The notes under the pieces: model-generated
What the model was told of the DNA's origin: nothing
Seen by the model: the letters and a program-made list of their open reading frames with translations, nothing else
The model's database searches: none
Virus record (IMG/VR): IMGVR_UViG_2639762987_000008
DNA: 4,144 nt
Strand: one strand, 5' to 3'
DNA from: a virus
Taxonomy: Duplodnaviria; Heunggongvirae; Uroviricota; Caudoviricetes
In this document: piece by piece, positions 1-4,144 of the stretch
How the letters are laid out: the number at the start of each line of letters is the position of its first letter
Position numbering within the stretch: the first letter of the stretch is position 1
Program-made: the position numbers and the translations under genes

Positions 1-32
1 TTTTGAACGTTTCAGGCTATTTTTCTCGCGTT

Positions 33-69
33 AGGTTCCCGCACAGGTTCCCACGTTTTATGGGAACCC
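33..69. repeat. Short repeat cluster upstream of the integrase start: AGGTTCCC at 33-40 and 45-52 (direct), and GGGAACC at 62-68 forming a 7-bp inverted repeat with GGTTCCC at 46-52 (9-nt spacer). Possible integrase arm-type/att-proximal sites or an operator for int.
   Basis: Read directly from the sequence: ttAGGTTCCCgcacAGGTTCCCacgttttatGGGAACCcg. Function is inferred from position immediately 5' of the int start; no core att site can be defined from this window alone. Confidence 0.35.
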
Positions 70-88
70 GAAATAACGAGGTCGTGTA

Positions 89-1186
89 ATGGCGTACTAT
101 AACATAGAGAAACGACTAAAATCCGATGGCACACCACGCTATCGCTGTAATGTGATTATCAAAGAAAAAGGGGTTATCACTTACAGGGAAAGCAAAACAT
201 TCCCTAAACATGCTCATGCCAAAACATGGGGCACACAGAAAGTGATGGAATTAGATCTACATGGCATTCCATCATCAAATGCTGTTGACGGGCTTACAGT
301 CCGTGACTTACTACGCAAATATTTAAATGACCCAAATGCCGGAGGTAAAGCAGGCCGTACTAAAAGATATGTGCTGGAACTACTTATGGATAGTGACATT
401 TCTGCGATCAGACTATCTGAATTAACAGAAAATGACGTAATAGAACATTGCAGGTTGAGAAACAACGCCGGTGCAGGTCCAGCTACTGTTAGCCACGATG
501 TTAGTTATCTTGGCAGTGTTCTGGATGCAGCCAAACCTGTATACGGAATTAATTACACATCAAACCCAGCAAAAGCCGCTCGTCCATATCTACTTAAACT
601 TGGTTTAATTGGTAAATCAAATCGTCGTAATCGTAGACCAGCATCTGATGAACTAGACATGCTCATTGAAGGCCTTCAACAACGATCTACTCATAAATGC
701 TCAAAAATTCCGTTCGTTGATATCCTCAAATTTTCTGTGTGGTCCTGTATGCGAATCGGAGAAGTATGCCGGTTACGATGGGAAGATCTCGACCAGGAAC
801 AAAAATCTATACTAGTAAGAGACAGGAAAGATCCACGTAAAAAGGAAGGTAACCATATGAAAGTGGCCTTGCTTGGGGAAGCCTGGGATATCGTCCAACG
901 ACAACCCAAAAAATCTGAATTCATTTTTCCATACAACAGCACTTCTGTTACCGCAGGATTTCAGAGGGTAAGAAGCAAATTAGGTATTAAAGATCTGCGA
1001 TACCATGATTTGCGTAGAGAAGGGGCAAGTCGCTTATTTGAGGCTGGTTTTAGTATTGAGGAAGTCGCCCAGGTTACAGGGCATCGTTCATTAAACGTGC
1101 TATGGCAGGTATATACCGAACTGTATCCAAAATCTTTACATAATCGTTTTGAAGAACTCCAAAGGAGCAGAAATAAGACCTCTTGA
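89..1186 (+). CDS. int: Tyrosine site-specific recombinase (phage integrase family), 365 aa
   Basis: Full ORF with GAGG Shine-Dalgarno 7 nt upstream of the ATG. Box I-like segment (MRIGEVCRLRWEDLD), box II HDLR at 1004-1015, GHRS, and the putative catalytic Tyr in WQVYTE at 1112-1114. The N-terminus (YNIEKR...GTPRYR) is consistent with an arm-type DNA-binding domain. Antisense ORFs within it look spurious. Confidence 0.93.
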   Translation: MAYYNIEKRLKSDGTPRYRCNVIIKEKGVITYRESKTFPKHAHAKTWGTQKVMELDLHGIPSSNAVDGLTVRDLLRKYLNDPNAGGKAGRTKRYVLELLMDSDISAIRLSELTENDVIEHCRLRNNAGAGPATVSHDVSYLGSVLDAAKPVYGINYTSNPAKAARPYLLKLGLIGKSNRRNRRPASDELDMLIEGLQQRSTHKCSKIPFVDILKFSVWSCMRIGEVCRLRWEDLDQEQKSILVRDRKDPRKKEGNHMKVALLGEAWDIVQRQPKKSEFIFPYNSTSVTAGFQRVRSKLGIKDLRYHDLRREGASRLFEAGFSIEEVAQVTGHRSLNVLWQVYTELYPKSLHNRFEELQRSRNKTS

Positions 1187-1206
1187 CACTGTTTATTCAT
1201 ACAGTT
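1187..1206 (+). promoter_or_regulatory. LexA box 1 (SOS box), CACTGTTTATTCATACAGTT
   Basis: CTGT (1189-1192) - 8 nt - ACAG (1201-1204); about 15 of 20 positions match the E. coli-type consensus TACTGTATATATATACAGTA. Confidence 0.6.
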
Positions 1207-1214
1207 AAAAATAA

Positions 1215-1234
1215 TACTGTATACAAACACAGTA
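1215..1234 (+). promoter_or_regulatory. LexA box 2 (SOS box), TACTGTATACAAACACAGTA
   Basis: CTGT (1217-1220) - 8 nt - ACAG (1229-1232) with flanking TA/TA; about 17 of 20 positions match consensus. Lies 14 nt upstream of the ATG of a DinI-family gene, the expected context for a damage-inducible gene. Confidence 0.75.
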
Positions 1235-1247
1235 TAGAGGGATTTTT

Positions 1248-1496
1248 ATGCGTATTGAGATCTGCATAGCCAAAGAGAAAATGACTAAAATGCCAAACGG
1301 TGCTGTGGATGCGTTAAAGGAAGAATTAACTCGACGCATCAGTAAGCGTTATGACGATGTAGAGGTGATCGTAAAAGCCACCAGCAACGATGGCCTTTCT
1401 GTTACGCGCACCGCCGATAAAGATTCAGCTAAAACTTTTGTTCAGGAAACTCTGAAAGATACCTGGGAGTCTGCTGACGAGTGGTTTGTTCATTAA
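1248..1496 (+). CDS. dinI: DinI-family DNA-damage-inducible protein (RecA modulator), 82 aa
   Basis: Protein MRIEICIAK...GAVDAL.EEL.RRI...LSV...[17 protein letters not shown] aligns by eye along its whole length with E. coli DinI (MRIEVTIAK...GAIDALAGELSRRI...LSV...QETWESADDWFV). Preceded by an RBS and two LexA boxes. Confidence 0.9.
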
Positions 1497-1562
1497 TTAA
1501 TACGTAAAATCGATAACGGCTGGAAATCATTCAATACTCGCACTATCGGAAGTTCACCAGCC

Positions 1563-1603
1563 AGCCGCAGTATTCTGCCATGACAAGTTGCTGCGGCTTT
1601 TTA
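1563..1603 (+). terminator. Putative rho-independent terminator for the int-dinI transcription unit: stem AGCCGCAG (1563-1570) / CTGCGGCT (1591-1598) followed by TTTTTAT
   Basis: 8-bp GC-rich inverted repeat followed by a T-run on the + strand. The loop is long (20 nt), so stability is uncertain. It sits between the convergent dinI-like gene and the 3' end of the - strand operon (stop at 1607-1609). No comparable T-run follows the hairpin on the - strand. Confidence 0.45.
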
Positions 1604-1606
1604 TGT

Positions 1607-1894
1607 TTAACGGATAAACAGCCAGACCAGCAGACACGCCATCACCGGCACAGCAAAATCCATCAGGCTTGCTACATCCCACACGCGCGGATCAAAACCG
1701 CCCCACCACGGCATATTCATACGCTTGCCATGTCCGAACATTTCAATCCAGCGATATTCTGCCTGGGTGTGTTCACGCGCAATGAAGAACGTACAACCGG
1801 CTATCGCCCCGTAAGCCCAGTTTCCGGTAAAAAGGCCAATCAGTACCTGTGCAGCCACAGCACAAAGTGCATGAAGGAAAGGTGTTATATCCAT
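1607..1894 (-). CDS. Small polytopic inner-membrane protein (95 aa, about 3 predicted TM helices), function unknown; last gene of the - strand operon
   Basis: Strong RBS (AAGGAGGAG) 4-5 nt upstream of the ATG at 1894, 10 nt after the TAA of the upstream gene. Hydrophobic segments FLHALCAVAAQVLIGLFTG, AYGAIAGCTFFIA and VASLMDFAVPVMACLLVWLFI. No lipobox or clear signal peptide. The overlapping + strand ORF 1580-2056 looks like an antisense artefact. Confidence 0.7.
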   Translation of the reverse strand: MDITPFLHALCAVAAQVLIGLFTGNWAYGAIAGCTFFIAREHTQAEYRWIEMFGHGKRMNMPWWGGFDPRVWDVASLMDFAVPVMACLLVWLFIR

Positions 1895-1904
1895 TACTCC
1901 TCCT

Positions 1905-2609
1905 TTATCCGATATCGCTTCGGGAAGTTGATAACAACTTTAATTCTGACTCAAGTTCATCAACTCTTTCAGTCAGTTTCTGGATATGGTGAATCAGTGG
2001 AACAACCAGACGTTCGTACATTACACCTTCGGCAACAAGGCCATTGCTGGAAATAGCTTCAGGAGCATCATTCTCGTTAGCTGGTCGCCAGTGAACAAAC
2101 TGAGGGGCAATTTCTCCTACTTCCTCGGCAATCAATCCATAGAATCCCCAATCGCGCCTGTCATTTTCGCATTGCGACCTGTACCACACAGGGCGCATCT
2201 TGAAAATGAGATCGGCGTGCTCCGAATCTATCGTCTCTACTGAATGTTTATAGCGGATAGACGATGTGGACCGCAGTACAGACGAAATTGCGGGGTCAGG
2301 ATTAAGATAAAGGTTTGCCGCCGCTGTAGTCGTGCCCAATCCCCACAAATAAAACGCTTCACGACCAGTCAGCGGGTAAAAATCTCCACCATAACGACCA
2401 CTTTCCAGATCGTTCACTTCCACTTTGTTTTTCAGCTTATTATCAACTTCAGTTTTTGTGTATCTGGTGCTGATATCCTGCTTTGCACTGGTCATATCAG
2501 TCTGAAGCGTTGATACTTTTCCGTTAATTGAGGAAATATCTTCCTTGGCTTTACTGACATCTCCCTTTAACGTGGTGATGTCTCCTGGAATTACTGTCGA
2601 TGTAGCCAT
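1905..2609 (-). CDS. Tail-fibre-like protein, 234 aa: N-terminal heptad/coiled-coil-like segment plus C-terminal intramolecular chaperone domain (peptidase S74 / endosialidase-chaperone-like)
   Basis: RBS GAGGGAG upstream of the ATG at 2609. Motif S-S-I-R-Y-K (aa 116-121, nt 2247-2264) matches the S-x-x-R-x-K autocleavage/catalytic Ser-Lys signature (SDERLK in K1F endosialidase). Downstream GFYGLIAEEVGEIAPQFV ... LVVPLIHHIQKLTERVDELESEL resembles the GVIAQEV...LVPLLIEAIKEL...LE core of the chaperone domain, as I recall it from memory. Confidence 0.78.
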   Translation of the reverse strand: MATSTVIPGDITTLKGDVSKAKEDISSINGKVSTLQTDMTSAKQDISTRYTKTEVDNKLKNKVEVNDLESGRYGGDFYPLTGREAFYLWGLGTTTAAANLYLNPDPAISSVLRSTSSIRYKHSVETIDSEHADLIFKMRPVWYRSQCENDRRDWGFYGLIAEEVGEIAPQFVHWRPANENDAPEAISSNGLVAEGVMYERLVVPLIHHIQKLTERVDELESELKLLSTSRSDIG

Positions 2610-2618
2610 TTGTCTCCC

Positions 2619-2900
2619 TCACATCCAGCCACGAAGTTGATGCTCAACAACAATCGCGTATTTATCGAATATTGACGATTTTTTTGCATCATTAATGATG
2701 CGCACGTTTACAAAATATCCGTCTTCCTTAACACATACCGGTTCGCCATCTTCAGTCAGTTCTCCGCTTTCTTTGTACACGTTACCTATCACGTCAATAA
2801 GAATATCATCCTGCATCGACTCGTCATCATAATAGCCAATACTCTCCATAAAGGCCGAAAAGTCGGCCCTGTCTGCAAATTTGAGTGTTAAATCTTTCAT
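2619..2900 (-). CDS. Small acidic hypothetical protein, 93 aa, translationally coupled to the upstream fibre-like gene
   Basis: Its ATG (2900-2898) overlaps the TGA (2899-2897) of the upstream gene as ATGA; a GGGGAGAG RBS-like sequence lies upstream. Strongly Asp/Glu-rich. Followed 9 nt later by the next gene. No recognisable motif. Confidence 0.6.
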   Translation of the reverse strand: MKDLTLKFADRADFSAFMESIGYYDDESMQDDILIDVIGNVYKESGELTEDGEPVCVKEDGYFVNVRIINDAKKSSIFDKYAIVVEHQLRGWM

Positions 2901-4144
2901 TTAATACTCTCCCCCATTTGCGCATCAGTTAATTCTTTATGCCAGATACGCAGATTACGGATATGACCAAAAAGATGATACTCCCCATTAGTGCCCTGCC
3001 CTCCAATTCGCAATACTGCCCGTGGAACAATTGAAGTCCATGTTGTTTTTGCCGCAACAGATAATTCACCATTACATACGGCCTGAACATCTCCATCAGC
3101 GCCACAACGTAAGCCTGAAATGATTTTCCTCTGGGTTGTTGCCACATATTTATTACACCCTCCCATAGAAATAAAAGGAGAACCGGCATCAGAGAAATTA
3201 TTACCACGGAATCCATGCGTGAACAGACCATTTTCCTGATAATCTTTAACATTAAAGATTAATGGTGATTTGCTGGGAGGGATATCCCAGTTTTTATTAA
3301 CTTCAACAAGAGCACTGAATGGTAATCGGTGAATATTGTTTCTTACAGGTATTGTCACCATGTCGCTGGAGCGAGTGCCAGGAGCCCCTTCAGTAATGAT
3401 AAATGACGTCCTGTACGACCCAATCTCCGCCTGAGGCATCGCAATATCTAACGTAGAGCCATTGGGGATAATACTGATTCCAGGCATCGCCAGGATTTCA
3501 AATCTTGAGCTGATTATCATTTCCNNNNNNNNNNNNNNNNNNNNNNNNNNNNNNNNNNNNNNNNCTGCATCTGAATGAAAAACAAACGCACCATTATCAG
3601 ACATTTTTCCGAACCTTGCACGACACCGGGAATTATCACTTTTCGTCAGACACGATATCGTCGTATAAGAACCTGCCGGGCAGGTGTAAGCATCATTCGT
3701 GTTTACAGCAATTGCCTGATATCCTTGTGCTGTCGGATTTTCATTAATAACAGTTATCCTTCCATAGTTAAACCCATTATCACTGTCGAACGACTCAACA
3801 GACACACTACCCGTGTTATTCCATGCTTCTGGTGTATTTGAATTTCTGAAATAGTTTGTTCTCTGTCCTTCAATCAGCAAACCTTCTCGTTCAAATCGCG
3901 GTTCGTCAACTTCAGCAACGGTTAATACACCTGATTTATTAATGTATGTTGCACCTGATGCGCGTTTGAAGCTAACAACCTTATCGGATGGCATTTTAAT
4001 AACATCATCACCTACAGTTATTTGCTTATAACCAGGCGAAAAGCCAGCAAGCATATCCAGTGAATCGTTAAACGGTATCCACACATCAGGCAGTGGCTGT
4101 AAGACATATTTATACGGCTCTGCTGCCTGGCTTGCATACTCTCT
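2897..4144 (-). CDS. Phage tail-fibre / receptor-binding-like protein with C-terminal LamG-type (concanavalin-A-like lectin) domain; 5'-partial, as the reading frame stays open to the window edge at 4144
   Basis: The reading frame is open from 4144 (upstream of the GTG at 4084 there is no stop: ...REYASQAAEPYKYVLQPLPDV-WIPFNDSL...) to the TGA at 2897-2899. The C-terminal signature ...LRIGGQGTNGEYHLFGHIRNLRIWHKELTDAQM (nt about 2915-2977) resembles the LamG_3 family ending (F.G.IDEVRIWNRALS..EI). Frame is maintained across the N run at 3525-3564. Confidence 0.72.
   Translation of the reverse strand, partial: REYASQAAEPYKYVLQPLPDVWIPFNDSLDMLAGFSPGYKQITVGDDVIKMPSDKVVSFKRASGATYINKSGVLTVAEVDEPRFEREGLLIEGQRTNYFRNSNTPEAWNNTGSVSVESFDSDNGFNYGRITVINENPTAQGYQAIAVNTNDAYTCPAGSYTTISCLTKSDNSRCRARFGKMSDNGAFVFHSDAXXXXXXXXXXXXXXEMIISSRFEILAMPGISIIPNGSTLDIAMPQAEIGSYRTSFIITEGAPGTRSSDMVTIPVRNNIHRLPFSALVEVNKNWDIPPSKSPLIFNVKDYQENGLFTHGFRGNNFSDAGSPFISMGGCNKYVATTQRKIISGLRCGADGDVQAVCNGELSVAAKTTWTSIVPRAVLRIGGQGTNGEYHLFGHIRNLRIWHKELTDAQMGESIK
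3525..3564. other. Run of 40 ambiguous bases (N): masked or unresolved sequence inside the fibre-like CDS
   Basis: Seen directly. The flanking reading frame is conserved, so the run probably replaces 40 real bases rather than marking a gap of unknown size. Confidence 0.95.

Follow-up and report, generated by a model that had tools for sequence, protein, structure and literature searches.

The three copies of GGTTCCC that lie just ahead of the integrase gene in this stretch of viral DNA (4,144 nt, hereafter the window) are best explained as arm-type sites. We estimate a probability of roughly 0.8 that they make up the P' arm of an attP like that of phage mEp460, and that the integrase (Int) is a heterobivalent protein binding them in a model where arm and core DNA are bridged. 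The first-pass annotation had already raised arm-type sites within attP or attL as a reading of these repeats, and that reading gains support from a crossover core, from copies of the motif on the far arm, from family-wide covariation of the motif with the integrase, and from a homology boundary at the outermost copy. Sequence comparison identifies the window as attL, the junction on the int side, of a lambdoid prophage similar to mEp460 that has inserted into the 5' end of E. coli dusA.

Over its first 1240 nt the window shares 99.9% identity with many E. coli chromosomes and 96% with the lambdoid phage mEp460 and its relatives, among them the Stx phage 1720a-02, whose Int is 99% identical to the one encoded here; the remainder is taken up by a DinI-like gene and genes for tail fibres. 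In E. coli FDAARGOS_497 the dusA start codon, on the minus strand, ends one base before window position 1 (the dusA coding sequence has its end at position 6000 of locus L002, which is window position 0), and int begins 88 nt on. Immediately to the left of the window is the phage version of dusA codons 1-35 (L002 5897-6000), which ends at the crossover core. The other end of the prophage is about 40 kb off, where a displaced 105-nt fragment of the dusA 5' end marks attR. Since the phage carries its own copy of codons 1-35, the DusA of a lysogenic host would be expressed from 5' sequence brought in by the phage. Near attR a gene is annotated as a 'pyocin activator PrtN family protein' (L004 18388-18669; annotation only), and mEp460_025 carries pfam11112, by annotation a PrtN/RdfN-type excisionase gene; RdfN is the excisionase of dusA-specific elements such as IMEVchUSA3 (PMC8409611).

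We defined the core by comparing attB (from K-12), attP (from mEp460) and the attL and attR of the prophage. What all four share is TCGAGCAT, at window positions -103 to -96, so that an att core of the kind that the first-pass annotation proposed to look for upstream does exist, about 100 bp to the left of the window. In attP this core is flanked by inverted CCTA/TAGG. The suggestion that attB might be a tRNA 3' end, as it often is, did not hold for this element, which has its attB in a protein-coding gene, at the 5' end of dusA. The published 7-base core of phage 1720a-02 matches TCGAGCAT (PMC6328086), as do the core and att of the dusA-integrase (DAI) family of Farrugia et al. 2015 (PMC4482086), and the position of the core within dusA agrees with the conserved core and the 21-bp att (..CCAGTCGAGCAT..) of DAI elements. 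The prophage also displays the other traits of this family, in that dusA abuts int, attL contains the phage codons 1-35, and the displaced 105-nt dusA fragment is found at attR. Coordinates of the features discussed below are collected in Table 1.

Table 1. Features at the int end of the window, with positions counted from its first nucleotide.
Feature	Positions	Strand	Basis and remarks
P' arm spacer, from the phage-supplied dusA' start codon to P'1	1..32	.	invariant TATTTTT at 18-24
P'1, putative first direct arm-type repeat AGGTTCCC	33..40	+	+136 from core start; match to AGGTTCCC
P'2, putative second direct arm-type repeat AGGTTCCC	45..52	+	12 bp after P'1; +148 from core start
P'3, putative inverted copy, GGGAACCC on the + strand and GGGTTCCC on the - strand	62..69	-	+165 from core start
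GAGG, Shine-Dalgarno-like for int	78..81	+	7 nt ahead of ATG; read directly
int, dusA-associated tyrosine integrase, 365 aa	89..1186	+	ORF; PF00589, E 9.6e-21
Int N-domain, predicted three-stranded sheet plus helix, codons 1-58	89-262	+	AF2 models; proposed reader of the repeats

By direct reading, positions 31-70 of the window are ttAGGTTCCCgcacAGGTTCCCacgttttatGGGAACCCg. The arrangement first noticed in this region, two copies of GGTTCCC 12 bp apart and a GGGAACC after a 9-nt spacer, about 20 nt before int, is borne out by the exact positions: 4 nt separate the two direct copies, which are 12 bp apart from start to start, GGGAACC occupies 62-68 beyond a spacer at 53-61, and 19 nt intervene between the last repeat base and the int ATG at position 89. 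Counting both strands, the 4144-nt window has three occurrences of GGTTCCC where 0.30 would be expected, all of them inside 36 nt; a count of three was reached in 0 of 200 dinucleotide shuffles. P'1 is unchanged in five sequences of the AGGTTCCC class while the spacers vary, and about 80 relatives have a counterpart of it at the equivalent place. Of the copies, P'2 is the least conserved in relatives, where it reads AGG(T/C)(T/C)CCC. The concern that the start of the window might truncate the array turns out to be unfounded for the P' array, which is complete in the window; in mEp460, whose attP is contiguous (L001 3854-4032), the stretch from the core to position 33 has no additional copy with at most one mismatch. 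Further copies do exist beyond the core, on the other arm. The promoter regions of int and/or dusA' presumably fall within the spacer at 1..32, where the TATTTTT block, 9 nt 5' of P'1, is invariant in two motif classes.

The second arm supplies the further copies whose existence the first-pass annotation had made a point to check. In attR of the same prophage, AGGTTCCCaatAGGCTCCCA is found at -62/-51 from the core, in a segment that reads ..aacAGGTTCCCaatAGGCTCCCAcaaagtgtataactagttgtttttcaaaaacggtacatcctaTCGAGCAT, and in the attP of mEp460 GGGTTCCCaatAGGCTCCCA stands at the equivalent place, contiguous with the core. These P-arm copies are direct, have the orientation of the direct pair in the window, and start 62 and 51 nt ahead of the core, 11 bp apart. 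The entire unit thus spans about 235 bp, with two sites in the P arm (-62/-51) and three in the P' arm (+136/+148/+165), and a repeated motif that is distinct from the core-type sites is present on both arms around TCGAGCAT.

The outer limit of this unit is marked by an abrupt change in homology. On the P side, similarity between mEp460 and the prophage begins at the G of GGTTCCC, and there is none farther out, where the neighbouring genes differ. A 264-nt P-arm query matches 657 E. coli records, 208 of which cover at least 80% of the query. In about 440 of the 657 (about two thirds) the homology starts at query positions 194-196 and runs to the core, and query position 195 is the A of AGGTTCCC, that is, the outer edge of the outermost P-arm copy. 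As judged from this mosaic pattern, recombination has rearranged all that lies beyond the outer repeat and left the interior intact, which is indirect evidence that the arms are part of a functional att unit extending to the outer arm sites.

We considered how the repeats vary across the integrase family. An alignment of 67 Int homologues led to 80 genomic loci, with Int identities of 52-98%, in Enterobacterales, Vibrio, Shewanella, Colwellia and others. A direct pair with a spacing of 11-12 bp is found 35-60 nt before the int ATG in nearly all of these roughly 80 loci. Among the 85 loci and phage records scanned for it, an inverted copy (matching at 6 or more of 7 positions) follows the pair in 37 and is absent in 48. 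The motif itself is lineage-specific, and all copies shift together: AGGTTCCC, AGCACCCC, AGTACACC, AGGACACC, AGGATCCC and GGTATCCC define different lineages, and CTGCCCC, GGTGCCCC, GGGATACA and GGTTACA are further lineage motifs seen at the pair. Inside one motif class the repeats are invariant and the intervening spacers variable. Automatic detection at a spacing of 10-13 bp also caught another repeat family, with a 10-bp period, in some loci, and the final spacing was 11-12 bp; five loci (L022, L042, L053, L074 and L078) were mis-detected and were left out of the correlation test described below.

The repeats of this second family are direct (GGCTATTTT twice, TGAATTACG three times and TGAATTGCC three times) and occupy the equivalent of window positions 14-24 in relatives from Xenorhabdus, Vibrio, Shewanella and Pseudoalteromonas (L016, L021, L060, L086). 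They are candidates for promoter elements or for sites that an excisionase would bind.

Both arms could be read in eight elements: this prophage, mEp460, Yersinia YeP1, Pseudoalteromonas C5a, Burkholderia BcepIL02, Pseudomonas JBD90, a Vibrio PM2-like prophage and Klebsiella Kp4882-1. Shewanella phage M16-3 was left out of this set; the right end of its record does not end at att. The motif found on the int side scores two to three matches in the element's own P arm in all eight, as a direct pair 11 bp apart in seven of them. This pair is at -62/-51 in the gammaproteobacterial elements and at -80/-69 in BcepIL02 and JBD90, and the P arm of C5a has one direct match at -61 and one inverted match at -91. 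Motifs of a foreign class gave no match in most combinations of motif and P arm and at most one in the others, same-class pairs excepted, and a P-arm pair of the element's own motif arises in shuffled sequences 0-2 times per 20000.

One relative comes from outside the tailed phages. L090 (Vibrio phage 10N.286.54.F4_PE001, Vinavirales) is a 14.6-kb non-tailed PM2-like prophage with the same integrase family and the dusA core, and it also has the two-arm repeat layout, with an AGTACG-type motif. Since integrase family, core and layout are all shared by this prophage, the att/int module is common to tailed and non-tailed phages.

If the repeats are read by Int, their sequence should follow the part of the protein that contacts them, and the correlation points to the N-terminal domain. 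Across 75 loci, motif similarity correlates with the identity of Int residues 1-60 (r 0.56), and with the rest of the protein controlled for, the partial correlation between motif and N-domain is 0.545, a value reached in 0 of 2000 permutations. Conversely, the rest of the protein shows a partial r of -0.17 with the motif when the N-domain is controlled for, so that the site sequence covaries with the integrase through its N-domain specifically. Residues in the β2-β3 region sort by motif class: GKYxYRENRTF goes with AGCACCCC, GKHxHRETxTF with AGTACACC, GKRxxNESxTF with AGGACACC, and GVITYRESKTFP with AGGTTCCC.

In the AlphaFold (AF2) model, the strands of the N-domain comprise residues 2-10 (β1), 16-26 (β2) and 29-38 (β3), and the helix residues 41-58, with a pLDDT of 85.7 for the whole of Int and 90.9 for the N-domain alone. 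In structure comparisons the core-binding and catalytic body matches Tn1549 Int, λ Int, Cre and Xer, of which Tn1549 and λ Int are closest, and full-length λ Int chains align over 365-377 columns. The N-domain showed no clear homology to known arm-binding domains. A Foldseek search of the N-domain alone against the PDB gave nothing significant (the best match, dsRBD-like, had an E of 0.11), and the N-domains of λ and Tn916 Int were absent from its best 50 matches. Arm-DNA-bind_4 is the sole Pfam family that recurs among the N-domains, in 7 of 29 members with a best E of 0.0033, below threshold, and one N-domain relative weakly matches the Pfam family of the Tn916 Int DNA-binding domain (E 0.043); the N-domain of the window's own protein has no Pfam match at E≤10. 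Sequence searches of the PDB with Int returned only the catalytic domain (XerA and similar), and an N-domain profile against PDB sequences found nothing relevant. A tentative extension, which we hold to be possible rather than probable, is that DAI integrases use a formerly undescribed type of arm-binding N-domain in which β2-β3 residues map to site positions 3-6, and that the P' sites double as an operator coupling the recombination state to the expression of int and DusA.

The location of the repeats invites the question of whether they might instead be primarily a transcriptional operator, for Int or for some other phage protein, with no architectural role in recombination. They lie 20-56 nt 5' of the int ATG, in a divergent intergenic region of 88 nt; P'2 and P'3 make up the two halves, 7 bp each, of a palindrome interrupted by 9 nt; TATTTTT could be a -10 element, in which case the sites would be just past the transcription start; and elements that target dusA are known to furnish it with a new promoter (PMC8409611). 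We nevertheless regard such an exclusive operator as unlikely, given that the motif pair recurs beyond the core, near unrelated cargo genes and at a fixed distance from the core, that the conserved att module stops exactly at the far-arm pair, and that over half of the relatives lack the inverted copy. Promoter prediction gives it little to work with either: a strict scan of L002 5800-6300 for sigma-70 promoters and terminators returned nothing, a relaxed promoter scan returned just two weak 8/12 candidates, both inside dusA', and no convincing sigma-70 promoter is predicted. An operator function is plausible as a secondary role compatible with arm sites, not as their sole role. It is also quite improbable, more so than an exclusive operator, that the repeats bind the recombination directionality factor, a PrtN/RdfN-type excisionase, and not Int. 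Excisionases do recognise directly repeated tandem sites in att arms, and both the PrtN-family gene near attR and the assignment of RdfN as excisionase of dusA-specific elements (PMC8409611) make such a protein a natural candidate. An excisionase also co-evolves with its element, so that covariation taken alone would accommodate it as the binder too. What weighs against it is that motif similarity follows the N-terminal domain of Int specifically, that the sites are on both arms with the outermost setting the att boundary, which is the usual pattern of Int arm sites (excisionase sites are usually one-armed), and that the separate 10-bp-period repeats beside the arm sites in relatives are the better candidate for excisionase binding.

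The palindrome formed by P'2 and P'3 could alternatively function as a stem-loop, either as a hairpin of the RNA (in the 5' UTR of int or the dusA' leader) or as a DNA cruciform, with P'1 incidental. Taken by itself the palindrome folds well, as GGTTCCCA-N7-TGGGAACC reaches -12.6 kcal/mol (z -3.9) and a 62-mer of the minus strand has a z of -3.26, but the plus-strand 62-mer has a z of only -0.29, there is no T-run and no terminator call, and a search of window positions 1-1600 against Rfam at E≤1 found no match. In one close relative, L005, P'2 and P'3 have changed together (T>C with A>G), a double change with the look of compensation in a hairpin, and P'1 has not; the matched change, AGGTCCCC with GGGGACC, is at 2945-2972 of this locus, from Escherichia sp. 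MOD1-EC7003, whose Int is 98% identical. Templated mutation within a quasi-palindrome can yield a paired change of this kind and may be its origin here. Across the loci, the inverted copy complements the distal P'1 (6.70 of 7 positions) better than the adjacent P'2 (6.27 of 7), and P'1 is the better partner in 13 loci against 3 for P'2, whereas a stem under selection would favour the reverse. The stem is broken in L006, L007 and L063, an inverted copy matching at 6 or more of 7 positions is found in just the 37 of 85 loci noted above, and the copies on the other arm are left unaccounted for. Preferential pairing of adjacent arms, kept by compensatory change, as a structured RNA, terminator or hairpin would display it, is not the pattern that emerged, and we consider a functional stem-loop highly improbable.

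Taking the repeats as arm-type sites, we can outline how the attachment site might operate. The catalytic and core-binding domains of Int would act at the CCTA/TAGG-flanked TCGAGCAT inside dusA, and we infer that residues 1-58 bind the 8-bp arm sites, two in the P arm and three in the P' arm. Bending of the DNA would fold the arms back, so that Int protomers could bridge arm and core as in λ, and the resulting intasome of about 235 bp would confer directionality, with a PrtN/RdfN-type excisionase needed for excision. IHF may be responsible for some of this bending: an IHF-like site, WATCAANNNNTTR with one mismatch, is found at -33 on the minus strand in the P arms of the E. coli element and of YeP1, individually near chance, and was not found in the P arms of C5a or of Vibrio PE001. 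On integration, dusA would trade its own 5' end for the one carried by the phage, the P' set would stay beside int in attL, that is, in the window, and the P set would move to attR some 40 kb distant. Int occupancy of the P' sites may also damp transcription of int and/or dusA', because these sites extend no farther than 56 nt from the int ATG and about 70 nt from the start of the divergent dusA'.

The attP of phage λ contains the arm-type sites P1, P2 and P'1-P'3, which are bound by the N-terminal domain of λ Int. The layout described here resembles it in many respects. In both, an attP of about 235-240 bp has a small core and two arms, along which a motif that bears no relation to the core-type sites is repeated (two plus three copies in the present case), neighbouring copies being about one helical turn from each other. 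In the present element a candidate IHF-like site is between arm and core, Int is predicted to have a small extra N-terminal domain of a sheet plus a helix, and a separate excisionase would serve excision. The differences are equally clear. The motif AGGTTCCC is not the λ arm consensus, and the N-domains have no detectable sequence homology. It is the int side that has the long arm (about 170 bp), and this arm includes the replacement 5' end of dusA, which amounts to 105 nt of coding sequence. One of the P' copies is inverted, and int is transcribed away from att, with the arm sites in its leader or promoter region.

The closest comparison is with the DAI elements, of which the window's prophage is a member: they insert about 100 nt into dusA and supply a new dusA 5' end, they share a 7-8 bp core in a 21-bp semiconserved att, and they have a PrtN/RdfN-type gene near the other end. 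The papers on these elements describe the core or the 21-bp att, together with the excisionase and promoters for IMEVchUSA3 (PMC4482086, PMC6328086, PMC8409611), and in the literature searched we found no description of arm-type sites for dusA integrases or for mEp460. Direct repeats also serve as arm sites in the heterobivalent integrases of Tn916/Tn1549 and of the P2/HP1 type, from which the present system differs in target, motif and arm arrangement; the resemblance is at the level of the fold only. Taken together, these comparisons indicate that the prophage is a DAI member whose recombination system very probably works like the λ-type heterobivalent one.

To a specialist in site-specific recombination, arm-type sites at this position are expected and unsurprising. 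Their interest is in the setting, since in hundreds of species of proteobacteria dusA is a hot spot at which prophages, Stx phages and islands (resistance or mobilizable) integrate. What had previously been described for dusA elements is the 21-bp core only, and a full attP layout can now be proposed. It would allow such elements to be delimited exactly, as the sites at -62/-51, the core, a stretch of about 135 bp with the new dusA 5' end in it, and the two or three sites next to int. The motif class would predict which integrases are cross-compatible, the layout would define a minimal attP for integration vectors, and swaps of the N-domain suggest themselves as a way to re-target the arms. 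A testable link between Int occupancy and the expression of int and dusA is also raised; if an operator role holds, the recombination state would be tied to the host tRNA-modifying enzyme DusA, with the promoter and first 35 codons supplied by the phage.

Several observations concern the window downstream of int. Two LexA-box-like sites, CTGTTTATTCATACAG at 1189-1204 and CTGTATACAAACACAG at 1217-1232, lie 5' of the DinI-like gene (1248-1496) and bracket TTGACA(1183-1188)-N17-TAAAAA, a promoter annotated in mEp460. This suggests that the phage dinI is under SOS control. The int stop codon is inside the -35 hexamer of this dinI promoter. On the 3' side of the DinI-like gene, at about 1564-1604, GCCGCAG and CTGCGGC are separated by 19 nt and followed by TTTTT, which is terminator-like with a long loop, and RefSeq annotates a pseudogene fragment of a capsid protein nearby (L002 7493-7573). 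Forty consecutive N, either masked or unresolved, at 3525-3564 fall inside a minus-strand tail-fibre ORF at 2897-4084.

Follow-up and report, generated by a model that had tools for sequence, protein, structure and literature searches.

A dinI-like gene behind two LexA boxes as a predicted mobile SOS cassette at the integrase end of an mEp460-like prophage

The closest experimentally studied relatives of the gene described here are the dinI homologues of the Gifsy prophages of Salmonella, which are damage-inducible and have a terminator-like hairpin upstream. Gifsy-1, -2, and -3 each carry a DinI homologue that is expressed from its own LexA-box promoter (PdinI-gfoA/PdinI-gftA), independently of the phage repressor, and LexA control of these genes has been established by promoter replacement, in lexA(Ind-) and by transcriptomics (PMC3121763, PMC8072944). 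When the Gifsy dinI homologues were removed by non-polar deletion, induction did not change significantly (PMC3121763). In Klebsiella pneumoniae, dinI has been linked to LexA by ChIP, and DinR, an sRNA derived from the dinI 3'UTR, represses ftsZ (PMC10907235). Cryo-EM of the contacts between RecA and DinI identified a DinI pocket for RecA F203 (L13, L21, W71, W77, and F78) and an acidic patch (E24, E69, and D76), and the RecA groove bound by DinI is also the groove of LexA, UmuD, and lambda CI (PMC9926225). On the function or "moron" status of the phage-type DinI proteins, our literature searches found passing mentions only: they appear in lists of cargo genes, in association with the evolution of quinolone resistance, and, for CFT073 c0943, as co-regulated with SOS genes.

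Here we analyzed a stretch of 4,144 nt (IMG/VR record IMGVR_UViG_2639762987_000008), referred to as the window, in which a dinI-like gene follows a phage integrase gene (int). Like its Gifsy counterparts, this gene is preceded by LexA-box sequences of its own. However, the Gifsy genes have one LexA box that overlaps the -10 element, with the 20-mer at -39 (L092), whereas the window has two, at -61 and -33. Gifsy dinI heads an operon in the nin region that also contains the antirepressor and irsA genes, whereas the gene in the window is predicted to be monocistronic, with a terminator about 100 nt past its stop codon, and lies at the int/tail-fibre end of its prophage. An operon of the Gifsy dinI-antirepressor type was considered for the window and rejected, because dinI and the terminator leave no room between them for an antirepressor ORF. 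The prophage studied here has an S24-type repressor, whereas those of Gifsy are not cleaved, and the two kinds of DinI protein share only 42.5% identity. We found no description of a two-operator, stand-alone dinI architecture in the searchable literature.

We consider it very likely that positions 1183-1604 constitute a self-contained, horizontally mobile SOS moron, in which a LexA-repressed sigma-70 promoter drives a monocistronic dinI-like mRNA encoding a modulator of the RecA filament. For the window, LexA occupancy, damage inducibility, and the transcription start site are predicted by strong analogy. The features on which this reading is based are listed in Table 1.

Table 1. Positions of the features assigned in the 4,144-nt window.
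Feature	Position	Strand	Basis and remarks
Tyrosine integrase gene (int) of the dusA-integrating prophage	89..1186	+	ORF; Phage_integrase PF00589 at 9.6e-21
-35 hexamer TTGACA (6/6); left boundary of the mobile dinI cassette	1183..1188	+	Sequence, mEp460 annotation, conservation, homology edge
LexA box 1, CACTGTTTATTCATACAGTT (core 1189-1204)	1187..1206	.	21.9 bits; takes up 16 bp of the 17-bp spacer between -35 and -10
-10 region TAAAAAT	1206..1212	+	TAAAAA with a 17-bp spacer or AAAAAT with an 18-bp spacer; 4/6 in either register
LexA box 2, TACTGTATACAAACACAGTA (core 1217-1232)	1215..1234	.	22.8 bits; over the predicted start and the beginning of the 5' UTR
Shine-Dalgarno sequence GAGGG	1237..1241	+	6 nt 5' of the ATG; sequence reading; purine-rich block kept in homologues
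DinI-family gene, 82 aa, predicted RecA-filament binder	1248..1496	+	PF06183 at 1.2e-19; ATG 1248, stop 1494-1496
Conserved 3' UTR with hairpin 1518-1523/1557-1562	1497..1562	+	Fold; junction element common to lambdoid phages without dinI
Intrinsic terminator, 10-bp stem 1563-1572/1589-1598, 16-nt loop, TTTTTAT	1563..1604	+	Fold

Sequence identity places the window at the int end of an E. coli lambdoid prophage that resembles mEp460 and is integrated in dusA. Over its first 2 kb, the window matches numerous complete E. coli chromosomes with 100% identity. In one identical complete genome, FDAARGOS_497, dusA directly abuts window position 1 and contains a lambdoid prophage of about 39 kb, with the gene order dusA, int, dinI-like gene, and then, all convergent to these, the genes for a 95-aa ORF, an S74 tail-fibre protein, a 93-aa ORF, the tail fibre, lom, and J. 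Among named phages, mEp460 is closest (95% identity), and its GenBank record already has a promoter marked at the position corresponding to 1183-1211 but no LexA boxes. The repressor of the prophage is an S24 (CI/LexA-type) protein, which makes a modulator of RecA* relevant to that repressor.

A preliminary description of this DNA had placed two CTGT-N8-ACAG operators between int and the dinI-like gene, and both exact cores are present at the positions it gave. This motif occurs exactly twice in the window, where 0.06 occurrences are expected, and none of 200 shuffles contained two or more. Box 2 has at most three mismatches from the 20-mer palindromic consensus TACTGTATATATATACAGTA; zero such matches are expected in the window. 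Scoring with a provisional LexA weight matrix, which was built from 21 E. coli LexA operators, bore out both sites (21.9 and 22.8 bits), with the next best site in the window at 8.0 bits and a maximum of 16.7 over 300 shuffles. In leave-one-out scoring against the same operator set, both boxes ranked with the recA, recN, and uvrB operators, and heterology-index-style values were 4.5-5.6 and 2.4-8.2, depending on orientation. Both boxes thus fall among strong operators. They are centred 28 bp apart, and both overlap the core promoter, where box 1 occupies the spacer and box 2 the predicted +1.

Read in the int frame, the strand runs from AAT AAG ACC TCT TGA through both boxes to TAG AGG GAT TTT TAT G, and the int stop codon (TGA, 1184-1186) lies inside a perfect TTGACA hexamer, just as had been described. 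The arrangement TTGACA-18-AAAAAT matches 10 of the 12 positions of a sigma-70 promoter, with TTGACA-17-TAAAAA as the alternative register, and both spacers lie within 16-18 bp. From this geometry, transcription is predicted to start at about 1218-1221. The -10 match of only 4/6 counts against a LexA-repressed promoter. The hexamer alone is not significant, because TTGACA is seen once in the window, where 3.2 occurrences are expected; the weight of this evidence lies in its position and conservation.

The overlap between the int stop codon and the -35 hexamer had also been taken to imply, should int transcripts read through, a coupling between int expression and the LexA-regulated promoter, and this proposal found no support: the cassette starts at the -35 and follows unrelated DNA in other phages. 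This edge indicates that the placement of the stop codon within the hexamer marks a recombination or module junction. The int frame enters the cassette edge by two codons and then stops; only its last two codons and the stop codon derive from the cassette. We therefore regard it as very unlikely that the element acts on int, whether with bound LexA as a roadblock to int transcripts or as the determinant of their 3' ends, or through a promoter/stop overlap that couples int and dinI. This view could draw on the stop codon within the -35, on the missing terminator between the two genes and on the stability of the int-cassette junction, which is found in 736 E. coli genomes. However, the block from -35 to operators also lies behind unrelated sequences elsewhere (2H10, phi330, Stx phages, and BP-4795), so int played no part in its selection, and its edge supplies no more of int than the two codons and stop. 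The palindromes were also considered as RNA hairpins terminating int transcripts and rejected; their stems are only 4-5 bp long, no T-run follows, and a simple scan of 1000-2000 found no terminator-like site. In that scan, the stretch between int and dinI (1187-1247) was likewise free of terminator-like sites. Read-through from int into dinI is thus structurally possible and could give LexA-independent basal dinI expression.

The edges and distribution of the homology are those of a mobile cassette, which comprises the -35, box 1 in the spacer, the A-rich -10, box 2 over the predicted start, the Shine-Dalgarno sequence, the 82-aa DinI ORF, and the terminator. Compared with other phages and genomes, homology begins at 1178-1183 and ends at about 1567-1570; in many Stx1, Stx2, and other lambdoid phages the match is confined to the interval from 1180/1183 to 1567/1570. 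We compared seven phage copies (mEp460, 2H10, phi330, Stx2_EH1846, PhiR12_4, BP-4795, and one decayed copy). In all intact copies TTGACA, once as TTGATA, is flush with box 1, and relative to the ATG the boxes lie at -61/-62 and -33. The DNA 5' of the cassette is unrelated among the copies: 2H10 has a divergent integrase gene there, phi330 a hypothetical gene, and the Stx phages and BP-4795 prophage ends. The decayed copy (L008) adjoins IS629 and has lost the promoter and altered the N-terminus. Among 5426 complete E. coli genomes, 1789 contain the cassette (1183-1500) in up to seven copies, and most of the matches run from the -35 onward; those to the cassette without the int junction begin at 1178-1183. 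Copies of this int lacking the cassette were sought for the original int 3' end, and at the nucleotide level nearly all copies carry it. With its own promoter and terminator and with sharp presence/absence edges among related phages, the cassette has the properties of a moron.

The promoter layout is conserved far beyond E. coli. Using one genome per species, we collected 80 DinI-family loci from many Enterobacterales, 74 of which show at least one strong LexA box in the 160 bp preceding the gene. A single box with the 20-mer starting about 38-39 bp before the ATG, which is the layout of the chromosomal and Gifsy genes, is present at 61 of these 74 loci, and two boxes at about -61 and -33/-34 are present at the other 13. 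The two-box loci, found in Escherichia, Shigella, Mixta, Erwinia, and Pantoea, encode the proteins closest to that of the window, and several lie in prophage settings, adjoining either smpB with tail-fibre genes or a P22-type antirepressor gene. Two enterobacterial-type cassettes labeled "Chryseobacterium" (L016) and "Saccharibacteria" MAG (L017) were treated as probable contamination or misbinning and used for no taxonomic inference.

We aligned 10 diverged two-box promoters, those of Shigella, Mixta, and Erwinia included. Without exception they share TTGA.A in the -35, CTG and CA(G) in box 1, AAA in the -10, CTG...CAGT in box 2, and the ATG, whereas box interiors and flanks vary. One Mixta promoter (L024) has TAAAAT at the -10 position. 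Centre to centre, the boxes of the homologues are 26 to 29 bp apart, and what is conserved is the position of each box relative to the promoter elements and not the helical phasing between the boxes. The operator scores, this cross-genus footprint, the LexA boxes at 74 of the 80 loci, and the Gifsy and Klebsiella precedents together back the earlier proposal that the dinI-like gene has a separately SOS-controlled promoter. They leave it extremely unlikely that the palindromes arose by chance or are decayed relics in front of a gene that is silent or expressed by read-through only. The imperfect -10 and the clear decay of copies such as L008 would fit such an origin, but chance is excluded by the site counts, the consensus match, and the matrix scores, conservation across genera falls on exactly the functional positions, and the ORF is intact and has kept its RecA-contact residues.

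The product of this ORF covers positions 1-63 of the 63-position DinI profile PF06183 with 70.8 bits (cutoff 24.2) and matches the E. coli DinI structures 1GHH/7YWA at 7.9e-13, with 47% identity to K-12 DinI. In the alignment to K-12 DinI, the pocket residues L13, L21, W71, W77, and F78 correspond to M15, L23, W73, W79, and F80, and the acidic-patch residues E24, E69, and D76 to E26, D71, and E78. Five of the eight RecA-contact positions are therefore identical and three are conservative replacements. Binding of the protein to the RecA filament is a prediction well supported by this residue-level agreement. Because the contact residues are conserved, a role in modulating RecA and prophage induction is plausible, though this function of the protein is speculative; the Gifsy dinI deletions, which left induction rates unchanged, count against it (PMC3121763).

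Downstream of the gene, the segment 1490-1615 folds at -31.4 kcal/mol (z -2.6), and none of 200 shuffles was as stable. A compensatory change in the HK633 copy is in line with the predicted terminator stem, which was missed by the simple scan because its loop exceeds 8 nt. No ORF of at least 30 aa is found on the + strand between 1497 and the terminator, and a search against Rfam (E<=1) found no known RNA family in the window. The 3' region is part of a junction element of about 100 bp that also matches lambda 24190-24261 (between ea31 and ea47), HK97, and HK633, all of which are without dinI; in HK97 the match lies immediately 3' of the annotated sib retroregulation site. As a side observation, the terminator that counts among the moron properties of the cassette hence belongs to an element shared with phages lacking dinI.

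The proposed SOS regulation would work as follows. In an undamaged lysogen, one dimer of the host LexA protein would sit on box 1 in the spacer and another on box 2 at the start, occluding the promoter and keeping the dinI-like gene off independently of the phage's CI-type repressor. Upon DNA damage, RecA* would stimulate LexA self-cleavage, both operators would become empty, and a monocistronic mRNA ending at the hairpin and T-run of the terminator would be made. The 82-aa DinI-like protein would then enter the groove of the RecA filament that LexA, UmuD, and the CI-type repressors also use, and would alter the stability and co-protease activity of the filament. We infer that induction would be tighter or later, with both strong operators needing to be free. 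Cooperative, phased binding of two LexA dimers was considered and found no support; the 26-29 bp range of box spacing among homologues argues against it, so a "sharper switch" can be inferred at most. That the groove is common to LexA, UmuD, and lambda CI, and that the prophage repressor is of the S24 type, makes a brake or timer on repressor cleavage plausible. The view that phage DinI dampens or times the RecA*-dependent cleavage of UmuD and prophage repressors is one that we hold weakly.

Host LexA may not be the only protein to recognize the boxes. Both mEp460 and the identical complete prophage encode a 108-aa protein that consists of a LexA DNA-binding domain without the cleavable S24 domain (PF01726 at 2.9e-19; 43% identical to LexA residues 1-86), with the recognition-helix motif RSVNAAVEHL in place of RSPNAAEEHL in LexA. 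Of the 61 phage records that contain it, many also have the cassette (mEp460, cdtI, 2H10, PhiR phages, and Stx2c phages), and in GIL01 a truncated phage LexA homologue has a regulatory role (PMC6182141). The boxes might thus also, or mainly, be targets of this LexA mimic, which would re-occupy SOS boxes including PdinI after the destruction of LexA. We judge this improbable. The boxes fit the consensus of host LexA, and a lone DNA-binding domain without a dimerisation domain is expected to bind weakly. In addition, the cassette with both boxes conserved is present in Mixta and Erwinia and in phages not listed among the carriers of the 108-aa protein (BP-4795, phi330, PhiR12_4, and Stx1a/Stx2a phages). 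The 108-aa protein is supposed to be made from the early-right operon after induction.

Host LexA remains our preferred regulator of the cassette. A further reading, which seems doubtful to us, combines it with the mimic: the two-operator cassette would serve as a dosage-scalable governor of late-SOS induction, with DinI made only after deep LexA depletion and competing with S24-type repressors for the RecA groove. It would thereby set the threshold for its own and for co-resident lambdoid prophages (up to seven copies per genome), and the non-cleavable protein with the LexA DNA-binding domain would then re-close the operators.

The cassette adds putatively LexA-controlled copies of a predicted RecA-filament modulator to a third of the sequenced E. 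coli genomes, up to seven of them in EHEC-type strains. If the protein alters the co-protease activity of RecA*, this would have a bearing on Stx-phage induction, SOS mutagenesis, and quinolone responses. What our analysis mainly yields is an accurate map of a prophage promoter that is very common, with its -35, two operators, -10, and terminator, and not a new mechanism.

Compared with known systems, the gene resembles K-12 dinI (b1061) in its protein family, in its predicted LexA control, and in the C-terminal WESAD(D/E)WF helix of its product, and in some cassettes box 2 variants of the form ACCTGTA(C/T)ATAAC(C/T)ACAGTT resemble the K-12 dinI box ACCTGTATAAATAACCAGTA. The K-12 promoter has a single box over a -10 TATAAA, a -35 TTGTCA, and 19 nt between box and ATG, whereas the cassette combines a consensus -35 with two boxes, one within the spacer and the other over the predicted start. 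The 82-aa phage-type protein also differs from K-12 DinI by a two-residue insertion after K9 and by the absence of the EG insertion. The Klebsiella dinI mRNA, which is LexA-controlled, has a box over the start and carries a long structured 3' UTR, can be likened to the cassette transcript, but the DinR seed lies in a Klebsiella-specific stretch of the 3'UTR and the window is without an Rfam match.

SOS promoters with several operators include those of lexA, recN, ydjM, and the colicin genes, and two strong LexA boxes in a core promoter are generally associated with tight repression and late induction. The cassette is similar to these promoters in that two strong boxes overlap the core promoter. 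In Salmonella the boxes are centred about 21 bp apart at lexA and 18-22 bp apart at recN (PMC8072944, table), as compared with 28 bp in the window and 26-29 bp in its homologues, where helical phasing is not conserved.

The morons of lambdoid phages, a concept of Hendrix and Juhala, are units of promoter, gene, and terminator located between conserved genes. Like them, the cassette brings its own promoter and terminator, has sharp edges, is present in some related phages and absent from others, and is expected to be expressed from the repressed prophage, and it is a clean example of a moron whose own -35 hexamer forms its edge. Unlike those of morons, its terminator is not private but part of the junction element of lambda, HK97, and HK633. 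LexA-controlled phage dinI genes are a common and already recognized kind of cargo, of which the two-operator, stand-alone layout is a modest variant.

Downstream of the dinI-like coding sequence, the 3' untranslated region and the terminator together make up a conserved element that is kept in lambdoid phages without dinI, namely lambda, HK97, HK633 and phi80. The lambda copy lies at 24190-24261, flanked by ea31 and ea47, the HK97 copy directly downstream of the annotated sib retroregulation site, and the HK633 copy, which carries a compensatory change in the hairpin, close to attP. An Rfam search of the window gave no match, the element included. The element resembles a leftward terminator and a sequence conserved at module junctions; a putative role as an sRNA is suggested only by the Klebsiella DinR analogy. 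A protein-level call on the opposite strand falls on this conserved non-coding junction sequence and is probably spurious.

Features of the window and of related loci (L008, phage copy of the dinI cassette; L011, sequence around the identical complete prophage of E. coli FDAARGOS_497)
Feature	Location	Strand	Remark
Structured non-coding element, ~100 bp (dinI-like gene 3' UTR and terminator)	window 1504-1600	+	conservation, fold
Protein-level call over junction sequence	window 1493-1573	-	
Decayed dinI cassette copy, Stx2a phage Stx2_499	L008 1477-1719		adjoins IS629
Tail-fibre ORF	window 2897-4084	-	cut by window end
LexA-DNA-binding-domain protein, 108 aa	L011 17584-17910 = NZ_CP033850.1 1887583-1887909	+	PF01726 match

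The cassette itself is not intact everywhere. The copy in Stx2_499 lacks the promoter and both LexA boxes, and the N-terminus of its DinI-like protein is replaced (MPHRYPAAKINKMP...), showing that part of the many genomic cassette copies is non-functional. Two loci labeled Chryseobacterium sp. (L016) and Saccharibacteria MAG (L017) also contain dinI cassettes of the enterobacterial type, with typical LexA boxes; contamination or misbinning of the contigs is the most likely reason, and not a true occurrence in these phyla.

Position 1 of the window is the exact dusA boundary (attL; window 1-88, 4963-6088 in L002, a second sequence around the complete prophage). The opposite prophage end carries a displaced dusA 5' fragment (L011 8781-8885), and host lexA is located just ~4 kb past this far end. 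In contrast to lambda, int is transcribed in the direction of the tail-fibre module, leaving the attachment site behind it. The tail-fibre ORF contains a continuous stretch of 40 masked N (window 3525-3564), and the complete gene comprises 2349 nt in L002.

Beyond the window, the same prophage encodes a LexA-DNA-binding-domain protein (mEp460_046 in mEp460) in the nin region, with dam on one side and rusA on the other. The protein matches PF01726 (2.9e-19), shares 43% identity with residues 1-86 of host LexA and retains the recognition-helix motif RSxNAAxEHL. It consists of the LexA DNA-binding domain only, without an S24 cleavage or dimerisation domain. Records of 61 phages contain the protein, and the dinI cassette is likewise present in many of them. 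The protein might act as a non-cleavable LexA mimic on SOS boxes. The sole characterised analogue that we found in the literature is gp6 of GIL01 (PMC6182141).

Follow-up and report, generated by a model that had tools for sequence, protein, structure and literature searches.

In phage lambda, the vegetative map places int after the side-tail-fibre/b region and ahead of xis-exo, with the same direction of transcription as the leftward early operon. Because lambda attP lies downstream of int, the prophage carries int and xis at one end and J and stf at the other. The DusA-associated integrases were defined as a family, and their E. coli lysogens listed, by Farrugia et al. (2015, PMC4482086). 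In the elements described there, int neighbours dusA and points away from it, the element inserts into the 5' end of dusA with a semi-conserved repeat at each junction, and dusA receives a new 5' end from it; all of this is found in the locus analysed here, with no family-defining difference. For one such phage, 1720a-02, integration 100 bp into dusA, formation of an attP circle, and dependence on Int have been demonstrated experimentally, and the orientation, with int adjoining attL, has been termed noncanonical (PMC6328086).

Here, we analysed a stretch of 4,144 nucleotides (the window) in which int stands directly beside a tail-fibre-type module. We conclude with high confidence that a ~39.3-kb prophage of the mEp460/1720a-02 type, integrated into dusA by means of its DusA-associated integrase, accounts for the window, which is its int-proximal end. 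The int-fibre adjacency, read as an anomaly in the initial annotation, is a known and normal layout and an already published architecture: the flanks revealed a complete prophage whose gene order is the usual one for a described family.

Convergent int-dinI and fibre modules

Open reading frame and domain calls confirmed that int-dinI on the plus strand faces a minus-strand late-gene cassette, the convergent arrangement that had first drawn attention to the window. The int gene (89–1186, +) encodes a DusA-associated tyrosine integrase of 365 amino acids that carries the tyrosine recombinase catalytic domain (PF00589, E = 9.6e-21, 74.7 bits against a cut-off of 27.1) and matches XerA/XerC-like structures. 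It is identical to the Int of phage 1720a-02 at 361 of 364 positions. Residues R222, H306-x-x-R309, H332, and Y342, picked by eye, are the likely motif residues. A single-sequence AlphaFold2 model, aimed at a lambda-like arm-binding N-terminal fold, had a mean pLDDT of 39. Downstream, dinI (1248–1496, +) encodes a DinI-like protein of 82 amino acids (PF06183, E = 1.2e-19, 70.8 bits against a cut-off of 24.2; phrog_189).

The last gene of the late strand (1607–1894, −) encodes a hydrophobic protein of 95 amino acids with about three membrane segments predicted by eye. It is a conserved phage ORF (phrog_1443, E = 1e-57) preceded by a strong AGGAGG ribosome-binding site, and a PDB sequence search with it returned chance-level matches only. 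The adjoining ORF (1905–2609, −) encodes a short fibre-like protein of 234 amino acids, whose N-terminal half is coiled-coil and whose C-terminal part is an S74 intramolecular-chaperone domain (PF13884, Peptidase_S74, residues 116–172, 27.5 bits against a cut-off of 22). It matched profile positions 1147–1384 of the 1385 in phrog_3299, as well as the L-shaped tail fibre of phage T5 (PDB entry 8hqz, E = 8.5e-7). By these matches, the protein belongs with tail fibres that carry a C-terminal S74 intramolecular chaperone, with putative self-cleavage.

The side tail fibre (Stf-like) gene runs on the minus strand from 2897 to beyond 4144. The full protein of 782 amino acids, as read from the genome, has an N-terminal PF08400 domain (E = 9.9e-67) and an NF048003 spike-fibre domain; the window covers roughly residues 345–782, the N-terminal part being beyond it. 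Comparison with the unmasked genome sequence revealed that the masked run at 3525–3564 has 40 N in place of 106 real bases, and the fibre reading frame therefore apparently shifts across it. The stop codon of this gene overlaps the start of a 93-aa ORF (ATGA; 2619–2900, −; phrog_1361, E = 9e-46), and phages mEp460_4F5 and PhiR55_1 have an ORF in the same position after the fibre gene. The 93-aa protein is possibly a fibre accessory protein or chaperone. Pfam, NCBIfam, and PADLOC gave no match that assigns a function to the 93-aa or the 95-aa ORF.

The initial annotation placed the two modules about 400 bp apart with no obvious att core between them. The distance holds for the interval between dinI and the 234-aa ORF (408 bp, 1497–1904), but this interval is occupied by the 95-aa ORF and by a hairpin with a U-run (1563–1604), and the genuinely non-coding gap after dinI is 110 bp. 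An att core is indeed missing between int-dinI and the fibre cassette; it sits outside the window, 96–103 bp to the left of position 1. A scan of the window found no tRNA or tmRNA, consistent with a protein-gene rather than a tRNA target, and an Rfam search of the window at E ≤ 1 found no family.

A complete prophage in the 5' end of dusA

At least 80% of the window was matched in 31 E. coli genomes, every time on the chromosome, and the 25 matches listed were all 100.0% identical. No phage record covered more than 61% of the window, and the exact mosaic is known as a prophage only. We inspected two of the matches directly, those in ST648 and EC19, and both adjoin dusA. These two independent isolates carry a complete lambdoid prophage of ~39.3 kb in the dusA 5' end, and the window corresponds to its int-proximal end, differing from it at one base and in the masked run only. 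From the int side, the order is dusA, int, dinI, the 95-aa, 234-aa, and 93-aa ORFs, stf, lom, and J, leading on to terminase. It continues through lysis, Q, replication, and cro/cI-like genes to a PrtN-like xis and ends beside yjbM/zur at a 105-bp fragment of the dusA 5' end, annotated as a pseudogene; portal, capsid, and tail genes are present as well. The modules of a lambdoid temperate siphophage (repressor/cro, Q, lysis, terminase, head, and a tail with J, lom, and stf) are thus represented, as named in the annotations of the two records, among which the N-terminal domain of stf (PF08400) alone was confirmed independently. A DUF968 prophage gene is frameshifted in ST648, which makes inducibility of this exact prophage an assumption.

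The flanks, which the initial annotation had proposed to examine, hold host dusA on the int side and the dusA fragment on the far side; in ST648 and EC19, the body of dusA is followed by pspG. The dusA start codon lies one base to the left of window position 1, on the minus strand, and int is divergent from dusA with the start codons 88 bp apart (ST648, EC19, O157:H7 strain 7636, and D53-1). When K-12 attB, the two junctions, and the attP of mEp460_4F5 were aligned together, the crossover mapped to the core TCGAGCAT, which was found in all four sequences and corresponds to nucleotides 97–104 of dusA (window-relative −103 to −96). When K-12 attB (tccagTCGAGCATtggtgc) was set against the published motif TCCAGTCGAGCATGGGAGC (PMC6328086), the core fell inside the motif. 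Compared with K-12, the lysogen dusA is identical at 91 of the first 110 nucleotides and at all of the next 70, which indicates that its 5' end is phage-derived. The insertion is thus within the dusA 5' end between imperfect direct repeats (21-bp motif), with int immediately beside a substitute dusA 5' end and the original fragment at the far junction.

Positions 1–88 are phage-borne and form the control region from which the substitute dusA 5' end and int diverge. This stretch is essentially identical in the attP regions of free phages (mEp460, mEp460_4F5, and Lys8385Vzw) and in chromosomal junctions, and is unrelated to the K-12 sequence upstream of dusA. It is part of both the int-proximal arm of attP and the int-side prophage junction. 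The window holds zero host-specific bases and accordingly does not reveal whether this copy was cut out of host chromosomal DNA or out of the genome of a free phage. The attP core separates int from xis at ~190 bp upstream of the int ATG; it does not occupy the lambda-type position, in which attP follows the 3' end of int and borders the b region.

The layout is recurrent. The int-dinI-fibre order is also found in phages mEp460, mEp460_4F5, PhiR55_1, Lys8385Vzw, and 1720a-02 and in O157:H7 strain 7636 and strain D53-1, and a search of 5426 complete E. coli genomes found the dusA-int-dinI junction in 731 (about 13%). Looking at other genera, among them Izhakiella, Xenorhabdus, and Plesiomonas, we found that in most of 52 loci dusA sits immediately upstream of int and is divergent from it, and that a tail or tail-fibre gene converges on int in 6 of 10 sampled loci. 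The class of prophages integrating into dusA is widespread and published, and Stx and O157 strains are among its carriers.

These data bear on how int came to lie beside the fibre genes. The initial annotation assumed that lambdoid prophages have int and fibre genes at opposite ends, which is true of lambda itself but not of mEp460/1720a-02-type dusA prophages, and that the two are neighbours only across attP. Here, attP is on the other side of int, so the adjacency is the same in the free and integrated states. An unintegrated phage or episome, in which int would adjoin the fibres because attP is unsplit, is therefore not needed to account for the layout. The purely phage-derived sequence of the window and the int-dinI-fibre adjacency in the free phages mEp460, mEp460_4F5, and Lys8385Vzw would suit it, but with 31 of 31 matches of at least 80% coverage chromosomal, both inspected ones adjoining dusA, and no phage record reaching that coverage, we regard it as improbable. 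A decayed remnant reduced to int and a fibre cassette is a poorer explanation still, with very little probability left to it: decayed versions do occur at the dusA site, as in O157:H7 strain 7636, where J is truncated and fused to early-region remnants, but terminase through xis is present over about 39.3 kb in both ST648 and EC19, and for the sequence of the window a remnant is the wrong description. A strain-specific rearrangement (Pin/Gin-type inversion or inter-prophage recombination) can practically be dismissed, because the DNA invertases that lie beside fibre genes in the relatives HannyBb, Tritos, and PhiR63_1 have no counterpart in or near the window and the order recurs in five phage records and in other genera, its dusA-int-dinI part in the 731 genomes above. 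What remains is a prophage type with a different gene order, a suggestion of the initial annotation that proved correct, as complete dusA prophages and related phages share the order.

This analysis itself establishes what the genes are, where the two junctions and the core lie, that the prophage is complete, and that the layout recurs. On this reading, the circular phage genome runs J, lom, stf, accessory ORFs, dinI, int, attP, two reverse ORFs, xis (PrtN-like), and exo, with the attP core TCGAGCAT inside a phage-borne copy of the first ~105 nucleotides of dusA. Recombination at dusA nucleotides 97–104 then keeps int and dinI on the tail-fibre end of the late operon, sends xis and the early genes to the opposite end of the prophage, and swaps the dusA start for the phage version, so that dusA remains intact. 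The proximity of int to the fibre genes thus follows from a recombination site that lies upstream of int, within the host dusA, leaving int and DinI on the tail-fibre arm and xis at the far end. With int and xis at opposite ends, co-transcription of the two from the early leftward promoter is not possible once the phage is integrated. For annotation, this means that the prophage boundary should be sought inside dusA just beyond int, and that int marks the late-gene end and xis the opposite one.

Control signals and the repeat upstream of int

A promoter-like site and two LexA-box-like sites were found upstream of dinI by consensus scans (1183–1234, +). The former consists of TTGACA, an 18-nt spacer, and AAAAAT, with the −35 hexamer overlapping the int stop codon, and the mEp460 record has an annotated promoter at the equivalent position. 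The latter, of the form CTG-N10-CAG, lie at 1189–1204 and 1217–1232 and overlap the promoter-like site. Together with the DinI fold, these two predicted LexA boxes form a signature of SOS-type regulation of dinI. Beyond dinI, folding revealed a GC-rich hairpin followed by UUUUUAU (1563–1604, +; −17.4 kcal/mol, z = −2.8), which is the probable intrinsic terminator of the int-dinI transcript; a consensus scan between the modules had found no short-loop terminator, and this long-loop hairpin was detected by folding only. The int-dinI module common to other phages stops at about 1570–1595. Within 1–88, no sigma-70 promoter was matched on either strand at the scan threshold, which leaves the promoters of int and of the substitute dusA without coordinates; we infer that int has a promoter of its own, inside this 88-bp region or just to its left.

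The 88-bp spacer between the phage-borne dusA 5' end and int contains a triple repeat (33–68, +) made up of two direct copies 12 bp apart (AGGTTCCC at 33–40 and AGGTTCCC at 45–52) and one inverted copy (GGGAACC at 62–68). Three GGTTCCC sites were observed where 0.30 would be expected, a count that no shuffle out of 200 reproduced. Across 16 relatives, the positions are conserved, while the sequence switches among three classes, GGTTCCC, GCACCCC, and GTACACC, for which residue 30 of Int is I, Y, and H, respectively. In E. coli, a partner pair of the motif is located on the other arm of attP, in the segment GGTTCCCAATAGGCTCCCA. We rejected the view that the repeat is nothing but an RNA hairpin, because copy 1 lies outside the dyad yet varies in step with copy 2 (identity of 84% at offset 12, compared with 16–38% at other offsets).

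The triple repeat co-varies with the Int lineage and probably represents arm-type Int sites, and both the GGTTCCC repeat and its partner on the other arm may be bound by the Int N-terminal domain. Since the repeats are within the divergent control region, we tentatively extend this, at slightly less than an even chance, to arm-type sites that co-evolve with that domain and through which Int binding autoregulates int and influences the phage-substituted dusA promoter. Such arm-type sites are not described in the literature that we searched on DusA-associated integrases, and PMC4482086 has no description of repeats upstream of int; as a side result, the triple repeat may be new. These lineage-specific repeats offer a testable candidate for the arm-type sites of the family or for an int operator.

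Comparison with 1720a-02, mEp460, and lambda

Among the closest known phages is 1720a-02 (Phi-stx2dact, KF030445), which shares the nearly identical Int and the same dusA core, rebuilds dusA with a phage-borne dusA' ORF as does the prophage studied here, and has int and a dinI homologue followed by convergent tail-fibre genes. It differs in carrying stx2d and a different fibre and late-gene mosaic, and DNA similarity to the window stops at about 1500. For this phage, whose Int is 99% identical, Int-dependent formation of an excision circle that restores dusA has been shown experimentally (PMC6328086).

The free phages mEp460 (NC_019716) and mEp460_4F5 (LR595868) have the order J, lom, stf, (accessory ORFs), dinI, int, attP, and xis and are 95–96% identical to the window over 1–1570 (1–1906 for mEp460_4F5). 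They also have GGTTCCC repeats, on both arms of attP, whereas their fibre genes are different and the 234-aa S74 ORF is absent. Lambda resembles the phage of the window in the vegetative-map place of int and in its direction of transcription. The two part at the recombination site: here, attP is between int and xis, and integration leaves int by the fibres, about 39 kb from xis.

Gene content of the window and signals around dinI

The open reading frame (ORF) listing and the profile searches bore out the convergent layout, in which an integrase gene and dinI face a fibre-type cassette. The plus strand encodes a 365-aa tyrosine integrase (int, 89–1186; PF00589) and an 82-aa DinI-like protein (1248–1496; PF06183). 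On the minus strand lies the C-terminal part of a side tail fibre (2897 to beyond 4144), which in a matching genome is 782 aa in full length and contains the prophage tail fibre N-terminal domain PF08400 and the spike-fibre domain NF048003. It is followed by a 93-aa ORF (2619–2900, minus), whose start overlaps the fibre stop codon, and by a 234-aa fibre-like ORF (1905–2609, minus), whose N-terminal half is a coiled coil and which also carries an intramolecular-chaperone domain, Peptidase_S74. The 234-aa ORF resembles the C terminus of the phage T5 L-shaped tail fibre (PDB entry 8hqz). It stands alone, with a strong ribosome-binding site of its own, and matches long tail fibres over their final ~240 residues alone (phrog_3299, profile positions 1147–1384 of 1385). 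The chaperone domain begins at residue 116, and the mature product would therefore be just ~115 residues of coiled coil. This ORF is found in phage PhiR55_1 and is absent from mEp460_4F5; the Stx2d phage 1720a-02 carries a tail-fibre ORF of similar size at the same position. A 40-N mask (3525–3564) stands in for 106 real bases (23525–23630 in L001, an ST648 genome), so ORFs read through it are frame-shifted artefacts. No tRNA or tmRNA was detected in the window, and an Rfam search of it returned no match.

The initial annotation had placed a gap of about 400 bp between dinI and the fibre cassette. The span is correct, but the space is not empty: a 95-aa hydrophobic ORF (1607–1894, minus; phrog_1443), conserved in phages and preceded by a strong ribosome-binding site, fills most of it and leaves 110 bp truly intergenic (1497–1606). 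This ORF had no match in Pfam, NCBIfam, PADLOC, or PDB; its place as the last late-strand gene suggests a moron or an exclusion-type membrane protein. The 110-bp space contains a hairpin followed by a U-run (1563–1604, plus), probably the int-dinI terminator. RefSeq also annotates a 27-codon "capsid protein" pseudogene fragment directly after dinI (1493–1573, minus), with counterparts in O157:H7 strain 7636 (L009, 7908–8027) and D53-1 (L010, 7894–7981). The fragment, which is annotated in several genomes, coincides in part with the terminator hairpin and with the conserved end of the int-dinI module; it is probably an artefact of annotation.

Judged from sequence, dinI looks to be under SOS control independently of int, because two tandem LexA-type boxes of the form CTG-N10-CAG (1189–1204 and 1217–1232) cover a promoter-like site (1183–1234, plus) whose −35 hexamer, TTGACA at 1183, overlaps the int stop codon. 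The integrase gene may likewise have its own promoter, consistent with a Vibrio dusA-integrating island whose int promoter was shown to be active constitutively and whose excision factor resembles PrtN (PMC8409611). Because dusA points in the same direction as the late operon, antiterminated late transcription of an unexcised prophage would cross dinI and int in antisense and then enter dusA.

A complete prophage inserted in dusA

At least 80% of the window is matched in 31 E. coli genomes. Every match is chromosomal, with 100.0% identity among the matches listed; among phage records, the highest coverage of the window is 61%. Both in ST648 (L001 and L003) and, independently, in EC19 (L063), a pig isolate, dusA diverges from int, and its start codon is found exactly one base left of window position 1. 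Rightward, the gene order is stf, lom, J, and then tail, head, portal, and terminase genes, beyond which the prophage carries lysis genes, a Q-like antiterminator, replication genes, cro/cI-like regulators, and a PrtN-family excisionase. The far end consists of 105 bp from the 5′ end of dusA, adjoining yjbM and zur. The window is thus part of a complete lambdoid prophage of ~39.3 kb, and inspection of the flanks for host genes and repeats, as had been advised, revealed dusA on one side, yjbM/zur on the other, and the attachment core at both junctions.

Three explanations had been offered for the layout. A prophage type with a different gene order is the one that agrees with these data, the same order recurring in five phages, O157:H7 strain 7636, and D53-1. 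An unintegrated phage or episome is unlikely, given that all matches over at least 80% of the window are chromosomal, and the adjacency of int and fibres is in any case identical in the free and integrated states. A decayed remnant is incompatible with the complete element in ST648 and EC19.

Several details vary within the prophage. The DUF968 gene is frameshifted in the ST648 copy. In ST648, the stretch from the far junction to the PrtN-like excisionase gene holds a Panacea-domain gene and small opposite-strand ORFs (L003, 18724–19925), whereas mEp460 has a different pair of reverse ORFs there; the cargo in this slot beside attP is variable. Window position 9, eight bases from the dusA start codon and within the substitute dusA leader, is G; L001 has A (the sole mismatch to ST648), as do 8/8 aligned relatives.

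We aligned the uninterrupted attB of K-12 (L004), the two prophage junctions, and the attP region of the free phage mEp460_4F5. At the int-side junction, the sequence switches from host type to phage type inside TCGAGCAT, and at the far junction it switches from phage type to host type inside the same bases. This core corresponds to dusA nucleotides 97–104 (−103 to −96 relative to the window) and falls inside the published motif TCCAGTCGAGCATGGGAGC, of which a seven-base core was mapped as the crossover site of phage 1720a-02 (PMC6328086). The first 110 nucleotides of the lysogen dusA are identical to K-12 at 91/110 positions and the following 70 at 70/70; the dusA 5′ end is therefore phage-supplied, with the reading frame kept. 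The distance from the core to the int start codon is ~190 bp; the core lies upstream, on the flank of int that faces away from the fibre genes, which is why, as correctly noted, none is seen between int-dinI and the fibres. In the circular record of Lys8385Vzw (L008, about 4800–4815), the core appears as a tandem duplicate, TCGAGCATTCGAGCAT, which looks less like a genuine attP than like an artefact of circularising a prophage by its coordinates.

A triple repeat upstream of int

The window has three copies of the heptamer GGTTCCC, and all of them fall within 34–68 (the repeat region as a whole is 33–68): two are direct, spaced 12 bp apart, and the third is inverted. The expected count is 0.30, and 0/200 shuffles reached three. 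Only three further copies exist in the ~39-kb prophage; one of these, followed 11 bp on by GGCTCCC, is on the other arm, at a distance of ~50 bp from the core (−253/−242 from the int ATG; L002/L006). Among 16 relatives from different genera, the copies hold positions −55, −43, and −27 from the int ATG, and their sequences fall into three classes (GGTTCCC, GCACCCC, and GTACACC). Copies 1 and 2 are 84% identical at offset 12, compared with 16–38% at neighbouring offsets. The dyad formed by copies 2 and 3 is 83% paired (slid controls, 32–45%) and has 16 double-change cells where shuffles give 6.0 ± 1.8. An RNA hairpin accounts for these data less well than repeated protein-binding sites, because the copy outside the dyad co-varies too.

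In the Int alignment, residue 30 of the N-terminal domain (Ile, Tyr, or His) is the sole column with a single residue per class and a different one in each of the three, a suggestive correspondence that is confounded by shared ancestry. On these comparative grounds, we regard the triple repeat as a candidate set of arm-type Int sites or a candidate int operator. The dusA-integrase papers (PMC4482086 and PMC8409611) do not mention repeats upstream of int, and a literature search on dusA together with arm-type sites retrieved nothing concerning dusA-integrating elements. This lineage-specific repeat is the only element here that may be new.

Distribution of the layout and comparison with known phages

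The order of int, dinI, and then convergent fibre or late genes is shared by mEp460, mEp460_4F5, PhiR55_1, Lys8385Vzw, and 1720a-02, as the proposed synteny comparison established. In the decayed prophage of O157:H7 strain 7636, whose tail is lambda-like, three NleG-type (DUF1076) effector genes separate dinI from the fibre (L009, 8058–10055), and in D53-1 myovirus baseplate and fibre genes make up the convergent module (L010, 8133–13901). The int-dinI unit, reaching to about window position 1570–1595, behaves as a mosaic module: late ends of very different kinds follow the same dusA-int-dinI head. A 1.9-kb dusA-int-dinI probe was at least 80% covered in 731/5426 complete E. coli genomes. Scanning with the Int protein outside E. 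coli yielded 52 loci (Enterobacterales, Vibrio, Shewanella, Aeromonas, and others), in most of which dusA is divergent and directly upstream of int. The first large minus-strand gene past int was a tail or tail-fibre gene in 6/10 sampled loci (Izhakiella, Pluralibacter, Xenorhabdus, Plesiomonas, Shewanella, and Aeromonas), and primase, terminase, or genes of unknown function followed int in the other four. One subgroup of Int relatives, at 58–64% identity in Xenorhabdus, Serratia, and Pseudomonas (L029, L031–L040, and L053), has no dusA upstream and presumably uses another target gene.

DusA-associated integrases were defined by Farrugia et al. (2015), who located them beside the dusA 5′ end in more than 200 bacteria, described semi-conserved repeats of 21 bp at the junctions and a dusA 5′ end that derives from the element, and included E. 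coli "phage lysogens" among their supplementary-table entries (PMC4482086). Phage 1720a-02, characterised by Balasubramanian et al. (2019), inserts 100 bp into dusA, rebuilds the gene with a phage dusA′ ORF, and needs an intact int to form attP circles upon induction (PMC6328086); its Int is identical to that of the window at 361/364 residues. The same study calls the orientation noncanonical, int lying beside attL. Every testable defining feature of this family was found in our element.

The packaged mEp460 genomes run J, lom, stf, accessory ORFs, dinI, int, attP, two reverse ORFs, xis, and exo. The map position of int is that of lambda, but attP lies between int and xis, whereas in lambda it lies between the fibre/b region and int. 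Integration at such a site keeps int and dinI on the late-gene arm beside the fibres and carries xis to the opposite prophage end, ~39 kb away. The premise that int and fibre genes neighbour each other only across attP in the free phage therefore holds for lambda but not here. An attP downstream of int is the sole lambda feature lacking, which explains the observed layout. What had been taken for an anomaly is accounted for by the already known architecture of a described family, in which this order is normal.

Follow-up and report, generated by a model that had tools for sequence, protein, structure and literature searches.

Exchangeable side-fibre genes and a conserved membrane protein gene at the distal end of a lambdoid late operon

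The window analysed here, a 4,144-nt stretch of phage DNA, carries four minus-strand genes in a row, which encode the side tail fibre Stf, a 93-residue acidic protein, a 234-residue protein with an S74 domain and a 95-residue membrane protein. They close the late (tail) operon of a lambdoid prophage that resembles phage 21 and mEp460 and is integrated at dusA, and they are not one evolutionary unit; they are nested modules that are exchanged independently. The best explanation, to which we give a probability of about 0.6, is that this end of the late operon is the phage's side-fibre host-recognition apparatus, with four biochemical roles that we infer from the observed gene order, coupling, domains, modularity, selection and distribution.

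The distal end of a late operon

An earlier note on this DNA, made from the letters alone, had described a tightly coupled run of four genes, and both ORF coordinates and coding-strand sequence bear this out. Thus, the first junction is an ATGA overlap (AAATGA, in which the ATG at 2900-2898 overlaps the TGA at 2899-2897), the second is a 9-nt spacer (TGA-GGGAGACAA-ATG) and the third a 10-nt spacer (TAA-AGGAGGAGTA-ATG), with Shine-Dalgarno-like sites as predicted (Table 1). That note was also right to call the 93-residue protein acidic (pI 4.31; 20 D+E versus 10 K+R), to see an S74-chaperone protein (PF13884, above its gathering score) and a three-helix membrane protein (modelled as such at a pLDDT of 93), and to have int and dinI face the four genes from the plus strand. 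In the convergent intergenic region a hairpin, read from the sequence, probably serves as the terminator of dinI; it has no U-tract on its minus-strand side, and its loop exceeds 8 nt, which is why the terminator scan left it unflagged. No promoter-like site was found within the window on the minus strand, from which the four genes are read, and an Rfam search of the window returned no match.

Table 1 Features of the window (positions count from its first letter)
Feature	Position	Strand	Basis or remark
int	89-1186	+	converges on the four-gene end
dinI	1248-1496	+	converges on the four-gene end
Hairpin AGCCGCAG-N20-CTGCGGCT, then TTTTAT	1563..1603	+	convergent intergenic region; read from sequence
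95-residue three-helix inner-membrane protein gene	1607..1894	-	ORF list; phrog_1443
Shine-Dalgarno-like site AAGGAGGAG	1905-1897	-	ahead of 95-residue protein gene
234-residue S74 protein gene	1905..2609	-	ORF list
Predicted S74 intramolecular chaperone, C-terminal, from Ser116	about 1908-2264	-	PF13884
Conserved N-terminal 32 residues of S74 protein	2514-2609	-	followed by coiled-coil repeats and small tip region
Shine-Dalgarno-like site GAGGGAG	2620-2614	-	ahead of S74 protein gene
93-residue acidic protein gene	2619..2900	-	ORF list; phrog_1361
Shine-Dalgarno-like site GGGGGAGAG	2915-2907	-	ahead of 93-residue protein gene
stf, 3' two-thirds	2897..4144	-	ORF list; gene start outside window
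Stf conserved C-terminal tail, aa 761-782 (22 aa)	2900..2965	-	co-varies with type of following 93-residue protein gene
Stf hypervariable lectin-like region, presumed receptor-binding, aa 441-760	2966..3859	-	identity bins
Stf conserved junction, aa 361-440	3860..4099	-	likely upstream recombination flank of receptor-binding cassette

The whole window sequence was found in 31 genomes. The N-run at 3525-3564 stands for 106 nt of real sequence, and the reading frame is kept. In matching E. coli genomes the four genes close a contiguous late operon that runs from terminase to J-lom-Stf (its tail part being TMP-M-L-K-I-J-lom-Stf), and dusA adjoins int. The annotation of one such locus, L001, gives the order gpJ, Ail/Lom and then a 782-residue fibre, whose gene starts beyond the window at position 25245 of L001, so that the ORF seen in the window is the C-terminal two-thirds of Stf.

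It had been proposed that the four genes form a single coupled operon, an unusual unit directly beside the integrase. The tight coupling stands, but the stand-alone unit does not: the genes are the end of an ordinary tail operon, their coding strand has no promoter-like site, and the position is the ordinary site of lambdoid stf/tfa genes. The actual hot spot for variable cargo begins downstream of the gene for the 95-residue protein. The earlier note had itself said that its reading would fail if an ordinary contiguous tail operon lay upstream and the four-gene set lacked independent conservation. Upstream extension reveals just such an operon; the order of the four genes is, nevertheless, invariant in 79/79 loci of the window's sublineage, which implies some independent conservation. 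That the four travel together is true of this sublineage and not of the phage 21/mEp460 lineage, in which all 25 of 25 loci pass directly from a gene for a 92-residue protein to that for the membrane protein, without an S74 gene. We thus consider it very unlikely that the four genes are an autonomous, moron-like host-range or exclusion cassette set apart from the tail operon. While the invariant order, the adjoining int and dinI genes, and a coupling that suggests co-expression could all be taken that way, the genes are contiguous with J-lom-stf, the N-terminal two-thirds of Stf is that of an ordinary lambdoid Stf, the S74 gene is missing from modules of the phage 21/mEp460 type, and the gene for the 95-residue protein travels independently.

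The side fibre, its partner and the S74 protein

Stf carries a PF08400 phage_tail_N domain at residues 3-132 (E 9.9e-67; outside the window, in the same ORF in L001), and its N-terminus matches a solved chain, the 'Tail fiber protein' of PDB 9e7m (E 7.5e-49). Over its full length the protein matches phrog_1419 ('tail protein'), while residues 435-626 match NCBIfam NF048003, 'GTA head spike fiber'. The window's ORF, listed earlier as a LamG fibre-like gene, thus belongs to a fibre, as was claimed, but its assignment to LamG is indirect, through the NF048003 match and a match to PF13385 Laminin_G_3 in a 31%-identical homologue, Lec_437.

Identity along Stf is partitioned. The closest relatives are 78-100% identical in most bins of the shaft and junction, and residues 441-760 share 18-50% identity with other Stf proteins, except in the bin covering residues 601-640 (42-60%). 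In IMG/VR, identity across this presumed receptor-binding region has a bimodal distribution: 17 loci reach ≥98%, and 62 lie at 28-37%. The E. coli genomes that carry the window's allele number 149, each at ≥99% identity, against 31 genomes for the window as a whole. This hypervariable region between conserved flanks, together with the swapping of S74 alleles between loci, agrees with the earlier suggestion of a host-range module. We propose that Stf would be fixed to the tail tip by its conserved N-terminal domain and shaft, and that its lectin-like, probably glycan-binding tip would be swapped as a cassette between the conserved flanks.

The gene for the 93-residue protein directly follows stf on its 3' side, with translational coupling between the two, and is co-inherited with the fibre's C-terminus, as a partner gene would be. 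A homologue was found downstream of every LamG-type fibre examined, in both lambdoid and P1-like elements, and the overlap with the fibre stop codon (ATGA or 1 nt) is kept across loci, including L002, L006 and L012. Across locus pairs, the identity of the Stf C-terminus correlates with that of the 93-residue protein (Spearman 0.59) and not with that of the 95-residue protein (0.05). It is the last 22 Stf residues alone that track this protein: they are 77-91% identical where it is 81-91% identical, and 45-64% identical where the partner is of the 89- or 92-residue type. Strict co-evolution with the whole receptor-binding region was considered and rejected, because the 93-residue protein stays at ~90% identity while that region drops to ~35%, which implies that the receptor-binding surface itself is not what it is matched to. 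The protein has no match in Pfam or NCBIfam and none to PHROG 'tail fiber assembly' families, no gene of the Tfa family (Caudo_TAP) follows stf, and neither sequence nor fold comparison matched a known fibre chaperone or found a fold relative. We propose that it would act, in place of Tfa, as an assembly or capping partner dedicated to the LamG-type fibre class.

The 234-residue protein contains PF13884 Peptidase_S74 at residues 116-172 (27.5 bits, against a gathering score of 22). Its SSIRYK motif (residues 116-121) corresponds in the alignment to SGIEYK in PDB 8hqz chain d, an L-shaped fibre of the T5 type, and the Ser-x4-Lys pair (S116, K121) is retained, as it is in a 346-residue allele that reads S-D-R-D-L-K; the domain is thus predicted to cleave itself at Ser116. 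Alleles of 227, 234 and 346 residues are 65% identical over their N-terminal 32 residues and 27% identical over the rest, the middle being allelic, and in comparisons of locus pairs the block formed by the Stf receptor-binding region and the 93-residue protein recombines independently of this middle. The S74 gene is found in 746 E. coli genomes. It is present at 79/79 and 27/29 loci with a long-shaft Stf and at 0/25 of the phage-21 type. These features suggest that the protein is probably a secondary fibre: a small trimer that would fold with the help of its own S74 chaperone, be cut from it at Ser116, and dock by its conserved N-terminus on the long-shaft Stf to yield a branched fibre with a second specificity. 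Docking is proposed because the S74 gene and the long-shaft Stf occur together, a co-occurrence that shared ancestry could also explain.

Two other readings of these proteins have to be weighed. The S74 gene might have no function, being what is left of the C-terminal end of an older, long Stf that was cut off when the LamG-type tip and the 93-residue protein gene were inserted. Consistent with such a history, the 234-residue protein aligns with the last 238 positions (1147-1384 of 1385) of phrog_3299, a family whose N-terminal part resembles Stf, and some prophages carry 3' remnants of tfa downstream of the module, implying that replacement events took place there. We nevertheless regard decay as unlikely, since the gene is under purifying selection (median dN/dS 0.15 over 10 pairs, by our own implementation of NG86), its ORF is intact behind a strong ribosome-binding site in those 746 genomes, and the Ser/Lys motif has been kept. 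In addition, the three length alleles share a conserved Met-Ala/Val-Thr start and make up stand-alone PHROG families of their own (phrog_4563, matched at the N-terminus, 1-32, and phrog_19752). A closer contest concerns the 93-residue protein, which, rather than a transient chaperone, could be a structural cap or adaptor at the distal end of the fibre and possibly the docking site of the S74 protein. Some proteins of the Tfa/gp38 type do remain on the fibre, and a structural part would fit both the co-variation with the extreme C-terminus of Stf and a dN/dS (0.42) above that of its neighbours. 'Transient caps' have been discussed as well (PMC10579305). The presence of S74 is, however, out of step with the phylogeny of this protein: an S74 gene accompanies both the 93- and the 89-residue type, which are 34% identical, but not the 92-residue type, which is 51% identical to the 93-residue one. 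A structural part is a possibility that we hold below even odds, and an assembly or capping partner is preferred.

The 95-residue membrane protein

The AlphaFold 2 model of the 95-residue protein has three helices, at residues 4-23, 26-52 and 74-94. Its family carries an invariant motif, REHTQAEYRWI…MPWWGGF (signature REHxQAEYRWI…MPWWGGFD), and is strongly conserved: homologues in Aeromonas, Comamonas and Leclercia are 59-65% identical, identity is ~60% across proteobacterial classes, and dN/dS is 0.20. The gene occurs in 1901 of 5426 complete E. coli genomes (35%), often in multiple copies. A profile search of 1.8 billion representatives yielded no domain fusions, all matches being 58-146 residues long, and the family's 439 clusters consist entirely of small stand-alone proteins. 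The protein has no Pfam or PADLOC match. When 52 divergent members were searched against Pfam, matches were weak and scattered and came from hydrophobic segments (PhoR N-terminus in 4/52, Phage_holin_8 in 1/52). For this protein and the 93-residue protein alike, Pfam, NCBIfam, PHROGs and PADLOC returned nothing but PHROGs of 'unknown function', and we found no paper characterising either one; the Eligo lambda-STF paper deals only with lambda-P2 chimeras.

At least six types of phage carry the gene behind their receptor-binding genes, and it follows P22-type tailspikes, P1-type fibres, P2-type fibre and Tfa genes, J-like proteins and putative DGR target genes. A 4-nt overlap with structural genes is seen in several phages. 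In Leclercia it is flanked on both sides by near-identical terminators, and in Gally it sits behind the tailspike terminator (4789-4809) with a promoter-like site upstream (4826-4855), while in the window it is the last cistron of the late operon, without a promoter or terminator of its own. Copies that stand alone on bacterial chromosomes, in non-phage housekeeping contexts, adjoin pirin or ligA and have no steady operon partner (neighbours being pirin, RIO1, ligA, MetE-like and ThiC genes). From this distribution we infer that the protein is not fibre-specific, and that its family, a conserved one of the bacterial inner membrane, has been captured by phages repeatedly and would have been placed behind their receptor-binding genes. 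The protein may act in the membrane, either of lysogens or of infected cells, rather than as a part of the virion; its most likely effect would be to limit superinfection or re-adsorption once the receptor has been bound.

A membrane protein that guards the lysogen, as the earlier note had imagined, is possible. Against an exclusion role counts the strong conservation of the family, which is not typical of exclusion proteins engaged in an arms race, and PADLOC matched none of the four proteins, nor DinI, to known anti-phage defence or exclusion systems. Because of the 4-nt overlaps with structural genes, a late role fits as well as a lysogenic one. The protein could then serve lytic growth, either by timing lysis in the manner of a holin or antiholin or by helping fibres or virions to mature at the membrane. 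Three predicted hydrophobic helices in ~95 residues would resemble class I holins, in phiHAP-1, Acidovorax and Chelativorans, as in the window, the gene is coupled to late structural genes or overlaps them, and it stands just ahead of lydA/lydB in Leclercia and, in Comamonas, of genes for two membrane proteins that resemble holins and for a probable endolysin. A lysis cassette, suggested by these last two contexts, was not upheld by a Pfam/PHROG tally of 63 species-level loci, in which lysis genes were not enriched downstream, and no endolysin gene neighbours it at the window's locus. The protein also ends in …VWLFIR, without a charged C-terminal tail, its family matches no holin Pfam family beyond the one weak hit, the chromosomal copies lie in non-phage contexts, and where the gene is uncoupled it forms an autonomous, terminator-flanked unit. 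We therefore find a lytic role rather doubtful.

A block to superinfection at the membrane can be joined with the proposals made above for the fibre, although we put this forward tentatively and think the odds are against the combination as a whole. On such a reading the 95-residue protein would provide an undescribed, deeply conserved block (or another envelope-conversion function), captured from bacterial chromosomes independently by phages of at least six receptor-binding architectures, and generic in being receptor-independent; Stf, the 93-residue protein and the S74 protein would together make up a branched lambdoid side fibre whose two specificities could be swapped independently and which would assemble with no Tfa-type chaperone.

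Implications and comparison with known systems

Among E. coli prophages the lambdoid ones are the commonest, and which strains they reach is determined by their side fibres. A module type other than the textbook stf-tfa pair is widespread among them, as judged by the frequency of the membrane protein gene in complete genomes, and is also that of the classic phages 21 and mEp460; it includes two proteins with no known family or fold relative. The swap boundaries (Stf residues ~441-760 with the 93-residue protein gene, and the middle of the S74 protein) can guide the engineering of lambda-based delivery particles. Should the 93-residue protein represent a new class of fibre partner, LamG-type tips would have to be transferred together with it; the 95-residue protein, should it affect superinfection or the cell envelope, would count as a factor of lysogenic conversion that is very common and has been overlooked.

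The locus resembles J-lom-stf-tfa of lambda and Ur-lambda in its operon position after J and lom, in the PF08400 domain and shaft, in the coupling of the fibre gene to a small downstream partner and in having an exchangeable C-terminal specificity region. It differs in lacking a Tfa-family gene, in bearing a tip that is GTA-head-spike/LamG-like and lectin-like instead of lambda/T4 gp37-like, and in its two additional genes, for the S74 mini-fibre and the membrane protein. Phages 21 and mEp460 (CPT_21_22 to CPT_21_24) come closer, with a homologous Stf, the same order and coupling, a 92-residue protein ~51% identical to the 93-residue one and a 97-residue 'putative membrane protein' ~91% identical to the 95-residue one; they lack the S74 gene, however, and their shaft is shorter and divergent at residues 161-360.

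Like the K1F endosialidase and the T5 pb1 L-shaped fibre, the S74 protein has a PF13884 domain at its C-terminus, preceded by a stalk that is coiled-coil or beta-rich, and a Ser-x4-Lys motif, but its predicted mature part is only ~115 residues long, it has no recognisable virion-attachment domain, and it is encoded by a separate gene downstream of another fibre. Branched receptor-binding systems, in which a conserved N-terminal peptide docks the secondary receptor-binding protein, offer a further parallel; they include the Klebsiella KP32-type RBP1/RBP2 pairs, LtfA/LtfB of the T5-like phage DT57C and the T-shaped fibres of the BASEL phages. As in these systems, the second gene adjoins the first, its alleles are swapped independently, and its product has a short conserved N-terminus and a variable body; unlike in those systems, no branching domain was found in Stf, and docking is suggested here by co-occurrence. 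There is precedent both for N-terminal docking peptides of secondary receptor-binding proteins (PMC13352976) and for distal T5-like proteins, made up of a receptor-binding domain and an intramolecular chaperone, that are carried on a proximal fibre (PMC11990801).

Morons and genes for lysogenic conversion or exclusion also lie beside receptor-binding genes, as do P22 gtrABC, T5 llp, phi80/N15 cor, HK97 gp15 and T4 imm. The 95-residue protein differs from the products of these genes in that it shares sequence similarity with none of them, is far more conserved and independent of the type of receptor-binding protein, has chromosomal orthologues and, in the window, lacks a promoter of its own. 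It resembles them in being small, membrane-embedded and encoded next to a receptor-binding protein, and in Gally its gene, behind the terminator and with the promoter-like site upstream, holds the very position that gtrABC occupies in P22.

Four genes at the end of a late operon

Within the window, int and dinI on the plus strand converge with four minus-strand open reading frames, the longest of which is the 3' part of the side tail fibre gene stf. On the coding strand, stf and the 93-aa gene share a start/stop overlap (AAATGA), the 93-aa and 234-aa genes are separated by 9 nt (TGA-GGGAGACAA-ATG), and the 234-aa and 95-aa genes by 10 nt (TAA-AGGAGGAGTA-ATG). A purine-rich Shine-Dalgarno site precedes every start codon, that of the 95-aa gene being the consensus AGGAGG. 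These junctions and ribosome-binding sites, together with the acidic 93-aa product, an S74 domain and a three-helix protein, bear out the anatomy of the four genes given in the earlier note. The window matches 31 complete E. coli genomes at 100% identity, spanning 4210 nt in these as against 4144; its 40-nt run of Ns corresponds to 106 nt in the matching genomes, so that the window lacks 22 codons of the receptor-binding region of Stf, with the frame preserved.

Features of the window and, where given, their positions in the matching locus of E. coli Ecol_881 (L001)
Feature	Window position	Strand	Source	L001 position
dusA-int junction	1-88			18963-20000
int	89-1186	+	ORF call	
dinI	1248-1496	+	ORF call	
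dinI-proximal intergenic stretch	1497-1606			21493-21573
hairpin with T-run	1563-1598			
95-aa protein gene	1607-1894	-	ORF call	
234-aa protein gene	1905-2609	-	ORF call	
93-aa protein gene	2619-2900	-	ORF call	
long ORF (3' part of stf)	2897 to beyond 4144	-	ORF call	
run of Ns	3525-3564			23525-23630

In L001, where the window's start directly follows dusA, the long frame belongs to a 782-aa product annotated as 'prophage tail fiber N-terminal domain-containing protein', and the four genes stand last in an uninterrupted late operon, in which terminase, portal, protease and capsid are followed by tail genes, tape measure, M, L, K, I, J, Lom and the 782-aa fibre. This is the ordinary tail-gene operon that the earlier note had named as counting against its proposal, and treating the set as an unusual autonomous cassette was mistaken. 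A scan of the window's minus strand gave no promoter-like site. The position beside int is likewise ordinary, since lambda has stf-tfa at the same place. An Rfam search of the window gave no match.

Between the 5' end of dusA and the start of the prophage int lie 88 nt, in keeping with the known class of dusA-targeting integrases. The intergenic stretch of about 110 nt next to dinI is far more widespread than the adjoining genes, roughly 4000 E. coli genomes having it at 83-97% identity; part of it is labelled by PGAP as an incomplete 'capsid protein' pseudogene, and the hairpin and T-run within it are probably the dinI terminator. Elsewhere in L001 (35130-35471), a 113-aa zinc-ribbon protein is encoded between the genes for the tail assembly chaperone T and the tape measure, the slot in which HK97 has the gp15 moron, an inner-membrane exclusion protein.

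The fibre tip and its proposed small partner

The N-terminal domain of Stf is PF08400 (E 1e-66), and a solved 'Tail fiber protein' chain (9e7m) matches Stf residues 1-95. Residues 435-626 match a GTA head-spike-fibre domain (NCBIfam), and the C-terminal 420 residues align at 31% identity (E 1e-37) with a Leclercia fibre that has a Pfam Laminin_G_3 match. When identity to eight other Stf proteins was computed by windows, Stf proved to be a mosaic: residues 441-760 are hypervariable (18-50% identity, except for the bin at 601-640, with 42-60%), and conservation returns in the final 22 residues, at a level that tracks the type of the following gene. Residues 161-320 are 82-95% conserved among loci with an S74 gene. 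Across the 79 IMG/VR loci in which the 93-aa gene is near-identical, alleles of 441-760 were bimodal, with at least 98% identity in 17 and 28-37% in 62. The window's allele occurs in 149 complete E. coli genomes, always at 99% identity or more, as against only 31 for the whole window. To judge from this sequence pattern, residues 441-760 form a putative receptor-binding cassette swapped between conserved flanks, and to this extent the host-range module proposed earlier stands.

The 93-aa protein (pI 4.3) has no match to a Pfam or NCBIfam family; its PHROG is 1361, of 'unknown function'. Lambdoid phages, the 108-kb phage PhiR41_1 and a Leclercia P1-like element have homologues with 30-54% identity behind their LamG-type fibres, and in every case the homologue starts next to the fibre stop or overlaps it. 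Over 91 locus pairs, identity in the Stf C-terminus correlates with identity in the 93-aa protein (Spearman 0.59) but not with that in the 95-aa protein (Spearman 0.05). Since the 93-aa protein remains about 90% identical while the receptor-binding region falls to about 35%, what it follows is the conserved C-terminal tail of Stf and not the binding surface. We infer that it is a dedicated partner of the LamG-type fibre class, an assembly factor or distal cap in the position of Tfa, the lambda tail fibre assembly protein; it appears to lie outside every known chaperone family.

The Leclercia P1-like element (L012 2892-6888) itself carries tandem pairs of fibre and partner, 700 aa with 94 aa and then 437 aa with 95 aa, ahead of the membrane gene. 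The second of these LamG-type fibres is without a shaft, so the pairs may give a P1-like tail a branched tip or an alternative one.

The S74 protein

PF13884 (Peptidase_S74) spans residues 116-172 of the 234-aa protein, above the Pfam threshold, and SSIRYK (116-121) aligns to SGIEYK of a T5-type L-shaped fibre, with the Ser-x4-Lys arrangement kept. The entire protein aligns to the final 238 positions in a family of 1385-aa fibres. Over residues 1-32 it also matches the N-terminal end of 346-aa fibre proteins that stand alone. Alleles of 227, 234 or 346 aa occupy the same locus position, those of 234 and 346 aa being 65% identical up to residue 32 and 27% beyond it. The median dN/dS is 0.15 and 746 E. 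coli genomes carry the 234-type, so the gene is maintained, and we rejected the idea that it is a remnant. In Escherichia ruysiae, where the module has the four-gene form with a 346-aa allele, a convergent Pin/Hin-type DNA invertase gene lies directly downstream of the membrane gene (L020 6522-7109).

Among IMG/VR loci the S74 gene follows the 93-aa type in 79 of 79, the homologous 89-aa type in 27 of 29 and the 92-aa type in none of 25; in phage 21, mEp460_4F5 and Lambda_2E9 the 92-aa gene directly precedes the membrane gene. The 93-aa type is 51% identical to the 92-aa type and only 34% to the 89-aa type, and S74 presence goes with the long-shaft type of Stf, not with the phylogeny of the 93-aa protein. 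This co-occurrence could be due to shared ancestry. Secondary receptor-binding proteins that dock through a conserved N-terminal peptide, and distal T5-like proteins with a receptor-binding domain and intramolecular chaperone on a proximal fibre, are both known (PMC13352976, PMC11990801), and by analogy with these the S74 protein would be a secondary, self-chaperoned mini-fibre branching from Stf.

The membrane protein, cargo and known systems

The 95-aa protein is predicted to fold as three helices (pLDDT 93) and has invariant residues at H8, R40, E41, E46 and W72. Its gene is constant in position, directly after receptor-binding genes of any type. It ends lambdoid Stf modules, and homologues follow a P22-like tailspike in phage Gally (in the P22 gtrABC position), P1-like S fibres, a J-like protein in Comamonas and, in Halomonas phiHAP-1, a P2-like fibre and Tfa, with a 4-nt overlap and ahead of the sheath gene. 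Of 63 species-level loci, 8 have a LamG-type fibre upstream of the gene, one of them in the alphaproteobacterium Chelativorans. In the betaproteobacteria Comamonas nitrativorans and Pigmentiphaga humi (L049 and L050, about 4785-6690), the homologue lies between a 370-383-aa gene and the DGR accessory gene bAvd with gaps of 4-10 nt; the former, which carries no such annotation, may be a DGR target, in which case the homologue would sit inside a diversity-generating retroelement cassette, between target and avd. In Gally the homologue comes behind the terminator of the tailspike gene and an AT-rich region that includes a promoter-like site; in Leclercia it has near-identical terminators on both sides, and in Aeromonas and Sphingomonadales the family gene is chromosomal, beside pirin/RIO1 or ligA. 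In Comamonas testosteroni (L011 7300-8521), the homologue is followed, with 4-nt overlaps, by genes for two membrane proteins of 125 and 99 aa that resemble holins and for a 183-aa protein (phrog_3108) whose QES…GFWQFE motifs are similar to those of a lytic transglycosylase, possibly a lysis cassette after the tail genes.

We infer that the 95-aa protein is a host-derived inner-membrane protein, repeatedly captured by phages and independent of fibre specificity, which would act in the cell membrane. Our preferred reading, at a probability of roughly 0.4, is a receptor-independent exclusion or envelope role. The main rival, a late role in lysis or maturation, seems rather unlikely; the downstream neighbours of the family are heterogeneous, with no enrichment of lysis genes.

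In lambdoid prophages, variable cargo begins only past the 95-aa gene, in the space up to int/att. At the loci examined (L002, L005, L007, L008, L009 and L019), it comprises sitABCD (phage 21, Lambda_2E9, AR_0081), a type II RM system with a diguanylate cyclase (EC21Z-144), a reverse transcriptase with a SLATT protein (ETEC4067) or an HNH endonuclease (IdasGreatGrand); the window's own prophage has only dinI there. Short 3' remnants of tfa lie directly downstream of the 95/97-aa gene at two loci (L003 2768-2902, L007 4846-4965).

The interest of the module lies chiefly in its clearly defined swap boundaries and in two common, uncharacterised families of small proteins, the 93-aa and 95-aa proteins falling, on present sequence comparisons, outside any characterised family. 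The 234-aa protein has the sequence hallmarks of S74. Overall, the lambdoid J-lom-stf-tfa arrangement is present here in a variant form, which differs from lambda stf-tfa in having no recognisable Tfa, and the tfa remnants suggest that a block of receptor-binding region, 93-aa gene, 95-aa gene and, in some cases, S74 gene replaced an ancestral pair of stf 3' part and tfa by recombination. Among described systems, the unannotated trio CPT_21_22 to CPT_21_24 of phage 21 is most closely related to the module.

Follow-up and report, generated by a model that had tools for sequence, protein, structure and literature searches.

Organization of the locus

The stretch of DNA analyzed here (4,144 nt; IMG/VR record IMGVR_UViG_2639762987_000008) is referred to as the window. 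A 95-aa ORF extends from ATG to stop at positions 1607–1894 on its minus strand, and the encoded sequence exactly matches the one quoted in an initial annotation of this DNA, in which a superinfection exclusion or lysogenic conversion gene was proposed. Comparison with matching E. coli chromosomes, including FDAARGOS_497, which is among those that match the window at 100% identity, indicated that the window comes from a lambdoid prophage located beside dusA and covers the end nearest to int. The order of the genes on the minus strand is side tail fibre, 93-aa ORF, 234-aa stub-like fibre, and 95-aa ORF, and lom and J lie farther along this strand in the complete prophage. The 95-aa ORF is the final gene on the tail-fibre strand. 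Beyond it are a hairpin and two convergent genes on the plus strand, a dinI-like gene with a DinI-like product (1248–1496) and int (89–1186). An Rfam search of the window returned no RNA families. In the full chromosome, int is 88 nt from dusA (window positions 1–1186; positions 6464–8687 of locus L001). This distance fits a dusA-targeting prophage, and the attachment site should be at the left end of the window.

The 95-aa ORF is a genuine and constrained gene and no chance ORF, as confirmed by the presence of 561 close homologues, their division into 431 clusters at 50% identity (all of them stand-alone proteins of approximately 90–120 aa), dN/dS values of 0.08–0.19 for the homologues including the non-phage chromosomal copies, and the RefSeq annotation of the protein (WP_022646432.1). 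Its existence was already known because it is annotated as ‘hypothetical’ in thousands of genomes. A Shine-Dalgarno sequence, AAGGAGG, is located 4 nt before the ATG on the minus strand (positions 1899–1905, CCTCCTT on the plus strand). The motif occurs only once in the window, and the other four complete genes match the Shine-Dalgarno consensus for 4–5 nt only, which bears out the earlier statement that this gene has the strongest ribosome binding site in the window.

Neighboring genes

The side tail fibre gene runs off the window, which covers its C-terminal part (2897–4144, minus strand); the full-length protein in the complete prophage has 782 aa. The distal domain of the fibre matches PHROGs 1419 and 5939 and has a weak Laminin_G_3 match. 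A run of 40 N (masked or unsequenced) is present inside this ORF at positions 3525–3564.

The 93-aa ORF (2619–2900, minus strand) encodes an acidic soluble protein of PHROG 1361, a family of unknown function, and it usually directly precedes the 95-aa gene as its partner. A jackhmmer search in a small database of collected ORFs detected 93-aa homologues directly upstream of the 95-aa gene in Comamonas, Pantoea, and metagenomic phages, and hhalign gave a probability of 60% over the full length for this homology. Because the 93-aa homologues are located upstream of the 95-aa gene in these other genomes, the pair is probably a conserved two-gene unit. AlphaFold2 prediction of the 93-aa protein with a shallow alignment gave a pLDDT of 42. 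A toxin-antitoxin pair was considered for the two genes and rejected, as the 95-aa gene occurs alone in P22-like phages and in chromosomes.

In phage 21 and mEp460_4F5, the 95-aa gene directly adjoins the 93-aa gene, whereas the 234-aa ORF (1905–2609, minus strand) separates the two in this prophage. The 234-aa ORF combines an N-terminal anchor of the fibre type with a coiled coil and the intramolecular chaperone domain Peptidase_S74. It looks like a minimal ‘stub’ fibre with no obvious receptor-binding domain. Its N-terminus has 32 aa in common with tail-fibre PHROG 4563, and the Peptidase_S74 domain is at residues 116–172. A 346-aa ORF whose first 32 residues are identical occupies the corresponding position in E. 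ruysiae (L010), and the site may thus be a variable slot.

Sequence family and conserved signature

The 95-aa protein was searched with hmmscan against all 38,880 PHROGs (E ≤ 0.01), and only phrog_1443 and phrog_34165, both of ‘unknown function’, were matched. The match to phrog_1443 had an E value of 1e-57, with residues 1–94 of the protein aligned to profile positions 1–94 of 97, and phrog_34165 is a fragment family of PHROG 1443. No family model in Pfam, NCBIfam, or PADLOC matched the protein, and ‘Ybl63’ is the sole name given by any source. The PHROG 1443 / ‘Ybl63’ proteins have the same length, helices, motif, and position after the side fibre and the 93-aa gene, and they constitute the protein’s own family.

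An almost invariant signature, H8 / R40-E41 / Q44-A45-E46 / W72 / D79 / P83, was found in the family. Among 47 members with identities down to approximately 30%, no substitution occurs at R40, E41, Q44, W72, or P83, and the conservation of H8, A45, E46, and D79 is 90% or higher. The set of 133 non-redundant members has the same signature plus Y47, R48, I50, R58, and P62.

Structural or sequence relatives with a known function or activity were not found. A sequence profile search of the PDB with the family gave one match at chance level. Two candidates were examined and rejected. The N-terminal domain of PhoR (PF11808) scored 13.3 bits against a gathering cut-off of 27.1, and this is a resemblance of composition and topology only; weak matches to PF11808 were present in 6 of the 47 members (best E = 0.003). 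The WWGGFD loop was compared with the WWD motif of the haem-handling protein CcmC, and the hhalign probability was 0.2%.

Literature searches by name and by identifiers found no paper on the 95-aa gene family or on an exclusion role for it. The paper on phage phiv142-3 deals with orf6 and orf10 and reports nothing for orf5, the 95-aa homologue. The family signature, the predicted topology, the linkage to receptor-binding protein (RBP) genes in four proteobacterial classes, the probable 93-aa / 95-aa pair, and the domesticated chromosomal copies described below appear to be undescribed until now.

Predicted structure and membrane topology

The Kyte-Doolittle plot of the 95-aa protein has clear hydrophobic segments near residues 3–24 and 74–95 and a weaker one at residues 26–39. 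AlphaFold2 prediction with an alignment of 29 sequences yielded three helices at residues 4–23, 26–53, and 74–94 (mean pLDDT of 92.3 and pTM of 0.78). These results are in agreement with the three hydrophobic helices of the initial annotation, with two strong segments and one weaker segment in terms of hydropathy. In the predicted fold, the first two transmembrane helices form a hairpin, which is followed by the conserved polar Trp-rich segment and then by the last transmembrane helix.

The first predicted transmembrane helix (codons 4–23; 1826–1885, minus strand) contains H8 (98% conserved), Q16, and the G20xxxG24 motif. The second helix (codons 26–53; 1736–1819, minus strand) is hydrophobic at residues 26–39 and continues as the polar AREHTQAEYRWIEMF stretch of the same helix. 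The conserved polar Trp-rich segment (codons 40–73; 1676–1777, minus strand) includes R40, E41, Q44, A45, E46, Y47, R48, W49, I50, R58, M61, P62, W63, and W72, with a mean of 5.3 K/R per sequence. It is the best-conserved portion of the protein, and the charged loop noted earlier is real. The third predicted transmembrane helix (codons 74–94; 1613–1675, minus strand) contains S76, D79 (89% conserved), and P83 (98% conserved). The helices and the last place of the gene on the tail-fibre strand both support the earlier description of a small polytopic membrane protein ending the fibre cassette.

In the 133 non-redundant members, the numbers of K/R per protein are 5.9 on the side of the membrane with the conserved loop and 0.5 on the other side. 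According to the positive-inside rule, the loop is predicted to be cytoplasmic and the topology to be N-in and C-out, a prediction made from charge counts only. The TMHMM note in the phage 21 record disagrees, giving two TMDs with N-in and C-in. The C-terminal tail of the family is uncharged, with means of 3.6 residues and 0.44 K/R. With the helix boundaries of the AlphaFold2 model, H8, R40/E41, and D79 are approximately one helical turn inside helices 1, 2, and 3, respectively, and would be located on the membrane side that also holds the Trp-rich loop.

Expression signals and mosaic borders

The gap between the 234-aa ORF and the 95-aa ORF is 10 nt. The initial annotation had suggested looking for a promoter active in the lysogen upstream of position 1894; a consensus scan of the minus strand of the window did not find a promoter-like site upstream of the 95-aa ORF. 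Given the short gap and this result, co-transcription of the 95-aa gene with the fibre genes is the simplest interpretation. The hairpin (1563–1598) has a 10-bp stem and begins 9 nt beyond the stop of the 95-aa ORF. A T run (TTTTTAT) follows it on the plus strand only, and the hairpin thus reads as the intrinsic terminator of the dinI-like gene; it may also stop the minus-strand transcript of the 95-aa gene. It was missed by the consensus scan because its loop is longer than 8 nt. RefSeq annotates an 81-nt pseudogene fragment of a ‘capsid protein’ in FDAARGOS_497 (window positions 1493–1573, minus strand). The last bases of the dinI-like gene and the first bases of the hairpin fall within this fragment, which is probably an annotation artefact.

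The arrangement differs among relatives. Upstream of the homologue in the Gally relative, a terminator (4789–4809) and a promoter-like site (4826–4855) are present in an AT-rich spacer of 240 nt, and the homologue in JEP4 overlaps the stop codon of the tailspike gene. The GC content in the window has a local peak at the 95-aa gene (0.53 over 1541–1820) compared with 0.38–0.45 (about 0.42) in the flanks. Matches to other phages break exactly at the ends of the gene: PhiR47_1 and PhiR40_1 match positions 1–1895, and PhiR49_1 matches positions 1617–4144. Judged from these alignments, the 95-aa gene is a mosaic junction. The Gally terminator and promoter-like site, the GC peak, and the mosaic breakpoints at both ends of the gene are signs of cargo. 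At the sequence level, the gene has the moron-like traits of a deviating base composition and presence or absence among related phages.

These borders also bear on a role at the DNA level, in which the gene would be a conserved ‘linker’ that offers phages homology for recombination at the 3′ border of exchangeable fibre cassettes, and the protein would be of lesser importance. The breaks at the gene’s ends, the 90–96% nucleotide identity of the E. coli copies while the flanking fibre and int regions differ, and the presence of 2–7 copies in several genomes are consistent with such a role. However, the dN/dS values are far under 1 and the motif persists in proteins of different proteobacterial classes with identities as low as approximately 30%, and therefore the protein itself is under selection. 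As the principal explanation, the linker is unlikely, although the DNA-level and protein roles are not exclusive and are compatible with each other. Many IMG/VR contigs end within a few bases of the stop codon of the 95-aa gene. Assemblies probably also break at this gene because of its multiple copies.

Occurrence and linkage to receptor-binding protein genes

About a third of the complete E. coli genomes (1901 of 5426) carry the 95-aa gene, with a median of 2 and a maximum of 7 copies. Of the 3855 sites in E. coli, 57 are on plasmids. The gene is also found in more than 500 IMG/VR contigs.

The 95-aa gene follows RBP (fibre or spike) genes in alpha-, beta-, gamma-, and deltaproteobacterial phages with several tail types, which makes the positional argument of the initial annotation stronger than was claimed. 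The order of side fibre, 93-aa gene, and 95-aa gene is shared by phage 21 (where the homologue is CPT_21_24, a ‘putative membrane protein’), mEp460_4F5, a 108-kb phage-plasmid, and the Rac remnant of E. coli B, whose copy is WP_000355360.1 in the derivative B95.deltaA. In the degraded Rac remnant, the 95-aa gene is intact though the fibre is truncated. The P22-like phages Gally and JEP4 have the order of tailspike, 95-aa gene, and int; gtrABC occupies the same slot between tailspike and int in P22. Homologues are also located after fibres or spikes in prophages of Desulfovibrio, Chelativorans, and Leclercia. In Comamonas nitrativorans and Pigmentiphaga, a homologue is present between the gene of a DGR variable tail protein and Avd (loci L039 and L040, about 4785–7800), and a 354-aa ORF after Avd is possibly the reverse transcriptase. 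Among environmental viral contigs, the nearest large upstream ORF matched tail or virion-structural PHROGs in 8 of 10 cases. PHROGs 1419 and 5939, which correspond to the distal domain of the fibre in the window, are recurrent upstream neighbors in gamma-, beta-, and alphaproteobacterial loci. One podovirus type (L182) has the gene between the tailspike gene and gp4/gp10-like tail (tail-tube) genes. The related podovirus MW202674 does not have the 95-aa gene, a sign of its accessory status.

In several phages, the linkage extends to lysis genes. The Uetakevirus phiv142-3 (epsilon15-like) has the order of fibre, 95-aa gene, and lysis genes, and Comamonas and metagenomic phages have the order of J or fibre, 93-like gene, 95-aa gene, and lysis cassette. 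In phiv142-3 and in loci L008, L080, and L082, the homologue is followed by one or two transmembrane proteins, endolysin, and spanins, with gaps that are sometimes 2 to 4 nt or with overlapping genes. A Pfam scan found Phage_lysozyme among the immediate downstream neighbors in 2 of 63 loci. Together with the small size and hydrophobicity of the protein, this order could point to a lysis-associated membrane protein expressed late, such as a holin, an antiholin, or a lysis-timing factor. The lysis cassettes of phage 21 and P22-like phages are elsewhere in the genome, and no lysis cassette is present beside the 95-aa gene in the window, phage 21, Gally, or JEP4. In addition, L182-type phages place the gene between tailspike and tail-tube genes, the C-terminal tail is short and uncharged, the conserved polar motif is unlike those of holins, and a holin would not persist as a chromosomal gene under purifying selection. 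Homology to a holin had been named at the outset as evidence against the exclusion proposal; no PHROG annotated as holin or exclusion was matched. A lysis function is thus unlikely, although the adjacent lysis genes in some phages still lend it a little weight.

The tight and widespread place behind RBP genes, with stop and start codons that overlap in some cases, and the location of the paired small acidic protein at the position of a fibre chaperone would also be expected for a morphogenetic factor of the adjacent RBP or for a minor virion or ejection protein. In contrast to these features, the 95-aa protein is a polytopic membrane protein that is nearly constant beside unrelated RBP folds, the gene is absent from the related phage, and intact copies exist without functional fibres and outside prophages. 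We regard this explanation as the least likely of those considered here.

Copies away from tail genes

Several homologues are not linked to tail genes. In five species of Aeromonas (L009, L014, L016, L019, and L024), the gene occupies a single syntenic position in the chromosome, flanked by genes for a pirin and a RIO1-type kinase. Two lipid A acyltransferase genes are located nearby, and no phage genes were found within 6 kb of this site. The kinase and acyltransferase neighbors could be a hint of an envelope function or a coincidence. Five species of Leclercia have the gene at another syntenic site beside a MetE-like gene and a cluster of a periplasmic-binding protein and a branched-chain-type ABC permease. 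The sphingomonad copies have no recognizable tail genes nearby, and the upstream neighbor is ligA (NAD-dependent DNA ligase) in up to four loci. From their substitution rates, the chromosomal copies are under purifying selection. They represent a domesticated chromosomal gene in Aeromonas and Leclercia, and probably in sphingomonads too. Two Aeromonas phages, PS1 and 62AhydR11PP, have distant copies that are not close to any annotated tail gene, and the neighbors in PS1 are helicase/terminase and HNH endonuclease genes. The copies at housekeeping sites and those in the Aeromonas phages suggest a more general membrane role, and they show that the family is not purely a fibre companion.

In line with such a role, the protein could be a general membrane protein (a small enzyme, an ion or ligand binder, or a regulator of a host membrane protein) that is carried as phage cargo and benefits the host in a way unrelated to competition between phages. 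The invariant H / R-E / Q-A-E / D / P signature resembles a binding or catalytic site, and the constrained non-phage orthologues in five Aeromonas and five Leclercia species and the sphingomonad copies also fit this explanation. Furthermore, the phage 21 homologue adjoins other cargo: the sitABCD metal-uptake operon is located directly downstream of it on the opposite strand (L005, 5386–8835), and this region is thus a cargo hotspot. On the other hand, a general function leaves unexplained the position after RBP genes in unrelated phages, even inside structural clusters; no relative in fold or sequence with a known activity was found, and the neighbors of the chromosomal copies have no common pathway theme. 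A function unrelated to phage competition is considered rather doubtful, but it is the principal alternative to the leading reading given below.

Comparison with known systems

The 95-aa gene was compared with several known genes for exclusion or conversion. HK97 gp15, named ‘moron product’ in the HK97 record, is a moron-encoded inner-membrane superinfection exclusion protein within the tail gene region. Both gp15 and the 95-aa protein are small inner-membrane proteins encoded among tail genes of lambdoid phages, and the moron-like arrangement of terminator and promoter is seen in the Gally relative. However, the hhalign probability between the two is 0.4%, gp15 has 62 aa compared with 95 aa and three helices here, and no promoter-like site is present upstream of the gene in this window. 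T4 Imm (83 aa), which blocks the DNA entry of superinfecting phage, is similar in being a small phage membrane protein, and an entry block from the inner membrane is the type of mechanism proposed below for the 95-aa protein. The analogy with Imm drawn in the initial annotation was not supported by homology (hhalign probability of 0.2%); Imm also has another motif and another architecture, and imm is an early gene that is not linked to RBP genes in T4.

T5 Llp and the Cor proteins of phi80/N15 are secreted receptor-blocking lipoproteins that are encoded beside RBP genes, act on the outer-membrane protein FhuA, and vary with the RBP. The gene position adjoining an RBP gene and the idea of an RBP and a protective factor traveling together are common to these systems and the 95-aa gene. 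In contrast, the 95-aa protein had no homology to Llp or Cor in the PHROG search and has no lipobox (L-[AS]-[GA]-C); residues 8–11 are HALC, and C11 is not conserved. It is predicted to be polytopic with a cytoplasmic loop, and it hardly changes from one RBP type to another. Receptor blocking of the Llp/Cor type, the other analogy drawn earlier, is unlikely because of the predicted inner-membrane location, the lack of a lipobox, and the predicted cytoplasmic side of the loop.

The slot between tailspike and int or lysis genes holds serotype-conversion genes in other phages, namely gtrABC in P22, oac in Sf6, and the polymerase and inhibitor genes in epsilon15. The 95-aa gene occupies the same slot in the P22-like phages Gally and JEP4 and the epsilon15-like phage phiv142-3, and several neighboring RBPs look like glycan binders (tailspikes, S74-type fibres, and the weak lectin-like Laminin_G_3 end of the fibre in this window). 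There is no homology between the proteins, and the 95-aa protein is far smaller than the Gtr, Oac, and Wzy enzymes. The resemblance of the 95-aa gene to known protective and conversion genes adjacent to RBP genes is one of position only.

Proposed function

With low confidence, we propose that the 95-aa protein is an accessory factor of the inner membrane, that its gene moves together with RBP cassettes, and that it alters the membrane or envelope of its carrier. The leading reading, placed ahead of general membrane cargo at a rough probability of 0.35, is an exclusion or lysogenic conversion function with its site of action in the inner membrane. In this mechanism, an accessory and non-structural gene would be inherited with RBP cassettes, often paired with the gene for the 93-aa acidic soluble protein, and its product would be inserted into the cytoplasmic membrane of the cell that carries or replicates the phage. 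A putative interface site would consist of H8 (where helix 1 begins), R40/E41/Q44/E46 (where helix 2 ends), D79 (where helix 3 begins), and the Trp-rich loop, and it would bind or act on a conserved inner-membrane component. The resulting change in the envelope might impair a later infection after adsorption or by means of an altered surface-glycan receptor, and direct plugging of a receptor would not be involved. Membrane topology, expression timing, target, and effect on phage infection are all inferred in this scheme.

The intact copies in a degraded prophage and the constrained chromosomal orthologues argue for a product that serves the cell and not the virion. The predicted cytoplasmic loop makes direct blocking of a surface receptor unlikely. 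Several observations argue against exclusion. The protein is nearly constant while the neighboring RBPs vary widely, which is not expected for a receptor-specific blocker; the window contains no promoter-like site for expression in the lysogen; and the gene abuts a lysis cassette in several phages.

A more speculative and somewhat doubtful proposal is that the protein represents a new class of effectors linked to RBP genes, often with the 93-aa partner. The invariant H / R-E / Q-A-E / D / P interface site of the three-helix protein would then work as a small membrane enzyme or a ligand-binding switch that controls the response of the envelope to phage, and the mechanism would be unrelated to the described exclusion and conversion systems. 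If protection or envelope remodelling is true, the 95-aa protein would be among the commonest unrecognized phage-encoded membrane effectors in E. coli and would have a bearing on phage host range and on resistance to phage therapy. Because of its constant position next to exchangeable RBP genes, the 95-aa gene can also serve in practice to mark where an RBP cassette ends on its 3′ side, and it might act as a recombination anchor when fibres are swapped.

Follow-up and report, generated by a model that had tools for sequence, protein, structure and literature searches.

A conserved 234-aa S74-domain protein, third gene of a phage side-tail-fibre cassette, as a probable self-cleaving mini-fibre

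The 234-aa gene studied here is an ordinary, conserved prophage part; it does not represent a novel type of free-standing chaperone. In a side-tail-fibre cassette that is common among E. coli phages, it occupies the third place, after the primary fibre gene and a small gene of about 92 aa. An earlier reading, made from the sequence only, had described its product as a stand-alone chaperone. This was overstated, as the S74 chaperone domain is preceded by a conserved passenger of 116 aa with a putative docking motif, five heptads and the terminal module of long fibres. We consider it probable that the protein is a mini-fibre whose own chaperone domain folds it in cis and is then removed by a cut after residue S116, and which docks via its N-terminus onto a partner encoded in the same cassette.

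Genomic context of the 234-aa gene

The window, i.e. the whole stretch of 4144 nt that was analysed, covers the integrase end of a lambdoid prophage of the mEp460-like type, which is inserted beside dusA in E. coli. It contains the following features:

89-1186, plus strand: tyrosine integrase
1248-1496, plus strand: DinI-like gene
1607..1894, minus strand: 95-aa predicted membrane protein, fourth gene (phrog_1443; ORF list)
1905..2609, minus strand: gene of the 234-aa S74 protein, third of the side-tail-fibre cassette (ORF, Pfam PF13884, PHROG tail-fibre families)
2613..2618, minus strand: Shine-Dalgarno sequence GGGAGA of the 234-aa gene (read from the sequence)
2619..2900, minus strand: 93-aa gene, second of the cassette (phrog_1361; ORF list)
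2897..4144, continuing past the window, minus strand: 3' part of the side-tail-fibre (Stf) gene, first of the cassette (phrog_1419 tail protein)

The four minus-strand genes for the Stf, 93-aa, 234-aa and 95-aa proteins are tightly packed. The stop codon of the Stf gene overlaps the start of the 93-aa gene (ATGA), and the spacer between the stop codon of the 93-aa gene and the 234-aa gene measures 9 nt. This spacer holds the GGGAGA element, which directly follows the stop codon of the 93-aa ORF and lies 3 nt upstream of the ATG start codon of the 234-aa gene. The 9-nt spacing was identical in the IMG/VR loci surveyed where both genes were found. The stop codon of the 234-aa ORF is located at 1905-1907 (minus strand), and the Shine-Dalgarno sequence AGGAGG of the 95-aa gene stands just past it. 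A promoter and terminator scan gave no minus-strand promoter-like or terminator-like site between these four genes, which together with their tight packing suggests that they form one late transcription unit. Rfam and repeat scans of the window returned nothing relevant.

The gene order Stf-like gene, 93-aa ORF and S74 ORF agrees with the previous placement of the S74 ORF two genes downstream of a fibre gene. The label LamG given to that fibre gene needs a correction. In Pfam, LamG stayed below the threshold (16.9 bits versus a cut-off of 27.6), while NCBIfam GTA_spike_fiber was the significant match (47.8 bits versus a cut-off of 36). The portion of the Stf gene within the window, interrupted by an N-run at 3525-3564, includes a head-spike-fibre domain as well as a conserved junction and a LamG-like end. 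Up to the N-run, genome L001 and the window agree in all non-N bases but one, and the full Stf ORF of 783 aa in L001 carries the lambda Stf N-terminal domain. The Stf N-terminus matches the PDB entry 9e7m, named 'Tail fiber protein'. For the 93-aa protein, no match was found in Pfam or NCBIfam, and its AlphaFold2 model, for which 17 close homologues were available, reached a pLDDT of 48 and was unusable.

Domain organisation of the 234-aa protein

From the N-terminus to the C-terminus, the following parts were assigned within the 234-aa protein:

2565..2609, minus strand: N-terminal motif M-A-T-x-T-x-I-P-x-D-I-x-x-L-K, residues 1-15, putative docking segment (conservation across alleles)
2469..2579, minus strand: coiled-coil shaft of five heptads, residues 11-47 (heptads read from the sequence; AlphaFold2 helix)
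2262..2462, minus strand: terminal 'tip' segment (YTKTEVDNKL ... GTTTAAANLYLNPDPAISSVLRSTS), residues 50-116 (identity to long-fibre C-termini)
2247..2264, minus strand: predicted autocleavage motif S116-S-I-R-Y-K121 (Pfam S74 profile positions 1-6)
1908..2261, minus strand: intramolecular chaperone domain, residues 117-234 (AlphaFold2, Foldseek, PDB sequence match)

Profile, catalytic dyad and fold all place the C-terminal domain in the S74/ICA family as a regular member, and the domain is predicted to be autoproteolytic. The proposal of an S74-like domain on a separate 234-aa ORF with its own ribosome-binding site was confirmed by the GGGAGA element and by the HMM search suggested for it. 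Residues 116-172 align to positions 1-57 of 58 of the Pfam profile PF13884 (Peptidase_S74) with an E-value of 3.8e-6 and 27.5 bits, above the gathering cut-off of 22, and the orthologues and the alternative third-gene alleles match the same profile. S116 and K121 fall on profile positions 1 and 6, forming the Ser-x4-Lys arrangement at the start of the domain, and are invariant in an alignment of 39 relatives (down to 25% identity) as well as in one of 35 sequences, the two alignments extending to 25-30% identity. The cleavage site previously placed at nt 2247-2264 with this dyad is thereby supported, and it aligns with the TSGIEYK site of DT57C LtfA. From these positions, S116 is the predicted nucleophile and K121 the predicted base, with the cut after S116; the chaperone domain (residues 117-234) would then be released after folding.

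In the AlphaFold2 monomer, residues 125-233 were modelled with a pLDDT of ~85-95, and a long C-terminal helix (residues 198-233) closes the domain. The best matches of a Foldseek search against the PDB were the MyRF ICA domain (7dc3; E-value 4e-6, probability 1.0) and the chaperones of GA-1 gp12 (3gud) and K1F endosialidase (3gw6). The endosialidase and GA-1 domains were reached via fold comparison only; the PDB sequence searches, performed with a single sequence and with a profile, had the C-terminus of DT57C LtfA (8hqz_d, E-value 8.5e-7) as their sole match. In the viral structure library BFVD, 177 S74/ICA proteins match, several of which are only 135-273 aa long. Short S74 proteins are not rare, as about 10 of the best 150 cluster representatives have 180-245 aa.

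Within the N-terminal motif, the residues M1, T3, T5, I7, P8, D10, I11, L14 and K15 are invariant among six alleles from four phage lineages, and residues 1-32 are 66% identical to the 346-aa allele from phage Tritos, which is unrelated in the rest of its length. This conservation suggests that the motif may act in docking. When residues 1-49 were used as a tblastn query, the matches were confined to cassette orthologues and coiled-coil proteins of Bacillus phages. How far the first few residues are conserved follows the allele of the neighbouring 93-aa gene, which could be explained by simple linkage.

The shaft has its a/d positions at I11, L14, V18, A21, I25, I28, V32, L35, M39, A42 and I46, and AlphaFold2 modelled residues 11-47 as one helix (pLDDT ~73-81). 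Alleles of 227 aa lack exactly one heptad, DVSKAKE. A weak match connects the shaft with the coiled coil of the P22-type tail needle gp26 (4lin).

For the tip, the AlphaFold2 monomer is unreliable (pLDDT <50), and residues 65-114 were not modelled with confidence. Residues 50-234, which comprise the tip and the chaperone domain, are 56-59% identical to the C-termini of the long single-chain fibres P0185 (735 aa, lambda Stf type), P0186 (958 aa) and P0191 (1243 aa). P0185 and P0186 carry PF08400 (lambda Stf) N-termini and are 58-59% identical to residues 37/49-234, with the module fused to the Stf shaft. The P2-type fibre P0193 is 64% identical over residues 85-226. The tip-plus-chaperone module thus corresponds to the distal end of ordinary single-chain fibres, and the 234-aa protein appears, by this comparison, to be that module detached and provided with its own 49-residue anchor and shaft.

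A three-gene cassette and the alleles of its third gene

In every context read, the S74 protein gene stands third, behind a lateral fibre gene and a ~92-aa gene, with examples from four siphovirus lineages:

Lambdoid phages and prophages: this window, PhiR55_1, IdasGreatGrand, Tritos
Drexlerviridae: KarlJaspers, SECphi27, orkinos
Queuovirinae: JenP2 (gp23-gp25)
T5-like phages: Salmonella phage HMD-P4

The first genes of these cassettes differ in their N-termini. PF08400 is present in the lambdoid phages and in JenP2; the first genes of Drexlerviridae and of HMD-P4 gave no PF08400 match. In HMD-P4, the first gene is located at the pb1 position, right after the gene annotated as 'collar tail protein for L-shaped tail fiber attachment'. 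Common to the first genes is a C-terminal module that is 39-45% identical across the lineages and in which a variable middle separates a strongly conserved junction (LQPLPDVWIPFNDSL ... EPRFEREGLLIEGQRTNY) from a LamG-like end. Because the anchor of the third protein is constant across lineages which have different tail-attachment N-termini and the same C-terminal module, its docking target probably lies inside the cassette.

This observation bears on the alternative that the 234-aa protein is an independent short fibre or whisker, fixed directly to the tail or tail tip and not via the Stf-like or the 93-aa protein. With its own ribosome-binding site, chaperone domain and coiled coil, the protein could indeed fold autonomously. 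However, its N-terminal motif is maintained across four lineages with different tails and fibre-attachment domains, and among the loci read here the S74 gene was never found without a fibre gene and a ~92-aa gene just upstream. We therefore regard direct attachment to the tail as unlikely.

The ~92-aa gene was never missing in the loci read, including those that have lost the S74 gene. In Lambda_2E9, the Stf module and the 92-aa gene are followed, with a clean junction, by the membrane-protein gene; hence the S74 gene is dispensable in this one phage. In the prophages L119 and L121, it is reduced to the last ~38 codons of a gene of the 346-aa type. The 95-aa membrane-protein gene occurs in the lambdoid versions of the cassette and is absent from the Drexlerviridae loci read. 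It was considered as an allele-specific partner of the third gene and rejected, as it is 94% identical behind either type of third-gene allele.

Two allele families occupy the third position, one of 225-269 aa, to which the 234-aa protein of the window belongs, and one of 333-348 aa, represented by Tritos and PhiR63_1 (346 aa), JenP2 (348 aa) and HMD-P4 (333 aa). Proteins of both families start with M-[AV]-T-x-T-x-I-P-x-D-I-x-x-L-K and finish with the S74 domain. Outside these shared ends they are ~25% identical, the longer alleles having a longer and different middle between the N-terminal motif of ~15-32 aa and the S74 end. Recombinant N-termini are present among the alleles. Such a combination of a constant anchor with a variable middle is the usual pattern of receptor-binding fibre subunits.

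Among ~70 loci, five Stf clusters include both allele types. The pairwise identities of the third gene and of the distal part of Stf correlate with r = 0.19, compared to 0.8-0.9 within Stf, and IdasGreatGrand combines a Stf middle of 35% identity with a third gene of 97% identity. The third-gene allele thus assorts almost independently of the distal Stf allele.

A trans-acting folding module was among the options of the sequence-only reading. According to this alternative, the detached chaperone trimerises or folds the upstream LamG-type fibre and is not a functional component of the virion. The tfa-like position just downstream of a fibre gene, the small passenger, and an upstream fibre with neither an S74 domain nor a Tfa-type partner are in line with it, and so are GenBank labels such as 'putative lateral tail fiber chaperone' (KarlJaspers, PeterMerian, HMD-P4) and 'chaperone of endosialidase' (SECphi27, Jahat). 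Nevertheless, the alleles of Stf and of the third gene do not vary together, Lambda_2E9 keeps the Stf C-terminal module and the 92-aa gene without any S74 gene, and only the remnant described above is retained in L119 and L121. The allele families share the N-terminal motif only, so that no conserved client surface is apparent, and a pure trans role needs neither the invariant cleavage dyad nor the heptad shaft nor an N-terminal motif that is independent of the phage lineage. The same module is moreover found in cis at the ends of long fibres, and the S74 domain family was reportedly described by Schwarzer in 2007 and Schulz in 2010 as acting on its own polypeptide. Overall, these points make a trans-acting assembly factor improbable.

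Full-length copies of the gene were found in three lambdoid phage isolates (PhiR49_1, IdasGreatGrand and PhiR55_1; 92-97% identity) and in about 45 virulent Drexlerviridae (57-62% identity). Among 5426 complete E. coli genomes, ~720 (~13%) hold at least 80% of positions 1500-3000 of the window. A scan of genome contigs returned one Escherichia locus and three contamination-like fragments, and little weight is given to it regarding spread outside Escherichia. Across the whole gene, dN/dS was 0.18 (22 distinct alleles of 234 codons), with a value of 0.29 in residues 1-65 and of 0.14 both in residues 66-116 and in the chaperone domain. All three parts of the gene are under purifying selection.

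These data address the possibility, named in advance as one that would count against the initial reading, that the gene has no function and is what remains of the 3' end of a longer fibre gene after its disruption. Residues 50-234 do resemble the C-termini of long fibres, and damaged copies exist, one frameshifted in orkinos and those deleted in L119 and L121. However, the gene has its full length in the loci surveyed, where its start, its Shine-Dalgarno sequence and the 9-nt spacing are all conserved. It occurs in viable temperate and virulent phages, is constrained even in its N-terminal part, and possesses a distinct N-terminal stretch of 49 aa common to other alleles at this position. Conservation and dN/dS effectively refute the pseudogene remnant, which we consider extremely improbable.

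Proposed function and relation to known fibre systems

In the mechanism that we propose for a self-maturing mini-fibre encoded by a mobile cassette, three chains would join through their C-terminal S74 chaperone domains (residues 117-234). The chaperone trimer would set the register and fold the tip (residues 50-116) and the five-heptad coil (residues 11-47) of its own chains, after which the S116/K121 dyad would cut behind S116 and the chaperone domain would be discarded. The mature trimer of 116-residue chains could then dock by the MATxTxIPxDIxxLK motif onto one of two candidate partners from the cassette, namely the Stf-like fibre, through its C-terminal module, or the 93-aa protein. The side fibre would in this way gain a second, exchangeable tip or branch. 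Folding in cis and cleavage are suggested by the known behaviour of the domain family; that the protein would become part of the virion, dock onto such a partner and perhaps bind a receptor is likewise inferred.

The mini-fibre reading is favoured by the independent assortment of alleles, the loss of the gene in Lambda_2E9, L119 and L121, the presence of features that a pure trans-acting factor would not need, and the precedent of branched fibres of the DT57C type. That the same module is, in cis, the distal end of long single-chain fibres also speaks for it. Together with the N-terminal motif shared across alleles, this module identity lends support to the earlier suggestion of a split fibre or minimal fibre tip. 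Against it stand the very small size of the mature part for a receptor-binding tip, the low confidence of the monomer model over residues 65-114, the labelling of orthologues as chaperones by BASEL and other submitters, and the fact that, the 93-aa protein aside, no chaperone can be recognised for the upstream fibre. On the mini-fibre reading, the 93-aa protein would be the likelier candidate for a dedicated assembly factor of the LamG-type fibre.

A variant intermediate between these readings is that the mini-fibre serves as a detachable trimerisation nucleus, which docks on the LamG-type side fibre, helps to register or stabilise it in trans and is then cleaved off or kept as a cap, the 93-aa protein possibly taking part. 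Lambda_2E9 might fold its own fibre with the 92-aa protein alone, the dependence on the S74 protein varying between alleles. If true, an S74 intramolecular chaperone would have been re-used as an intermolecular assembly factor. We regard this variant as quite unlikely.

With the S74/ICA domains of K1F endosialidase, T5 pb1, GA-1 gp12 and the eukaryotic MyRF ICA, the mini-fibre candidate shares the Pfam domain, the Ser-x4-Lys dyad, the fold with a long terminal helix and the C-terminal position of the domain. In those proteins the passenger has several hundred to more than 1000 aa, compared to 116 aa here. The 234-aa protein, whose cleavage is predicted, also differs in having a small gene to itself, located after a fibre gene without such a domain.

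A closer likeness exists to two-protein lateral fibres. In the phages DT57C and DT571/2, the lateral fibres are branched, with LtfB mounted on LtfA via a short conserved N-terminus and both proteins possessing pfam13884 (PMC4728585, PMC10713586). As in the cassette described here, in LtfA plus LtfB as well as in gp14/gp15 of phiEco32 a second fibre protein is encoded downstream, has a C-terminal pfam13884 domain and carries a short conserved N-terminus thought to dock (PMC4728585, PMC10713586). The 234-aa protein likewise resembles the LtfB-like second subunit in its location beside the primary fibre gene, its constant N-terminus and its variable distal part, and docking is proposed by this analogy. 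In contrast to LtfA, the primary fibre here has no S74 domain, its C-terminal end being a head-spike-fibre/LamG-like module. Furthermore, a ~92-aa gene always stands between the fibre genes, and the second protein is far smaller.

The cassette occupies the same genomic slot as lambda stf and tfa (J, lom, stf, small genes, then the attachment/integrase end). The Stf protein has the same PF08400 N-terminal domain as lambda Stf, but its distal half is a different module. Unlike lambda Tfa, the small downstream protein carries a domain that is predicted to act in cis and to cleave itself, and it lacks a Caudo_TAP match. Searches in Pfam, PHROG and NCBIfam gave no match of any cassette gene to Tfa-type (Caudo_TAP) profiles, and neither the 234-aa nor the 93-aa protein matched an assembly profile of Tfa-type chaperones (lambda Tfa, Mu gpU, P2 gpG). 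The obligatory co-occurrence and co-variation with the fibre tip that characterise the Tfa type were not seen either, given the correlation of r = 0.19 and the absence of the gene from Lambda_2E9.

In the literature searched, no paper characterising the 234-aa protein or the cassette was found. A tail-fibre atlas preprint contains a class of proteins that begin with a coiled coil and end in an S74 domain, for which no link to the 234-aa protein was found. The arrangement, initially taken as unusual, is a widespread cassette that is already present in GenBank under conflicting names: the labels in GenBank and RefSeq are 'tail fiber domain-containing protein', 'chaperone of endosialidase' and 'putative lateral tail fiber chaperone', and hypothetical protein is used as well. 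The general understanding of tail fibres is unchanged by these results. They would permit a consistent annotation of the gene as the exchangeable third gene of a cassette made of a primary fibre, an obligatory partner of ~92 aa and an optional, probably self-cleaving mini-fibre. If the mini-fibre reading is correct, the locus would offer a compact swap point for host-range engineering, in which the conserved anchor of 15-32 aa could be combined with any tip-plus-chaperone module. Such a swap point would serve lambda-like, T1-like, T5-like and Queuovirinae particles, and the gene is present in many phages of laboratory and therapy collections.

The ~92-aa gene and cassettes lacking a complete S74 gene

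In all cassette loci read, a gene encoding a protein of ~92 aa directly follows the LamG-type fibre gene.

Window 2619-2900, minus strand: ~92-aa gene, phrog_1361
Phage Lambda_2E9 (L129), 3791-4069: ~92-aa gene
Compared loci L004 (5720-5998), L127 (4213-4491) and L128 (4716-4991): ~92-aa gene

Lambda_2E9 (3485-6087) carries a naturally occurring two-gene cassette, which consists of the side-tail-fibre (Stf) module and the 92-aa gene and contains no S74 gene; the related Jouyvirus records are H22-H30. In Lambda_2E9, the membrane-protein gene comes immediately after the 92-aa gene. Next are the manganese-transporter genes sitABCD, which the annotation places within this phage record. Because the ~92-aa gene is always located behind the fibre gene and is kept in the absence of the S74 gene, its product is the better candidate for a dedicated assembly factor or adaptor of the LamG-type fibre. 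Searches of the ~92-aa protein against Pfam and NCBIfam yielded no match in either, and with a pLDDT of 48 the AlphaFold2 model could not be used.

In two prophage contigs (L119 and L121, 4271-4417), the third gene, here of the 346-type, is reduced to its last ~38 codons between the 89-aa allele of the second gene and the membrane-protein gene. This remnant is a deletion scar.

The upstream fibre gene

Window 2897-4144, minus strand: upstream fibre (Stf) gene, also compared at L004 3765-5720
Window 3525-3564: run of 40 N

The sequence-only reading had described this gene as LamG fibre-like. The LamG label is based on Pfam Laminin_G_3 hits that score below the cut-off of 27.6 bits (16.9 and 21.4 bits). 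The domain that is assigned significantly, at residues 70-160 of the fragment encoded in the window, is "phage head spike fiber" (GTA_spike_fiber) of NCBIfam. The 40 N stand in for ~105 nt (35 codons). Up to this run, all non-N bases but one are identical in the genome of MS6198, in which the Stf ORF is intact across the N-run position and encodes 783 aa. Despite this intact ORF, RefSeq lists several pseudogene fragments, probably due to the repetitive, Ala/Ser/Thr-rich coiled-coil shaft.

Variation in the third gene

Whether the third gene product starts with the five residues MVTKT or MATST follows the allele of the adjoining 89/93-aa gene and not the third gene's own type (L093-L121 versus L008-L087). 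As only 9-12 nt separate the two genes, linkage may account for this tracking; contact between the two proteins is another possible explanation.

Compared with SECphi27 (L005 5995-6702), the S74 orthologue of phage orkinos (L088 3501-4239) is broken in two by an additional C within a C5 run at the F-Y-P-L-T codons. The extra base could reflect either a sequencing error or a hot spot for slippage. No such C run is present in the lambdoid S74 allele. Two-piece matches also occur in four more Drexlerviridae (AV105, JLBYU19, JLBYU10 and ityhuna). Several Drexlerviridae with a split or two-piece orthologue were grown on K-12, a host on which lateral fibres are dispensable.

The membrane-protein gene and the integration site

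Window 1607-1894, minus strand: 95-aa predicted membrane protein, phrog_1443

An AGGAGG motif couples this gene translationally to the S74 gene. It occurs in the lambdoid cassettes and is absent from the Drexlerviridae loci read, and its product is 94% identical downstream of either third-gene allele type. A role in lysogenic conversion or exclusion is only a guess.

The first base of the window lies immediately after the dusA start (window 1-1186; MS6198 3464-5687) and the integrase gene adjoins dusA divergently, which places the prophage at the dusA 5′ end. The RefSeq annotation also includes a short pseudogene fragment named "capsid protein" (~window 1493-1573), located between the dinI-like and membrane-protein genes.
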